Part shown: positions 1 through 64,000 of the stretch, in pieces | Layout: each line of letters opens with the position of its first letter | How positions within the stretch are numbered: position 1 is the stretch's first letter | Assembly (NCBI GenBank): GCA_963713865.1 | Contig: OY970208.1 | Span: forward strand, 448,001 to 512,000 | Length of the DNA: 64,000 nucleotides | From: an uncultured candidate division Zixibacteria bacterium | GTDB lineage: Bacteria > Zixibacteria > MSB-5A5 > RBG-16-43-9 | Direction: 5' to 3' | Position numbers and translations under genes: made by a program | Notes under the pieces: generated by a model | The model's input: only the letters and a program-made list of their open reading frames with translations | Told to the model about the DNA's origin: nothing | Databases searched by the model: none

Positions 1-423
1 CTCTGGGCTGAATTTTTCGATTATCATTTCTCAGTAGACCCGCTTTATCAGCGCAGGATAGACTCGGAAAAGGATATCGCCGATCTCCTGATAAAAGCAG
101 TTGACGATGAAAATAAATTCATATGCGTGGCTGAATGCAATGAGAGTTTAATTGGCTACATCTGGTGTGAAATCGATAAAAAGCCCCCCTGTTACGAAAA
201 CCGTTTTTACGGACTGGTGAGCGACATTGCAGTTACTAAAAAGTACAGAGGAAAGGGCATTGCCAAATCACTGCTCAAAAACGGGCTTGACTGGTTCAAA
301 ACTAAAGATATAAAACATATTGAAGCTCGCGTATTGTTAGCCAATCCATTGGCTACCAAATTCTGGACATCAAGCGGCTTTGAACCTTTTATTAAAATAT
401 TTCGCTATAAACTGAATAAATAA
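1..423 (+). CDS. GNAT family N-acetyltransferase (5'-truncated by window edge)
   Basis: Frame is open from base 1 (LWAEFFDYHF...). Acetyl-CoA motif A 'DIAVTKKYRGKGIAKSLL' and C-terminal 'N..A.KFW...GF'. Confidence 0.85.
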   Translation, partial: LWAEFFDYHFSVDPLYQRRIDSEKDIADLLIKAVDDENKFICVAECNESLIGYIWCEIDKKPPCYENRFYGLVSDIAVTKKYRGKGIAKSLLKNGLDWFKTKDIKHIEARVLLANPLATKFWTSSGFEPFIKIFRYKLNK

Positions 424-435
424 AGCTGGGATTTA

Positions 436-470
436 GGACAGAATCCGCCTTAGGCGGATTCTGTCCCTAC
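436..470. repeat. REP-like hairpin, GGGACAGAA family, with nested CCGCC-TTA-GGCGG mini-hairpin
   Basis: GGACAGAATCCGCC-TTA-GGCGGATTCTGTCC followed by CTAC. Relatives at ~30674-30709, 50205-50232 and 57424-57456. Confidence 0.8.
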
Positions 471-510
471 TTAGCTACACGACAATAAAGATTTTTTTAT
501 TTTTTGAAGT

Positions 511-580
511 TCGTAGCGTCCGAACCCGTGTCGGACGTTCTTTTTATAACTTTGCCGGGTAATTCCCATTGCCCGACCTG
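511..580. repeat. REP-like element (TCGTAGCGTCCGA family), copy 1
   Basis: TCGTAGCGTCCGAACCCGTGTCGGACGTT...GCCCGACCTG. Near-identical ends at 1887-1956; related copy at ~61734-61764. Confidence 0.8.
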
Positions 581-649
581 TCTGTAATCTTCTTATTAAT
601 TAAAAAATTTTGTTGTGAATTATTCTAAATTGGGTATAATATTAAAGGT

Positions 650-715
650 ATAGGTACTAAAAGCATTAGCAAGAGGAAGAGTCCTTTAGACACTTTAAAT
701 TTAGGGAAAGGAGGT
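650..715 (+). pseudogene. Putative remnant of the 3' end of a tyrosine recombinase (integron-integrase-like) gene
   Basis: Translates to IGTKSISKRKSPLDTLNLGKGG, resembling the tail after the catalytic YTHV in integron-type recombinases (..S.K...KI.SPLD.L). Lies ~60 bp upstream of the attI-like site. Confidence 0.5.
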
Positions 716-777
716 CTCGGGCTGACCCCGATTTATCGGGGTCAGAGTAGAGGAAGGCTGATCTTCAGCCAGAGGTG

Positions 778-814
778 GTATAGACGAACCAATTCGTCTA
801 TGAACAAGCTATCG
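778..814 (+). other. attI-like recombination site, copy 1
   Basis: GTATAGACGAACCAATTCGTCTATGAACAAG|CTATCG. 33/35 identical to 2139-2173, with internal palindrome TAGACGAA-CCAA-TTCGTCTA. The following bases GCTATCGGA match (1 mismatch) the reverse complement of TCCGATAAC at the downstream attC. Confidence 0.6.
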
Positions 815-854
815 GAAATAAATTATTTTTTTATTGCTATTTTTTTGCTTTTAT

Positions 855-1640
855 ATGAAAAAATTAAACTTTCAACCTTCATTTCTACAAATTTTATATT
901 TGGTAATCTATTTAATTCTATTTTCTTTTATAATTTCTACTCCGATATTAATCAGTGGATCTGTATATTTAACGGAAAAATTTATTGTCGATGAAGAAAT
1001 CATCGAAGGGTCTCTTCTTGGTATTTCGTTTTTTCTGAGTATTTTGATATTAAATTTATATAAACATGAAGTTTACAAACAAAAAGAACTAATTAAAAAA
1101 ATTAATAATGATAAAAAGACGGCTGAGGAAAAGCTTTTTGATTCATTGAATTATATTGGTAAAGTAAATGTCCAAATTCAGGAAATTAAGTCAATTTTTA
1201 ATAATACTAATAAATATCCGGAAACAAAAAATGATTTTAAAAAAGCCTTCCGTTTTCTTAGCGGGCGCGTTCTTGGAATCGTAAACACGAATTGGGTCTT
1301 ATTTAGAATAATTAACAGCAATACCCAGAAAACTATCAGCGAATGCTTTGAAACAAGGCAAGGCTTTTCTTTTAATCATCCTCAGATCAAGAATAAAATG
1401 ATTATTGAAAAACAACTTATTTTACCCTTTACTACAGTCATTTCAAATCCGCAAAATTTAAATATCCTCGTCTGTTGTGTTTTGCCCATCGATGAAATCA
1501 GCAATGATCAGCGTATTTTTATTCAAGCTATTATAAACGAGATCACTATGCTGTTTGTTATTTTAAATTCCTCATATTACAAAAACGAAAATAACATTCT
1601 TGCAGAAAATAAACCTGCTAAAAAAATAGTAAAAAAATAA
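855..1640 (+). CDS. Gene-cassette hypothetical membrane protein (2 N-terminal TM, coiled coil, GAF-like C-terminus)
   Basis: ORF 834..1640, likely ATG at 855. Markedly AT-rich compared with flanks; immediately followed by an attC-like site. Confidence 0.7.
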   Translation: MKKLNFQPSFLQILYLVIYLILFSFIISTPILISGSVYLTEKFIVDEEIIEGSLLGISFFLSILILNLYKHEVYKQKELIKKINNDKKTAEEKLFDSLNYIGKVNVQIQEIKSIFNNTNKYPETKNDFKKAFRFLSGRVLGIVNTNWVLFRIINSNTQKTISECFETRQGFSFNHPQIKNKMIIEKQLILPFTTVISNPQNLNILVCCVLPIDEISNDQRIFIQAIINEITMLFVILNSSYYKNENNILAENKPAKKIVKK

Positions 1641-1648
1641 TTTACCTC

Positions 1649-1772
1649 CGATAACAAGTTATCTCCGGTCCGGGAATTTTTCAATTAATAAAATTAAGGT
1701 GCGCTAAATCCCCTCCCCTGAATTCGCTTTCGTTTCACTTCAGCGAACTTCAGATCTACCTGAACGTTAATC
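1649..1772 (+). other. attC site 1 (degenerate)
   Basis: R'' CGATAAC (1649-1655) to R' GTTAATC (1766-1772), with imperfect inner inverted repeats; starts 9 bp after the stop codon. Confidence 0.6.
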
Positions 1773-1785
1773 TGATCTTAGATCT

Positions 1786-1812
1786 TGTAGAAAGGATATA
1801 ATAAAATTCCTG
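1786..1812 (+). repeat. 27-bp direct repeat following the last attC of module 1
   Basis: TGTAGAAAGGATATAATAAAATTCCTG; 25/27 identical to 5409-5435. Confidence 0.8.
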
Positions 1813-1886
1813 TCCTGCGGAGAAAAATATTCTATTTTGCAGTTGCCCAATCAATTGAACCTTTTTTAAGCATTGACACGGTCAGC

Positions 1887-1956
1887 TCGTAGCGTCCGAA
1901 CCTGTGTCGGACGTTTTTTTTAAATTTTGTCTGTCAGTCACTGACAGCCCGACCTG
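1887..1956. repeat. REP-like element (TCGTAGCGTCCGA family), copy 2
   Basis: Same ends as 511-580; precedes module 2. Confidence 0.8.
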
Positions 1957-1985
1957 GGAAACTTGTAAAAAAATCAAAATTTTTC

Positions 1986-2014
1986 TTGACAAGATTTTTG
2001 GGGGTTAGTATTAT
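1986..2014 (+). promoter_or_regulatory. Sigma70-type promoter upstream of attI-like copy 2 (candidate cassette promoter)
   Basis: TTGACA (1986-1991), 17-bp spacer, TATTAT (2009-2014). Confidence 0.6.
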
Positions 2015-2138
2015 ATTGACAGTTCAATTTCTAATTTACATCTATGGGGAGAATATATTCGTCATAGTCGTCTATATCTCTCTATAAGGAGCAATACCCG
2101 GTGTAGCTGCCGTAAAACTTTTATCGGACAAAATTGGA

Positions 2139-2175
2139 GTATAAACGAACCAATTCGTCTATGAACAAGTTATGT
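2139..2175 (+). other. attI-like recombination site, copy 2
   Basis: GTATAAACGAACCAATTCGTCTATGAACAAG|TTATGT. GTTATGTGAA (2169-2178) is the exact reverse complement of TTCACATAAC (3274-3283) in the downstream attC. Confidence 0.7.
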
Positions 2176-2231
2176 GAAATTGCACTGCCATGTAACTAAT
2201 TGTCATTTTGGTTCAAACCTTAAGGCCGAAC

Positions 2232-3227
2232 ATGAAATCGTCAAACCTTCTTTTCCTTGTGGTTCTCTCCACTTTTTATCTCAATGTTTCCGGGGCTCAG
2301 GGAAAACTGGATGTTCCAAGTGCCATCTCGATCAAGATTCAAACCTCAAAGGCACAGCCAGCTGTGGGAAGCGGACTGGGGGTCATGGCAGAAATCAAGA
2401 ATGTGTCCAACACCATTGTTAGCCTCCATGCGAAAAGTCTTACGCTTACGCTTCCACCGGAACTCGAGGGGCCTTTCCAGCCTTCCTGGGCCGAGTACGC
2501 ATTGTTTCCCACTGAAATGGAAACCCCAAAAGACTACTACGATGCCTACATAAGGCTTCAACCCGGAGATACATACAAAGTCTTTTGGAGTCCGGGAAGG
2601 GGAGAGAAGACAAGCGACACGCCTTCTTTCTCTCCAATTATAACCCTCGTAAAGACAATCACATCCGAACTGCGATTTCTCTTATTTTCGCCCGGCGAAT
2701 ACACATTAACCGTTAATGCAAAGTATTGGCTCGAACCCAATAACAATTATCATACGGTTACGGAAAGTACCACACTTCCTTTCGCTGCACCAGAGTCAGT
2801 GATTCTTGTGGGTGCTGCATTTGGCGGTTTGATTGCGTTCTATCTATTCCCCCAGGCACGGCGAAGGTTTGTCATGCGCAAGAAACCCCGCGAGGATTCC
2901 CTCATGGCATTCGTCTTATTTGTCGTGAAAGAGGTCACAGGTATTACTGGCTCGATCCTCCTGAGCGTAGTAGTCACAATCCTCCTTTCGCGAATCTCTG
3001 AAACACAGTTCCTTATTAAAGTAACCATCACCGATTTCTGGGGAGCCATTGCCATAGGATTTGTGGCGAATTACTCAGGGGCGAAAATCCTCGATAGGTG
3101 GCCACCACAGGGTACTTCATCATCCGTTCAGGTTGGTTCCCCTACCCCATCAGCGGAAGCAGCGGCAACTGCCGGAGAAAAAGTGCTCTCCAATGAAGAG
3201 AAACACGAGGACCGTGAAGGCAAATGA
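2232..3227 (+). CDS. Gene-cassette hypothetical protein (signal peptide, Ig-like beta domain, 3 C-terminal TM helices)
   Basis: ORF 2208..3227, probable start MKSSNLLFLVV at 2232; bounded by attI-like and attC sites. Confidence 0.75.
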   Translation: MKSSNLLFLVVLSTFYLNVSGAQGKLDVPSAISIKIQTSKAQPAVGSGLGVMAEIKNVSNTIVSLHAKSLTLTLPPELEGPFQPSWAEYALFPTEMETPKDYYDAYIRLQPGDTYKVFWSPGRGEKTSDTPSFSPIITLVKTITSELRFLLFSPGEYTLTVNAKYWLEPNNNYHTVTESTTLPFAAPESVILVGAAFGGLIAFYLFPQARRRFVMRKKPREDSLMAFVLFVVKEVTGITGSILLSVVVTILLSRISETQFLIKVTITDFWGAIAIGFVANYSGAKILDRWPPQGTSSSVQVGSPTPSAEAAATAGEKVLSNEEKHEDREGK

Positions 3228-3276
3228 TATCGGTAGGACGAAAGTATGGCAAGGGGTTTCATAAGAGTGTAACTTC

Positions 3277-3376
3277 ACATAACAGTCGGCACAATCAAAA
3301 GTGTTCGCTCATCACCTCGCTCATTTGATAGAAAAGCATGGTGCTCGGCGTTGCGTTGTGCCGCGGGATGTTATAT
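3277..3376 (+). other. attC site 2
   Basis: R'' ACATAAC (3277-3283), inner arms CGGCACAA/TTGTGCCG, R' GTTATAT (3370-3376). Confidence 0.8.
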
Positions 3377-3418
3377 GGCAGTATGCTCAATGTTCAACTT
3401 AATTCAACGGAGTGAACC

Positions 3419-3709
3419 ATGAAACATAAAGTTGCAGTTGAAGTTACGGGCCACTTTACATCGGTTTTTGTTCAACTAGAGGGTGTTGAGATCGGGCTCT
3501 CCTTTGATGGTGACAAGACCTGGAAAGCAACGAAAGAACTTGAAATCGTAGGAGACCTTGACCTCGTATTCGAAGTCCGTGGCTTGAATGGGACGCAATG
3601 GACTATTTCAATCACGCTGGATGATGCTGAAAAACCAACGTTCAAAAAGTCAGGCACCATCGAACACGATAATCGCTACTTCCTGAAGGTATCAATACCT
3701 GTAAAATGA
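3419..3709 (+). CDS. Gene-cassette hypothetical small beta-rich protein
   Basis: 96-aa ORF with GGAG RBS; first gene of a two-gene cassette. Confidence 0.7.
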   Translation: MKHKVAVEVTGHFTSVFVQLEGVEIGLSFDGDKTWKATKELEIVGDLDLVFEVRGLNGTQWTISITLDDAEKPTFKKSGTIEHDNRYFLKVSIPVK

Positions 3710-3730
3710 CCGGAAAGGAGAGGTTCGTTT

Positions 3731-4627
3731 ATGAAAAGTTTACTGATGATATTGCCATTATTTCTCTTATCCTTCTCATTGGGATGGGCTCAATCCAGCT
3801 TTGAAGATTCTGACGGAAAGAGTAGCTTCATATTTGATGAGATAGGAGGGACTGGAAAAATCAATTTGACAGATGCCAGTATCAAGATCAGCTATCTCTA
3901 TCGGAAGAGCAATAAACCCTGCCGCTATGGCGTTGAACTCTCAGGCAAAGCAACAAATGGGATCAGCACACTTTTTGAAAAAGACAATATTGCACCTGAG
4001 GCAAAAGTGAAGGTGTCTTTTGGCCGCCAGTGGCTTCTGAGCAAGAAGTCCCCCGGCAGCGATAAAGTAAAGAGGGGCATTATCGTTGATGACTGGGCAA
4101 CCATTCAACTGGGTTACTCCAGGGCACAATACAAACTGTTTACTCCATCAAAGCCCCTTGCTGATCAAATACAGAAAAAAAACTTCGATGGTTTCTCTCT
4201 CACAGCATATTACAATGCGCTCCTGAGAGGCAATGTCTTAATAGGTCTTTCTATAGGACTCGATCACCAAAGCAACTACACCTCCCTGAAAGAAATCGAA
4301 CTGTCTGATAGAACAACTGTATTTGACAGTGCCGGTTTTTCGCGCATAACGAACAAGACCGAAAAACTCCGGCAGGGGAACTTCGCTGAAGTAAACCACT
4401 TTCTTGGGAACTATGATATCGTTTGGGTGCCAGAGTTTCTACATAATCGAATCGGTTTTGATCTATTTAGCAGGTTTGACTGGAATAAGGATGACAATTC
4501 ATTCAAACCCGGTATTGGCGTCTTCATAACTGAAGAAGAGGCGTGGACCAAAGTGGTCGGTGGTATCACTTTTGAGTCGGTTGAAGGAAACCTTAGGGTC
4601 GGACTTCTCGCTGGGTTTAATTTCTGA
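3731..4627 (+). CDS. Gene-cassette putative outer-membrane beta-barrel protein
   Basis: AGGAG RBS, signal peptide, alternating amphipathic strands and terminal Phe ('LLAGFNF'). Confidence 0.7.
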   Translation: MKSLLMILPLFLLSFSLGWAQSSFEDSDGKSSFIFDEIGGTGKINLTDASIKISYLYRKSNKPCRYGVELSGKATNGISTLFEKDNIAPEAKVKVSFGRQWLLSKKSPGSDKVKRGIIVDDWATIQLGYSRAQYKLFTPSKPLADQIQKKNFDGFSLTAYYNALLRGNVLIGLSIGLDHQSNYTSLKEIELSDRTTVFDSAGFSRITNKTEKLRQGNFAEVNHFLGNYDIVWVPEFLHNRIGFDLFSRFDWNKDDNSFKPGIGVFITEEEAWTKVVGGITFESVEGNLRVGLLAGFNF

Positions 4628-4649
4628 ATTAGTTCATGAGCGTGCCACC

Positions 4650-4753
4650 CCATAACAATCGCAACCACGACATTCGCTCTTTCAAATAATTATTATAGTT
4701 CTAACTCAATGGCGGAACTGTGTGGTTGCTCGAACCGGTACATTTTGTTTGGC
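4650..4753 (+). other. attC site 3 (degenerate R')
   Basis: R'' CCATAAC (4650-4656), inner arms GCAACCAC/GTGGTTGC. R' is either GGTACAT (4737) or GTTTGGC (4747); the latter matches the next attC's GCCTAAC with 1 mismatch. Confidence 0.6.
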
Positions 4754-4873
4754 GATTTGAAAGGAGGTGTGTATAAGATGTAGAAAGGGGAGTAAGAGCT
4801 TTTGTGACCGGTGGATGGTTTTAGTTCAACAAAAAGTCAGTGGACAAATCTCAAAAACAAAAGAGGTAACATT

Positions 4874-5218
4874 ATGGCAACGGTTAATTTTGAAGTTAAG
4901 AATTATGAAATTAAGATTGCTAGAGAACTAAACGGTACGGCAGGTGGACTTAACCTAAAGTTCCCTGCTTATATTCTTTGTAAAGGAGTTGAATACCATG
5001 CTGTTGTATACGTTCTAGACGATACCAGCCCGGTACCAGCTAACACATTTCTGCCAGCATACAAAAGAGGTACGATTTTTGTTCCAAGATGGCAATTTAA
5101 ATGGTTTGTTGATCTACTTCGCAACGAGAAACCTATATTTTGCTACCTCAACAGTGATACGCCAAAGTGGAATAGTCTTTATACTGGAGCAGAGCCAGTA
5201 GGTGAAGCAGAGATATAA
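4874..5218 (+). CDS. Gene-cassette hypothetical protein
   Basis: ORF 4811..5218, likely ATG at 4874 after GAGG. C-terminus 'DLLRNEKPIF...TGAEPVGEAE'; followed by attC. Confidence 0.75.
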   Translation: MATVNFEVKNYEIKIARELNGTAGGLNLKFPAYILCKGVEYHAVVYVLDDTSPVPANTFLPAYKRGTIFVPRWQFKWFVDLLRNEKPIFCYLNSDTPKWNSLYTGAEPVGEAEI

Positions 5219-5260
5219 ATTAGCTTGTGGATAGAATATGGTTTTACATGAAAAACGGTC

Positions 5261-5369
5261 GCCTAACAATGGATTGGTGTTGGTAAAACCCTTCGGGAAA
5301 TCGGCAGGCTTTATTTTCGTATTTTTAAAGGAAGAAGCCTGCCGACTTCGCCAATCCAAACCGTTATAC
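5261..5369 (+). other. attC site 4
   Basis: R'' GCCTAAC, arms GGATTGG/CCAATCC, long stem TCGGCAGGCTT/AAGCCTGCCGA, R' GTTATAC (5363-5369). Confidence 0.85.
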
Positions 5370-5408
5370 GCCATCATTTAGTCTAATTTTTATCCCCGTT
5401 AGGCGGAC

Positions 5409-5435
5409 TGTGGAAAGGATATAATGAAATTCCTG
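5409..5435 (+). repeat. 27-bp direct repeat following the last attC of module 2
   Basis: TGTGGAAAGGATATAATGAAATTCCTG; matches 1786-1812. Confidence 0.8.
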
Positions 5436-5487
5436 AAGATAAACATTATGATTTTACGATTAAATTGAATCTGTCCCTTCCTACGGA

Positions 5488-6996
5488 TCAAAAATCAGAC
5501 ATCAACTCTTTTATCTTCACCAAATCCCCAACCAATATCCTGTCTTTTTTGATTTCTTTGACCCTTTGTTTTATTCTGTTAAATATCTTATTTGTCCCGA
5601 TCCCTGGCTTCAAAGGTGCTCTAAAACAAACCCCCTGATAAGCGCATAGAAACTCAATTGCCAAAACCTCTTCAGTATTATTGGCAATTTCCCTTGCCTT
5701 TCTTGAGGCAATAGTCCCCATACTCACATGGTCTTCCTGATTCAAGGAAGTTGGTATGGAATCAACTGATGCAGGATGAGCCAAGACCTTGTTTTCTGAG
5801 ACCAAGGCGGCGGCTGTGGTTTGAGCCATCATCAAACCTGAGTTTATACCCGGCTCACTGATAAGAAAAGCTGGCAGGTCAGTTATATTAGGATCCATCA
5901 TGACGGCTATCCTTCTTTCCGAGATACTGGCAAGCTCAGCCATTGCAATCCCCAGGAAATCCAATGCCAAGGCAACCGGCTCACCGTGAAAGTTCCCCCC
6001 GGAGATGATTTTTTTCTTGTCTGGAAAAATCAGAGGGTTATCTGTAACTGAATTCACTTCAATTTCCAAGACCGAGCGGACATAACCTAAAACATCCCTG
6101 ACAGCGCCGTGAACCTGGGGCATACAGCGAAAAGAGTAAGGGTCCTGAACTTTGGGACAGGCTTTATGGAACTCCCTAATCTGGCTGTTTTTCATAAGAG
6201 AAACTAAATTTTTAGCTGAGATAGACTGCCCTTTGTGTTTTCTTACTTTCTGCAAATCCTCGTCAAATGCCACTGGAGTAGCTAAAGCCGCTTCACAGCT
6301 TAAAGCCCCTGCCATATCCGATAACTCAGCCAATCTTTCTCCTTTGAGCAAAGTTAGAACTCCCAGACCGGTCATCATCTCAGTGCCATTAACCAGGGCA
6401 ATCCCCTCTTTGGCTGAAAGTTTTAAAGGCTTAAGTCCTGCTTTTCTCAAAACCTCTTTTCCAGACAAGAGTCTTTTCTTATCCCAAGGATCCAAATTCG
6501 GATAAAAAGCCCATCCCTCTCCAATCAATACCAGGGCTATAAAAGATAAAGGAGCTAAATCCCCGGACGCCCCCACCGAGCCTTTTTCCGGAACCATAGG
6601 TGTAATTCCGGAGTTTAGTAATTTGATTAGACTGTCAATTACCTCTACTCTCACTCCTGAATGACCTTTGGCTAAAACGTTCGCCTGGAGGAGCATTGCA
6701 GCTCTGACCTCTTCCTCGCAGAAGACTGGTCCAACTCCAATCGCATGACTTAAAATCAAATTCTTCTGTAATTTTTCGATTTCCGCCGGGCTGATTTTAA
6801 CTTTACAGAGCTTCCCAAATCCAGTATTAATCCCGTAAACTGTCTCCCCTTTCTTGACTATCTTTTCCACATATTTCCTACAGCGTTTAATTTTGGGAAT
6901 AGCTTTTTTGGAAAGCCTGACTAAAGCTTTTCCATGGGCAACTTGTTCGATTTGTTCTAATTTTAGATTTTCCCCGTCGATTGTAATAAATTTCAT
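5488..6996 (-). CDS. hutH: Histidine ammonia-lyase
   Basis: VYGINTGFG, MIO-forming GSVGASGDLAPL, QDPYSFRC, SGGNFHG and NQEDHVSMG motifs. Confidence 0.95.
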   Translation of the reverse strand: MKFITIDGENLKLEQIEQVAHGKALVRLSKKAIPKIKRCRKYVEKIVKKGETVYGINTGFGKLCKVKISPAEIEKLQKNLILSHAIGVGPVFCEEEVRAAMLLQANVLAKGHSGVRVEVIDSLIKLLNSGITPMVPEKGSVGASGDLAPLSFIALVLIGEGWAFYPNLDPWDKKRLLSGKEVLRKAGLKPLKLSAKEGIALVNGTEMMTGLGVLTLLKGERLAELSDMAGALSCEAALATPVAFDEDLQKVRKHKGQSISAKNLVSLMKNSQIREFHKACPKVQDPYSFRCMPQVHGAVRDVLGYVRSVLEIEVNSVTDNPLIFPDKKKIISGGNFHGEPVALALDFLGIAMAELASISERRIAVMMDPNITDLPAFLISEPGINSGLMMAQTTAAALVSENKVLAHPASVDSIPTSLNQEDHVSMGTIASRKAREIANNTEEVLAIEFLCAYQGVCFRAPLKPGIGTNKIFNRIKQRVKEIKKDRILVGDLVKIKELMSDF

Positions 6997-7006
6997 TGTT
7001 CTCCCC

Positions 7007-9778
7007 TCAGTTTTTTAATTGGGTTAATTTCGTTTCTTTTCCAAACCATCCGGATATTTCATCTAAAAGCTCTTTTTTATTTTTAACGACTCCGCTTTTT
7101 ATCGGGAGCGAGTCTAAAAAGAATCTCCCATACCTCTGGGTTAAAACCCGGCTGTCCAAAATTATCACCAATCCATAATCGTCCTTTTTCCGGATAAGCC
7201 TTCCAAAACCCTGCTTGAACTTAATAACCGCCTCAGGCAAAGAGTAGCTCAAAAACGGGTTTTCTCCAGCACTTTCTAACTTTTCCATCCGGGCACTTAC
7301 CAAAGGCTCGGTTGGCACTGCAAAAGGTAATTTTACCAGGATTAAAATCTCCAGGGCTTTGCCCGGTGCATCCACCCCTTCCCAGAAAGAGGAAGTCCCT
7401 AAAAGAATTGCCCCTTCTTCTCCCTTGAACCTCTCAAATAGATTGGTGCTCTGCCCGTCTCTTCCCTGGGCTAAAAAGACGATTCCGTCTTCTTCAAAAC
7501 CTGATTTGAGACTCTTATAAACCTTATCCAACATCTCATAGGAGGTGAACAAAGCTAAAATATTTTTTCTGTATTTTTTACCGCATTCCTTTATCAATTC
7601 CTTGGAGGCTTCAACATACCCCTCTGCCTTAGGAGAAGGTATGAATGAGGGAATTAAAACTTTTGCCTGCTTTTCAAAAGTAAAAGCAGAGCCCAGGCAG
7701 AGGGTTTTGACCCTTTCCTCTTCGACCAGATTCAAACCCAATCTTTCTTTTATATAAGAGAAATCTCCATTAACTGAAAGAGTAGCTGAGGTAAAGACTA
7801 CCGTTCGCAGATTTTCATATAAAAGCTGATTTAAACTTTCCCCAACCTCTAAGGGAGCCATATAGAATTTGGAATCAAGCCCATCTTTTTGAGCTGGAAA
7901 CTCTATCCAGAAGACAAAACCTTCATCCTCAGCTGAAAACAAAGCTTTAGCCGTGTCGATCAGAGACTGAATTTCTGCTACATCGGCTTGAAGCTGTTGC
8001 AGGTTTTCATACTTTCCCTCTATCTCTGAGCTTTTAAACTCCTCTAATCCGGTTGAGATTACCTCTAAACCATCTTTCAATTTCTTAAAATGATTTAGAA
8101 GCTTCTCTCCTTCCTCTTTTAGCTCTGAAATTAAGGGGTCATCCTTTTTATATCTGAGTTTGAAGCTGTCATTGGAAGAATATCTTTTTAATCCTGGAGG
8201 AATTTTGTTGAAAAACTCTTCAGAGAATTTATAAGTTTTGAGAACCTCCTCTATCCCTTTTTTCAGTTTCTCCTCCAGCCAGACCTTTTCAGCTTTTTTC
8301 AGATATCCCTGTTGAAACTTTGATTTTATCTCTCCTAATACCCCCCATTCAGTTTGAAGTTTTCTGTGATAAATCTGGTCCAGGACCTCTTTTATTTTCC
8401 AGAAGGAAAGCTCATTTCCCAAAAACTGGGTTGCCACATTTTCCAGGTTATGGGCTTCATCCAGGATCAGATTGTCTGCCGCCAGAGTTTTCCCCTCAGC
8501 CAGAAGGTCTGAGAACAAAAGGGAATGATTTACCACTAAAAGGTCTGATTTTTGTGCCTCCCTTCTGATTTTAAAATAGAAGCATCTTTGATAATATGGG
8601 CATTCCTGGTTCAGACAAAAGCTGCCGTCACACTGGACCCTGTTCCATATTGAGAAATCTTTGGATAGATCAAACCCGCTGTCTTCAGCCACATCTCCGG
8701 ATCCGGTCTCTGAAGCCCAGACTGCCAAATTTGCCAGGCATCTCTGGTCTTCAAGCGAAAGCTCGTATTCAGCCTTATTAATCCAGCCATAAAGCCGGTA
8801 AAGGCAGAGATAATTCTTTTTCCCTTTAAGCAGGGTTACTTTAAATTTAAAGGGTAGAGCTTTTTCTAACAGGGGAAGGTCTTTGAAGAAAAGCTGCTCC
8901 TGGAGATTTTTGGTATTGGTGGAAACGACACTCTTTTCATTATTTTTTTCTGACCATAACAAAGCTGGCACCAGATAGGCTAAGGATTTTCCTACGCCCG
9001 CACCAGCCTCGACTAAAAGGAATTCTCCCTGGTTAAAAGCTCTTGCCACGTTTTGCGCCATCCTTTTCTGTTCTTCCCTTTGTTCAAATTTTTTCATCTG
9101 AGAGGAAATCAACCCTTCACTCTGGTAATATTCTAAAACCTCCTCCTCCTTGAGCCAAACGTGACTGTAATTTTTGTTTGGGCTTTTCTCTTTCTCACCT
9201 CGACTCCCCTGGAAATCGAGCAGAAGCTCCCCATTTTCCTCAGGAGGTATGAGATCTTTCAGCTCTATTTTTCTTCCCTCCATCAGAAATTTTAAACAGC
9301 TGTCTTTTGACCCGAAGGAAAGGCTCATCAGCTGCTGAAAAACAGAGGGGCTTAATTTCTGGATTTTATGAATCAAAGCTAACAGAAGCTGATTAACCAA
9401 GTCAGCTTCTCTTCTGGAATAAGTCGAATCTAAATTGAAATACTGAGCAACCGTCTCTAACTTGAAATCTTTTAAGCGGGGCAAGAGTATTCTGGATAAT
9501 TCTTTCAGGTCTAAGATATTTTCTGGTTGAATGGAAATTTTTCTCAGAACATTCTCCCAATCCTCAAGGTCAAAAATGACTATAGTGCTTTCTTCTGTGA
9601 ACTCCTCTAAGACTTGAATCTCTTTTGGTTTAATCTTTTTTGAAGCGACAGGGAGACCCAACTTCCCTTCTATTTTCAAATCCTCAAGTTGAATCCCCGA
9701 GAGCTTGATTAACTTCTCTTCAGAAGTTGAATCGGGTTTACCTAAAACCGCAATCTTTTTCATAAATCCTGCTCTCAT
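7007..9778 (-). CDS. dinG: DinG/YoaA-family SF2 helicase with degenerate N-terminal exonuclease-like region
   Basis: EAGAGVGKS (Walker A), Fe-S Cys cluster, DEAH, TSATL, FWEGVD and FKQGFGRLIR motifs. Confidence 0.9.
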   Translation of the reverse strand: MRAGFMKKIAVLGKPDSTSEEKLIKLSGIQLEDLKIEGKLGLPVASKKIKPKEIQVLEEFTEESTIVIFDLEDWENVLRKISIQPENILDLKELSRILLPRLKDFKLETVAQYFNLDSTYSRREADLVNQLLLALIHKIQKLSPSVFQQLMSLSFGSKDSCLKFLMEGRKIELKDLIPPEENGELLLDFQGSRGEKEKSPNKNYSHVWLKEEEVLEYYQSEGLISSQMKKFEQREEQKRMAQNVARAFNQGEFLLVEAGAGVGKSLAYLVPALLWSEKNNEKSVVSTNTKNLQEQLFFKDLPLLEKALPFKFKVTLLKGKKNYLCLYRLYGWINKAEYELSLEDQRCLANLAVWASETGSGDVAEDSGFDLSKDFSIWNRVQCDGSFCLNQECPYYQRCFYFKIRREAQKSDLLVVNHSLLFSDLLAEGKTLAADNLILDEAHNLENVATQFLGNELSFWKIKEVLDQIYHRKLQTEWGVLGEIKSKFQQGYLKKAEKVWLEEKLKKGIEEVLKTYKFSEEFFNKIPPGLKRYSSNDSFKLRYKKDDPLISELKEEGEKLLNHFKKLKDGLEVISTGLEEFKSSEIEGKYENLQQLQADVAEIQSLIDTAKALFSAEDEGFVFWIEFPAQKDGLDSKFYMAPLEVGESLNQLLYENLRTVVFTSATLSVNGDFSYIKERLGLNLVEEERVKTLCLGSAFTFEKQAKVLIPSFIPSPKAEGYVEASKELIKECGKKYRKNILALFTSYEMLDKVYKSLKSGFEEDGIVFLAQGRDGQSTNLFERFKGEEGAILLGTSSFWEGVDAPGKALEILILVKLPFAVPTEPLVSARMEKLESAGENPFLSYSLPEAVIKFKQGFGRLIRKKDDYGLVIILDSRVLTQRYGRFFLDSLPIKSGVVKNKKELLDEISGWFGKETKLTQLKN

Positions 9779-9923
9779 AGCTCTACCAACGAATTGTCTA
9801 TCGGGTTGCTGGATTATAAAGCTTTAGCTTTATCTAGTAAACCTGTCCTACTAATCCAAATTTGGAAAGGTTTACACTCCAGATCATCTATCTGTCAACC
9901 TGCCACCTACCACCTATAACTGA

Positions 9924-11354
9924 TTATTTTCTCAAATTGAAGCAAACCATTTTAATGTCGGTCATTTCTTCAATTGCAAATTTTACACCCTCTCTACCGA
10001 TTCCGCTTTCTTTTACGCCACCGTAAGGCATATTATCTGCCCGGTAAGTAGGCACGTCATTTACTATTACCCCGCCTACTTTTATTCCTTTGATTGCCTC
10101 AAAGGCATTTTCGATATTATCTGTAAAGACTCCTGCCTGAAGCCCGTAGATAGAATTGTCTACCATCTTGACTGCATCAGAGAAATCATCAAACGGAATA
10201 AAACTTACCACAGGGGCAAAGACCTCTAAAGCCATAACCTTCATCTCCGGTTTGACATTTTCTAAAACAGTTGGGGAATAGAAAGCTACTTCCCTTTTCC
10301 CTCCGATTAAAATTTTGGCTCCATCTCTTACCGCTTCATTCACCCAAGATTCTGTTCTTATAGCATCTTCTTCTGTAATCATTGGACCAACATCAGTGGT
10401 TTTATCCAGGGGATCGCCCAATTTAAGCTTTGAAGTTTTCTCTAAAAAATCTTTTTTGAATCTTTCATATATATTTTTATGCAAATATACCCTTTGAACA
10501 GAGATGCAGATCTGCCCGGCATAAGCAAAGCTCCCCATAACCGACCTTTCCACGGCTAAATCTAAATCCGCATTTTCATCTACTATAACAGCAGAGTTTG
10601 AGCCAAGCTCCAAGGTAACTTTTTTCAAACCTGATTTTTCCTTAATCCTTCTTCCTACGGGTGGGCTTCCGGTAAAAGTAATCATTGAAACCCTTTCGTC
10701 TGTCACCAGCCAATCGCCAACCGTTCCACCTGAGCCGAAGATAATGTTCAGACCACCTGGCCGTAGCCCTGCTTCTATCATTATCTCCCCTAATTTAATC
10801 GAGGTCAAAGGGGTTAAAGAGGCAGGTTTAAGAATCACCGAACAACCAGCCGCAACGGCTGGTGCTACTTTATGCGCCACTAAGTTCAAAGGAAAATTAA
10901 AAGGGGAAATTGCTCCGATCACTCCTACTGGAAATCTCAGAAAAAATCCCACCCTTTTCTCTCCGCCAACTGAGGCATCTAAGGGAACAGTATGTCCGCA
11001 AATATTTTTTGCCTCTTCAGATGCGAACTTAAAGGTCTGAACAGACCTTTCCACTTCAGCCATAGCATGTTTCCAGGCTTTGCCCGCCTCCATACAGATT
11101 ATACGGGTCATCTCCTCCTTGTTCTTCTCAATTAACTCTGAGGTGTTCTGTAAAATCTTTCCCCTCTGGTAAGCTGGAAGAGAAAACACCGCTTTAAATC
11201 CATCCAGTGAAGATAAAATCGCCTTCTCAAAGTTCTCTTTACTTGTATCCGGAACTTTTCCGATCACCTCTTGAGTGTATTTGTTTTTAACCTCAAAATA
11301 TTTCTCCCCGGAGACCCACTTGCCCCCGATCAACATCTTATATTCCTTTTCCAT
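9924..11354 (-). CDS. NAD(P)-dependent aldehyde dehydrogenase
   Basis: PFNFP, FTGS, LELG, catalytic Cys in GQICIS, EVFAP and PYGGVKESG motifs; start adjusted to MEKEYK. Confidence 0.92.
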   Translation of the reverse strand: MEKEYKMLIGGKWVSGEKYFEVKNKYTQEVIGKVPDTSKENFEKAILSSLDGFKAVFSLPAYQRGKILQNTSELIEKNKEEMTRIICMEAGKAWKHAMAEVERSVQTFKFASEEAKNICGHTVPLDASVGGEKRVGFFLRFPVGVIGAISPFNFPLNLVAHKVAPAVAAGCSVILKPASLTPLTSIKLGEIMIEAGLRPGGLNIIFGSGGTVGDWLVTDERVSMITFTGSPPVGRRIKEKSGLKKVTLELGSNSAVIVDENADLDLAVERSVMGSFAYAGQICISVQRVYLHKNIYERFKKDFLEKTSKLKLGDPLDKTTDVGPMITEEDAIRTESWVNEAVRDGAKILIGGKREVAFYSPTVLENVKPEMKVMALEVFAPVVSFIPFDDFSDAVKMVDNSIYGLQAGVFTDNIENAFEAIKGIKVGGVIVNDVPTYRADNMPYGGVKESGIGREGVKFAIEEMTDIKMVCFNLRK

Positions 11355-11454
11355 TTTCCCCTCTGGATTTTCTCTTTTTAAATCACACCAGAAATTTTTT
11401 ATCAATATAACCATCTTTATTTTTGCGGTCAAGGATTAAACTTGAGCAATACTA

Positions 11455-11513
11455 TGGAGTGTAAACCTTTAGGTTTATCGAGCTTAAAGGCAAAGCTGAA
11501 GCTTTACACTCCA
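11455..11513. repeat. REPIN-like doublet, TGGAGTGTAAA family
   Basis: TGGAGTGTAAACCTTTAGGTTTA...AAAGCTGAAGCTTTACACTCCA. Copies at 9810-9881, 37546-37681, 45412-45465, 53790-53864 and 60419-60481; variants at 13015-13093 and 61358-61382. Confidence 0.85.
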
Positions 11514-11605
11514 ATTAACATTTTCTGGATTTCAACTTTTACCTTGACTTAGACTTATCCCAAAACTATTTTTCAAAATGTCTTAAAAAATCAAAGGAGA
11601 AATAA

Positions 11606-13003
11606 ATGTCCCATCTGGAAAAATTAGCCATAATCGGGGGAGGACCTGCCGGGTATGTGGGAGCTATCAGAGGAGCTCAATTGGGAGCAGAAATCACTCT
11701 GATCGAGAAAAAAGAGGTTGGCGGCACCTGCTTAAATGTTGGCTGTATCCCTACTAAAACATTGACCTCCACCGCTCACCTTTATACCCTTATGAAGAAA
11801 TCTTCAAACTGGGGCATAGAGGCTGGTTTTCCCAGTTTAAACTGGGATCAGGTGATGAAGAGGAAAGAACAGGTTGTAAGAAGACTGGTCAACGGGGTTA
11901 AATTTCTTCTGAAAGAAAGAAAGGTAAATCTGATCTTAGGTACAGCTTCATTTTTAGATGAGAAAACTTTATTAATAAACAAAACTAATGGGGGGATAGA
12001 AAAGGTTCAGGCAGACAAAATTCTTATCTCAACCGGCTCAATTCCGATTAATCTTCCAGTTCCAGGAGCAGATTTAGATGGCGTGGTTGATAGCACTAAA
12101 GCTTTATCTTTTGAGGAAGTGCCAAAAACCCTTCTGATCGTGGGAGGTGGATATATAGGTTGTGAATTTGCTTCAATCTATCATTCCTTCGGCACTGAGG
12201 TAACCATAGTGGAGATGCTTCCCCAGATACTTCCGGGAGAAGACGAGGAGATAGTCTCTTTGCTCAGAAGAAAATTTGAAAAAGAGGGTATAAAAATCTA
12301 TACAGAGTCTAAAGTTACTGGAATCTATCTTACAGACAATAATACTAGGAAAATAAAAATATCCACCCTTGAGGGTGAAAAAGAGATCTTATCTGAAAAA
12401 GTCCTGATCTCTGTGGGAAGAAAGGTTTATACGGACGGATTAAATCTAAAAAGGATCGGAATAGAGCAGGAAAAGGTTCATATAAAAGTGGATGAATATA
12501 TGAGAACTAATCTTGAGGGTATTTACTCTGCCGGGGATTGCATCGGAGGATACCTTTTAGCTCATGTGGCTTCAATGGAGGCAGAATGTGCAGTTGAAAA
12601 TGCCTTGGGTGGAAATGTGAAAATGGATTATACGGCCGTGCCCAGATGCATCTTTACCTATCCGGAGATCGGTGGAGTGGGATTAACTGAGAAGGAAGCT
12701 TTAGCTAAAGGTTTTAAAACAAAAATCGGAAGATTCCCTTTCGTAGCCAATGGAAGAGCCTTAGCCGAGGATGAATCTGAAGGGATGGTAAAAATAATTG
12801 CAGAGGAGAAATCTGATAAAATTTTAGGATGTATAATAATGGGCAATCGAGGCACAGACCTAATAGCTGAACTGACTTTGGGAATTAAGATGGGGATAAA
12901 GCTTAAAGACTTAACTGAGACTATTCATGCTCATCCGACCTTGGCTGAGGCAGTCCGGGAAAGCGCTCTAAAATCCGATGGAAGATCAATTCATATCTTA
13001 TAA
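11606..13003 (+). CDS. lpdA: Dihydrolipoyl dehydrogenase
   Basis: GGGPAG, GGTCLNVGCIP redox disulfide, GGGYIG and HAHPTLAE motifs. Confidence 0.95.
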   Translation: MSHLEKLAIIGGGPAGYVGAIRGAQLGAEITLIEKKEVGGTCLNVGCIPTKTLTSTAHLYTLMKKSSNWGIEAGFPSLNWDQVMKRKEQVVRRLVNGVKFLLKERKVNLILGTASFLDEKTLLINKTNGGIEKVQADKILISTGSIPINLPVPGADLDGVVDSTKALSFEEVPKTLLIVGGGYIGCEFASIYHSFGTEVTIVEMLPQILPGEDEEIVSLLRRKFEKEGIKIYTESKVTGIYLTDNNTRKIKISTLEGEKEILSEKVLISVGRKVYTDGLNLKRIGIEQEKVHIKVDEYMRTNLEGIYSAGDCIGGYLLAHVASMEAECAVENALGGNVKMDYTAVPRCIFTYPEIGGVGLTEKEALAKGFKTKIGRFPFVANGRALAEDESEGMVKIIAEEKSDKILGCIIMGNRGTDLIAELTLGIKMGIKLKDLTETIHAHPTLAEAVRESALKSDGRSIHIL

Positions 13004-13685
13004 ATAGACAAAGATGGAGTGCATCAGCGTGTCGAATTTGACCTTGAGGCTGATGCATATTAGATAGAATGCAAGAGCAAGCTCTTGCACTCCGATCAAT
13101 TCATATATTGTAAAAAAACATTTCGGATTAACGGATATCATATAACGATTAGAATTCGTAGTGCGACCCTTTTAGGGTCGCTTAAGCGAGGCTAATCCCG
13201 CCGGCGGCGGGACGCACTACATATCCCCTCTCCTTTTACAAATGTATCGGCATTTCCCAATGTTGAGATCATAGAGACAGACCCAGGGGTCAGTTGCTGA
13301 AGTCTCTTTTGGGTGAATTTTTATATAGGGACAGGGCTTGTTGAGCGAAGCGAAATCTCGCCAAAGGCGGAGGTCCCTGTCCTAACCCTAATACTATGTT
13401 CACTCCTCCAGACTCAATATACCGTTTCTATGAGTTCGTCAACAGCCTCCCTGTATCTGCCCGATTCGAACTTGCTCACAAACAGGTGGAACAGACCTCT
13501 GGTCTGTTCAAAACAGGTCCTAGAAACGGATCCGTAGGACTGGAAGCCCGTACCACCCAATCTGAAAGCAAATTCTATAGCCGCAGATTTTAGTCTGCGT
13601 TCTGTTTTAAGACGGGATTAGGCGATTTATTGGGAATATAATATATACGGAAGAAAGGGGTTGTCATACAAATCTCTAAGGAATT

Positions 13686-14669
13686 TTATCGTGAAGAGGT
13701 AGAACTATCTCGACTTTCATAGAACTCTTCAATAAGCTCCTTCACTTTTATTCCGATCACCATTTTCCCCAATCGCGTAGCTAATTCTTTCTCTCCTATT
13801 CTTTCAAATAGAACTCCACCCAATCTTATCTCCGTGATGTCTTTCAGGGTGTCGAGATTAAAAAATACAGGACTTCCACTTTCACCGGGGAAAATAAAAT
13901 CTTCTATTCGTACTATGGCACAATCTTTCTTAAGAAAGATTTTTGGAATCATCGATATATTTGAGATAACTGCCACAGTATCTATTCTTCCTTCTTTGCA
14001 GCAGGTTTTCAAAAGGTTAGCTTCGGGATTATAAGACCCTGTGATAAAGCTAAACACATGGATTTCTGTACCTGTTGTGCATGCATCAAGGGGTAAAAGC
14101 ATATATTTTTTTAAAAAATGGTACGTCAAGGTGGTGTCAATCTCGAAATGATAAATTGCTAATTCAATTCCAGGATCAGAATGGAACACCAAAGCTTTTG
14201 ATTTGTAATAGGACTTTCTTGTATTAATTTTATCAACCTTTATTAAATTCTTATCCCTCTGTTGAGAATTGCACAGAAAATAAACTGGGTCTCTCCATCT
14301 TTTTTTGGCATGTCCCGCACTATCGTAGAAATCATAGAAATTGTGATTGACAGTTATCAAGAACAAGTATTTTGAGCTGACAGTATCTTCCACGAAAAAA
14401 CCCGTACCAATTATGCTATCGGTTGTCGGGTCGAGTGAAAGAAGCACGCACGTCTGGTTTACAAAATCCTTGACGACTGCGGAGATATCGCAGGAGGGGG
14501 GTTCTTTCTGAATTTTGATTTCACGCACCACTATCTGTTGAACTTGGCGGGGAAATAAAAAATAGGCAAGTGCAAATCCTGCGACGAAAAAAATAGCAAG
14601 AGCCGAGATAATGGTTGAGAATTTAGTGGTAAGATAATAGTATTTTCTGGGTACGAAGATTATTTTCAT
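13686..14669 (-). CDS. Membrane-anchored trypsin-like serine protease domain protein
   Basis: N-terminal TM helix; GTGFFV, LITVNH (His) and PGESGSPVF (Ser) motifs. Confidence 0.65.
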   Translation of the reverse strand: MKIIFVPRKYYYLTTKFSTIISALAIFFVAGFALAYFLFPRQVQQIVVREIKIQKEPPSCDISAVVKDFVNQTCVLLSLDPTTDSIIGTGFFVEDTVSSKYLFLITVNHNFYDFYDSAGHAKKRWRDPVYFLCNSQQRDKNLIKVDKINTRKSYYKSKALVFHSDPGIELAIYHFEIDTTLTYHFLKKYMLLPLDACTTGTEIHVFSFITGSYNPEANLLKTCCKEGRIDTVAVISNISMIPKIFLKKDCAIVRIEDFIFPGESGSPVFFNLDTLKDITEIRLGGVLFERIGEKELATRLGKMVIGIKVKELIEEFYESRDSSTSSR

Positions 14670-14715
14670 ACTACTCTTATAACCTCTGAAGAGATGTAAA
14701 TTGTCTTATCTTTAT

Positions 14716-14743
14716 ATTATAAAAAATTTTTCAGAATTGTCAA
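14716..14743 (-). promoter_or_regulatory. Sigma70 promoter for the protease gene
   Basis: Minus strand TTGACA (14743-14738), 16-bp spacer, TATAAT (14721-14716). Confidence 0.6.
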
Positions 14744-14759
14744 GGATTTTTGGCTCCGG

Positions 14760-16181
14760 TGTCAAGCCAATTTAGAAATGTTCTAGTTTTGCCAAAATAG
14801 AAATGACCTATTTGGTTAATATACATGTGCCTTCCTTTTTTGCAACGGGATTCCAATTTAAAGATCTTCTCCATGGATGATTCTCTGCAGGTTTAGGAGG
14901 GCGGTGAAATCTTCTCAGGTCTATGGCCTGTTCTATCTTAACAGGTTTTTCAGCGATCTCCCTATACCGCAGACTGGTTCCCTTGCCCATTATATGCAGG
15001 GAGCTGTTGAGCCTCTCCTCCACGATCACCTTATTGGTCTTCACAACCTCCCTTATCTGATAAAGCCTGCCGTTATGAGTTATGGTGTTATCGTTTCTTA
15101 CTGTGCGCTCGGTCTTTATGCAAAGATATTTGTCAAGATTGAAGTATTTTGGAACCCTTACATGCACATTGGTGTCATTTGCCGGACATACCCTGAACCG
15201 CCGGTTAAATTGTGGCAGATAATCCGCAAGGAATTCATTGGCCTCCTCAAGCGTCTTTATCCCCCTCAACCTCATTTCCTTTACAAGCCTGTCCTGTAAA
15301 ACTCCAAAGAGCCTTTCTACCCTTCCTTTTGCCTGTGGAGAATAAGCATGGATTACGTCTACCCCAAGCTCTTTAAGTGCTCTCTCAAACTGGCTCAAAG
15401 GCTCTATTTTCTCAAACTCCTCCCACTCTGTAGGCTTCTTAGTTGATTTGTAGGTGGTGTGCCTGTCCAGATAGATGCTTACAGGAAGCCCATATCTCCT
15501 CGCATAACGCTTAAAACTGTCCATCCCAGGGATAGTCCCCTCATAATCGTAAAACCTCGCAAAAACATGGTTGGTGGCATCATCTATGTAAGCCATCAGC
15601 ACAAGCTCAGGACCCCTGCCTTCAAGCCAGTCATGATGAGAACCATCCATCTGAACCATTTCTCCAAAACATTCCTTCCTTTGTTTCCACTGTCTGTGCC
15701 TTGACCTTTTATACCTCCTCTGCCATAGACCCGCCTCCATAAGCCATTTCCTCAGGGTCTCATCGCTTAACTTAATGCCGTCCAGTTCACCTAACTTCTC
15801 AGTTGCAAGGGTTGGACCAAAACCACTATACTTGCTTCTGTAGAACATTAATACCTTGGCTTTAACCTCAGCCGGTGTTTTCCTGTTTGAAAAACGACCT
15901 CGTAACCTGTGGATTACTCCTTCTTCTCCCTCCTCACGCACCACCCTAACCAGCCTTCTTGTCTGTCTCTCTGAAAGCCCTATCAGGGAAGCAGCTACCC
16001 TCTGGGTTATGTGTCTCTCTATAGCCTCCTGGATTACCTTTAATCGCTTAACCTCTCTTATGCTCATCCTGATAATGTCCTTCTCTGTCATAATCCTCCC
16101 GGTCTTTTAAGGGAAAATTATAGCTATGTCTTAGGACATTTCTACTTTGGTTAATTAGGACATTATCACTTTGGTGTAACA
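14760..16181 (-). mobile_element. Insertion sequence, IS1202 family (formerly ISNCY), with 16-bp target-site duplication
   Basis: TGT...ACA ends and reiterated subterminal motifs (CCAA.nTAGAAATG.CCTA-like). Direct repeat GGATTTTTGGCTCCGG at 14744-14759 and 16182-16197. Confidence 0.9.
14808..16091 (-). CDS. IS1202/ISNCY-family DDE transposase
   Basis: HTH N-terminus; GEMVQMDGSHHDW, IDDAT, YLDRH and SPQAKGRVERLFGVLQDRL motifs. Confidence 0.95.
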   Translation of the reverse strand: MTEKDIIRMSIREVKRLKVIQEAIERHITQRVAASLIGLSERQTRRLVRVVREEGEEGVIHRLRGRFSNRKTPAEVKAKVLMFYRSKYSGFGPTLATEKLGELDGIKLSDETLRKWLMEAGLWQRRYKRSRHRQWKQRKECFGEMVQMDGSHHDWLEGRGPELVLMAYIDDATNHVFARFYDYEGTIPGMDSFKRYARRYGLPVSIYLDRHTTYKSTKKPTEWEEFEKIEPLSQFERALKELGVDVIHAYSPQAKGRVERLFGVLQDRLVKEMRLRGIKTLEEANEFLADYLPQFNRRFRVCPANDTNVHVRVPKYFNLDKYLCIKTERTVRNDNTITHNGRLYQIREVVKTNKVIVEERLNSSLHIMGKGTSLRYREIAEKPVKIEQAIDLRRFHRPPKPAENHPWRRSLNWNPVAKKEGTCILTK

Positions 16182-16489
16182 GGATTTTTGGCTCCGGCTC
16201 TGCATTTAATCCATAGGGAAGAAATACTCTGAAAATAATCCTTGACAAATAATAAGACTGAATTATCTTTAGATGGACAGTTTAAAAAAGAAAGGAGGTG
16301 TTTTCTTATAATGTAAGTCTTTATTCTGCAACTGCTTAATTTTTTATAATTTTTTTCTTGAAAAAGTTTTTAAAAAAAATTAATTAATTGAGAGGAAACT
16401 CCGATTAACAAAAGAGGAGGATTTTTTTAGAATATTTATCAAATAAATGAGTTAGCTAACCGTAAAACAGTTTGGGAGGAAAAGCTAAG

Positions 16490-16594
16490 ATGGTTAAGAA
16501 ATTTTTCTTCTTTTTTTGGATAATGATTTTTTTAGCATTTGTGGTAATTGGACCTTCAGTAATAGCTGGTGTGAGCATGGGTGGACACTATTAG
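16490..16594 (+). CDS. Unannotated 34-aa small protein with signal-peptide-like architecture
   Basis: GGAGG at 16475-16479; translates MVKKFFFFFWIMIFLAFVVIGPSVIAGVSMGGHY*; below the ORF-track length cutoff. Confidence 0.55.
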   Translation: MVKKFFFFFWIMIFLAFVVIGPSVIAGVSMGGHY

Positions 16595-16670
16595 ACCGAA
16601 GGGGGAACAGGGGGCAAGTCAGGTTAAATCTAAATCGTCTTAGCAGCCCCTTGAAGCTAAAAGTACAGAT

Positions 16671-17390
16671 ATGAGAAGCAGACTGGTTTTACTTGCCGAA
16701 ATAATAGTTTTTCTGCTCTTATTTTTTCTTATTATAAAAGCCTATACAGTGTGGGTGTGGGTGGCATTGGCTATATTCATTGCTTTATTAATCTATTTCA
16801 ATATAAAGTCCACATTAGTTATGCAACCGCTTCCGTTTCATGCCAAAGAGCTAAATCTACGGTTAGACTTCCTGGACAGTACTGGAGAGCGGGTTCATGT
16901 GACTAAAGAGCAACTAACCAAATCCCTGAAGAGAACCGCTTATAAATATGTAGATCGAGGTATAGGTGGGACAGGAAAGATAAATAATTTTAAATCCTCT
17001 GTTTACATTGCAAACGAATGGCAGGTGGTGAAGACCCCTCTTCAGGTTACTGTGGAGGGGGCTGAACTTGCTGTGACAACAACCTTTGATGTCCCTTTAT
17101 CTCACAAAATATGGATCAGAAGAAAATTTGAGTTTGATTGTATTAATTGTTTTTTAGAAAAAGAAGAAAGCTTCGTCTTCAGAATCGATAATCCGACTGA
17201 GTTATTAAAGATAATGTTTGTCTTTAATGAACATCGGAGACCTGATCAGATAAACATCACTAAGATAATGGGAGCTTTTAAGAAGGAGTTACCCGAAATT
17301 CGACCCTCTTCGATAAAACGAGAAGTATTCGAATGGTTTATCCAAAAGCCTCCATTGTATTCGGAGTATCTTTTTCTGTGGAAGTGGTAG
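16671..17390 (+). CDS. Hypothetical protein, two N-terminal TM helices plus soluble beta-rich domain
   Basis: 239-aa ORF, hydrophobic residues ~5-44; no recognised family. Confidence 0.7.
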   Translation: MRSRLVLLAEIIVFLLLFFLIIKAYTVWVWVALAIFIALLIYFNIKSTLVMQPLPFHAKELNLRLDFLDSTGERVHVTKEQLTKSLKRTAYKYVDRGIGGTGKINNFKSSVYIANEWQVVKTPLQVTVEGAELAVTTTFDVPLSHKIWIRRKFEFDCINCFLEKEESFVFRIDNPTELLKIMFVFNEHRRPDQINITKIMGAFKKELPEIRPSSIKREVFEWFIQKPPLYSEYLFLWKW

Positions 17391-17644
17391 AGATTCTCGC
17401 AACGAAAGAACACTTATCTCCTAGCCAGTTTGTCCTTTCATTTTTTGCATAGCACCAGTCATCAAATCTTTACTTGCTCATGATTTTATAGTTGGACTAA
17501 AAACTTCTGAAATTTCTCAAGGAATAGGATTCTAGACTTACGGTAGAGCATTTCTATTGACATCTTCAGTGTAAGGTCTTAGTTTAAGCTTTCATTGGAT
17601 ATATATTGGGACCACTTATTTGATTTTCCAGCTTGGAGGTTTTT

Positions 17645-19303
17645 ATGGAATATAGACCGATAAAAGCACTCCGGGGAACAACTCTTTCATGCAAGGGCTG
17701 GCACCAGGAGGCAGCTTTGAGGATGCTCCAGAATAATTTGGATGAGGAGGTGGCAGAAAACCCTCAGGAGCTTATCATTTACGGGGGGAGTGGAAAAGCA
17801 GCTCGTAACTGGGAATGTTATTATGCCATTGTGGAAGCTTTAAAAAATTTAGAGAACGATGAAACTCTTTTAGTCCAATCTGGTAAGCCAGTGGGGATTT
17901 TCAAAACCCATTCTTATGCTCCCAGAGTTTTAATCTCCAACTCGATGATGGTTCCTGCCTGGGCTAACTGGGAGAAGTTCAGGGAATTGGAAAAACTGGG
18001 TTTGATTATGTTCGGACAGATGACTGCCGGCTCGTGGATTTATATCGGCACTCAGGGAATCTTGCAAGGGACTTATGAGACCTTTGCCTCAGTGGCAAAA
18101 AAGCATTTTACCGGAGACCTGAAAGGGAGATTCGTCCTGACTGGTGGAATGGGTGGTATGGGCGGGGCTCAACCCTTAGCAGTTACGATGAATGGTGGTG
18201 CGGTTCTCTGTGTGGAGGTGGATAAAAAAAGAATAGAAAGGAGACTTTCCAAAGGTTATTGCGATAAGATGGTAGAAAGCTTAGATGAAGCTCTGGATAT
18301 GATATTAAAAGCTAAAAATAAAGGAAAAGCCATCTCAGTTGGTTTGGTGGCTAACTGTGCTGACACTCATCCAGAGATTTTAAAAAGAGGGATAATCCCG
18401 GATATCGTAACTGATCAGACCAGCGCCCATGATGAGTTGAATGGATATGTCCCCGCAGGGATACCTTATGAAGAAGCTTTGAACTTAAGAAAAGAAAATC
18501 CGGAAGAATATATCAAAAGGTCGATGGAGTCTATTACTAAACATGTTGAAGCGATGTTAGGATTTTTAAAAGCTGGCTCAATAGTATTTGATTACGGAAA
18601 TAATATAAGGGGTCAGGCAAAAAAGGCAGGGGTTGAGAATGCCTTTGAATTCCCGGGTTTTGTTAGCGCTTATATCAGACCTCTATTCTGTCTGGGAAAG
18701 GGTCCTTTTAGATGGGCGGCTTTGTCTGGTGACCCGGAGGATATTAAAATCACGGATAAAATAGTTCTGCGGGAGTTCAAAGAGGATGAGCCTTTGTGCC
18801 GGTGGATAAAATTGGCTTCCAAAAAAGTCCAGTTCCAGGGACTGCCTGCAAGAATCTGCTGGCTGGGTTATGGCGAAAGAGCTCATTTCGGTGATATTAT
18901 CAACAGATTGGTCAAAAGAGGGAAGATAAAAGCCCCGGTTGTTATTGGCAGAGACCATCTGGACTGCGGGTCTGTGGCATCACCCTACAGGGAGACAGAG
19001 GGGATGAAAGACGGCTCAGATGCGATTGCAGACTGGCCTATTTTGAATGGGCTTTTAAATGCGGTTTCAGGAGCCTCCTGGGTCTCAGTTCACCACGGTG
19101 GTGGAGTAGGTATCGGGAACTCAATTCATGCCGGGATGGTGATAGTGGCAGACGGGTCAAAAGAGATGAAATTGAGGCTGGAAAGAGTCTTGACCAATGA
19201 TCCAGGCACAGGAGTTGCAAGACATGCGGATGCAGGCTATGAAGAAGCAATCAAAGTGGCAAAAGAAAAAGGGATAAAGATACCGATGTTGAAAGAGAAG
19301 TAA
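17645..19303 (+). CDS. hutU: Urocanate hydratase
   Basis: [36 protein letters not shown] and HHGGGVG motifs. Confidence 0.97.
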
Positions 19304-19337
19304 GAAGTGAGACGGAAGACGGGAGACGAGACTTTGT

Positions 19338-19404
19338 GCCCGCAAGGTCCCCTGACCTTGCGGGGAAACTAATCCTGTCGGGTCAGGGGACCCGAAAGGC
19401 ACCT
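19338..19404. repeat. REP-like doublet between hutU and hutI
   Basis: GGTCCCCTGACC and GGTCAGGGGACC inverted pair, flanked on both sides by heptamer microrepeats. Confidence 0.6.
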
Positions 19405-19439
19405 ATATGTAAGATGTGAGATGTGAGACGAAAAAGAAA

Positions 19440-20699
19440 ATGAAAAAAGTTACTCTTCTTATTAAAAACGCTAAACAACTTCTAACCCTCTCCTCTGATA
19501 AGAAAGGTCCCCGCAGGGGGAGGGAGATGGATGATCTGAGGTTGATTGAAGACGGGGCAATTGCTGTATCCGGCAAAAAGATAGTGGCAGTCGGAAAAAC
19601 CAAGGATGTTTTAACTCGGATTAAGACAGATAAAAAGACAAAAGTTATTAAAGCTGACGATAAAGTCGTTCTTCCCGGATTTGTGGACTGTCATACTCAC
19701 CCGGTTTTTGGTGCTACCCGAGAGGAGGAGTTTGAATTAAGAATAAAAGGTAAAACCTATGAGGAGATTGCCCGGGCTGGTGGTGGGATCAAGTCGAGCG
19801 TCAAGTCATTGAGGCAATTATCAAAAGAAGAATTAATAAAATTAACTCTACCCCGTTTAGATAGATTTTTATCCTATGGCACAACCACGATTGAGGCAAA
19901 ATCAGGTTACGGTCTTTCACTGAACGACGAGATTAAGATTTTAGAGGTGATTAAAAAGTTAAGCCAGATTCATCCAATAGATTTAGTTCCTACTTTTTTG
20001 GGGGCACATGAAATCCCGGATGAGTATAGAGAAAGAAGAGAGGAATATATTGATTTATTAGTCAAGCAGATGATTCCGGAGGTGGCTAAAAGGAAATTAG
20101 CTTACTTCTGTGATGTTTTCTGCGAAAAAGGAGTCTTTAGCCTGGACGAATCCAGAAAAATATTAGAAACAGCTAAAAATTATGGATTAAAGCCAAAGCT
20201 TCACGCAGATCAGTTGACTCCTTTTGGTGGGGCTGAATTATCCGCAGAAGTTGGTGCCGTCTCCGCTGACCATTTGGAATTTGTTTCTGATTCCGGGATT
20301 GACAGGATGAAAAAATCCGGAACAATCGCAGTCCTTTTACCTGGCTCGGTTTTCGGATTGGGTAAAGAAAATTACCCGCCGGCACGTAAAATGATTGAGA
20401 GGGGTTTGCCTGTAGCTTTAGCCACAGATTTCAATCCGGGCAGCTCTTTTACAGAATCTATGCCTGTTATCTTGAGCTTAGCCTGTTTGAGGATGAAGCT
20501 TACCCCGGCTGAAGGTATAACTGCGGCAACTATCAACTCCGCCTATGCCATAGATAGAGGAGATTCAATCGGCAGTTTAGAGTCAGGCAAGAAAGCAGAT
20601 ATAGTTATCTGGGATGTGAAAAATTACAAAGAGCTACCGTATCATTATGGAGTTAATTTAGTGGATAAGGTCATTAAAAACGGAGAAATTATCCGGTGA
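19440..20699 (+). CDS. hutI: Imidazolonepropionase
   Basis: PGFVDCHTH, GTTTIEAKSGYG, LHADQL, SADHL and ATDFNPG motifs. Confidence 0.96.
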   Translation: MKKVTLLIKNAKQLLTLSSDKKGPRRGREMDDLRLIEDGAIAVSGKKIVAVGKTKDVLTRIKTDKKTKVIKADDKVVLPGFVDCHTHPVFGATREEEFELRIKGKTYEEIARAGGGIKSSVKSLRQLSKEELIKLTLPRLDRFLSYGTTTIEAKSGYGLSLNDEIKILEVIKKLSQIHPIDLVPTFLGAHEIPDEYRERREEYIDLLVKQMIPEVAKRKLAYFCDVFCEKGVFSLDESRKILETAKNYGLKPKLHADQLTPFGGAELSAEVGAVSADHLEFVSDSGIDRMKKSGTIAVLLPGSVFGLGKENYPPARKMIERGLPVALATDFNPGSSFTESMPVILSLACLRMKLTPAEGITAATINSAYAIDRGDSIGSLESGKKADIVIWDVKNYKELPYHYGVNLVDKVIKNGEIIR

Positions 20700-21226
20700 G
20701 AAAAAAAATTCGCTGTTCGCTATTCGCTACTGGCCATTTGAAATTCTTAACCCTGTTTGCTGTCTACTGTCTACTGTCTACTCTCTTAAGCTGTGGTCCT
20801 TACTCATTTACCGGCTCTGGTTTGCCCGGTATAAAAACCATTGCCATCCCTCTGTTTGAAAACCAGACCCAGGAATACGGCATAAGGGAGGAATTAACCG
20901 AGAAGATTGTCCAGGGATTCGTTCAGGATAATACTCTGAAAGTAGTAAATGAAAAGATTGCAGATTCAATTCTCAGGGGGACGATTTTAAAATACGAGAA
21001 AGTTGCCCACACCTTTGATGAAAAAGAGAATGTGAAAGAATATATAGTCAGGATTTTTGTAAAGGTGGTATTGGAGGATAAGAAACATAGCAAGAATATC
21101 TGGGAGGAGGAAAACCTTCAGGGCTGGGGGATTTATCCTGCAGATTCAACTGAGGTATATGGAAAGACTAAAGCGATTGATAAGTTGACTGAGGATATTG
21201 TGAACAGGACGGTTAAAGGGTGGTAG
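20696..21226 (+). CDS. lptE: LptE-family lipoprotein
   Basis: Lipobox LLSCG followed by YSFTG...IKTIAIPLFENQT, typical of FCB-type LptE. Confidence 0.75.
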   Translation: MRKKIRCSLFATGHLKFLTLFAVYCLLSTLLSCGPYSFTGSGLPGIKTIAIPLFENQTQEYGIREELTEKIVQGFVQDNTLKVVNEKIADSILRGTILKYEKVAHTFDEKENVKEYIVRIFVKVVLEDKKHSKNIWEEENLQGWGIYPADSTEVYGKTKAIDKLTEDIVNRTVKGW

Positions 21227-21475
21227 GTGTTAGGTAATAGGTGATGGGTTGTTGGATATAGGGGAAAACTTAAAACATAATTTTGTCTTTCTAATTTTTA
21301 CCCACAAATTTTAGGCGTGTTAGTTAAATCAGCTTAGCACAGTATTTTCCATTTATTTTTTCTAATCTTGGCACCTAAACTTTAGCTAAAGTTGTCCGAT
21401 AATTTAAACAGATTGAAGTAATAAAACCGCGCATAGGCCGGTTTTTCAAAGTCTTTCGTTGTTAGGGGGGCAGGA

Positions 21476-21739
21476 ATGAAAGACGAGTATAAGCCTAAAG
21501 AAGAGTACAATTCTCGCCTGGTAACTTCATTCAGGTCGTTTTCCCAATTCATCGATATTTTTGTAGTCCTGGTGGGCGGAGCGGTGCTCATCGGCTGGAT
21601 GTTTGACGTCTCAATTTTGAAAAGCATCCATCCCCACTTAGTGGCGATGAAAGCCAGCTTCGCGCTTTGCTTCGTGTTGATTGGTGTCACTGTGGCTATT
21701 CCGCGCGGAAAAACCACAATCCATAGTTCAAAAACGTAA
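21476..21739 (+). pseudogene. Truncated/frameshifted N-terminal membrane-sensor fragment of a histidine kinase
   Basis: VLIGWMFDV.ILKSI.P.LVAMKA..ALCFVLIG resembles TM sensor N-termini; reads out of frame relative to the duplicate at 25096-25251. Confidence 0.6.
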
Positions 21740-21804
21740 GCGTAATATCGCGGGGGTATGCGCATGTCTTTATGATTTTGAACGATAAGGTTGGAGGAAA
21801 AGAA

Positions 21805-23157
21805 ATGAATAGTACGGAAAAGACCAAAGACAAAACAGTGGGAGAAAAGGAAAAACTGTTACGAATCCAGGTGGTGGAGCCGGATAATTCGGAATTCAAG
21901 CGCAAGGAAGCAGAAAAGAGACTGCGCGGGAAGAAGGTTAAGGACGTGCAGAAACTATCAGCTAAAGAAGTCCAGCGCAGGCGAGCGGAGGAGGTGCTGA
22001 GCGCTTCGGAGGTCCGGTATCGTCGGCTCTTTGAGACAGCTAAAGACGGAATTTTGATACTCGATGCCGAGACCGGGATGATCGTAGATGTGAATCCGTA
22101 CTTGATTGAGATGTTGGGTTTCTCGCACGAACAGTTAACGGGAAAGGAAATCTGGGAAATAGGGCTTTTCAAGGATATCGCCTCCAACAAAGCCAACTTC
22201 ATGGAATTACAAAGGCAGGGATATGTCCGCTATGAGGATTTGCCGCTGGAAACCGTCGATGGGCGGCGGATCGAGGTGGAGTTCGTCAGCAACGTTTATA
22301 CAGTGAACCACCAGAAGGTGATCCAGTGCAACATCCGCGACATTACCGACCGCATACGGGCGCAAGATAAGTTGAAGAAAGCTCTTCTTGATTTAGAACG
22401 CTCCAATAAAGAACTGGAGGTATTCAGTTATTCTGTTTCCCACGACCTGCGCGCTCCATTAAGGAGTATAAATGGCTTCAGTGAAGCTTTGCTTGAAGAG
22501 TATGCGGATAAGTTAGACATGCAAGGTAAGGATTTTCTTCAACGAGTATGCGCGGCAAGCCGGCATATGGGAGAGCTGATTGAGGGGTTGTTGAATCTCT
22601 CGCGAGTGGCACGCGCACCGCTACGTCAACAGGCAATGGATCTTAGCGCCATGGCACGCTCAATTGCGAATGAACTTCGCCAAAGACAACCCGAGCGCCA
22701 GGTGGAGTTTGTTATTGCTGAGGGGGTGATGGGGAATAGTGATCTCCACTTACTTGAGATAGTGTTAGAGAATCTTTTAAGCAATGCCTGGAAGTTTACC
22801 GAGAAACACCCCCGCGCCAGAATAGAATTTGGAGTTATGCAGAAAGAAGACGAAACTGTCTATTTCGTGCGAGATGACGGCGCGGGTTTTGATATGGCTT
22901 ACGTGGACAAGCTTTTCGGCGCATTCCAGCGTCTGCATACCAAGAATGATTTTGAGGGCACTGGAATTGGCTTAGCTACGGTGCAACGTATTATTCATCG
23001 CCATGGAGGGCGAGTCTGGGCGGAAGGAGGCGTAGAAAAAGGAGCAACTTTTTACTTTACCTTACCAAAAGTCAATGCGGCGGTTGTAGAGGAAACCCTA
23101 AACAAAGAAGGGATAAATGAAGAAGAAATTTGTCTTATTGGTGGAGGACAACAGTGA
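21805..23157 (+). CDS. PAS-domain sensor histidine kinase
   Basis: PAS domain, H-box SVSHDLRAPL, N-box NLLSNAWKF, DDGAGFD and GTGIGL. Confidence 0.93.
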   Translation: MNSTEKTKDKTVGEKEKLLRIQVVEPDNSEFKRKEAEKRLRGKKVKDVQKLSAKEVQRRRAEEVLSASEVRYRRLFETAKDGILILDAETGMIVDVNPYLIEMLGFSHEQLTGKEIWEIGLFKDIASNKANFMELQRQGYVRYEDLPLETVDGRRIEVEFVSNVYTVNHQKVIQCNIRDITDRIRAQDKLKKALLDLERSNKELEVFSYSVSHDLRAPLRSINGFSEALLEEYADKLDMQGKDFLQRVCAASRHMGELIEGLLNLSRVARAPLRQQAMDLSAMARSIANELRQRQPERQVEFVIAEGVMGNSDLHLLEIVLENLLSNAWKFTEKHPRARIEFGVMQKEDETVYFVRDDGAGFDMAYVDKLFGAFQRLHTKNDFEGTGIGLATVQRIIHRHGGRVWAEGGVEKGATFYFTLPKVNAAVVEETLNKEGINEEEICLIGGGQQ

Positions 23158-23569
23158 CGACGTGGAGCTAACTCTACGTTCGTTTAAGAAGAACAAATTA
23201 ATCAACGAGGTGGTGGTGGTACGGGATGGGGCGGAGGCATTGGATTTTCTCTTTGGCACAGGTAAATATGCCGATCGTGATTTGAGCATTACGCCTCAGC
23301 TTATTCTCTTAGATTTGAAACTGCCCAAAGTCGATGGCTTAGAGGTGCTCAAGCGTCTGCGCTCCGACGAACGGACTAAGCTTACTCCAGTAACCATTCT
23401 TACCTCATCCAAAGAGGAACAAGACGTGGTAAATGGATACAAGTGGGGCGCCAACAGTTACATCCGAAAACCGGTGGACTTTGAAAAATTCTCCGAAGCC
23501 ATACGGCAGTTGGGGTTGTATTGGCTGGTTTTAAACGAGTCCGTGCCTGAGAATGTGTTGTTTCATTAA
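23117..23569 (+). CDS. Single-domain response regulator (Rcp1-like)
   Basis: LLVEDN.DD, LLDLKLPKVDG and ANSYIRKP motifs. Confidence 0.93.
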   Translation: MKKKFVLLVEDNSDDVELTLRSFKKNKLINEVVVVRDGAEALDFLFGTGKYADRDLSITPQLILLDLKLPKVDGLEVLKRLRSDERTKLTPVTILTSSKEEQDVVNGYKWGANSYIRKPVDFEKFSEAIRQLGLYWLVLNESVPENVLFH

Positions 23570-23662
23570 GGGGATTAGGGGCTTGGGACTAGAGGATAGT
23601 GATTTTACCCACCAGCCCCAACTTTTTTACCCACGGGTTGGGTGAAAAGGAAGGAGTAAACA

Positions 23663-24793
23663 GTGAGCAAACCGCTTCGGGTTTTGATAGTTGAAGATTC
23701 AGAGGATGACGCCCAACTGATTTTGCACGAGCTCAAATGCGGTGGCTTTGAGCCCAACTTTGAACGGGTGGATACACCCGAGGCAATGCAGACGGTGCTG
23801 GACAAACAGGCATGGGACATTATCCTGTCTGACTATGTAATGCCCCGCTTTAGTGGGCTGGAGGCACTGAAAATAGTTAAAGAGAAGGGGTTAGATCTGC
23901 CGTTCATTATTATATCTGGCAAAATTGGCGAGGATGTCGCGGTTGGGGCTATGAAAGCCGGGGCGCATGATTATCTAATGAAAGGCAATCTCAAAAGATT
24001 ATCTGCCGTAGTAGAGCGGGAGTTAAGAGAGGCACAAGTGAGAGCGGCGCACCGGAATGCAGAAGAACAATTACAGATGACTGAAAGGCTTCGCTTGTTG
24101 GGTGAGATGGCCGCTTCTATTATGCACGACCTTAAAAACCCAATGCAGATTGTATTAGGTACTGCTGAAATCTTGGACACGGATAATTTAGCACCCTCCC
24201 GACGCTCGAAACACTGCCAGATGATTGTTCAGCAGGTCAAGCGTATGGTCAGCTTGACCCAAGATATTCTAGATTTTGCCAAAGATCAATTGCAGATAAC
24301 TCCCCAGCCAGTGAACATAGAGGAGTTCTGCCAGGAGTTAGTTAACGACTACCAAAGCACTCTTCCAGCATCAGGGATTAATGTTACTTATGTTCATCAA
24401 TTGCAGAAGGATGGTTCACCTCTTGTCTTTTTGGATGCGGAGAGAATCAGGCGAGTTTTGGTCAACCTGATAGACAATGCTAAAGATGCTATGCCCAAGG
24501 GAGGGGAAATCAAACTCACCTCTGGGCTGAGTAAACAAGCCCTATATCTGAAAGTTGAAGATACTGGTATGGGGATACCAGAGAAGATCAGGGATTCAAT
24601 TTTCAAAGCCTTTGTCACTTATGGGAAGTGTAAAGGAACAGGACTGGGTTTATCCGTGGTGCAAAAAATTGTGGAGGCACATAAGGGCTGGATTACTTTT
24701 ACTTCAACTCCCGGGGCCGGGACTACATTCACAGTAACGCTCCCTCAATCGATCATAAAGGAAAGGGAGCCAAGCTTAATTCAGAGTGGTTAA
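23663..24793 (+). CDS. Hybrid REC-histidine kinase
   Basis: N-terminal receiver (VEDSEDD, SDYVMP), H-box MHDLKNP and GTGLGL. Confidence 0.92.
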   Translation: MSKPLRVLIVEDSEDDAQLILHELKCGGFEPNFERVDTPEAMQTVLDKQAWDIILSDYVMPRFSGLEALKIVKEKGLDLPFIIISGKIGEDVAVGAMKAGAHDYLMKGNLKRLSAVVERELREAQVRAAHRNAEEQLQMTERLRLLGEMAASIMHDLKNPMQIVLGTAEILDTDNLAPSRRSKHCQMIVQQVKRMVSLTQDILDFAKDQLQITPQPVNIEEFCQELVNDYQSTLPASGINVTYVHQLQKDGSPLVFLDAERIRRVLVNLIDNAKDAMPKGGEIKLTSGLSKQALYLKVEDTGMGIPEKIRDSIFKAFVTYGKCKGTGLGLSVVQKIVEAHKGWITFTSTPGAGTTFTVTLPQSIIKEREPSLIQSG

Positions 24794-24809
24794 AAAAAGG
24801 GAGGGTTAA

Positions 24810-25241
24810 ATAGCTAAGCCACTAAAGGTTTTAATTGTAGAAGATTCAGAGGATGATACTCAACTGATTTTGCGCGAGCTCAAACGTGGCGGTTACGAAC
24901 CTGTGTTTGAGCGGGTGAATAATCCTGCGGCCCTGAGTGCCGCGCTGGAAAAAAAGGAGTGGGACGTTGTCTTGAGTGATTACGTTATGCCCCAGCTCAG
25001 TGGGCTGGATGCTCTGGGGCTATTAAAAAAGAAGGGGCTGGATCCTCCGTTCATCGTTATTTCGGGTAAAGTCGGTGAGGATACCGCAGTCGAAACGATG
25101 AAAGCCAGCTCCGCGCTTTGTTTCGTGTTGATTGGCGTGCCACTGTGGCAATTCCGTGCGGAAAAACCACAACCCACAGTTCAAAAACGTAAGCATAATA
25201 TCGCGGGGGTATGCACATTCATTTATGATTTTGAACGATAA
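24810..25241 (+). pseudogene. Chimeric receiver-domain pseudogene
   Basis: In-frame ATA in place of ATG after GGAGG gives (M)AKPLKVLIVEDSEDD. The receiver breaks at MKA and continues in sequence duplicated from 21645-21798. Confidence 0.7.
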
Positions 25242-25259
25242 GGTTGGAGGAGGCGCTAA

Positions 25260-27590
25260 ATGAATCTCAATAAACCACTTCAAAACATTCGATTAGGCTG
25301 GTCGCCTTTTGTTGTAATTGCCATAACAACACTTGCCAGCATCGCCGTAAGCATCTATTGTCTTGTCTCCGGCGGGGTTATCATTTTCCAGAATCTCTTT
25401 TATATTCCTATTATCATTGCCTGTGTGTATTACACGAAGAAAGGTTTTGCTTTTTCTGTCGTCCTTTCATCTATTTATCTTTTCCTCATCATTGCTTTTA
25501 CAAGAGATTCAGCAGTTATCATACAGGCTTTGGTAAGAATCCTCATATTCGTGGTTATCGCAGGGGTTACCACGTTCTTGTCAATAAAACGCAAGCATAT
25601 GGAAGAGGCGCTGCAACAGGCACACGATGAACTGGAAAATCGTGTGGCGGAGCGGACGGAGGAGTTGCGGCAGGCCAATGAGGAGCTACGGACGGATATC
25701 ACCGACCGCAAGCGAGCGGAGGAGGCGTTGAGCGCTTCGGAGGTCCGGTATCGCCGGCTTTTTGAAACAGCGAAAGACGGAATTTTGATACTCGATGCCG
25801 AGACCGGGACGATCGTAGATGTGAATCCGTTTTTGATCAAGATGTTGGGTTTCTCGCACGAACAGTTCCTGGGAAAGACGATCTGGGAAATAGGGGTTTT
25901 CAAGGATGTCGCCTCCAACAAAGCTAACTTCATGGAATTACAACGGCAGGAATACGTCCGCTATGAGGATTTGCCGCTGGAAACCGCCGAGGGGCGGCGG
26001 ATCGAGGTGGAGTTCGTCAGCAACGTCTATGAAGTGAACAACCAGAATGTGATCCAGTGTAATATCCGGGACATCACCGAGCGCAGGAGGGCGGAGGAGA
26101 TACTGAAAGTTTCCGAAACTCGTTACCGCCGGCTCTTTGAAACAGCTCAAGATGGGATATTGATTCTGGGTGCAAAAACCGGACAGATAACCGATGTTAA
26201 CCCGTTTCTAATAGATATGCTGGGCTATTCTCATCAGGAGTTTGTCGGGAAAAAGCTCTGGGATATCGGTGTTTTCAAAGATAGGGTGATGAGTAAAAAA
26301 GCGTTTTGGGAATTGCAGACGAAAGGGTTTATCCGCTATGAAGATCTGCCGCTGGAGACTAAAGACGGACAGCACATCGAGGTGGAGTTTGTCAGCAACG
26401 TCTACCAGATTAACGGAGAGGAAGTGATCCAATGCAATGTCCGCAACATCACCAATCGCAAACGCTTTGAAGCAGTCAAGGACGATTTCGTCAGCATGGT
26501 TTCTCACGAGCTCCGGACCCCTTTAACTTCCATAAGGGAGGCGGTCTCACAAACTTTAGACGGGATATTAGGCGAAGTTTCGGAGCAACAGAGAGAGATC
26601 TTAGCTATGGCACTTTCCGATATTGACCGGCTCACCCGGCTGATTAATGACCTTTTAGATGTATCTAAGATCGATGCGGGCAAGATGAAGATGAAAATAG
26701 AAGTGTGCGAGATGGTGGCTTTAGTTAAAAAGCTTATTTCATCTTTTATCCCGCAGGTAAAAGCCAAAGGGTTGGAGATGGAAGGGAGTTTCTCCAAAGA
26801 GAAAATAAAAGCCTATGTGGATAGAGATCGAATCACCCAGGTGTTTTCCAACTTAATTGGTAATGCAGTTAAATTTACACAGAAGGGTCGAATACAGGTT
26901 TCGCTATTGGACAGAGAAGATGCCATAGAGTGCTCTGTTTCTGATACGGGACCGGGAATCGCCAAGAAGGACTTTGCCCAGTTATTTGACAAGTTTCAAC
27001 AATTCGGCCACCAGGTAAATGGAGAAGAAAAAGGCACAGGCTTGGGCCTGGCTGTTTCTAAGGGTATTGTGGAATTGCACAAAGGGAGAATCTGGGTAGA
27101 AAGTCAGGTTAATGCAGGAACTAAATTTACCTTTGCGCTGCCTAAATTTACCGGGAAAGAATTAATAAGCGATGGATTGAAAAAGGCAATTAAGGAGGGT
27201 CAGCCTTTATCTGTTTTGATTTTCAATATCAAGAACCCTGACGCAATCCAGAAAAAGATGGGCCAAGAGAAAGTTGGGCTGCTTATCAATAATTTTTGGG
27301 AATTGATAAAAGAGAACCTCCGCCGGGATGAAGACGATCTGGGCATTCAAGATCTACACACCATTTTAACCATACTGCCCGGAACGGAAAAAGAAAGTGC
27401 CGCATCGGCATTGGAAAGGATGAACGATTTGCTGCGGGATTATTTGCTTCGAGAAGGGATAAAGGAAGAAATAGAACTGGTTTGTGAAAACAGAGCCTAT
27501 CCGGATGATGGGAAAACAGAGGAGGAATTGCTTTCCAGGCTTGAGAATATACTGGCAACCAAAGGAGAGGTAGAGGTGTCAAGTAAATAA
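25260..27590 (+). CDS. Membrane sensor histidine kinase with two PAS domains and a degenerate GGDEF-like C-terminus
   Basis: 4 TM helices, 2 PAS domains, VSHELRTPL and GTGLGL; C-terminal cyclase-like fold lacking the GGDEF motif. Confidence 0.9.
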   Translation: MNLNKPLQNIRLGWSPFVVIAITTLASIAVSIYCLVSGGVIIFQNLFYIPIIIACVYYTKKGFAFSVVLSSIYLFLIIAFTRDSAVIIQALVRILIFVVIAGVTTFLSIKRKHMEEALQQAHDELENRVAERTEELRQANEELRTDITDRKRAEEALSASEVRYRRLFETAKDGILILDAETGTIVDVNPFLIKMLGFSHEQFLGKTIWEIGVFKDVASNKANFMELQRQEYVRYEDLPLETAEGRRIEVEFVSNVYEVNNQNVIQCNIRDITERRRAEEILKVSETRYRRLFETAQDGILILGAKTGQITDVNPFLIDMLGYSHQEFVGKKLWDIGVFKDRVMSKKAFWELQTKGFIRYEDLPLETKDGQHIEVEFVSNVYQINGEEVIQCNVRNITNRKRFEAVKDDFVSMVSHELRTPLTSIREAVSQTLDGILGEVSEQQREILAMALSDIDRLTRLINDLLDVSKIDAGKMKMKIEVCEMVALVKKLISSFIPQVKAKGLEMEGSFSKEKIKAYVDRDRITQVFSNLIGNAVKFTQKGRIQVSLLDREDAIECSVSDTGPGIAKKDFAQLFDKFQQFGHQVNGEEKGTGLGLAVSKGIVELHKGRIWVESQVNAGTKFTFALPKFTGKELISDGLKKAIKEGQPLSVLIFNIKNPDAIQKKMGQEKVGLLINNFWELIKENLRRDEDDLGIQDLHTILTILPGTEKESAASALERMNDLLRDYLLREGIKEEIELVCENRAYPDDGKTEEELLSRLENILATKGEVEVSSK

Positions 27591-27605
27591 AAAGGAGCAG
27601 TAGTT

Positions 27606-28367
27606 ATGGCAAGGAAAATATTAATCGCGGATGATGATCAGCACATCGTGTCGTTGCTCTCCTCCAGGCTAAAGGCACATCACTATGAGGTGATAGCGGC
27701 TTATGACGCCATGCAGACCCTGCATCAGGCTCATAAAGAGAAACCGGATCTTATTATTTTAGATATCAGGATGCCCGCTGGCAGCGGCATAAGCGTCTTA
27801 GACAATTTAAAAATGTCCGTTGATACTTCCAACACCTCGATAATAGTCATGACTGCTTATCCCAGCGAGGAGATGAAGCAGAGGGCTTTAGAGAAGGGTG
27901 CGGTAGATTTTATCGCCAAGCCGTTTAAACCCGAGGAAGTTTTGCAAAAAGTCAGGAAAGCCCTGGGCGAAGTAAGTCTGGAAGAAGAGAGGCACCCCGG
28001 AGCCAAGAAGATCCTGGTAGTGGATGACAATCCTAACATCGTAAAATTGTTAGAGTACAGATTAAAGGCTAATAAATATGAGGTGATTACTGCGCATGAT
28101 GGTGAGGAAGCTCTGGAGAGGGTTCGTCAGGAGAAGCCCGGGTTAATACTCCTGGATGTGGTAATTCCCAAGCTCGATGGCTATCAGGTCTTAAGCATCC
28201 TTAAAGCGGATGAGCAGTACAAAGATATTCCCATAGTAATGTTAACTGCCAAGGGGCAAATAAAGGACATGAAAAAAGGATTGGAATTGGGAGCGGATTC
28301 CTACATAACCAAGCCATTTGACCCGGATGTGCTGTTGGAAATTATAAAAGGGACAACCGGTGGATAA
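27606..28367 (+). CDS. Tandem double-receiver response regulator
   Basis: Two REC domains (IADDD..LDIRMP..KPF; VVDDN..LDVVIP..KPF). Confidence 0.92.
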   Translation: MARKILIADDDQHIVSLLSSRLKAHHYEVIAAYDAMQTLHQAHKEKPDLIILDIRMPAGSGISVLDNLKMSVDTSNTSIIVMTAYPSEEMKQRALEKGAVDFIAKPFKPEEVLQKVRKALGEVSLEEERHPGAKKILVVDDNPNIVKLLEYRLKANKYEVITAHDGEEALERVRQEKPGLILLDVVIPKLDGYQVLSILKADEQYKDIPIVMLTAKGQIKDMKKGLELGADSYITKPFDPDVLLEIIKGTTGG

Positions 28368-28789
28368 GAGACATTAGACACCATATATAACCTTTTCTTT
28401 TCTACTATGCTTCGGCAATAGGAATCATCCAAACAGAAAACCATAATCGTTTTATACTTTAATCCCTTTCCCCCTTGACCATCTTTATGCAGAAAGGGGA
28501 TTTTTTTATCCCCTTTAACGGAAGGGGTTAGAGAAAGGTAACAAGAACAATCCTTCTTTCTATTCTTGACGTATTTATCAGATGAAGATTCAATTATGAT
28601 TCTTATAGGAACTGAGGTGGATTCAGCTTTCACAGGTAGTCTTGACTTTCAGGGAGATGTTTTATTATAAATACGGATAAGGCGTAGGATGGAAAAAGAG
28701 CGAACCTTCAACCATTTTACAAAAATTATTGACAATTCAAACGAAGTGTAGTAAATTCTGTTAAAGATAGATTTTAAAGTGAGGATAAA

Positions 28790-29737
28790 ATGAGAGAGAA
28801 AAGAATTTTAGTTGGAGCAGTTATATTTTTACTGTTATTTACCTCAATTAGTTTGGGAACAAACTCGAAAGTGGGAACCACTGCCTATCCCTTCTTAAAA
28901 GTTGGTGTGGGAGCCCGGGCTTCTGCTCTGGGTGGCGCTTTTGTGGGTTTATCAGATGATGAATCAGCTTTATATTTTAACCCGGCTGGCCTTTTGCAAT
29001 TGAAAGGCAATCATTTCATCACCTATTACAACAACTTTATTACCGACATTCAATCTGGCTTTGTGGGTTATATCCATCCCTATTCAGAAAAAGTCAACTT
29101 AGGTTTATCCATAAACTATTTCAACTACGGTTCAATGGAGGAGACAGACAGTTCTGGCAGAAGTTTGGGGACTTTTGGAGCAGGTGATTTGTGTTTTGCC
29201 TTCTCTTATGCCAGAGATATTAAGCCCAGACTGGATTTGGGTGCAAATGTAAAGTTCATCCTGGAAAACGAGAGTGCCCAGGGTCATTCCTCAGATGCTT
29301 TAGCCTTAGATTTAGGTGGATTTTATCAGCTCAAAGATGAGCGCACCAGATTCGGGGCAGTAGTTCAAAACTTAGGATTTCAGCTTAAAGGATTTACCTC
29401 AAGCCATAAAGACCCTTTGCCCACTGTGGTAAAAGCAGGGATCTCACACAACTTAAAAGAGGTTCCTCTCTTAGTGGCAGGTGATGTGTCTTTACCCTTT
29501 GATAATGACATCTACTTCAGTTTAGGAGGGGAGATAACCTATTTTAAACCTCTTTTCTTGAGACTGGGCTGGACCTCTTTTGGTGAAAATTTCAAAACCG
29601 ACTCAGATAAAGATAAGTGGGCTGGGGTTTCTTTGGGTTTTGGGATGCACTGGAGAAAATATAAATTCGATTATGCTTATTCCTCCTATGCAGATTTAGG
29701 AGGGATACACCGGATAACCATAGCCGGCGGGATATAA
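28790..29737 (+). CDS. PorV/UPF0164-family outer-membrane beta-barrel
   Basis: Signal peptide; FLKVGVGARASALGGAF, YFNPAGL and DYAY motifs. Confidence 0.85.
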   Translation: MREKRILVGAVIFLLLFTSISLGTNSKVGTTAYPFLKVGVGARASALGGAFVGLSDDESALYFNPAGLLQLKGNHFITYYNNFITDIQSGFVGYIHPYSEKVNLGLSINYFNYGSMEETDSSGRSLGTFGAGDLCFAFSYARDIKPRLDLGANVKFILENESAQGHSSDALALDLGGFYQLKDERTRFGAVVQNLGFQLKGFTSSHKDPLPTVVKAGISHNLKEVPLLVAGDVSLPFDNDIYFSLGGEITYFKPLFLRLGWTSFGENFKTDSDKDKWAGVSLGFGMHWRKYKFDYAYSSYADLGGIHRITIAGGI

Positions 29738-29762
29738 ACTTTTATATTCAGGAGGGGAAAAG

Positions 29763-30020
29763 ATGCCAGAAGAAGAAATTGGGAAAATAGCGGATTATTT
29801 TGCTAAAATCAATGTAGCTGCCATTGACATTACCAAAGGCACTTTAAAAGTTGGAGACACAATCCATATCAAAGGACATACCACAGATTTTGAACAAGCG
29901 GTTGATTCGATCCAGATAGAACATCAGAGTGTCCCGGAGGCAAAGCCTGGCGATTCTATCGGCATAAAGGTGAAAGATAAGGTCAGGGACCACGATATTG
30001 TCTATAAGGTACTTCCTTAA
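29763..30020 (+). CDS. Small translation-elongation-factor-like beta-barrel protein
   Basis: IGKI.DYF.KI.VA, LKVGDTIHIKG.TTDF.Q.V.S and GD.IGIKV motifs. Confidence 0.8.
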   Translation: MPEEEIGKIADYFAKINVAAIDITKGTLKVGDTIHIKGHTTDFEQAVDSIQIEHQSVPEAKPGDSIGIKVKDKVRDHDIVYKVLP

Positions 30021-30029
30021 CTTAAAGAG

Positions 30030-30120
30030 TGTCATTCTGAGGGAGTCCGCCTTTGGCGAGACGACTGAAGAATCTCTTGATTTATATGGAGATTCTTCGC
30101 CCTTCGGGGTCAGAATGACA
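30030..30120. repeat. Palindromic element, TGTCATTCTGA...CAGAATGACA family (RPE-like)
   Basis: Terminal inverted repeats plus inner GAAGAATCTC/GAGATTCTTC. Second copy at 42649-42738; related GTCATTGCGAG element at 50988-51092. Confidence 0.8.
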
Positions 30121-30197
30121 AATAATTAATTCCAGTTTTACAGTGTTACTGAAAGGTCTGACCTGAGAGAGACATTATTGATTAAGAGGAGGATAAC

Positions 30198-30677
30198 TTG
30201 ATAAAAATCCCAGGAGGTGTTGATTTCAAGGGTATTCCGGTAGAGGAAAAATATAAAAGCGCCACTGCCGGGCTTTTGCAAAGAGTACATACAATCTATA
30301 AAGGGCTTTATCAGAGATTTGGCCAGCAGGGATTAGACCTGATCCGGGAGGTAAGCGAAACCTACGGAAAAGAAATTGCTGAAAGGGGCAAGAAGAGGGT
30401 TAAACCGGGAGATGTGAAATCCGCAGGGCTTTTTCTCATGCGGGTTTTTGATATGATTAACTGCGAGGGGGAGGTAACAGAATTTTCAGACGACAAAGTA
30501 GTCATCCGCCTTTTCAAATGTCCTTACCCTTTTGACGACCCCAAAATCTGCGAAGCGCATACCGCCATGGAAAAAGCACTGATAGAATCTTTAAGCGACG
30601 AATTTTTCTATAAGATTACCGAATCTATCCCCTCGGGTGGAAGGTTCTGCGAGCATGTGATCAGTTTAAAAAAGTAG
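30198..30677 (+). CDS. L-2-amino-thiazoline-4-carboxylate hydrolase / V4R-like small protein
   Basis: KCPY..., ICE and G...CE Cys pattern; GAGGAGG RBS with TTG start. Confidence 0.6.
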   Translation: MIKIPGGVDFKGIPVEEKYKSATAGLLQRVHTIYKGLYQRFGQQGLDLIREVSETYGKEIAERGKKRVKPGDVKSAGLFLMRVFDMINCEGEVTEFSDDKVVIRLFKCPYPFDDPKICEAHTAMEKALIESLSDEFFYKITESIPSGGRFCEHVISLKK

Positions 30678-30945
30678 GGACAGAATCCACCTCAGGCGGA
30701 TTCTGTCCTGTGTTATTTTTTAGTGCTTTAAAGCTGGGACAGGGATTGCACCCCTGTCCCATTTACGAGCAGGGTGAGATTTGGTAGGTCAAGTATGTCC
30801 AAGGGACTGCTTGACAAAATTGATTGCTTTGAGATTCTTCGGTAATAGCACCCTCAAACCAGTTTGAGGGTGCCACCCACAGTGGAACAGACATCTTGTC
30901 TGTTCTTCAGGTTATTCGTTGCTACAGGAGTAGCAACGCTACGTA
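30674..30945. repeat. Cluster of diverse REP-like hairpins
   Basis: At least six different hairpins, e.g. GGGACAGGG/CCCTGTCCC, GCACCCTCAAAC/GTTTGAGGGTGC, GAACAGAC/GTCTGTTC and CGTTGCTAC/GTAGCAACG. Confidence 0.75.
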
Positions 30946-30953
30946 TTTAAAAT

Positions 30954-31697
30954 ATGCTCGACACCATTACCTTTGACCTCTGGAATACTCTGATATATTT
31001 CTCGCCTGAGGACAATCTCAAATTCAAAAATAAGAGAATTGAAGGATTTATCGAAGTTCTAAAAAATATCGGGGTTAATTTGTCCAGAGAAGAGATGGAG
31101 AAAGCCTATGATGAGAGTTCCGAGAGATATAAGCCTATCCGGGAAAGAGAAGAGGATATCTCTACCCGGGAGCAGGTTCAGATAATCTTAGACTGTTTAG
31201 AGACTCATGGTTTTAAAGAATTTGATGAAGAGGTTTTGAATAGATTAGAGGAGGTGCTAGCAAATCAGATACTTACAGAGCTTCCAATCCTTGAAGAAGG
31301 TAGCGAAGAGATACTGAGTTATCTTAAGAATAAAAATTATAAAATTGGTCTTATCTGTAACACCGGCAGGACACCGGGAAAAGTTTTAAGGGAAGTGCTT
31401 AAAAGAAAAAATATATTTCAATTTTTCAAAGTTTTGACTTTCTCAGACGAATTGAGGATTCGCAAACCAAATTCCAAAATTTTTATTTCTACCCTTAAAA
31501 CACTTGATAGTTCCCCAGATTCTTCTTTACACATAGGGGATTTGCTGGAATCCGATATCTTAGGAGCTAAAAGATGCGGGATGAAAGCGGGCTGGATTTG
31601 CCCGGAGTGGGATAGATGCCAGATAGATTTTCTGCCTGAACAAAGACCAGATTTCATTTTGCCCAATCTGACTTCTATTAAAAAAAATTTAACGTAG
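30954..31697 (+). CDS. HAD-family hydrolase
   Basis: FDLWNTL, ICNT, RKP and HIGD...DILGA motifs. Confidence 0.9.
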   Translation: MLDTITFDLWNTLIYFSPEDNLKFKNKRIEGFIEVLKNIGVNLSREEMEKAYDESSERYKPIREREEDISTREQVQIILDCLETHGFKEFDEEVLNRLEEVLANQILTELPILEEGSEEILSYLKNKNYKIGLICNTGRTPGKVLREVLKRKNIFQFFKVLTFSDELRIRKPNSKIFISTLKTLDSSPDSSLHIGDLLESDILGAKRCGMKAGWICPEWDRCQIDFLPEQRPDFILPNLTSIKKNLT

Positions 31698-31943
31698 ATA
31701 GAGTCTAATTCCTCAAGAAGCATAACCTAATAGATTAATTCTGCCGATATATTTTATGCGAATATAACTTTAAGGGGGATAGAGGTCTATAGAAAGCCGG
31801 GAGCGAGCAATAAGACAGTTTCTTATGTTTTTTTTAGGCCACCCGCCTTTATAAAACTATTTTCATAGGAGGTCTTGGATTATTTTCTTGACAGCATTAA
31901 GAAAAACTTTATATTGAAAAACTCTGAAATGAGGTGAGTTAGA

Positions 31944-32996
31944 ATGAAGATCGGTATTTTAACTGGCGGAGGGGATTGTCCGGGGCTCAATGCAGTTATC
32001 CGGGCAGTGGTGAGAAAATCAGTCCTTTTTTACAATTCAAGAGTGATTGGGATACTGGAGGGCTGGAGAGGTCTTTTAGAGGAGGGATTGACTGAAGACT
32101 TAGACTTAAACCAGGTTTCAGGAATTCTGCATCGTGGAGGGACCATTATCAAAACCTCCCGTACCAATCCTTATAAAGTTGAAGATGGGGAGAAAAGGGT
32201 TATAGAGAATAAAAGGAAAATGGGGCTGGATGCAATTGTAGCAGTAGGGGGAGAGGATACCTTAGGAGTTGCCGCCAAGCTTTACCAGGCAGGAGTAAAG
32301 ATTGTCGGGGTTCCCAAGACCATAGATAATGACCTGGCAATGACAGATTATACTTTCGGATTTGATACTGCAGTGAATATCGCCATGGAGGCTATTGACC
32401 GGGTGCATACTACTGCAGAATCGCATAACCGGGTGATGGTGGTTGAGGTTATGGGCAGGCATACTGGATGGATAGCCATTGAATCCGGTATTGCCGGAGG
32501 CGCAGATATTATTCTGATTCCGGAAAAACCGGTGAATTTGGATAAAGTCTGTGAAAGCATCCGGAAGAGACATGCACGGGGTAAAGATTTTAGCATCGTG
32601 GTTGTGGCTGAGGGAGCCAGGGTAGCCTTAGGAGAAGAGGATCAAAAGAAAGAGACTTTCATTGTGCAGGACGAGTGTAAGGATGCCTTTGGTCATGTGA
32701 GACTGGGTGGAATCGGGAAGATCTTAGCCACCGAGATAGAGAAGAGGACCGGTTTTGAGTCCAGATTTGTAATCCTGGGTCATATCCAGAGAGGTGGTAC
32801 ACCCACAGCTTTTGATAGGGTTTTAGGTACCCGTTTTGGAATAGCGGCTGTGGATTTGGTCCATCAGGGAAGATTCGGAAAAATGGTCAGTTTGCAGGGT
32901 AATAAAATTATCCCTGTAGATCTTAAAGAAGCAGTTGCAGGTACCAAATATGTGGATGAGGAGCTTTATAAAATCGCAGATATTTTCTCAGCTTAA
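31944..32996 (+). CDS. pfkA: 6-phosphofructokinase (group III, probably PPi-dependent)
   Basis: TGGGDCPGLN, GGEDT, PKTIDND, MGR and LGHIQRGG motifs. Confidence 0.93.
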   Translation: MKIGILTGGGDCPGLNAVIRAVVRKSVLFYNSRVIGILEGWRGLLEEGLTEDLDLNQVSGILHRGGTIIKTSRTNPYKVEDGEKRVIENKRKMGLDAIVAVGGEDTLGVAAKLYQAGVKIVGVPKTIDNDLAMTDYTFGFDTAVNIAMEAIDRVHTTAESHNRVMVVEVMGRHTGWIAIESGIAGGADIILIPEKPVNLDKVCESIRKRHARGKDFSIVVVAEGARVALGEEDQKKETFIVQDECKDAFGHVRLGGIGKILATEIEKRTGFESRFVILGHIQRGGTPTAFDRVLGTRFGIAAVDLVHQGRFGKMVSLQGNKIIPVDLKEAVAGTKYVDEELYKIADIFSA

Positions 32997-33035
32997 ACCA
33001 ATAATCCACTTTTTAGACGTATAAAGTTTATAAAG

Positions 33036-33707
33036 ATGAAAAATTTATTATCCAGGATAGTTTTTTTATCACTTATGATTTTTTTCACAGGTTTGTTCTG
33101 GGCTGAGTTCAGCTGGGGAGTTGATCTTAGCACTAAAGATTTGATTGGTTTTAGAGGAGGAGTCTGGAAAGTTGAAAAAGCTGAGGAATTGCCATCATTC
33201 ATTGAGGCAAAAACTTACACCCCTTATATTGAATTTTTTATTTCCTATGGGATAAGAAAGGGGTTTTCCTTAGAGCTCAATTTCGGAGCAGGTTACCGGG
33301 GGGATACTAAATTTATAATTCCGGAGGGGTATTACTGGGAAAACTGGAATTTATACCCGATCTCCGGAAAGATCAAATACTCCTTCTTATCAACCTACTC
33401 CCCTAAGATTTATCAACCCTATTTTGATTTAGGCTTGACTTTTCTAACCAGCACCAGCACTTATAATGACCCCTATTATCTGGATGTCACCTATGTAAAT
33501 ACAAAAACTACCTTGGGAGCTTTAGCCGGATGGGGCCTGGATCTTAGCCTTTCTTCAAGGATATTACTTAACCTCGATTTTCAATATCGCTGGGTGAGTT
33601 TCAAGCATGAGGTTGCCGGGATTAAAAATTATAGTGGTCCGCAGTTGACTTTTGGCTTGGAATATATTATTAAACATAAAAAAGCAAAAGGTATCAATAA
33701 GCCTTAA
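33036..33707 (+). CDS. Small outer-membrane beta-barrel (OmpW/OmpA-membrane-like)
   Basis: Signal peptide; QPYF.LG, G.DL.LS..I.LN.DFQY and final strand FGLEY. Confidence 0.7.
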   Translation: MKNLLSRIVFLSLMIFFTGLFWAEFSWGVDLSTKDLIGFRGGVWKVEKAEELPSFIEAKTYTPYIEFFISYGIRKGFSLELNFGAGYRGDTKFIIPEGYYWENWNLYPISGKIKYSFLSTYSPKIYQPYFDLGLTFLTSTSTYNDPYYLDVTYVNTKTTLGALAGWGLDLSLSSRILLNLDFQYRWVSFKHEVAGIKNYSGPQLTFGLEYIIKHKKAKGINKP

Positions 33708-33719
33708 GGAGGAAAAGAC

Positions 33720-34727
33720 ATGGCTATAAAAATTGGAATCAACGGATTTGGCAGGATCGGGAGGCTGGTTTACCGGGCAGGTTACCAAAATCAAAATTTA
33801 GAGTTTGTGGCTACCAATGACGTGACCGATGCAAAGACCTTAGCTCATCTTTTAAAATATGATTCGGTACACGGGAAGATGGAAGCTGAAATAAAAGCAG
33901 AGGGGAACAAGATAATAGTGAATGGTAAAAGCTTGGAAGTTTACAGCGAGAAAGACCCGTCCGCCCTTCCCTGGAGCAAGCTGGGAGTGTCGATCGTGGT
34001 GGAATCAACCGGTAAATACACAGACGGAAAGTCTGCGATGAAACATATCGAAGCTGGTGCTAAAAAGGTTCTAATCTCAGCCCCGGCTAAAAAATCAGAT
34101 GTCCCGGTTCAAACCATTATTTTAGGTGTAAATGATGACAAATACGACCCAAAGAAATTCCAGATCTTTACCATAGGCTCCTGCACCACCAACTGCCTGG
34201 CACCAGTTGCCAAGGTTATCAATGACAACTTTGGCATAAAGTATGGCTTTATGACCACCATCCACGCTTATACCAATGACCAGCGGATATTGGATACCCC
34301 TCATAAGGATTTAAGAAGGGCCAGGGCTGCAGCTGTATCTATGATCCCTACTACCACAGGAGCGGCTAAGGCACTCTCTTTGGTCCTGCCTGAATTAGAA
34401 GGAAAATTAGATGGGGTTGCAGTCAGGGTTCCAGTGTGCAACGGCTCTTTAGTAGATTTAGTCTGCGAGACCGAAAAAGAGGTAAGTGTGGAAAGTGTTA
34501 ATGTTGCATTTAAAAAGGCAACGGAAGGCAAGATGAAAAAATATATCGAATATTGTGAGGACCCGATTGTCTCCTGCGACGTGATAGGAAACCCTCATTC
34601 CTCCATCTTCGATGTAGCTTCCACTATGGTCAAGGGAAAAAATCTTTTGAAGGTTTTTGCCTGGTATGATAACGAATGGGGATTCTCTTTGAGGATGATA
34701 GAGATGTTAGAGTTGATGGGGAAATAA
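33720..34727 (+). CDS. gap: Type I glyceraldehyde-3-phosphate dehydrogenase
   Basis: GINGFGRIGR, SCTTNC and WYDNEWG motifs. Confidence 0.97.
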   Translation: MAIKIGINGFGRIGRLVYRAGYQNQNLEFVATNDVTDAKTLAHLLKYDSVHGKMEAEIKAEGNKIIVNGKSLEVYSEKDPSALPWSKLGVSIVVESTGKYTDGKSAMKHIEAGAKKVLISAPAKKSDVPVQTIILGVNDDKYDPKKFQIFTIGSCTTNCLAPVAKVINDNFGIKYGFMTTIHAYTNDQRILDTPHKDLRRARAAAVSMIPTTTGAAKALSLVLPELEGKLDGVAVRVPVCNGSLVDLVCETEKEVSVESVNVAFKKATEGKMKKYIEYCEDPIVSCDVIGNPHSSIFDVASTMVKGKNLLKVFAWYDNEWGFSLRMIEMLELMGK

Positions 34728-34843
34728 TAAATAAAGGTTCAAAAGTTCAAGGGTTCAAAGGTTTAAGGGAAAATAAAAAAAAGAAGAAAAAGAGAGAAGT
34801 GAGAAGAAAGACGTGAGACAAAAATTTGGGGAGGATAAAAAAG

Positions 34844-36040
34844 ATGAATAAATTGACCATAGATGATCTGAAGTTGAAGGATAAAAGGGTCCTGGTCAGG
34901 GTTGATTTCAATGTGCCTTTGAATGAGAAAAAAGAGGTGGCGGATGATACCCGCATCGTGGAATCTCTACCGACGATCAAAAAAATCTTAAACGATGGCG
35001 GGAAGGCTATCCTGATGTCCCATTTGGGCAGACCCAAGGGGAAAGACCCTAATTTGAGTTTAGCTCCGGTAGCTAAAAGATTGGAAAAACTTTTGGGCAA
35101 ACCGGTTAAATTCGTAGATGATTGTATTGGTGAAAAAGTGGAAAAAGCTGTTTCAGGGCTTAAGAGTTCTGAATGCCTGCTCCTGGAAAATCTCAGGTTT
35201 TATCCACAGGAGGAGAAAAACGACCCGGAATTTGCAAAAAGTTTAGCTAAATGGGGTGAGGTTTATATAAATGATGCTTTTGGCACTGCTCACCGCGCGC
35301 ATGCCTCGACTGAAGGGGTAACTAAATATATTAAGGAGTGTGCAGCCGGATATTTAATGCAGAAGGAGTTGAAATATCTGGGTATGGCATTAACCCAGCC
35401 CAAAAGACCCTTTATAGCTATCCTGGGAGGGGCAAAGATATCCGGGAAAATTGATGTCATTAAAAACCTTCTGGATAAAGTTGACACCCTTTTAATTGGT
35501 GGTGGGATGGCTTTCACTTTTTATAAAGCTATGGGAAAAGAGATTGGTTCTTCCATCTTGGAAGGGGATAAAGTCGAATTAGCCAAGGAGATATTAGCTG
35601 AAGCAGAAAAAAAGAAGGTCGATTTAGAGCTTCCAGATGATTTCATAATTGCACCTGAAGCCAAAGAAGATACCTCTACCAAGGTAGTGAATAAAGACAA
35701 TATTCCTGTTGGCTGGAAAGGGTTAGATATAGGTCCTGAAACTCTAAAACTTTTCAGGGAAAAGATTGAAAATGCCAAAACTGTTGTCTGGAACGGGCCA
35801 ATGGGTGTCTTTGAAGTGGATAAATTTTCTAAAGGAACCATAGGAGTTGCTGACCAGCTTGCCCGGATAACCAGGAAAGGTGCGACCACAATTGTGGGTG
35901 GTGGGGATTCAGTTGCGGCTTTAGCCAAGGTAAATTTAGAAAAGGAGATGACTCACGTTTCCACGGGAGGAGGAGCTTCTTTAGAATTCTTAGAAGGGAA
36001 GACTCTACCCGGAGTGGCAGCTTTGACTGATAAAAAGTAA
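34844..36040 (+). CDS. pgk: Phosphoglycerate kinase
   Basis: RVDFNVP, SHLGRP, NDAFGTAHRAH and STGGGASLE motifs. Confidence 0.97.
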   Translation: MNKLTIDDLKLKDKRVLVRVDFNVPLNEKKEVADDTRIVESLPTIKKILNDGGKAILMSHLGRPKGKDPNLSLAPVAKRLEKLLGKPVKFVDDCIGEKVEKAVSGLKSSECLLLENLRFYPQEEKNDPEFAKSLAKWGEVYINDAFGTAHRAHASTEGVTKYIKECAAGYLMQKELKYLGMALTQPKRPFIAILGGAKISGKIDVIKNLLDKVDTLLIGGGMAFTFYKAMGKEIGSSILEGDKVELAKEILAEAEKKKVDLELPDDFIIAPEAKEDTSTKVVNKDNIPVGWKGLDIGPETLKLFREKIENAKTVVWNGPMGVFEVDKFSKGTIGVADQLARITRKGATTIVGGGDSVAALAKVNLEKEMTHVSTGGGASLEFLEGKTLPGVAALTDKK

Positions 36041-36157
36041 ACTATAATCTTTGTCCGGGAAACGGATCTACAGGAGAGGAGAAAAAGAAAGAAATTGAAC
36101 GAAAAAAATAATCATAAATCCGAATTTAAAGGACCTAATAATCGCCATAATTCAGGG

Positions 36158-36930
36158 ATGAATAAGAAAACCAGATCTCTTTTTATCGCCGGCAACTGGA
36201 AGATGTACAAGGACCATAAGGAAGGCTCAATCTTAGCTTCTGCCCTTAAGGAAAGATTAGCTGATGTATCCACCATCCAGATGGTTTTATGTCCACCTTT
36301 CACCTCTTTACAGGCAGTGTCTTCAGCTATAGAAGGCTCCGCTTTCTTTTTAGGTGCTCAAAATGTTCACTGGGAAAAGGAGGGTGCTTTTACCGGAGAT
36401 ATTCCTCTCAGATGCTTTTATCTTTAGGCTGTAAATATGTTATAATCGGTCATTCGGAAAGGAGACTTCTCTTTCATGAAAGTAACAAAATAGTCAACCT
36501 TAAGCTCAAAACTGCTTTAAAAGAAGGGTTAATCCCGATTCTATGTGTAGGCGAGACCCTGCAGGAAAGGGAAAAGGGGAAAACCGAAGAGATAGTCGAA
36601 GAACAGCTCAAAGGCGCTTTTGAGGATTTGACTCCCGAGGATGTGGGGAAGATAGTTTTAGCTTATGAGCCAGTCTGGGCTATAGGAACAGGCAAAACCG
36701 CCACTCCCAAGCAAGCCAATGACATGCACCTTTTCATCCGTAGAAAACTTGAGGAAAGATATGCTCAGGAGATAGCTGCGAACAAGAGAATACTTTACGG
36801 AGGTTCGGTAAAACCGGAGAATGCTAAAGACCTTTTAAAGGAACAGGAGATAGATGGTGCCCTGGTCGGGGGCGCAAGTTTAGATCTGGATTCTTTTGAG
36901 AAGATAGTGAGAAGTGGTTTGGATTTGTAG
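36158..36930 (+). CDS. tpiA: Triosephosphate isomerase, split by a 1-nt frameshift near 36400
   Basis: AGNWKM...GAFTG in one frame; GHSERR, AYEPVWAIGTG, YGGSV and LVGGAS in the other. Confidence 0.9.
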
Positions 36931-36966
36931 TTTTCAATATTCATCTTTGGTTGAAAAGGAGGTATT

Positions 36967-37371
36967 TTGTACGCTTTTTTGATTCTTTTGCATGTGATTA
37001 TATGTGCCGCTTTAATAATCACGGTTCTTTTGCAGTCGAGCAAGGGAGAGGGATTAGCTGGTGCTTTTGGTGGCTCAGGGATTACCGGTGCGGTTTTTGG
37101 TGGAAGGGGAGCAGCTACATTTCTCTCTAAAGCCACTACAATTTTAGCGATCGCCTTTTTTGTCAGCTCTATTGCTTTGACCTTTATAACTCCCATAACC
37201 GGGACCAGAGGCGGTGGTGCAGGGAAAAGTGCAATAAGCCAGGAGGCACAAAAAGAAAAAGGACAGGGCTCTTTGCCTGCAACCGGGATTCCAGGGACAA
37301 CCCAGGAAACTCAGCCTCAAACAGATAATAAGGTTGAATTACCTCCTCCCCCACAAGGTGGTGGGAAATAG
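36967..37371 (+). CDS. secG: Preprotein translocase subunit SecG
   Basis: VLLQSSKG.GLAGAFGG...FLSKAT; conserved position after tpiA. Confidence 0.93.
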   Translation: MYAFLILLHVIICAALIITVLLQSSKGEGLAGAFGGSGITGAVFGGRGAATFLSKATTILAIAFFVSSIALTFITPITGTRGGGAGKSAISQEAQKEKGQGSLPATGIPGTTQETQPQTDNKVELPPPPQGGGK

Positions 37372-37400
37372 TTCGTTTAGAGAAACTAAAGTAAGGGTTT

Positions 37401-37482
37401 GCGGAAGTGGTGGAATTGGCAGACACGCTATCTTGAGGGGGTAGTGGGGTGACCCGTGGGGGTTCAAGTCCCCCCTTCCGCA
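37401..37482 (+). tRNA. tRNA-Leu(GAG), CCA not encoded
   Basis: Acceptor GCGGAAG/CTTCCGC, D-loop TGG, anticodon stem CTATC-TT GAG GG-GGTAG, long variable arm, GTTCAA T-loop. Confidence 0.95.
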
Positions 37483-37497
37483 GTTCTTTTAGGCAAA

Positions 37498-37520
37498 GCA
37501 TCCAAGTGGATGCATTTTTT
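37498..37520 (+). terminator. Rho-independent terminator after tRNA-Leu
   Basis: GCATCCA-AG-TGGATGC followed by a T-run. Confidence 0.6.
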
Positions 37521-37671
37521 ATTTAAATATTTTTAATAAGAATTCTGGAGTGTACACCTTCAGGTTTACAAAATGAATCGATATTTATTTGCTCGAGTAC
37601 AGAAGCTGTACTACTACACGGAAAAACATGATAGATATTCCCTAAGCAATAATAAAGGTAAAGATAAAGCT

Positions 37672-38928
37672 TTACACTCCAGTGTTTTTTTCTTTAATCT
37701 CTTTAGAACCGATTCGATAAATAACCTCACTCAATCCTAAAACGAAAAACAGTATCATATTATCAATCGCGGCAGTATAATAGCATTGAAATTGTGAAGC
37801 TAATAGATATGCGAATAGAGTTAATAACCCCCCCAAGATTAAAGCTTTTTGGTAACCTTCCTTTATCTCTTTATATCTACGGAGAAGGTTTTTCAATAAA
37901 ATCACCCAGAGAAAAATAAAAGCTAAAAGCCCGATTATCCCGGCATTTACCGCTACATTTAAAAAATCGTTATGCGCATGACCAAAAATCTCAGAAGGTA
38001 TTTTCAGATAGCTCCGGTAAAACTCCGGGAAATTACCAAACCCTATCCCGAAAACAGGATGATCTTTGAAGATGTTAAAAGAGGTTGACCAGATGATTGA
38101 TCTTATATCTGCCCGCTGCAAAGAACCAGCTTTGGCTGCCATAATCGACCTGCCCAATATGCCTGGATCGATTAAATAGATAGCAATAAAGTAGCCAGCT
38201 ACAGCTAAACCCTCTTTCAATTTATGCCTGCTTTTTGAGAAGATAAAAAACAGGATGAAAGCGAAAACTTGTGCATAAAGAGTGCTCCGGGTATAGCTGA
38301 ATAGATTTCCGGTTACACAAAGTACTGAAACTGTAAAATAGAATATTTTCAAGGAAGTTTTTTTCGCATAAGATGCCAGGCAAAAACTGACTATACCTAT
38401 TACCATGGCATAGAAAGCATAAGTTAAAGACAAATTAAAGAAACCGGGGGAGCGGAATTTTCCATAAGGTAGAAGTTGGTCAAGGGGCTTGTGTCTTATC
38501 AGGTCTATCCCGGTATAATGTTGCCAGATAGCGTAAAGTGCTACAATCCCCGATATCAGAAAAATCAGGTGAACTAATTTCCTTATGAAATTTTCGTCCT
38601 TAAGATTGTTTATCAAGAGAAACGGGATTACGAGCAGCCATTCATCCCTGAGACTAACAAGGCTTCGGACTGGATTCTGGGAGAAGACGATCGAGACGAG
38701 GTAAGCTCCTAAATAGACTAAAACCGGCAGTTCAAAGAAGGAGCTTTCCCAGTTAAAACCTTTTTTAGAGATAATTCTCCAGATCCAGCCTAAAAGGGCA
38801 AAACAGAGTCCGGTTTGAGTTCCAGCGATAGAAAAGGGAGAAAAAAATACAAAGAGGAAAAGTCCAAAATTTACTAAAGCTTGAGGTGAGATAAATTTTT
38901 CTTTTTTATTAGAAGATATATCGAGCAT
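37672..38928 (-). CDS. waaL: O-antigen ligase family protein
   Basis: Multi-TM; SYTRS, R..IW, HPVFGIGFGNF and HAHNDFL motifs. Stop codon lies inside a REP. Confidence 0.85.
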   Translation of the reverse strand: MLDISSNKKEKFISPQALVNFGLFLFVFFSPFSIAGTQTGLCFALLGWIWRIISKKGFNWESSFFELPVLVYLGAYLVSIVFSQNPVRSLVSLRDEWLLVIPFLLINNLKDENFIRKLVHLIFLISGIVALYAIWQHYTGIDLIRHKPLDQLLPYGKFRSPGFFNLSLTYAFYAMVIGIVSFCLASYAKKTSLKIFYFTVSVLCVTGNLFSYTRSTLYAQVFAFILFFIFSKSRHKLKEGLAVAGYFIAIYLIDPGILGRSIMAAKAGSLQRADIRSIIWSTSFNIFKDHPVFGIGFGNFPEFYRSYLKIPSEIFGHAHNDFLNVAVNAGIIGLLAFIFLWVILLKNLLRRYKEIKEGYQKALILGGLLTLFAYLLASQFQCYYTAAIDNMILFFVLGLSEVIYRIGSKEIKEKNTGV

Positions 38929-38933
38929 TAGAT

Positions 38934-40496
38934 TTAGTTTCCCGGTGAAAACCTCTTTAAAATTTCTAAGAACTTGCTGAATACCTTATCCAGATCAAAA
39001 GGCAGTTTTACAATATATCTTGAAGCCAGGTCAAAATCAAGTTTTTCCAAGCCCCGGATAAAAGTCAAGAAAATCGGATAGAAGATGACTCCCAGCAATA
39101 TGCAGATTAGAAGTCCATAAACTCCGGGTAAAAACGAAGAGAGGAAGTAAACTAAAATTCCCATTAAGACCGAGGCTAAAATAATCTTCAGGATTGGAAT
39201 TAGCGGAAATTTTTCTTTTAGAAATATTGCATAAACATAAATGATTATACCTAACCCGAAAAAAGCCTGAGTTGAAAAACTCACCCAGACTGCCCCTAAG
39301 GCTTGATATTTGCGGGTGAGAAAAATATTCAAGATCAATTTCAAAATAACCGCAAGTATATAAAACCTGAGAACCACCTTCTGTTTTTCAAGACTGTAAA
39401 GCATTGAAGATGACGCCTGGGATAATGCTCCAAATGCTCCGGCTGAAAGGATAATCGAAAATATAAGAGAAGAGGGCAGATACTCTGCACCGTAGATACT
39501 GGTAATAATTCTGGAAGAAAGAAAAATCCCGCCAGCACACAAAGGGAAAACTAAAAGGGCTAAATATCTGGTGGAATTATAATGGATACTTAGCAGTCTT
39601 TCTCTTTGAGCACCACCATAGGCTTCAGACATAGTGGGGAGCAATACTCCCGCAAAAGCGCCTGGCAGAAGCAGGATAACCTTATTGGCTAAATTGAAAC
39701 CTAAATTGTAAAAGGCTACCTGCCTTTCGGTACTGAAAGCTCCCAAAAATAATAGCTCGAACCTCTCCCAGAGAAAGGTTTCCAGAATAAGGATAATAAA
39801 AATAGTTTTGCTATAATCTGTCAGTTTGTTTTTCAATTCCAAGGGTAAAACTTCTTTTACAAATGGATATTTTTTTGAATGATAAATATTAAAATAAAGG
39901 AAAAAGCCTGCAAGATTGGAAATAAAGCTGACCCAGAAAAGAGATTCTACTTCTCCTTTAAAAATCATTATCAAAAGGATCAAAAGAAAGGTTAAAGGGG
40001 AGAGGATAAAGGTTAAAAGGGCAATCAGGTCATACCTTAAAAATCCTGAGAAACCCGCCATATAAATAGCTAAAAGCCCCATAGGGATTATCCCTAAAGA
40101 CCCGATTCTCAGATATAGGGAGAGATATGGTTTATGATAAAGATCAGCCAGAAGTGGAGCAAAAATAAATAATAAAATTGTAAGAATTACCCCAGCCCAG
40201 AAGATCCATCTGGAACAATTCCTGAGAATAAGCCCTGCAGATTTATAATCCTTCTTACCTGAATATTCTGATATATATTTTGTCACGGTAGTGGGAAGAC
40301 CTAAATTGACTAAAAACCCAATCATAGTCAGAATCCAGAAAGCTAAGCTGTATTCCCCCAATTTTTCCGGACCCAGTATTCTGGCAACAACGATCGAGGT
40401 TACAAAACCGAAGAAAAGCCCGGTTCCCCTGAAAAAGAAATTGTAAAGGGTGTTTTTTGCTAAAGAAGGAGTGTAAATATTCTGAGGTATTCCCAA
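38934..40496 (-). CDS. Oligosaccharide flippase (Wzx/MOP family)
   Basis: ~14 TM; ARILGPE.LGEYS and NLGL.....KYISE motifs. Confidence 0.88.
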   Translation of the reverse strand: MGIPQNIYTPSLAKNTLYNFFFRGTGLFFGFVTSIVVARILGPEKLGEYSLAFWILTMIGFLVNLGLPTTVTKYISEYSGKKDYKSAGLILRNCSRWIFWAGVILTILLFIFAPLLADLYHKPYLSLYLRIGSLGIIPMGLLAIYMAGFSGFLRYDLIALLTFILSPLTFLLILLIMIFKGEVESLFWVSFISNLAGFFLYFNIYHSKKYPFVKEVLPLELKNKLTDYSKTIFIILILETFLWERFELLFLGAFSTERQVAFYNLGFNLANKVILLLPGAFAGVLLPTMSEAYGGAQRERLLSIHYNSTRYLALLVFPLCAGGIFLSSRIITSIYGAEYLPSSLIFSIILSAGAFGALSQASSSMLYSLEKQKVVLRFYILAVILKLILNIFLTRKYQALGAVWVSFSTQAFFGLGIIIYVYAIFLKEKFPLIPILKIILASVLMGILVYFLSSFLPGVYGLLICILLGVIFYPIFLTFIRGLEKLDFDLASRYIVKLPFDLDKVFSKFLEILKRFSPGN

Positions 40497-40524
40497 ATTC
40501 TATTTACTCCGGAGATCACTTTAT

Positions 40525-41112
40525 CTAACAATTCCTCTCGATCAGATCACAGACTATATGCCCGATGAGAAGATGAACCTCTTGAATCCTCTGGGTCTCA
40601 GGAGAGGGGACGATAATTGAGTAATCAGCAATTCGGCTCATCTCTCCCCCTTTTTTACCTGATAAGGTCAAAGTTATCATTCCGATTTTCCTGGCAGTTC
40701 TTATAGCTAAATTCACATTAGTTGATTCACCCGAAGTGCTTAAAGCCAAAAGACAGTCCCCTTTCTTACCCAAAGCCTCTACCTGTCGTGAAAACACTTT
40801 TTCAAATCCAAAGTCATTTGAGGCTGCAGTCAAGATCGACGGGTTAACTGTCAGGGCAATGGCAGGGAGAGCTCTCCTTTTCGAATCAGAACGTAATCTT
40901 ACCACCAGCTCCCCGGCAATATGCTGGGCATCTGCTGCAGAGCCACCATTCCCGCAGAGTAAGATCTTCCCACCTTTTTTAAAACAATCATTCAAAATCT
41001 CTGTAAGTTTCACAATCTTTTCTGAAAATTTAGATTTAATTTTTTCCTCTAAAGCAATACTCTCCTCAATCTGGGATTGAACCAGTGAAATCTGTTTTGA
41101 ATTTTTTTTCAT
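40525..41112 (-). CDS. gmhA: D-sedoheptulose-7-phosphate isomerase
   Basis: CGNGGSAADAQH, ND.GF..VFSRQV, STSG.S.N and RIQEVH motifs. Confidence 0.95.
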   Translation of the reverse strand: MKKNSKQISLVQSQIEESIALEEKIKSKFSEKIVKLTEILNDCFKKGGKILLCGNGGSAADAQHIAGELVVRLRSDSKRRALPAIALTVNPSILTAASNDFGFEKVFSRQVEALGKKGDCLLALSTSGESTNVNLAIRTARKIGMITLTLSGKKGGEMSRIADYSIIVPSPETQRIQEVHLLIGHIVCDLIERNC

Positions 41113-41119
41113 AGTATCT

Positions 41120-41794
41120 TTAATTCATTGGAGCAGGCATCTTGCCTGTTCTATAGTTGTCAGGCAAGAATGTCTGACCTACCGGTTTTGTATCGGTCTG
41201 CCAAGCATCCTGTCTGTCTTGTGATTTTTTTTCATATAGCATCTCTTCAAAACCACCCCATTGATTTTTATAATTATCATCCGGAACAGATTCAGGGTTT
41301 TCCCGGTCGTATTGCCATTGCAGGGGATTATATAGAATATATTCCCGGATAAGATTTAATTCGTTTTCGTTTCTGACCACATGTTCGTAATAGTTACGTT
41401 GCCAGACAGGTATACCTGGCATATGGCGCATTTCATTAATACGACGTGAGGAAAATGTTTTAAAACCACGAATGATTTCTGAAAGGGGATATTTTGTAGG
41501 GGCAGGTTTCAAACCTGCCCCTACAATAAAAATAATTCCATGAAAATGGTTTGGCATTATTGTAAATACATCTATTCTAATATTGGGATAATATTTTGGC
41601 AAGTCTAACCAAGTTGATTTAACTATTTTGCCGAATTTGCTAAGATTAATCTTTCCATCTAATATTTTCCCCAAAATAGATTTACCTTTATGTATGCAAA
41701 TGGTGATAAAATATGCACCCGGTCTTGAATAATCGAAATCTCTCAACCTGATTGAACGGCGGTGGTGTTTTTCTTTATCTGAAATTTTATCCAT
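41120..41794 (-). CDS. REP-associated tyrosine transposase (RAYT; Y1 HUH, IS200/IS605 superfamily)
   Basis: RRSIRL..FDYS.PGAYFITIC, MPNHFHGI (HUH), WQRNYYEHVVR and YI..NP motifs; flanked by REP hairpins. Confidence 0.92.
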   Translation of the reverse strand: MDKISDKEKHHRRSIRLRDFDYSRPGAYFITICIHKGKSILGKILDGKINLSKFGKIVKSTWLDLPKYYPNIRIDVFTIMPNHFHGIIFIVGAGLKPAPTKYPLSEIIRGFKTFSSRRINEMRHMPGIPVWQRNYYEHVVRNENELNLIREYILYNPLQWQYDRENPESVPDDNYKNQWGGFEEMLYEKKSQDRQDAWQTDTKPVGQTFLPDNYRTGKMPAPMN

Positions 41795-41857
41795 CTATTC
41801 AATACTATGTAGGGTTTGATTTATCAAACCCTATTTGGGGTACGATGAATCGTGTCC

Positions 41858-42598
41858 CTACTTATGTATCGCTCTGGCAAAATCTTTCAAAATCCTATCA
41901 TCTCCCTTTTCTTCTAAGGCATTCCCGATCACCACAAAATTTGCTCCGGCTCTTACCTTAAAATGTGCAGTTTCCGGGTCTCTTATTCCACCACCGATTA
42001 TCAGAGGTATGGTGATAAATTTCTTCACCTCCTTAATCAGAAAATCAGGTACTGAATTTTCTGCTCCGGAGCCTGCATCCATAAAGACAAATTTCATTCC
42101 TAAATATTCTGCAGCAAGAGCGTGTGCACAAGCAATGTCCGGTTTATTTGGAGGCAAGGGGAAGGTATCGGACATAAACTGGACCGAGGTCATCTTTCCG
42201 GATTCGATTAACATATAGCCAGTCGGGATCGGCTCTATACCAAACTCCTTTATCACCGGTGCGGCTTTTACCTGTTCGCTGATCAAAAGATTCGGGTTTC
42301 TGCCGCTTATCAGGGATAAGAATAAAACTGCATCCGCATATTTAGAGATCTGGTTGGCATTTCCGGGAAAGATAATAACCGGCAGCTTAACCTTCTCCTT
42401 TATCTTTTTAATCGCTTCATCGAAATGAGTGGATAAAAGTAAGCTTGAGCCGACCAGGATTCCGTCTGCTCCCCCTTTCTCTGCCCGATAAGCTAAATCT
42501 GCAATCCTTTTGGGGTTTAATCTGTCCGGGTCTAACAGGACTAAGAAGCCTGCTTTTTTCTGTCTAATTATCTTTAATAATCTCTGGTAAACTTTCAA
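41858..42598 (-). CDS. Geranylgeranylglyceryl/heptaprenylglyceryl phosphate synthase (PcrB family, group II-like)
   Basis: LLDPD, VGSS, IFPG, SLISGRNP.LLI, TGYMLI.SG, DAGSGA and GGGIR motifs. Start adjusted to TTG 42598 because the upstream in-frame extension begins in a palindromic repeat. Confidence 0.9.
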   Translation of the reverse strand: MKVYQRLLKIIRQKKAGFLVLLDPDRLNPKRIADLAYRAEKGGADGILVGSSLLLSTHFDEAIKKIKEKVKLPVIIFPGNANQISKYADAVLFLSLISGRNPNLLISEQVKAAPVIKEFGIEPIPTGYMLIESGKMTSVQFMSDTFPLPPNKPDIACAHALAAEYLGMKFVFMDAGSGAENSVPDFLIKEVKKFITIPLIIGGGIRDPETAHFKVRAGANFVVIGNALEEKGDDRILKDFARAIHK

Positions 42599-42763
42599 TT
42601 TCCCCTCATCTTGTATATGGAGTTCATCTTCCTTCAGAATACTATTTGTGTCATTCTGAGGGAGCATAAGCGACCGAAGAATCTGTGTAATGATGGGAGA
42701 GATTCTTCACCCCGCATTTTGCGGGGTTCAGAATGACAAATAATACATTTAATATTTACACGG

Positions 42764-45385
42764 TCAATGCACTCCATAAACCATCTTTTTAATTATCTCC
42801 GGGATACTGGATAATGCAAAATCCAATTTGTTTATATCTTTTCCTCCTGCCTGGGCTAAATGGGGTTTTCCTCCACCACTCCCACCGGTAAGTTTTGCCA
42901 CTTCTTTTACGATTTCACCAGCCTTAATCCCCTTTTTAACCAAATCATCTGTCACTACAACCACGAAAGAAATTTTATCTTCTAAGACAGTTGCAAAAAC
43001 TCCAACTGAGGATTTTAGATTTTCCCTGAGCGCATCTGCCAGGTTCAATAAGTATTCTCTGTTCCCCTTTTCATCTTTGTATGATATTATCTTTATACCC
43101 TCTAAGTCAAAGGCATTCTGATATAACTCTTTAATTTTATCCTTGGCACTTACTGCTTCTGCTACTTTTACTTTCTTCTCCATCTCTTTACTGGATTCTA
43201 AAAGCTTAGTCACCTTTGTCCCTAAATCCTCTTTGTTAACCTTGAGGATAGCGGAGAGCTCCTCTAATGTTTTTTCTTCTTTTTTAATCAGCCCATAAGC
43301 ACCTTTACCGGTAACTGCCTCAACCCTTCTCACCCCTGTAGCAATACTACTTTCGGAGATTATCCTGAACAAACCAATTTCTCCTGTGGCTTTGACATGA
43401 GTTCCACCACAAAGCTCTCTTGAATCATCTATCTGAACGACCCTGACTGTATCCTCATATTTCTCCCCGAACAAAGCCATTGCTCCGAGCTTTTTTGCCT
43501 CATTCAAGCTGGTGTTGAAGGTTTTGACTTCTAAGTTCTCCCAGATTTTCTGGTTAACCTTATATTCTATCTTTTCTATTTCCTCCTCAGTTAAATCCTT
43601 AAAATGAGTGAAATCGAACCTGAATCCATCTTGACTTACCAAAGACCCTGCCTGATGAACGTGTTCCCCTAAGGTTTCCCTCAGAGCTTTATGTAAAAGA
43701 TGAGTGGCAGTATGATTTCGCATTGTAGATTTGCGTCTTTCAGAATCTATCTCAGCAAAAACATTTTTACCTATCTGTTTACTAATATCTCCCTTTTTTA
43801 CTTCCCCTAAATGAATGATATGACTTCCCTGCTTAATAACCTGTTTAACCACAAATTCGAAATCTTCATTTTTTATCACACCAGTGTCGGCTATTTGCCC
43901 TCCAGCTAATGCATAGAAAGGTGTTTTATCCAAGACTAACCCTTTACCATCATCAGAAATTAATAAGATTTTAGATTCTTTTGTCGAAAAACTTTCATGT
44001 CCCGTGAAATCAGTTGATGACACAGAAGAAACTATAACTTTAGGAAAACCAAAGGATTCGGAGGAAGGAATGCCAAAAGGTTGTATTTTTGATCTTTCTC
44101 TTTGTTTTTCCAATTCTTTTTTAAAACTTTCCATATCCACAGAAAGATTTTTTTCTTTTGCCATCACCTGAGTAAGATCAATCGGAAAGCCATAAGTGTC
44201 ATAAAGCTTGAAGGCTTCTTCACCAGGGATTACTTTTTCTCCTTTTTTTATTACCTTCTCTGCGACCTCTTCAAAAAGCTCAATACCTGAATCAAGGGTT
44301 TCGCCGAACCTTTCCTCTTCTGATTTTATCACTAGGGAGATATGGTTTTTCTTAGCCTCAAGCTCCGGATAAGCCTTACCCATCAACTTCACCACCACAT
44401 CTGAGAGTTCGGACAAAAAAGGTTTATGTAAATCCAAAGGCCTGCCGTGGCGTGCGGCTCTTCTCAGGATTCGTCTTATGACATAGCCCCTTCCTTCATT
44501 TGAGGGGATGGCACCGTCTGCTATAGCAAAGCTCAAAGCCCGGACATGGTCTGCTATTACCTGAAACGAGTCAGAGTGAGCCGATTTCTTATATTTTTGT
44601 CCGGAGATTTCCTCTGTTTTTTTGATTATGGGTTGAAAAAGGTCAGTATCGTAATTTGAATCTACGTTCTGCAAAAGTGCAGTTAATCTCTCAAAACCCA
44701 TTCCGGTGTCAATGGTTTTGGAAGGTAAATCGGTCAGTTTTCCATTTTCGTCCCTATAATATTGCATAAAGACTAAATTCCAGATCTCGATTACCCTGCC
44801 GCACCCGCAGTTCACTCCGCAGTCAGGCTTGGAACAGGCATATTCTTTTCCCCGGTCATAATGAATCTCCGAGTCGGGTCCGCAGGGACCAACTTCTGCC
44901 ATCTCCCAGAAATTCTCCTTCTCATCAAACCTTAAAACCCTTCCTTTTTTGATATCCGTATTCTCATACCATAATTTCTCGGCCTCATCGTCTTCTATGA
45001 AAACAGTTGCCCAAAGCTTTTCCTTTGGTAGCTTGCACACTTCGGTCAAAAACTCCCAGGCATAGATTATGGCTTCTTTCTTGAAGTAGTCTCCAAAAGA
45101 CCAGTTGCCCAGCATCTCGAAAAAAGTATGGTGATGGGTGTCTTTCCCCACTTCTTCCAGATCGTTGTGTTTTCCTGAGACCCGGATACATTTCTGAGAA
45201 GAGGCAGCTTTTTTGAAATCCTTTTTCTCCAGTCCCAGGATGAGTTTTTTGAACTGGTTCATCCCCGCATTGATGAAAAACAGAGTCGGATCGTCCTGCG
45301 GAATCAAGGAAGAGCTGGGAACGATCTTATGCCCCCTTTCTTCAAAATATTTTAAAAATTTTTCTCTGATCTCCGTACTTTTCAT
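42764..45385 (-). CDS. alaS: Alanine--tRNA ligase
   Basis: NAGMNQFK, HHTFFEMLGN.SFGDYFK, HTATHLLH, ELCGGTH and GGGGKP motifs. Confidence 0.98.
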   Translation of the reverse strand: MKSTEIREKFLKYFEERGHKIVPSSSLIPQDDPTLFFINAGMNQFKKLILGLEKKDFKKAASSQKCIRVSGKHNDLEEVGKDTHHHTFFEMLGNWSFGDYFKKEAIIYAWEFLTEVCKLPKEKLWATVFIEDDEAEKLWYENTDIKKGRVLRFDEKENFWEMAEVGPCGPDSEIHYDRGKEYACSKPDCGVNCGCGRVIEIWNLVFMQYYRDENGKLTDLPSKTIDTGMGFERLTALLQNVDSNYDTDLFQPIIKKTEEISGQKYKKSAHSDSFQVIADHVRALSFAIADGAIPSNEGRGYVIRRILRRAARHGRPLDLHKPFLSELSDVVVKLMGKAYPELEAKKNHISLVIKSEEERFGETLDSGIELFEEVAEKVIKKGEKVIPGEEAFKLYDTYGFPIDLTQVMAKEKNLSVDMESFKKELEKQRERSKIQPFGIPSSESFGFPKVIVSSVSSTDFTGHESFSTKESKILLISDDGKGLVLDKTPFYALAGGQIADTGVIKNEDFEFVVKQVIKQGSHIIHLGEVKKGDISKQIGKNVFAEIDSERRKSTMRNHTATHLLHKALRETLGEHVHQAGSLVSQDGFRFDFTHFKDLTEEEIEKIEYKVNQKIWENLEVKTFNTSLNEAKKLGAMALFGEKYEDTVRVVQIDDSRELCGGTHVKATGEIGLFRIISESSIATGVRRVEAVTGKGAYGLIKKEEKTLEELSAILKVNKEDLGTKVTKLLESSKEMEKKVKVAEAVSAKDKIKELYQNAFDLEGIKIISYKDEKGNREYLLNLADALRENLKSSVGVFATVLEDKISFVVVVTDDLVKKGIKAGEIVKEVAKLTGGSGGGKPHLAQAGGKDINKLDFALSSIPEIIKKMVYGVH

Positions 45386-45455
45386 ATCATTTTAATTAGT
45401 TAAAACTATATTGGAGTATAAACCCTTAGGTTTATAAAAAGGTAAAGCTAAAGTT

Positions 45456-46112
45456 TTACACTCCAGCATTTTCTTCTGAAACCTCCACATCTTCTATTTT
45501 TAATACCTCTTTAACAATCTCATACGAAAAACCTCTTCTTAATAAGAAACTCATCATTCTTCTTTTAGCAACATTTTTATTCAGGTTTTCATATCTTTTC
45601 TTTCTTTTCTCTAAAAGCTTTTTAGCTAAATTTAACTCCTCGTCTTCGTCTTCAAAATAATCCTTCAGGACTTTTTCGATAATCTCTTCTTTTATCCCTT
45701 TTTTCCACAACTCCTGTTTCAAAAGGGTCCTACCACGAGGTTTATTCGAGATCCTATCTCTTATCCAGGCAGAGGTAAATTCATAGTCGTCGAGCAGATT
45801 TACCCTTTTTAAATCTCCTATCACCTCATCAATTATATCCCGTGCGAACTCTTTTTTCTTTAGCTTATCCCTGACCTCTTTTTCGCTTCTCATCCGGTAA
45901 GATAAGAATTTCAGTGCTGCATCTTTCGACTCTTTTTTTACCTCAGACTTAAGTATCTGGTCAATTTCCTTCTGGTTAAGCTCCTCCCCAATTTTTAACC
46001 CATATTTATATAAAACCTCTTCATCCAGACCAAAGGCAAACTCTCCATCTAAAAAAATTGATCTTCTTTTAGGGTTTTTCTTCTGGGGTTCTATTTTGGT
46101 TATGCGTGGCAT
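45456..46112 (-). CDS. recX: Regulatory protein RecX
   Basis: LSYR.RSEKEV, EL.KKGI and FLLRRGF motifs; downstream of recA. Confidence 0.92.
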   Translation of the reverse strand: MPRITKIEPQKKNPKRRSIFLDGEFAFGLDEEVLYKYGLKIGEELNQKEIDQILKSEVKKESKDAALKFLSYRMRSEKEVRDKLKKKEFARDIIDEVIGDLKRVNLLDDYEFTSAWIRDRISNKPRGRTLLKQELWKKGIKEEIIEKVLKDYFEDEDEELNLAKKLLEKRKKRYENLNKNVAKRRMMSFLLRRGFSYEIVKEVLKIEDVEVSEENAGV

Positions 46113-46140
46113 CCTGAAAAGGTTTAAAGATAATCCACTC

Positions 46141-47196
46141 CTATTTCCCTTTATGTTTTACGATCTCCTCCGGTTCTTTTTCTTCTGCTTTTGTTTTAAG
46201 ATTCAGCTCTTTCTTTAGATCCTGTTCTATCTTCTCTGCAATATCCGGATTATCCTTCAAGAGCTGTTTGGCATTATCCCTTCCCTGACCCAATCTTTCG
46301 TCTTTATAAGATAGCCAGGTCCCGCTTTTCTCTAAGACTTTATGTTCTACACCCAAATCGATCAGCTCCCCTTCCCTGGAGATACCTTTCCCGTAGATTA
46401 TATCAAACTCTGCCTCTTTAAAAGGAGGGGCAACTTTATTTTTTACTACCCGGACTCTGGTTCTGGAGCCGGTTATATTTTCTCCTTCTTTTATGGAGGC
46501 GATCTTCCTTATATCCAGCCTGATTGAGGAATAAAATTTCAAGGCGATTCCGCCAGTGGTAGTTTCCGGGTTTCCGAACATAACCCCGATCTTCATCCTG
46601 ATCTGGTTTATAAAGATCACACAGGTTCTGGATTTACTTATTGTTCCGGTAAGTTTCCTCAAAGCCTGGGACATAAGCCTTGCTTGAAGTCCCATGTGCG
46701 AATCTCCCATCTCCCCTTCAATTTCTGCTTTGGGGACTAGTGCGGCAACTGAGTCAATGACGATTATATCGACAGCTCCGCTTCTAACCAAAGTCTCAGT
46801 GATCTCTAAGGATTGTTCTCCGGTATCAGGCTGGGAGATTAAAAGATTATCTATATCCACACCTAAGGCTTTGGCATAATTCGGATCTAAAGCATGTTCT
46901 GCATCTACAAAAGCGGCAACCCCTCCTGCTTTCTGAGCCTCTGATAGGATATGCAGAGCTAAAGTAGTCTTGCCAGATGCTTCTGGACCGAAAATTTCTA
47001 CCACTCTCCCTCGTGGAACACCTCCAACACCTAAGGCAGAATCTAAGGTAATCGAACCGGTGGAAATCACCGGAATAGATATCCCCAAGCTCTCACTTCC
47101 CAATCTCATTATGGAGCCTTTGCCAAACTGCCTTTCTATCTGGGTAACGGCCTGGTCCAGTGCTTTTTTCTTCTCATCTGATTGATGCATGGTCAT
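46141..47196 (-). CDS. recA: Recombinase RecA
   Basis: [27 protein letters not shown] and KNKVAPPF motifs. Confidence 0.98.
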
Positions 47197-47216
47197 ATTT
47201 TCCTCACTTTCTAAAT

Positions 47217-47774
47217 TCAAGTAAAAAGATTTATTTTCTTGAGAGGCGTATAGATTGCGCCGGCTGGATAAAGCTCGGATTTCATTACCACCACCTCTTT
47301 GATTTCGATCTCCTCAGTTTGGAAACTTGTGTTTTTGATAAGCTCAGTAAGTTTATCAATATTTTTAGGAGATTTGACCCTGCCAATAGTTAAATGAGGG
47401 GAGAATTCCCTGTCTTCTTTTGGAAAACCTATCTTTCCCATCTCATCTTCAATCTTTTTTTGCAGCAGGGATAATTCCTGTTTTCCTTTATCAACCCCTA
47501 TCCATACCACCCTGGGTCTTTTCATATTCGGGAAACAGCCTAAATCCTTCAAACTTAATTTGAAAACTTTCATTCCTTCTAAAGCTGTTTTTGTCCCTTC
47601 AAAAACCTTTTCGATTTTTTCTACCGGAACCTCTCCTAAGAATTTTAAGGTTGCATGCACGTTTCCTGGCTTTACCCAGGATACATCGGTGCTGATCCTC
47701 TTAAGAGGATTCTGCAGTTCCTCGATTTTTTTCTTCAGGTCTGCTATAAGCTCAACTGCTACAAAGGTACGCAT
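47217..47774 (-). CDS. thpR: RNA 2',3'-cyclic phosphodiesterase (2H family)
   Basis: HATLKFLG and PHLTIGR motifs. Start adjusted to MRTFVAV; the upstream 'MQYAPT' derives from a REP. Confidence 0.92.
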
Positions 47775-47878
47775 TTTATTTAACCTTTGAAATGCATTGA
47801 CCGAGCCAATGCTTTTATCCTCTATGGTGGTTCCTTTTGTAGGGGCGTATTGCAATACCCCCTACTGCTCTAAAATTT

Positions 47879-49114
47879 TTATTTTAACATAAAAAGTCTC
47901 ACTAAATTCAAAGCCGCCTGGGCGGTTCTCTCTCTTATCGCCTGTCTATCTCCTCCGAAAACGAATTTTTTAGCAAAGGAATCGTTCTCGTGAGCAAACC
48001 CGACATAAACCAAGCCAACCGGTTTTTCCTCTGATCCTCCAGTAGGTCCTGCAATGCCGGTGGCAGATAGACCATAATCAGTATTTGAGATTTTCTTTAC
48101 CCCTTCTGCCATTAAGATTGCCACCTGCTCGCTAACTGCGCCGTATTTTTCTATGATCTCTTTTGGAATCTTTAAAAGCTCGATTTTAGCTTCATTGGTA
48201 TAGGCTATCACACCGCTTATGAAATAGTTTGAGCTTCCGGAAATATTGGTGAGTTTTGTTCCGATTAACCCTCCAGTGCAGGATTCAGCTAGTGAGATGG
48301 TCTTCTTCCTACTCTGGAGTGATTTTCCTAGAACTTCTTCTAAGGTCTCCTGGTCTATTCCGTAAATATATTCATTCAAAATTTCCCTGACCCTTTGCTC
48401 TATATCCAAAATATTTTTATGGGCTAACTCTTCGGTCTCAGATGTGATTCTCAGTTTGAGGTCTACTCCGGAAAAACCTGGTAAAAAACCGATTCTTACC
48501 GGGCTTTTAAGTTTTAAAATCGGCTCTATTTTTTCATATATAGCTGACTCAACTATGCCCGTGGTTCTTAAGACCTTTTGCAGGGTGAATTTCTTAGTGG
48601 ATTTTGATTTCAAAAAAGGTAAAATCTCGTTTTCAAAAATAGTCTTCATCTCCAGAGGGACACCGGGAAGAGCAAAGAACAGCTTTTTCCCTTCCTGGAT
48701 AAATATCCCTGGAGCCGAGCCATACTGGTTAGACAGAGCCTTTGCTCCCTGTGGTAGAAGGGCTTGATTCTGGTTGATCTTGGGCATCTCGATCCCCCTT
48801 TTCTTGAACCCTTCCTCCACTTTCTTTAAGATATCCTCGTGAAAGACCAGATTCCTTTTGAAAGCTTTGACTATACCTTTTTTAGACAGGTCATCATTGG
48901 TTGGTCCAAGACCCCCGGTAGCGATAACCAGATCCACCCTTTCCAGGCTAAGTTTGATAGCCTCGATTATCCTTTTTAAATCATCACCCACTGAAGTCTT
49001 AAAAGCCACCTCAATCCCCAGGCCAGAAAGTCTATCTCCAAGGAAGGCTGAGTTGGAATCTAATATCTCTCCGTGGATTATCTCATCTCCAATCGTAATT
49101 ATCTCTGCTTTCAT
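47879..49114 (-). CDS. cinA: Competence/damage-inducible protein CinA (MoCF domain plus NMN deamidase)
   Basis: IGDEI..G...DSN, GGLGPT.DD, AESCTGG and TGIAGP motifs. Confidence 0.95.
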   Translation of the reverse strand: MKAEIITIGDEIIHGEILDSNSAFLGDRLSGLGIEVAFKTSVGDDLKRIIEAIKLSLERVDLVIATGGLGPTNDDLSKKGIVKAFKRNLVFHEDILKKVEEGFKKRGIEMPKINQNQALLPQGAKALSNQYGSAPGIFIQEGKKLFFALPGVPLEMKTIFENEILPFLKSKSTKKFTLQKVLRTTGIVESAIYEKIEPILKLKSPVRIGFLPGFSGVDLKLRITSETEELAHKNILDIEQRVREILNEYIYGIDQETLEEVLGKSLQSRKKTISLAESCTGGLIGTKLTNISGSSNYFISGVIAYTNEAKIELLKIPKEIIEKYGAVSEQVAILMAEGVKKISNTDYGLSATGIAGPTGGSEEKPVGLVYVGFAHENDSFAKKFVFGGDRQAIRERTAQAALNLVRLFMLK

Positions 49115-49601
49115 AGCTTTAAAATCCTCGCGTAGATTAAAACATGCATAATGATGTTAGTATAAATCCCGGCTACAACATCATCTAAGGTTACCCCTAA
49201 ACCACCTTTAAGTTTTTGACAGGCATTAGCTGGAGGTGGTTTTATAATATCCAATAACCTGAAAATTACAAAAGCTAATATATATAAAAAAGTTCTTTTT
49301 GGCAAAAACAAAAAAGAAATTAACATCCCACAGCTTTCGTCGATTACTATCCTTCGATCATCCTCCCCGAAAAATCTTTCCACCTCAGTTGCAGACCATA
49401 AACTGATAATGAAAACTATAAGAGTGATCCGCCTAAAAGATAAAAGTTCTCAGGTATAAAAAACCAAACCAGGATGAGGGTTAGAAGGCTTCCCCAGGTT
49501 CCGGGGAATGGTGGTAAATATCCTGCCCCCAAAAGAGTGGCAAGGAGAACCTGGATTCGCCGAATTAGACCCAGGCGGATTTTAAGTTTGTCCGACTCTA
49601 T
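49111..49601 (-). CDS. pgpA: Phosphatidylglycerophosphatase A, split by a 1-nt frameshift near 49429
   Basis: GAGYLPPFPGTWGS in one frame; IVIDE, FRLLDIIKP and GV.LDD in the other. Start uncertain. Confidence 0.85.
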
Positions 49602-50185
49602 TTTAACACCCCTTTCAGCAATGGGATATTTTTCACCAGGTAATCTATTCCGGTTCCTAAAGTCAAAAGCATACTGATAAAGACTAAAAGGTCGAATATT
49701 TTAAAGACCATCGGGCTGGTAAAAAAACTCCAGTTATATCCTAAAGGGACCATAGTGGTTTTCAGATTTGTGAAGATTAAGATTATGCTGATAACTAACA
49801 TCTGGGAAAAGGTCTTCACCTGTGCCAGAACAGTAGGCATAATCACCATACCCTTATATGCGGCTAAGCTCCGCAACCCGGTGATAAAAAACTCCCTGAC
49901 GATTATCACCAAAATCATCCAGGCTTTAACGTAGCCTAAAGCCACAAAAGAGATAAAAGCAGTTGAGACCAGGATTTTATCAGCTAAGGGATCCATAAAC
50001 TTCCCGAAACCGGTTACCACTCCGTATTTTCTGGCAATGTACCCATCATAAAGATCAGTTAATGCTGCAAATAAGAATATAATAGTGGCAAAATAGCGGG
50101 AATAGACATTATTTACCAGAAAGAAGACCATAAATACCGGTGAAAGCAGAATCCGGGCTATGGTAAGTTTATTGGGTAAATTCAT
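49598..50185 (-). CDS. pgsA: CDP-diacylglycerol--glycerol-3-phosphate 3-phosphatidyltransferase
   Basis: NLPNKLT..R and TDLYDGYIARK.....FGKFMDPLADK motifs. Confidence 0.95.
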   Translation of the reverse strand: MNLPNKLTIARILLSPVFMVFFLVNNVYSRYFATIIFLFAALTDLYDGYIARKYGVVTGFGKFMDPLADKILVSTAFISFVALGYVKAWMILVIIVREFFITGLRSLAAYKGMVIMPTVLAQVKTFSQMLVISIILIFTNLKTTMVPLGYNWSFFTSPMVFKIFDLLVFISMLLTLGTGIDYLVKNIPLLKGVLK

Positions 50186-50398
50186 TTTTCTTTAGTAGTT
50201 GTTTGTAGGGACAGAACACTGTTCTGTCCCTATATTACTGTGACCCCAAAAAGGTCGCACTCAATAGTTGTGTCAGGAACTCCTGACGAAACAATACAGG
50301 TTTGGTAAATTTAACTTTCTTAGCCTTCTCAGTCAACAAAAAACCGCTTTTGGGAATTTAGCTGGTAGTAACAGAACACTATCCTGACTTTGAGATAT

Positions 50399-50975
50399 TC
50401 ACTTTTGCGACCACGCAAGGGTCGTACTACGAATGGCAGACTTTGAGATAATCGAAATTCCAATCCCCCACAGAATCCCGTAAAAAGCACCAGCTAAAAC
50501 ATCAAGGGGATAATGCACCCCTACATAGATGCGGGAGAAAGAGACCAAAAGTGCAATGGACAGCCAGATAATCCAGAACCCTCCTGTAAAAAAAAGTCAA
50601 AATTGTACCAGCTCCGAAGATATTAGCCGCATGAGAGGAGGGGAAGGAGCCGGAGTGGGAACATCCGGCTAAAAGATGAACTTCGGAAAAAACATTGCAG
50701 GGTCTGACTCTGCCAATCCAGGATTTGAGCCAGAGATTCACCGAAGCATCGGTTATTCCCAGGATGATCAAAAGTAAAATCGCACATATTTTTTCCTTTT
50801 TTCTGCCGAAGATAAGCATTGCCAGTATAATCAAGATAAATGGAATTCTCCAGTATTTAAACTCAGTTAAAACCGGCATCAAGAAATCAAAAAACCCATT
50901 CTGCAGTTTCAGATTGATAAAAAGAAAAAGCTCTTTATCCAGCTTGGTTAAAAAATCTATCAGTGCAGTAAACAT
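50399..50975 (-). CDS. PAP2-family phosphatase, split by a 1-nt frameshift near 50580
   Basis: K..IGRVRP and SFPSSHA in frame 1; SRIYVGVHYPLDV in the shifted frame, ending at TGA 50399. Confidence 0.85.
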
Positions 50976-51110
50976 AATCTCATTTCCGTCATTGCGAGGA
51001 GTCCCTACCAGGGGCTACGAAGCAATCCGCCCGTGACAGAGTAAAGGGATTGCTTCGTTCTCCCGCATATTGCGGGATCGCTCGCAAAGACAGTTTGTGA
51101 TATTGAAGTG

Positions 51111-52064
51111 TCATACTTCGCGAAGCGAAGTATCCCTTCGTCTTCTCAGAAAATTCTCCACTTCTTTTAAACTCGGTATCCCTTCTCTGCCACCTAATTT
51201 CCTGCATTTCAAAGCCGCGCAGGCAGAGGCGAATTCGATAATCTTTTCCATTTTCCATTTTCTTAATAACCCGAAGATAAATGCTCCGTGAAAAACATCT
51301 CCTGCCCCGGTGGTGTCGACTACATCAATCTTAAATCCCGGAAAATAGTTTACCTTCAGAGAATCGGTCCACAAACATCCTTTTTCAGATAATGTGGTGA
51401 CCACACATTTGAATCCAATCTTTTTCAATCTTAAACAAGCCTGACTTAAATCCTTAAGTTTAGTATAATCATAAGCAAATTTCCTGGAAACAACTAAATA
51501 ATCCACGTAAGGAAAAAGGGATTCTATATTTTCTCTCAGGCTGCCTAAGTCCAATATGACCTCAGAACCGTCCTTTCTCGCTTTTTTAGCCAGGGAAATA
51601 TTTGCTTCTATGTCTCTACCATCCAGATGAAGATATTTGAACGAAACTTCTTTCAAAAAGGAAAGCTCCTCTGGTTTAATCGGGCTCATCTTTGTTCGGT
51701 CCAAAGCTACAGTCCTTTTGCCGCTGTTTTTATCCACCCAGATGAAAGCTTTCAAGCTTTTCACTTTTTTATCCACGATTAAGTAATCTGTATTGACTTT
51801 AAACTTTTCCAACTCGGAACAGATGAGTTTCCCTTCATAATCGTCTCCGACCTTTCCCGCAAAAGCTGCTTTTGCACCTAATTTTGTCAGAGTTGCCATT
51901 GCGGTTGGAACAGGGCCACCTCCCTGAACTGAAGAGACTTCTACATCGATTTTTTCATCCAGTCCCGGATAAGGGTCTAATATGGAAAGGTAATCCAAAG
52001 CACAGATTCCAAAGCCCAGGCAATCCCATAAGGGATCCGTAGGATCAAAATCAAATTTTTTCAA
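51111..52064 (-). CDS. PfkB-family carbohydrate kinase
   Basis: GGGP..TA...L.KLG, GKVGDD and DTTGAGDVFHGAF motifs. Confidence 0.93.
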   Translation of the reverse strand: MKKFDFDPTDPLWDCLGFGICALDYLSILDPYPGLDEKIDVEVSSVQGGGPVPTAMATLTKLGAKAAFAGKVGDDYEGKLICSELEKFKVNTDYLIVDKKVKSLKAFIWVDKNSGKRTVALDRTKMSPIKPEELSFLKEVSFKYLHLDGRDIEANISLAKKARKDGSEVILDLGSLRENIESLFPYVDYLVVSRKFAYDYTKLKDLSQACLRLKKIGFKCVVTTLSEKGCLWTDSLKVNYFPGFKIDVVDTTGAGDVFHGAFIFGLLRKWKMEKIIEFASACAALKCRKLGGREGIPSLKEVENFLRRRRDTSLREV

Positions 52065-52689
52065 ACTCGATTTCTCCTCTGGTATTGTTCTTTAACTCAT
52101 TCTGTAGTCTTGAAAAGACTCCTTTGTTAAAATCTATTTCCATTCTTGCTCTGTCTCCGAAAGCTAATTTTTTGACTTTGACTTTTTCTCTATTTAGGAC
52201 CTTTTGAACCTGATCATAAAATTCTTTTGGGAAAATTAAGATGAGTCTTTCTCTGTTTTCTTTTTTGATTAGAATACAGCTTTTTAAAACCTTTAAGGCG
52301 CTTTCATAATATGCCCTGGAAAGGCCACCGGTGCCTAATTTTATCCCACCGAAATAACGGGTAACTACTACTAAAATATCTTTTAAATTCTGTGACTTAA
52401 TAGCAGATAAAATTTGTTTCCCCGCAGTTCCGGAAGGTTCGCGGTCATCGCTGGATTTTGAAATCTCTCTTTCTGAGATAACATAGGCATACGGGTTATG
52501 GGTGGCATCGTGAAATTCTCTTCTTATCTTTTCAAGAAATGTCTTAGCCTCTTCTTCCGAATTTACCGGTATGGCCGAGGCAATAAACTTAGAACCTTTG
52601 ATTAGAAGTTTATCCCTGCTGGATCCCTTGATACTGAGACATTCATTCCGATTTTGGGTCCGAAGGATCGGATTTCTTATTTCCTTCAA
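52051..52689 (-). CDS. YigZ/IMPACT family protein
   Basis: IKGSKFIA, ATHNPYAY, DDREPSGTAG and RYFGGIKLG.GGL motifs. Confidence 0.92.
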   Translation of the reverse strand: MKEIRNPILRTQNRNECLSIKGSSRDKLLIKGSKFIASAIPVNSEEEAKTFLEKIRREFHDATHNPYAYVISEREISKSSDDREPSGTAGKQILSAIKSQNLKDILVVVTRYFGGIKLGTGGLSRAYYESALKVLKSCILIKKENRERLILIFPKEFYDQVQKVLNREKVKVKKLAFGDRARMEIDFNKGVFSRLQNELKNNTRGEIEFEKI

Positions 52690-52918
52690 TTTTTTTCTCC
52701 ATGTATTGCTGGATTAATCTTTTGAATCTGCTCCCGTAGATTAAATCGAATTTCACCATATCATCCGGTATCAGTGATTCTGCTTTTAACCTTACCAGGG
52801 CGGCTTCCTTTTTAGCCTCCCCTAAGGTCAACTCCCCACTTCTGATTTTTTCGCAGGCTTCATCCACAATTTTTTTAAGCTTCTTTATTTTCTCATCAGA
52901 GTTAAGATACTCTTTCAT
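52643..52918 (-). CDS. Conserved hypothetical protein
   Basis: Helical 91-aa ORF coupled to dprA; 'FDLIYGSRFKRLI' motif. Confidence 0.7.
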   Translation of the reverse strand: MKEYLNSDEKIKKLKKIVDEACEKIRSGELTLGEAKKEAALVRLKAESLIPDDMVKFDLIYGSRFKRLIQQYMEKKIEGNKKSDPSDPKSE

Positions 52919-53787
52919 AAATATCTCAAAACTAAATCTATATCCCCAGAGCCTTTGATCGGAATGGCTCCAATTCTAACCAGCTCATCTAAGTTTTTGC
53001 TCTCCTCTCTCATAACCGCAAAAAGGGATTTCCCCTGGTCAATAGCTTTTTTAGCCGCCTCCATTGTCCCCGAGATATTATCTTCAACTTCCACCACGAT
53101 CACGGCTTGAGAAAGACCTACGACTATCCGATTTCTTGCCATAAGCTGGCCTACATTTACCCGTGCATTCAGAGGATATTCAGTTAAAAGCGCACCGTTC
53201 TTGCTGATCTCAACTGATAGGTTAAGATTTTCCTTAGGATAGATATTATTCAAACCAAAACCTAAAACCGCATAGGTTTTTCCTTTTTTAGCGATTGCTC
53301 CCATATGTGCGCCAGTATCAACTCCCCGGGCTAAACCACTTACTACTACACCATTTTTTTCGACCAGCTTTTTACCAATTTCAGTTGCATCCCTTATTCC
53401 TTCATAGCTGGCACGATGAGTGCCTACCACAGCTACAAATAAGCTATTAGCCAAAGGGAATTCTCCTTTAAAATAAAGCAAAGGTGGTGGGTCATCTATC
53501 TCTCTTAAACTTTGAGGGAAATCGTCATCCAAAATGGTTTTTATACCTATCCCCTGTTCTTCCAAAAAAGATATATGCTCCTCGATCTCAACAAATCTTT
53601 CCTGAGATTCAAAGATCTCCTTAGCTTTCTCTGGCTTCATTCTTGGAAGTTTAGTAATCTCTTGTAGGGTGGCTTTGAAGATGTTCTCCGGAGAGCCAAA
53701 AGTTAAAAGTAACTGTTGAAATCCCTTGGGACCAACCTTAGCTACTTCCCTTAATGCTATGATATATTTCCGATAGTCCATTTTCAT
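52915..53787 (-). CDS. dprA: DNA-processing protein DprA
   Basis: PPLLY.KG, AVVGT, VSGLARGVD, RNRIVVGLS and SGT motifs; start adjusted out of the upstream REP. Confidence 0.92.
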   Translation of the reverse strand: MKMDYRKYIIALREVAKVGPKGFQQLLLTFGSPENIFKATLQEITKLPRMKPEKAKEIFESQERFVEIEEHISFLEEQGIGIKTILDDDFPQSLREIDDPPPLLYFKGEFPLANSLFVAVVGTHRASYEGIRDATEIGKKLVEKNGVVVSGLARGVDTGAHMGAIAKKGKTYAVLGFGLNNIYPKENLNLSVEISKNGALLTEYPLNARVNVGQLMARNRIVVGLSQAVIVVEVEDNISGTMEAAKKAIDQGKSLFAVMREESKNLDELVRIGAIPIKGSGDIDLVLRYL

Positions 53788-53980
53788 ATTGGAGTATAAA
53801 CCTTTAGATTTATCAAGATGTTCTCTTAAATTATTCGAAGGTAAAGCTGAAGCCTTACACTCCACTTTATCTAATATAATTAGTTTTGGTTAAAGTCAAA
53901 ACATAAACTTTTAAGAATTAAAAATTAAGTAAGAATCAAATTATTTCCTTGACAGATTTCGCTTGACTTCTTTTGGGAAA

Positions 53981-54007
53981 GTATTATAATTTTTAAAATC
54001 GTGTTAC
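53981..54007 (+). promoter_or_regulatory. Candidate NikR operator overlapping the -10 region
   Basis: GTATTAT-N13-GTGTTAC just upstream of nikR; resembles reported NikR half-sites but is unverified. Confidence 0.35.
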
Positions 54008-54022
54008 TAAAGGAGAAAATTT

Positions 54023-54442
54023 ATGGACCAGACCATAAGATTCGGGATCTCTCTCCCCGAGAGTTTACTTTCCCGCTTTGACCGTTTAATCTCTTTCAGG
54101 GGTTATTCCAATCGCTCCGAGGCCATAAGGGACTTGATAAGAGAATATTTAGTGGAACGTGAATGGGAAATAGGAAAAAAAGAGACCGTGGGCACAGTGA
54201 ACCTGGTCTACGATCATCATAAAAGGGAGATAGATAAGGTCTTAACTAACCTGCAACACCAGCATTGCGATTCTATAGTTTCAGCTATGCATATTCATTT
54301 AGACAGGAATAATTGTCTGGAGGTAGTGGTGGTGAGAGGGAAGTCAACCAGGATAAAAAAGATCGCAGACAAACTAATCAGCACAAAAGGGGTAAAATAT
54401 GGAAAGCTAACTGCTGCAACCATCGGAGAAAATTTAGCTTAA
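54023..54442 (+). CDS. nikR: Nickel-responsive transcriptional regulator
   Basis: [24 protein letters not shown] and HIHLD...CLE motifs. Confidence 0.96.
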
Positions 54443-54456
54443 GTGAGGAGATCGAG

Positions 54457-56265
54457 ATGAGAAAGATAATCGTATTCATTTTGGCGTTTCAGATCGTAGG
54501 TATAAAATATCTTTTAGCTGAGAGCAGATCTGATTCATTAAAGGTCTATTATCTGGAGGATGTGGTAGTCACCGCTAAAAGAACAGAATCGAAACTGAGA
54601 AATTGTTCAGCCAGCATAAGTTTTCTAAACAAGATTGATTTCGAGGGATCAAATTCCAACAATGCCATAGATGTTCTAGATTACCTTCCAGGTGTTTTTA
54701 TTCAAAAGACTGGAGATTTCGGAAGAGCAGATATCAATATCCGAGGAATAGGGAGCCAGGGTAGAAGGGTTGCGGTTTTGATTGATGGCAAGCCAGAGAA
54801 GATGTCGCTTTTTGGATGTGCGGTTACCCATTCCCTGCCCTTGAGCAATGTGGAGAGGGTTGAGCTGGTAAGAGGCCCCTCCTCTGTTCTTTACGGTTCA
54901 GATGCCTTAGGTGGGGTGGTGAATATAATTACCAGAAAAGGAAAAGATGCACAAACAGATTATACTTTTTCCTATGGCTCGTTTGATACCTATGTAAATC
55001 TTCTTAGGGTAGGAGCTAATCTAAAGGATTTTGATTTCTACGCTACGGCGGATAAAAGAAAAAGCAGTGGACATGTTAAGAACTCAGGTTATGAAGGAGA
55101 GGAATATTCGCTAAACATGGGATATCTGTTTTCAGAGAAACTCGATGGAGATTTCAGCGTAAGGTATTTTAAAGGATACAAGGAAGAGCCTCTACCCTCT
55201 GCTCCAGGAACCTGGAACGATTACGAAAGAGCAGGAGCAAACCTTAATCTGGAGAACAAATTTTCACAGGATTGGAAAGGTGAACTCAGCCTCTATTCAA
55301 ATTGGGGAGAGCATATCTTCTCTGATGGCTGGCATTCAAAAGATTTAACTTATGGATTGGATCTTCAGGTAAATGGAGAACCAAGGGGAAATAATAATCT
55401 GATAATCGGCTCTGAGTGGAAGCATCTGAATGGAAAAAGGCTGAGCCAGCCGGAAGGAAAATGGGATAGGGACCAGTTTTCGGTTTTCCTGCAGGATGAG
55501 CAATTGCTTCTACAAAAACTCCTTCTGAGTCTGGGAGAAAGGTATGACCATGACCAGCTCAGCGGGGATGACTTTTCAGCCCATTTAGGAATGGTATTAT
55601 ATTTTCGCAGCAGCACTTTGCTCCGCTTATCAGTAAACAAAGGATTCAGATATCCTCAGATAAATGAGCTCTACCTTTTCCCCTCTTCAAATGAGGAATT
55701 GAAATCGGAGGAAGTTTGGAATTATGAAGCTGGAATAAATCAAAGACTTTTTTCCGGACTGAGCTTAGATTTTACCGGTTTTATAATGAAAGGAGAAAAT
55801 CTGATTGAAGTGGGTGCAAATCCATCACCTCCTCCAATGTATCTTCTTCAGAATATTGGTAAGTTTAATTTCGAAGGTGTAGAATCAGGAGTTCGACTCG
55901 AAGAGGATAAGCTGAATGGCCAGATCTACTATTCACACTTAGACCCAGAAGAGAAAACCCAAGGCAGGCCAGAGGATAAACTGAGTATGAAGATTAGGTT
56001 CTATTCATCTAAAAGCTCCTTATCCTTAGACGGTCAGTATGTCTGGAACTATTATGCCAAGGATCATCATCAGGATAAAATAGATGAGTTTTTTGTATTG
56101 AATTCAAAGGCATCCTATAAAATCTCAGGCTACCTTGAGCTCTTCGCAGGAGTGGAAAATATCTTGGATGAGTCATATCAGGTCTATGTTGACCTTCCAA
56201 GCGGCTCAGGTGTCTATCAAATGCCCCAGAGGAACTTCTCGGTTGGTTTTAAAATAATCCATTAG
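54457..56265 (+). CDS. TonB-dependent receptor (probably Ni/Co-related)
   Basis: VVVTA TonB box and plug motif ERVELVRGPSSVLYGSDALGGVVNIIT; co-transcribed with nikR. Confidence 0.92.
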   Translation: MRKIIVFILAFQIVGIKYLLAESRSDSLKVYYLEDVVVTAKRTESKLRNCSASISFLNKIDFEGSNSNNAIDVLDYLPGVFIQKTGDFGRADINIRGIGSQGRRVAVLIDGKPEKMSLFGCAVTHSLPLSNVERVELVRGPSSVLYGSDALGGVVNIITRKGKDAQTDYTFSYGSFDTYVNLLRVGANLKDFDFYATADKRKSSGHVKNSGYEGEEYSLNMGYLFSEKLDGDFSVRYFKGYKEEPLPSAPGTWNDYERAGANLNLENKFSQDWKGELSLYSNWGEHIFSDGWHSKDLTYGLDLQVNGEPRGNNNLIIGSEWKHLNGKRLSQPEGKWDRDQFSVFLQDEQLLLQKLLLSLGERYDHDQLSGDDFSAHLGMVLYFRSSTLLRLSVNKGFRYPQINELYLFPSSNEELKSEEVWNYEAGINQRLFSGLSLDFTGFIMKGENLIEVGANPSPPPMYLLQNIGKFNFEGVESGVRLEEDKLNGQIYYSHLDPEEKTQGRPEDKLSMKIRFYSSKSSLSLDGQYVWNYYAKDHHQDKIDEFFVLNSKASYKISGYLELFAGVENILDESYQVYVDLPSGSGVYQMPQRNFSVGFKIIH

Positions 56266-57374
56266 AATCCAAGACTCACTAATTGCTTGTAATCTTGAAA
56301 TTCATTTATTTGCAACAAACCTTTTCTATTGCGGTATGTAAACTTCGTCTCAAAGATAGATGAATCTAAAAACAATCTATCCAGTATCTCCTGAGCCATC
56401 TTCCCCTCAGCTATTTTAGGAGAACGGGGAAAGGTTACCAGCTCGATCGGGATTATCTCCGCCCGGATGAGTTTTTTCTCCCTCAGGGTGACTTTCAATA
56501 TTATGCTCTGGTTGTTTTTCAAATCTTTCTGGTCAAATATAAAATTTCCCAGACTATAGGCAATTAGTTTCCCCTTGTATAATTCTATCCCCTGAAAAGT
56601 ATGAGGATGATGACCTACTACTATATCTGCACCGCAGTCGATTACCATATGAGCTAAGCTTTTCTGATATTCTGCCGGAAAATCGTCATACTCGATCCCC
56701 CAGTGAAAAGAGACCACAATTAGATCCGCATTCTTTTTCGCTTTTTCTATATCTTCGATTATCCAGGAGGACTTAATTTTTGCCACACCGGGATTTTTTT
56801 TACCCGCATAGATTGCACCGGGAGACAAATCGTAACCCAGAAAAGCAATTTTCAAATCACCTAAATCAAACACAGCAGGTTCTCTGGCATCTTTGATATT
56901 TTCCCCTGCGCCGATACTCTTAATATTATTCTCTTGTAAAAGTTTGAGTGTCTCCATAAAAGCTTTTACACCATAATCGTAGGAGTGATTATTAGCTAAA
57001 TTTAACACATCAAATCCGGCATAAGTCAGACCTTTTATCGATTCAGGATTTCCCCGGAATGCATAGATCTGGTCTCCTTTCATCCCTCTTTTGGAAAGGG
57101 GAGATTCTAAATTGCCAAAGGCGATCTCAGCCGAATTGATTATTTCAGCGATATTTTTAAAAGGATAAAGGTAACCTCTCTCTTTTATCATCAAATCTAC
57201 ACCCCGGGAGAGCATAATATCCCCAACTAAAATTAAATTATGTTCTCGGGGAAGAAAGATATTTTCCCTGGCAGAGGAAATTTCTATCCGGGGGTTGAAA
57301 GGTGAGAGAAAAAAGAATAAGAGGAAAAACGAGAAGATAAAAAAACATTTAAATCGATGGTCTGAAAAAATCAT
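56262..57374 (-). CDS. CapA-family metallophosphoesterase
   Basis: GDIML.R, NLES, LANNHSYDYG, HWG.EY, GHHPH and YSLGNF motifs. Confidence 0.93.
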   Translation of the reverse strand: MIFSDHRFKCFFIFSFFLLFFFLSPFNPRIEISSARENIFLPREHNLILVGDIMLSRGVDLMIKERGYLYPFKNIAEIINSAEIAFGNLESPLSKRGMKGDQIYAFRGNPESIKGLTYAGFDVLNLANNHSYDYGVKAFMETLKLLQENNIKSIGAGENIKDAREPAVFDLGDLKIAFLGYDLSPGAIYAGKKNPGVAKIKSSWIIEDIEKAKKNADLIVVSFHWGIEYDDFPAEYQKSLAHMVIDCGADIVVGHHPHTFQGIELYKGKLIAYSLGNFIFDQKDLKNNQSIILKVTLREKKLIRAEIIPIELVTFPRSPKIAEGKMAQEILDRLFLDSSIFETKFTYRNRKGLLQINEFQDYKQLVSLGF

Positions 57375-57525
57375 TTTAGATTTTTACCCACCTTGAGGGC
57401 GACGTGGGTATACCGATAAGTTAGGGACAGAATCCATCTAAGGTGGATTCTGTCCCAACAAATCTCCTATTTATATCTTTTTGTATCAATATATCTAAGT
57501 AGAGCCTCGGTTGTATCCCAAGATT

Positions 57526-58767
57526 TTATTCTACAGAAGCAAAAAAAGTCTCTCCAGTCAAAAGCTCCAGGGCATACAGAAGATTTTCGCTTTTGGTTTT
57601 GAAATCAGAAAGATAGATTTTTTTTACAGGTTCGGCTGAAGGGAAGTTCATCTTCAAAGGATTCACATACCTCCCACCCATTTTACATCTATAATCTAAA
57701 TGGGGACCTGTTGCCAGACCTGTGGCACCAACCCGACCGATCATCTCTCCCTGTCTGACCCTTTCCCCTTTTCTTACCCTTTCTGCAAAAGCGGAAAGGT
57801 GGCCGTAGGAAGTTATCAGTCCGTTTGAATGTTTTATCTCCACGGTTTTGCCCAGCCCTTTTTTCCAGCCGGCAGAGATTATTACCCCGTCTGCAGATGA
57901 GACCACTGGCGTACCGTAGGGTGCTGCGTAATCTACCCCGTAGTGAGGTCTGTAAGTTTTGAATACCGGATGAAGCCGGGAAAAAGAAAACCTTGAGGAT
58001 ATTCGCCGATAATTCAAGGGGGATTTTAAAAAGGCTTTTCGTAAAGACTTGCCCTTTAAATCATAATAATCTTTGTGTCCCGAACGATCCTGATATAAAA
58101 CAGCATCATATTTCGTTCCCGAAGCTTCGTATTCCGCGGCCAGGATCTCGCCATAACTTACGAACTTCCCCTCCCTCTCGAACATTTCATAAATTAATTT
58201 AAACTTATCCCCTGGCTGGGGCTCGTTCAAGAAGTCTATCTGCCAAGCGAAGATATCGGAGAATTTCATTATCAGTTCCGGGTTTTCCCCCTTTCCTTTT
58301 ATCTCATCCCAGAGGGAACTTTTTATTTCCCCTTCTAAGCCCTTTACGATCCGGGTGAGTTTAACTGGCACAGAATAGGCAACCAGGTCTCCTTCTTTGT
58401 TCACAACCTTATATTTCTCCAGAAACCCCTTCTGATATTCGAAAGAGAGAAGGGAATGGTCAGCAGTAACCAGGAGGGTGAAAAAATCACCGGGCTTACA
58501 TTTTCTTAAATCCAAAACTTTTGAAAGAGATCGAGTCAGATCAGAAATTACTTCTGCGGGAAGCCCTTTCTTAAAAAGGGAAAAGGCTAAAGTTTGATTC
58601 CTCTCGATTGTCCCGGAAGTTATACATCCGAGGGCAAGGTCTGAGGAGAAAACTTTTTTCTCTTCTGCTGTGGGAAGCATACAGGATTTGGTGAAAATTA
58701 GATTGAGAAGATAGAATAGTCCAGCAGAGAAAACCAAGCTTCTTATAATTTTTATGACTTTTTTCAA
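57526..58767 (-). CDS. M23-family murein DD-endopeptidase (MepM/Csd3-like)
   Basis: H.GVDYAA, YGHL and TGPHLDY motifs; N-terminal anchor. Confidence 0.93.
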   Translation of the reverse strand: MKKVIKIIRSLVFSAGLFYLLNLIFTKSCMLPTAEEKKVFSSDLALGCITSGTIERNQTLAFSLFKKGLPAEVISDLTRSLSKVLDLRKCKPGDFFTLLVTADHSLLSFEYQKGFLEKYKVVNKEGDLVAYSVPVKLTRIVKGLEGEIKSSLWDEIKGKGENPELIMKFSDIFAWQIDFLNEPQPGDKFKLIYEMFEREGKFVSYGEILAAEYEASGTKYDAVLYQDRSGHKDYYDLKGKSLRKAFLKSPLNYRRISSRFSFSRLHPVFKTYRPHYGVDYAAPYGTPVVSSADGVIISAGWKKGLGKTVEIKHSNGLITSYGHLSAFAERVRKGERVRQGEMIGRVGATGLATGPHLDYRCKMGGRYVNPLKMNFPSAEPVKKIYLSDFKTKSENLLYALELLTGETFFASVE

Positions 58768-58803
58768 AACCGCTCCTTTTATCCTACGGATCCGTTCTCG
58801 GAT

Positions 58804-60393
58804 CTAAAAAACCTCTGCTGAGAATATATAGATTTCCGTATCCTTATCCTTCCAGCAGTCTTTATCATAAATACCAGCTTTAAAGCAGGTCTGTTCCAGA
58901 AAAGTTTTCCGGTCCCAGTTATTTTCCGTGGCAACCTGGGGTAAAAGCAGGCCGGAGTTATAACCTTTCCGAATCAGAATCCCGTGTATTCCAACCTGGA
59001 TTTGATTCACATCCGTAATCTTTTTCAAGGGGGTTAAGGCCGAGATCTCTATCTCCAAGTCTTTTAACTCTTCTTTAGTAACAGGAGAAAACCTCGGGTC
59101 GCTCAAAGCAGCGGCTTCTGCCATCTCCTGAACTGTTTGATAAAGCGGTTTAACCGCCTGAATATATCCGATACATCCTCTTAGCATCCCCTGTTTTTTT
59201 ATGGTTACAAAAGCACCGCGATTTTCTTTGAGTATTTGCGAAGTTACATTATATTCAGGGCATTTTATGCCTTTTACCTTGCAATCTATTGTCTCTTTAG
59301 CAATCCTGAGCAATAAAGCCTTATCCTTATTTGAAAGTCCAGATTCTGCTTTATTTTTCTCATCTTCTTTTTCAGACCTGGTCTTTGAAGAATTACCTGG
59401 ATTTTTCTTGGTGTCGACTTTGACCTTGGGGCCATAGAAAACTGCTGACATATATCCTACTACCTGTGATTCATCTCCGGTTACATCTCCAGAATTAGCA
59501 TATTTGACAACTTTTGATTGGTTAGCTCCTAACTCCTGGGCTGCGATCATAGTCGCTATAATAGGACCTCCACCACAGGCTTCACAACGGTCAGAAGAAA
59601 GATCCTCGAATAATGCCTTGGGATTAAAGGAGCTTACATCCTTTATTACCACGCTGTCTAATCTAATCGCTTCCGCATAAGGATGATAATGGGAAAGGTC
59701 TGAACTGGCAACGATCAAGGCATCTTTATCTTTTAGAACTTTCCCTAAAGCTTTGCCTAACGCCTCATAGGTTTCATAGCTATTCTCTGGACCAAGGACT
59801 ATAGGGATAAGATTAAATTTCCCCAGGACTATCTGCAGAAAAGGTAATTGAACCTCTAAGGCATGCTCTGCTCTTGTACCGGAGGAGGTATGCCCTACCT
59901 CTGAGAGATAAATCCTGTTATCCATTTTAGAAAGCTCCAAAGCCAACTCCTTATCCACTGAGATTGTCCCCAGGGGAGTCTGGTAAGCTTTTCCGTTGTA
60001 GATTGAAGCACCTTGAAAATAAGCTGAATGGGAAGGGGAGATGACAACTACTGTCTGGTATTTTAAACCTTCTAACGTTTTATAACCATAGGCTGCTACC
60101 TGCCCGGAATAAAAATAGCCGGCGTGAGGTGAGATCAAGGCAACTATTTTTCCGGGGAACTCTTCTTTTTTTGCCTTATTATAATAATCGGCAATCTCTT
60201 TGGTCAACTTTACGGGGTCCGAAGGATAAAAACCTGTTGGACCGGCCCAGGCTGGTTTCCTTACCTCCTCCGTTTGAACTCCTTCTTTTTTCATAATATT
60301 ACCCTCCGCCTTAAGGTGAGAGAAACCCTTAAAGCAAAACATAAAAATAGATAAAATCACAAAAATCCAAGAGAAATTTTTTAACGTTCTCAT
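58804..60393 (-). CDS. AmmeMemoRadiSam protein B/A fusion (MEMO1 + AMMECR1)
   Basis: PHAGY.YSG, EHALEVQLPFLQ, SSDLSHY and ACG; then GAFVT..K.G.LRGCIG and GLLLPQV. Confidence 0.93.
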   Translation of the reverse strand: MRTLKNFSWIFVILSIFMFCFKGFSHLKAEGNIMKKEGVQTEEVRKPAWAGPTGFYPSDPVKLTKEIADYYNKAKKEEFPGKIVALISPHAGYFYSGQVAAYGYKTLEGLKYQTVVVISPSHSAYFQGASIYNGKAYQTPLGTISVDKELALELSKMDNRIYLSEVGHTSSGTRAEHALEVQLPFLQIVLGKFNLIPIVLGPENSYETYEALGKALGKVLKDKDALIVASSDLSHYHPYAEAIRLDSVVIKDVSSFNPKALFEDLSSDRCEACGGGPIIATMIAAQELGANQSKVVKYANSGDVTGDESQVVGYMSAVFYGPKVKVDTKKNPGNSSKTRSEKEDEKNKAESGLSNKDKALLLRIAKETIDCKVKGIKCPEYNVTSQILKENRGAFVTIKKQGMLRGCIGYIQAVKPLYQTVQEMAEAAALSDPRFSPVTKEELKDLEIEISALTPLKKITDVNQIQVGIHGILIRKGYNSGLLLPQVATENNWDRKTFLEQTCFKAGIYDKDCWKDKDTEIYIFSAEVF

Positions 60394-60510
60394 AAATTTA
60401 AAATTTATTTGCAAGCATTGAAGTGTCAACCTTTAGGTTTACTTTTTTTAAGAATTGGTAAAGCTAAAGCTTTACACTCCATTGGCATCCGTATGGATGG
60501 ACTTCAAAGA

Positions 60511-61218
60511 TTACATCAAATTCCTTTCCCTCAAACTCACATAACTTTCATTCCCGATGATTATATGGTCTAAGACATCTATCTCCATAAGTTTCCCGAC
60601 CTCTACTATTCTACGGGTAACTGTCAGGTCATCCTCAGAGGGTTCCGGTTCGCCAGAAGGGTGATTATGCGCTAAAATCAAAGCAGCAGCTCCATATTCG
60701 ATTGCCGGGCGGAAAACTTCTCTGGGTTGAACAATATTAAAAGTCAAACTACCGATGGAGATAACCTCATCGTGGATTAAGCGGTTCCTGATATTTAAGT
60801 ATAATCCCCGGAAGTGCTCCTTCTGCAGTTTTCTCATCTCCTCTAAATATTTATAAACGTCTTCCGGTGTTCTTATAGTAGGAATCCTCCCTTTATCCTC
60901 AAGGAAGAATCTCCTGCCCAGTTCAAAAGTGGCAACAATCTGGCAAGCTTTTACCTGAGGAATCCCTAAGGTATTCATCAACCTGCCTACATCTTTTTCC
61001 TGGGCAATCGCTTTAGAGCCATAGTCTTTGATTATCCTCTCAGATAACTCGATTACATTTAAGCCCTTATATCCGGTGTTCAAAATAATAGATAGAAGCT
61101 CACTATTCCTCAGAATATCCGGACCATATTTTATTAACTTTTCCCTGGGTTTCTGATCCTCGGGTAGCTCTTTTATCCTGATCTGGTAATTATCTTCCAT
61201 GACTATATCTTTTTGCAA
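60511..61218 (-). CDS. radC: RadC (JAB domain) protein
   Basis: PREKL, ELLSIIL, PREVF, HNHPSG..EPS..D and LDHIII motifs. Confidence 0.95.
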   Translation of the reverse strand: MQKDIVMEDNYQIRIKELPEDQKPREKLIKYGPDILRNSELLSIILNTGYKGLNVIELSERIIKDYGSKAIAQEKDVGRLMNTLGIPQVKACQIVATFELGRRFFLEDKGRIPTIRTPEDVYKYLEEMRKLQKEHFRGLYLNIRNRLIHDEVISIGSLTFNIVQPREVFRPAIEYGAAALILAHNHPSGEPEPSEDDLTVTRRIVEVGKLMEIDVLDHIIIGNESYVSLRERNLM

Positions 61219-61357
61219 AACTGGACTAATCTAATGAAAGATTTGGTAAAAGGAAAGAAAAAAAATAATAAAATACCTAATGACAAATATCGGATGACGG
61301 ATAAAAAAATAAAGAAAAGACATGAACATGATAAGGTTTTCGTGAGCGTAGAGAAAA

Positions 61358-61764
61358 TGGAGTGCAAGAGCTTGCTCTTGCATTTTTAAAGAGATATTAG
61401 CTTTGATGATATAAAATTGCTTGATGAATCAAGCCCCCTACAAAAAATCCTATCATTTTACATCTACAAATCTATTGAATATGTTGCCCGCAAAAAGGGG
61501 AAGATCGATCAGGTGATTAATTATTAGTGTAGGGGCGAGGTTTCCTCGCCCTCTTTAAAAGTGGAACAGACATCTCTACGAGCCGTAATGCTTTTATCGG
61601 CTTGTTTGTTCCCTAAGATCAGGCCCTAACACGGGTCTGTAGGACAAGATGCCTGACCCACCGTGGAGCGACCCTTCAAAGGCTCGCCAAAAATGTAGCG
61701 GAGGTCTTTAGACCTCCATAATAAAATGAAAGTTCGTAGCGTCAGGGTTTATCCCGGACGTTTT
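61358..61764. repeat. Dense cluster of diverse REP-like hairpins
   Basis: About eight different GT(A/G)G-headed hairpins, e.g. GTAGGGGCGAGG-TTT-CCTCGCCC, GTAGCGGAGGTC-TTTA-GACCTCC and TGCAAGAGC-TT-GCTCTTGCA. Confidence 0.75.
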
Positions 61765-62030
61765 TTTGTTTTTCGTATGACACTTCTCTCAATAACAGGA
61801 TAAGCCATATTAATTTTGTACTAAGAAATTTTTTATCCTATAAAAATCCAATTTTTTTCTTGACAATATTAGAAGCAATTTATTATCCTGAGATTAGGAA
61901 TAAGTAAATCTTAGATAAATAGTTAACGGACACACCTCTTTAAATCCCCTAAAGGGATCCGTAGGAGAGGTAAAAGTGTCTAAACCATAAACCTTTTCCG
62001 CCAAAGGCGGGAAAACCACAGGAGGTCAAA

Positions 62031-63863
62031 ATGCTCTACAAAAATTTAACTTTGTGTTCTAAATCTCGGTTTGTCATCTTGGTTTTTTTAGTTTTATCAT
62101 TTACTCCATTTGCTACTCTTAATTCCCAAACCTTTTACCCCAATCCCGATTCCATTCCTTTCGCTCCAGCAGTAAACTATGGTGTAGGAAATGGGCCCAC
62201 TTATGCTTTTTGTGCAGATTTAGATGGGGATACAGATTTGGATTTAGCTGTGGCAAATGAGGGAAGTGGTAGTATTTCAGTCTTAAAGAACAACGGAGAT
62301 GGGACGTTTCAAACTAAGGTTGATTATAGTGCAGGGAACGGTTCTGCTTCTGTTTTTTGTGCGGATTTAGACGGGGATTCAGATTTAGACTTAGCTGTGG
62401 CAAATCGGCTTAGCGCGAGTGTTTCCATCTTGAAGAACAACGGGGACGGAACTTTTCAACCTAAAGTTGACTATGACGTAGGAGTCTGGCCCCGTTCTGT
62501 TTTTTGTGCTGATTTAGATGGGGATGATGACTTAGACTTAGCGGTGGCAAATCATAATAGCGGAAGCGTTTCTATCCTGAAGAACAATGGTGATGGCACA
62601 TTTCAAACTAAGGTTGACTACGGTGTAGGAAGTAATCCTCACTCTGTTTTTTGTGCGGATTTAGACGGCGATACTGATATGGACTTAGCCGTAGCAAATG
62701 ATGTTTTGAACGGCACTGTTTCCATCTTAAAGAACAATGGAGATGGGACTTTTCAAACCAAAGTTAACTATGGTACAGGATATTATCCTACTTCTGTTTT
62801 TTGTGCAAATTTGGATGGGGATTCAGATCTGGACATAGCTGTGGCAAATTCTGGAAGTGCCAATGTTTCCATACTAATTAATAATGGTGATGGCACTTTT
62901 CAAACCGCAGTCAACTATCCTACAGAAAGCTTTGCTATTTATGTTTTTTGTGCGGATTTAGACGGAGATACAGATTTAGATTTAGCTGTGGCAAATTGTT
63001 ACGCCTCCAACGTCTCTATTTTAAACAATAACGGGGATGGAACTTTTCAGAGTAAAGTGGATTATGGTGCTGGAGGTTGCCCTCAGTCTGTTTTTTGTGC
63101 GGATTTGGATGGAGATGCAGATTTAGACTTAACCACTGCAAATCAATGGGATAACAATGTATCGATCTTAAAGCATCTTACGAATAATGAATACTCCCTG
63201 GTTCCTATAGATCTGAAAATGGGTTTGGATGATAGCACTGTCCAGGTTAATATTAATATCAAAACAATTGATACAGTCGAAGCGTTTAACGTTTTTTTGT
63301 ATGTTGAGGGGACTTCTAATCCAGTTCTGGATACTGTGCTGACTGGCGGTCCTTCAGATCCCAATCCTCCAGCATTTGCTACACCCAGCTTAGTTTCAAC
63401 CTTTGACTTAAGGGTAGTTTATTGGCCACCGGCTGATCCCCTTGTTTTTGTTGCAATTGACTTTCAGGCTAGTGAAGCGCTTATACCACCAGCAAACGGA
63501 CTCTACTGCAGGATGTTCTATAAAGTAACTAATCCAGGTACCTTAACCTTTAGAACTGCAGTTCACTCACTTTCAGGTGAGACATGTATGATTACCCCTG
63601 ATGGTACTCTCGTTCCCATTAACTGGACTCCTGCCGGAGAGGTCGGCAGTTTCAATGTTACTGAGGTAATCCGGGGAGATGCTAACGGTGATGGACAGAT
63701 TACTGTCTCAGATGTAATTTATCTAATCAATTATCTTTTCAAAGGTGGACCCTCACCAGATCCTTTAACGGTTGGCGATGTAAATTGTGATGGTAAAGTC
63801 TCTGTTTCCGATGTGGTTTATTTAATCAATTACCTTTTCAAAGGCGGGCCACCGCCGTGTTGA
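62031..63863 (+). CDS. Secreted FG-GAP/VCBS repeat beta-propeller protein with cohesin-like domain and C-terminal dockerin-like domain
   Basis: Signal peptide; seven ~50-aa ADLDGD.DLDLAVAN repeats; twin GDAN.DG..TVSDV.YLINYLFKGG motifs. Confidence 0.9.
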   Translation: MLYKNLTLCSKSRFVILVFLVLSFTPFATLNSQTFYPNPDSIPFAPAVNYGVGNGPTYAFCADLDGDTDLDLAVANEGSGSISVLKNNGDGTFQTKVDYSAGNGSASVFCADLDGDSDLDLAVANRLSASVSILKNNGDGTFQPKVDYDVGVWPRSVFCADLDGDDDLDLAVANHNSGSVSILKNNGDGTFQTKVDYGVGSNPHSVFCADLDGDTDMDLAVANDVLNGTVSILKNNGDGTFQTKVNYGTGYYPTSVFCANLDGDSDLDIAVANSGSANVSILINNGDGTFQTAVNYPTESFAIYVFCADLDGDTDLDLAVANCYASNVSILNNNGDGTFQSKVDYGAGGCPQSVFCADLDGDADLDLTTANQWDNNVSILKHLTNNEYSLVPIDLKMGLDDSTVQVNINIKTIDTVEAFNVFLYVEGTSNPVLDTVLTGGPSDPNPPAFATPSLVSTFDLRVVYWPPADPLVFVAIDFQASEALIPPANGLYCRMFYKVTNPGTLTFRTAVHSLSGETCMITPDGTLVPINWTPAGEVGSFNVTEVIRGDANGDGQITVSDVIYLINYLFKGGPSPDPLTVGDVNCDGKVSVSDVVYLINYLFKGGPPPC

Positions 63864-63915
63864 GCGAAGCGAAATCCCGCTGCAGGCGGGGCTGAAAAAC
63901 AGTTTGGAGTTTGGA

Positions 63916-63944
63916 GTAGGGGCGGGGTTTCCCCGCCCTTTTTT
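63916..63944 (+). terminator. REP-type hairpin positioned as terminator
   Basis: GTAGGGGCGGGG-TTT-CCCCGCCC followed by a T-run. Confidence 0.6.
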
Positions 63945-64000
63945 ATTATATGGAAGGCTGAAGCTTTCCTTTACAAATAAAACTGGAACAGACATCTCTA

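Follow-up and report, generated by a model that had tools for sequence, protein, structure and literature searches.

The attC sites of classical integrons share the outer-box consensus AAC/GTT, and each classical integron class has its own attI. A CALIN is defined by the presence of two or more attC sites in 4 kb of DNA that has no integrase in its vicinity. As far as the accessible parts of the sources go, CALINs are clusters of attC sites without an integrase (Cury et al. 2016; PMC4889954), most arrays of archaeal integrons are CALINs and the additional domain is part of archaeal IntIs (Ghaly et al. 2022; PMC9668308), and in delta-attI-type cassettes copies of attI inside arrays act as the recombination site of a unit (PMC12901181). 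Here we report an array in a sediment bacterium whose tandem docking sites for mobile gene cassettes, apparently equipped with promoters, seem to have lost their recombinase gene. What looks like the same site is found across many phyla of Bacteria and Archaea beside an unusual recombinase that does not appear to be the classical integron integrase.

The window, i.e. the whole stretch analysed, comprises 64,000 nucleotides of a single-contig genome of 2.72 Mb (G000; contig OY970208.1). Coordinates are those of the window and features lie on the + strand unless stated otherwise. We put at about 0.75 the probability that the region described below forms the right-hand half of a chromosomal array with four modules, each a docking-and-expression platform without an integrase, and that these platforms belong to an integron-like gene-cassette system.

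Structure of the array

The preliminary description had recognised two tandem modules; their repeats are real and correctly placed, and the array proved larger, with four modules of which two lie upstream of the window. It fills a 12.6-kb slot that measures about 114 bp in a genome of the same genus (G001). The head hairpin (508–546 and 1884–1922) is repeated over 39 nt with 92% identity, the docking site (778–819 and 2139–2180) over 42 nt with 90% identity (33/35 over 778–812), and the tail (1786–1812 and 5409–5435) with 25/27 identical positions, each part lying where it was first placed. Across the genome, the site (up to 8 mismatches) and the 27-bp tail (up to 6 mismatches) each occur in these two places only, and the hairpin, termed REP, has four copies (up to 6 mismatches of 30), all on the + strand and within 9 kb (genome positions 440941, 446931, 448511 and 449887). 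By alignment, the inter-module units are homologous to one another. On the left, a perfect 15+15 hairpin (436–466), located after a GNAT gene as an inverted and direct repeat and by alignment, marks where upstream module B stops and is similar to the hairpin contained in the tails. On the right, the slot abuts a histidine ammonia-lyase-type gene (5488–6996, − strand), whose orthologs border the slot also in G001, G003, G005 and G004 (86–93% amino-acid identity).

The genome comes from a metagenome, but it is extremely improbable that the repeats are an assembly artefact or due to chance: the copies are 90–93% identical rather than identical and only 27–42 nt long, one public contig spans 1748–1909, from the tail to the next head, without a difference, and a genome of another genus (G003) carries the same kind of multi-module array in the same slot.

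Each module would follow the order hairpins, strong sigma-70-type promoter, leader, attI-like site and at least one cassette with an attC-like end. Module 1 opens with a terminator-like hairpin with a T run (508–546) and a sigma-70-like promoter (TTGTGA-16-TATAAT, 613–640, 10/12 consensus positions). These are followed by the last 22 codons of a recombinase gene (IGTKSISKRKSPLDTLNLGKGG, 650–715), recognised by tblastn against recombinase C-termini and by translation, and identical in 14/22 positions to recombinase L246 (E 9e-8, tblastn among 8 heads). The docking site (758–822; model R2, 60.3 bits, and alignment; crossover G at 808) contains a hairpin (780–801; −7.5 kcal/mol, z −4.1), and the box after its crossover G is mutated (GCTAT, 808–812). 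The cargo (809–1664) holds an ORF of about 261 aa without an assigned family (855–1640); its end box CCGATAAC (1648–1655) is followed directly by AAGTTATCT. As reported earlier, its start and end are complementary with one mismatch (808–816 and 1647–1655). The accompanying claim that module 1 ends in an attC could not be confirmed: 1640–1780 yields neither an attC-like fold (z −1.2, single-stranded DNA) nor a match to the home-made attC model. The tail and spacer (1786–1886, tail 1786–1812) are homologous over their whole length to the junction of modules A and B.

Module 2 begins with the second copy of the terminator-like hairpin (1884–1922) and a sigma-70-like promoter (TTGACA-17-TATTAT, 1986–2014), which at 11/12 is the best match of the region and has homologs in module A and in G003. 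The docking site (2117–2183; R2, 71.6 bits, and alignment; crossover G at 2169) includes the beginning of a short ORF (2161–2199). Cassette 2a (2170–3376) comprises an ORF with a signal peptide and membrane segments (2232–3227), for which Pfam and PADLOC gave no match, and an attC-like site (3275–3376); the exact complementarity of its start and end (2169–2178 and 3275–3284, 10/10) stood up to re-examination. Cassette 2b (3377–4743) has two ORFs (3419–3709 and 3731–4627) and a decayed attC-like site (4648–4743), in which the inner stem is kept and the outer 3′ box reads GGTACAT (4737–4743). Cassette 2c (4744–5369) carries an ORF (4874–5218) and an attC-like site (5261–5369). As single-stranded DNA, 3268–3385 and 5252–5375 fold into R/L-box hairpins (−19.7 kcal/mol, z −2.8, and −23.3 kcal/mol, z −3.4, respectively), and the fold of 4640–4750 retains the inner stem only (z +0.4). 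The module 2 tail (5363–5435) runs from the GTTATAC box of the last attC-like site to the 27-bp repeat, and its homology to the tail after module A begins at GTTATAC.

The two promoters named at the outset are the best two + strand promoter-like matches in 380–5520, in which the total of such sites does not exceed that of shuffled sequences (14 vs. 11.5, sd 3.2). A cassette promoter upstream of the attI-like site, as in classical integrons, is thus predicted for modules 1 and 2. The two head hairpins are the top terminator-like sites (top match 515–539). Elsewhere, promoter matches of at least 10/12 within 300 nt upstream were found at 23/80 docking sites classed as orphan or unknown, compared with 2/27 linked sites, 6/107 antisense controls and 8/76 downstream controls.

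The docking site and the cassette ends

The docking site consists of two palindromic boxes followed by ..GAACAAG|TTA. The site pattern was detected on at least 119 metagenome contigs, where the conservation of the core is partly by construction because the metagenome pattern forces 21 positions, and in 43 stretches of species-representative genomes from many bacterial and archaeal phyla; taxon labels of contigs may be wrong because many come from binned metagenome genomes. Model R2 matched in 18/150 genomes of the class, all in one order, and in 0/120 genomes of other families, and at least 17/29 sampled genomes of the order have the site. The suggestion that the site is dispersed agrees with five strong R2 matches in G000; at least three further docking sites lie elsewhere in the genome, outside the array, and that of module B is degenerate. 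Every copy stands at the head of its own cassettes, and G000 lacks an intact integrase gene, both as proposed.

Beyond G|TTA and some 8 further bases, conservation drops abruptly, with an information content of 0.16 bits per position over +12 to +45 vs. 0.62 in 30 unforced upstream positions. Comparison of each cassette start with the outer box of the first attC-like site downstream of it gave 9.55/13 paired positions for 38 loci; over the outer 9 positions of the same loci, the mean was 5.61 paired vs. 3.60 (sd 0.21) for permuted pairs, and 0/2000 permutations reached 5.61. Since conservation ends at the junction, cassette starts pair with their own ends and cassettes vary between genera, the 35-bp site is, on comparative evidence, a genuine cassette-docking (attI-like) site, as the preliminary description had it.

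The cassette ends were searched with a home-made, narrow attC model (R1) built from four sites of G000, among them 5261–5369. Searches of 80 metagenome loci with it gave 40 sites, of which 34 lie downstream and in the same orientation; 19 more came from 48 further sources (44 species-representative or order-genome loci with a docking site and 4 family-genome loci), and none from the vicinity of classical intI genes. For the site at 3271–3381 it gave only 15.9 bits (E 0.16, filters off). The sites share outer AAC/GTT boxes and a covarying inner stem; in the 40 metagenome sites the inner helix is 94.6% paired and 9/10 pairs are changed on both sides, in an alignment fitted to the structure of the model.

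That the conserved element is instead an RNA leader, i.e. a folded ribosome-binding region preceded by a short ORF and not a DNA recombination site, is very unlikely. In its favour, the hairpin is positioned such that it could bring a GGAG-type sequence and an ATG together, short ORFs cross the junction, and the hairpin covaries modestly (83% paired, 3 pairs changed on both sides, 6/500 shuffles as high). The type-A and 523-kb copies, however, are without the ATG, and the site adjoins a recombinase gene, with homology that stops at G|TT and complementarity between cassette starts and their own ends. The element could serve as a leader in addition to its function as a DNA docking site, as for ORF-11 in attI1. 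Xer/dif chromosome resolution, with a single dif-type site of two inverted arms around a 6–8-bp centre and no cargo, was considered and rejected: a genome carries several sites, the variable genes that follow each have attC-like ends, and the break in homology falls downstream of the palindromic box rather than within it.

Between genera, the type-A site is homologous only up to G|TTAA. Beyond this point, G000 has a DruA / kinase-ATPase / CARF-like operon, and G003 has genes that, as read from their sequence, resemble a restriction-modification unit. G000, G003, G006 and G008 carry different cassettes at the same site; turnover therefore continued after these genera split.

The linked recombinase

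The expectation that the site stands beside a recombinase elsewhere was borne out at 32/123 sites, which have a tyrosine recombinase gene or remnant just upstream on the same strand (14 near-full adjacent genes, 13 internal fragments and 5 cut by the contig end). The matched part ends 14–153 nt before the G, with one exception at 1263 nt, and in complete elements the stop codon lies about 60–125 nt before the crossover G. Another 52/123 sites have at least 1500 nt of upstream sequence with no recombinase. Within the order, a linked gene is present in only 1/34 genomes; in G024, it directly precedes the docking site.

The IntI additional domain is absent from all adjacent genes at the 123 sites, as judged by alignment: the near-full genes align to IntI residues 34–360 over about 271 codons, with the domain gap visible. 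Against TIGR02249 they score 216–222 bits in two stretches, below the cut-off of 265, and their best NCBIfam model is NF040815 (XerA-type; 232–238 bits, above the cut-off of 220). The solved XerA (4a8e) gave 145 bits in one stretch and VchIntIA (2a3v) 146 bits in two. An enzyme that lacks this domain and lies upstream on the same strand does not agree with the classical integron integrase envisaged earlier; with its XerA-type score, the platforms are therefore, by these comparisons, integron-like and not a classical integron. The cognate enzyme would be a tyrosine recombinase of 370–385 aa without the IntI-specific domain and with an N-terminal extension of about 95 aa, and it presumably catalyses cassette insertion.

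An intact linked-recombinase gene is absent from the single contig of G000, where the best matches are Xer-type genes (about 30% identical), and no recombinase gene occurs between genome positions 436 and 456 kb. No match to TIGR02249 in G000 reaches the cut-off; there is only a 97-aa C-terminal IntI fragment 300 kb away (genome position 753.9 kb; 106.7 bits to positions 247–315). It shares about 80% identity with canonical IntIs of the class, and a SnoaL cassette that has an attC-like site comes after it. This fragment, together with the AAC/GTT boxes and covarying stems of the attC-like sites and the acceptance of very diverse attC sites by class 1 IntI (PMC9668308, in its accessible part), would fit debris of a classical integron (CALIN), with cassettes inserted by a canonical IntI and the conserved site as its attI. 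We consider this unlikely, given that none of the adjacent genes has the additional domain, that the site model finds nothing beside six canonical intI loci of the class or the IntI fragment of G000, and that canonical intI occurs in only 2/34 genomes of the order, vs. the docking site in at least 17/29 sampled.

Origin and present activity

Site-specific recombination at G|TT within the docking site probably brought the cassettes in; this would explain why the first bases of a cassette are complementary to the outer box of the attC-like end that belongs to it, and why the tail starts precisely at G|TT in the last attC-like site. The promoters would drive the cassettes, and the terminator-like hairpins would insulate each module from upstream transcription. 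The 22-codon remnant in the head of module 1 implies that the platforms derive from recombinase–attI units that lost the enzyme. In this process the recombinase gene would have been deleted, with hairpin and promoter now in its place, and the head would then have multiplied locally. The idea of copies of an always-empty landing pad conflicts with this remnant and with the internal remnants at 13/123 sites elsewhere.

The same remnants would also be expected if the platforms were pure fossils, dead stumps of once-complete elements with nothing acting in cis or trans and modules persisting as ordinary promoter–gene units. This is possible but the less probable state. It bears only on whether the platforms are active today and does not conflict with the proposed origin. 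It agrees with the decayed boxes (808–812 and 4737–4743), the degenerate module B site, a single-contig genome without a linked-recombinase gene, and the module 1 cargo, whose ortholog at the same locus in G003 is about as conserved as the flanking genes (77.7% vs. 76–77% nucleotide identity). Against it speak the different cassettes at the same site in the four genera and the several start/end pairs that are still perfectly complementary (8/8 to 10/10). The array itself may now be static because several of its boxes have decayed, and we infer that present-day activity, if any, would depend on an enzyme that comes from elsewhere than this genome. Recombination was not seen; at low cover, the contigs of two public runs contain no alternative joints.

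The broader reading is evenly balanced in our judgement: integron-like gene capture that crosses domains, with a recombinase intermediate between Xer and IntI and without the domain thought necessary for attC recombination, and with a near-invariant docking site that outlives the loss of the enzyme gene, gains a promoter and terminators, and multiplies within genomes. If true, many CALIN calls in sediment and hydrothermal phyla would be promoter-driven orphan platforms, served in trans by rare enzyme-bearing elements.

Comparison with known systems

Like classical integrons, the platforms have a docking site downstream of a putative promoter, with the crossover at G|TT, and cassettes terminated by imperfect palindromes that have AAC/GTT as outer boxes and an inner stem whose structure is conserved; the folds and the covariation of the 40 related sites fit attC sites under the home-made model R1. 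A short ORF begins inside the docking site, to be likened to ORF-11, which is embedded in attI1 of class 1 integrons. An IntI with the additional domain stands beside the array neither in G000 nor among the genes beside the site elsewhere; G|TT insertion footprints are seen, the recombinase adjoining 32/123 sites is not an IntI, and the G000 site keeps the 22-codon remnant only. Unlike in classical integrons, the linked recombinase is extended at its N-terminus and encoded in the direction of the cassettes, a genome has several docking sites, of which most lack an enzyme gene, and the docking site is nearly the same across phyla instead of being particular to a class.

The linked recombinase resembles XerA and other Xer-type enzymes in its best match, NF040815, but it adjoins cassette arrays and not a dif-type site, and it has the extra N-terminal region. 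Like CALINs, module 2 contains, in a span of 4 kb, two or more attC-like sites (3275–3376 and 5261–5369, with the decayed 4648–4743; home-made attC model) and no recombinase nearby. Unlike CALINs, which in the accessible part of their description consist of attC sites alone (PMC4889954), each cluster here is headed by a conserved docking site and its own putative promoter, and once by a recombinase stump. Archaeal integrons, as far as the accessible text describes them, differ in having IntIs with the additional domain (PMC9668308), which the genes beside the docking site lack. The delta-attI cassettes, in the part of their description that was available, belong to clinical class 1 and 2 integrons with IntI1 and, unlike the platforms, have attI copies without promoter or terminators; as in them, the head unit here spans the interval between G|TT in an attC-like site and G|TT in the next docking site (PMC12901181).

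Organization of the array

The genome (G000) is a single contig of 2.72 Mb with 40% G+C. Repeat comparison recovered the repeated elements of modules 1 and 2 at all the coordinates of the preliminary description: the hairpin ('REP') at 508-546 and 1884-1922 (+ strand, 92% over 39 nt), the 35-bp attI-like docking site, with its crossover at G|TT, at 778-819 and 2139-2180 (90% over 42 nt; 33/35 over 778-812), and the tail at 1786-1812 and 5409-5435 (25/27 positions alike). The docking site (≤8 mismatches) and the tail (≤6 mismatches) each occur in two places and nowhere else in the genome, and the hairpin (≤6 of 30 mismatches) in four copies, all on the + strand, at genome positions 440941, 446931, 448511 and 449887. 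The two best + strand promoter-like matches in the region 380-5520 are located at 1986-2014 (11/12) and 613-640 (10/12), the total number of such sites not being above that of shuffled sequences (14 vs 11.5, sd 3.2), and the top terminator-like sites of the region are the two hairpins. An Rfam scan of the window returned one tRNA only and nothing in the array region.

Folded as single-stranded DNA, 3268-3385 and 5252-5375 show paired outer and inner attC-type boxes (z -2.8 and -3.4), and 4640-4750 has kept the inner stem alone. No attC-like fold was found in 1640-1780, so the earlier statement that module 1 ends in attC is not borne out; the observation was otherwise sound. Contigs of two public DNA runs (one study, short contigs of low depth) contained no alternative joints at the array; these runs hold 22% and 6% of the region's words, and most repeats are without cover. 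No RNA run was listed among the public runs with this sequence. A low-depth public contig of run X2 has the 35-bp site (window 777-813) with three differences and is flanked on either side by other DNA; it presumably represents a copy from a different organism, loaded with a different cassette.

Two further modules, A and B, were found when the genome sequence was read upstream of the window (locus L008, genome 436001-454000; subtracting 12000 from an L008 coordinate gives the window coordinate). Module A consists of a hairpin (L008 4940), a TTGACA-17-TATAAT promoter, a docking site of two tandem boxes ending ..AACCAAG|TTAAAT (type-A site), and a four-gene operon (L008 5383-10663, genome 441.4-446.7 kb) encoding DruA (DUF4338; PF14236, E 5e-89), an 850-aa protein-kinase/ORC-CDC6-like ATPase (PADLOC CARF_STK_AAA, E 1.7e-62), a CARF-like protein and a membrane protein. 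The outer box of its attC-like site (L008 10694-10808) pairs with the cassette start at 17/18 positions, and the whole operon, one cassette of 5.5 kb, looks like a defence system. Module B has a hairpin (L008 10932), a promoter-like sequence and a degenerate site, followed by a nitroreductase gene and a GNAT gene. In an alignment of the five inter-module stretches, the tail, spacer, hairpin, GCCCGACCT block and promoter are homologous throughout, and the tails of modules A and 2 resemble each other from the point where the last attC-like site has its GTTATAC box.

The slot occupied by these modules lies between an ABC-transporter/HlyD operon and a histidine ammonia-lyase-type gene. In G001, a genome of the same genus, the flanking genes are ~114 bp apart, with a short relic of the module head alone between them. 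G003, from another genus of the same family, has a slot of 7.2 kb made up of parts of the same types. These are a docking site (..ACAAACAAG|TTAAGG), a cassette of the methyltransferase type whose end is attC-like, an ortholog of the gene in module 1 (77.7% nucleotide identity, the flanks having 76-77%), another head with hairpin and promoter, a homolog of the module 2 promoter, and a type-A docking site that shares 83.7% identity with its module A counterpart. Past G|TTAA of the type-A site, G000 has the DruA operon and G003 has different genes, which from their sequence look like a restriction-modification unit; yet other sequences follow the same site in the related genomes G006 and G008.

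Docking sites and cassette ends

A covariance model of the docking site (R2), built from 12 site copies, was used alongside BLAST. It identified five strong copies in G000, at genome positions 441123, 448758, 450117, 523640 and 1899061, plus weaker ones. The copy at 1899061-1899124 lies just past the apparent 3' end of a tRNA-like gene and ahead of a ParB-like gene pair, and a copy at 856888-856961 has GTTT in place of GTTA. Among 150 sampled genomes of the class, R2 found the site in 18, all of one order (families f1, 6/8; f4, 2/4; f2, 9/17), and in none of the 120 class genomes of other families. The 25-nt core with ≤3 mismatches had no match in 60 relatives, which marks a limit of sensitivity because BLAST and the site model found diverged copies. 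Two regular expressions of the site motif had no match at genome 667.5-673.5 kb; any site there would be a different variant, or the pattern is too strict.

A degenerate core pattern matched at least 119 metagenome contigs and 43 stretches in species-representative genomes, and had no match in viral contigs. According to the submitters' labels, the 43 stretches include bacteria (Zixiibacteriota, Ignavibacteria, WOR-3, Stahlbacteria, Planctomycetota including a complete Brocadia genome, Thermodesulfatator, Spirochaetota, Nitrospinota, Clostridia and others) and archaea (Methanosarcinales, Methanoperedens, Hydrothermarchaeota, Thermococci and Acidilobaceae). Across 117 sites, the information content per position is 0.62 bits upstream of the pattern (30 unforced positions) and drops to 0.16 over +12..+45 after the crossover G; past this G, a GGCGAAAT-like stretch at +4..+11 alone is kept, which is the shared outer box of cassette ends. 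R2 gave no match beside six canonical intI genes of the class or beside the IntI fragment of G000. At least two co-oriented docking sites per locus were present in 7 of the 100 loci searched (L102, L112, L150, L161, L179, L180 and L225).

A regular-expression scan for attC was set aside as non-specific, since its 171 hits across the genome included just one known site. Cassette ends were located with a home-made model of attC-like sites (R1), built from four such sites of G000. It detected two more sites in this genome, at 385.5 kb, and matched downstream of docking sites in the related genomes G016 and G030. It also detected 40 sites in 80 metagenome loci, 34 of them co-oriented with and downstream of a docking site, and 19 in 48 further sources (44 species-representative or order-genome loci holding a docking site and four family-genome loci), all co-oriented and 16 downstream of a docking site. 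In the 40 aligned attC-like sites, whose alignment was fitted to R1 so that structure is favoured, the inner helix is 94.6% paired, with changes on both sides in 9/10 pairs, and has a covariation score of 0.492 vs 0.190 for shuffled alignments (0/500 shuffles as high; slid controls far lower).

The first 13 bases of the cassette were compared with the 13-base stretch that ends at the outer box of the closest downstream attC-like site detected; on average, 9.55 positions pair (38 loci). At the nine positions outside the TAAC/GTTA core, the mean is 5.61 paired vs 3.60 (sd 0.21) after permutation, a value reached in 0/2000 permutations. This pairing is the trace that entry of circular cassettes at the docking-site G|TT would be expected to leave.

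Outside the window, L065 4517-7900 (genome 523.5-526.9 kb) is another promoter/docking-site/cassette array, with a trypsin-like protease cassette, a restriction-modification-like cassette of a DNA methyltransferase and a 276-aa gene, and a small zinc-ribbon gene, in this order; start/end complementarity is 8/8 and 9/9. The last unit of this array (at L065 ~7965-7985) and that of the window array (at 1648-1664) end in an outer box, 2-3 bases and the inverse box (the two being GATAAC-AA-GTTATC and GGCATTAAC-GTG-GTTAATGC), the inner stem being absent between the boxes; this is either a minimal or collapsed cassette end or something else. At L072 5551-6115 (genome 385.5-386.1 kb), where metal-cluster genes adjoin an ABC transporter, two decayed attC-like sites surround an intervening cassette for a 97-aa membrane protein, with no docking site seen there.

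The linked recombinase

Of 123 docking sites searched by tblastn (five of them duplicated between the two collections), 32 have all or part of a tyrosine recombinase gene immediately upstream on their own strand. The adjacent recombinase was scored as near-full at 14 sites (two of these are in fact short pieces), consisted of internal fragments at 13, and was cut by the contig end at five. It was absent from 52 sites with at least 1500 nt upstream; the remaining 39, with <1500 nt, are uninformative. The matched part ends 14-153 nt ahead of the crossover G (1263 nt at one site), and the stop codon, where the frame was traced, lies 71-118 nt ahead of it.

Full-length linked recombinases (373-385 aa) scored 232-238 bits on the NCBIfam model NF040815 (XerA-type, cut-off 220) and 216-222 bits, in two stretches, on TIGR02249 (integron integrase, cut-off 265). 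In an alignment with three canonical IntIs of the class, they are without the ~41-residue IntI-specific insertion and carry a ~95-residue N-terminal extension. The family is large in metagenomes, with E ≤1e-30 for 7739 of the 8000 scored candidates; the top 120 relatives are 55-100% identical (the first being the query itself) and bear names such as 'site-specific tyrosine recombinase/integron integrase' and 'XerD'. Relatives in the plasmid collection are all <60% identical, the best (38.7%) being on Bacteroidota plasmids. Full-length plasmid relatives that include the N-terminal part (34-39%) come from Persicobacter, Rufibacter, Chryseobacterium and Fulvitalea, and some of the Bacteroidota relatives are annotated 'xerA' or 'integron integrase'.

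One of 34 genomes of the order (G024) has the gene, directly ahead of its docking site. It is absent from G000; the closest sequences there are a pair of Xer-type genes (~30% identity) and the IntI fragment, itself ~80% identical to canonical IntIs and 41-58% to linked recombinases. Outside the window, at L003 1417-2600 (genome ~753.8-755.0 kb), a canonical IntI is represented by a 97-aa C-terminal fragment, which is followed by a SnoaL-type cassette with an attC-like site (~L003 2393-2468); this 1.2-kb insert is bounded by a ~33-nt direct repeat, the duplicated 3' end of a CcdA-like gene on the other strand. At L005 1450-2400 (genome ~1580 kb), a xerC-type gene located between topA and hslVU occupies two reading frames (260 aa and a 3' piece) as a result of either a frameshift or a sequencing error.

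Origin and proposed function

Window 650-715, directly past the module 1 promoter and 93 nt ahead of the crossover G, translates to IGTKSISKRKSPLDTLNLGKGG, which matches the C-terminus of the linked recombinase (14/22 residues identical to that of L246, E 9e-8, eight heads searched). No significant recombinase remnant was found in the heads of modules A, B and 2 or of the 523-kb site. Together with the 13 internal remnants elsewhere, that of module 1 shows that orphan sites arise from recombinase-attI units that lose the gene; the platforms, previously taken for copies of an empty landing pad, are instead stumps of complete units.

Strong promoter-like sequences (≥10/12) occur within 300 nt upstream of 23/80 orphan or unknown sites vs 2/27 linked sites, not counting five duplicates and eleven sites with <330 nt upstream; the control rates of the same test are 6/107 (antisense) and 8/76 (downstream). 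At L242, the recombinase gene lies downstream of both a decayed attC-like site and a consensus promoter, and L150 has the order recombinase, docking site, one gene, docking site, which implies that a unit of payload plus docking site sits in arrays like a cassette. The head units of G000 have the same cassette-like geometry, each being delimited on one side by the G|TT of an attC-like site and on the other by that of the docking site that follows. Their tandem order could be due to local duplication of an enzyme-less head or to insertion of such units by recombination.

Each module would constitute an insulated expression platform, in which the hairpins would stop incoming transcription and the promoter would drive the leader and the docked cassettes. 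Most copies of the docking site contain a GGAG-type sequence, a hairpin and an ATG, which could give rise to a short ORF running into the first cassette. This start would be optional because type-A copies have no ATG; covariation support for the docking-site hairpin is modest. New cassettes would need a recombinase from elsewhere, and present activity of the G000 platforms is doubtful because the recombinase is absent from the genome and several boxes are mutated. The initial reading as a distributed, integrase-less docking system is largely right, with the qualification that the system is integron-like rather than a classical integron and that the proposed enzyme action in trans is hypothetical.

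Comparison with known integrons

In the textbook view, an integron has a single integrase, a single attI and a single promoter, and its promoter-distal cassettes are silent. Our results suggest that docking sites can outlive their enzyme, gain promoters of their own and stand in tandem, and that tandem promoter-bearing sites render several cassettes promoter-proximal, some of which look like defence systems. The presence of one docking-site sequence in very distantly related bacteria and archaea points to a common currency in which cassettes are exchanged.

Ghaly et al. (2022; PMC9668308) describe a putative attI immediately downstream of intI, semi-conserved across archaeal phyla, and archaeal IntIs with the additional domain. 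Copies of attI within arrays are known in clinical integrons (PMC12901181), and cassette insertion outside att sites has been described (10.1101/2022.09.11.507474). In our literature search, promoter-bearing orphan attI platforms were not found described, nor was an integron-like cassette system whose recombinase is without the IntI domain; the archaeal attI in figure S2 of PMC9668308 may be the same docking site.

The finding supplies a concrete enzyme, docking site and attC-like partners for testing. An enzyme without the IntI-specific domain bears on the evolution of single-strand attC recombination from Xer-type recombination, a problem that PMC4792948 approaches by experiment. Two proteins of solved structure are equally close to the linked recombinase: VchIntIA, with 146 bits in two stretches, and XerA, with 145 bits in one.
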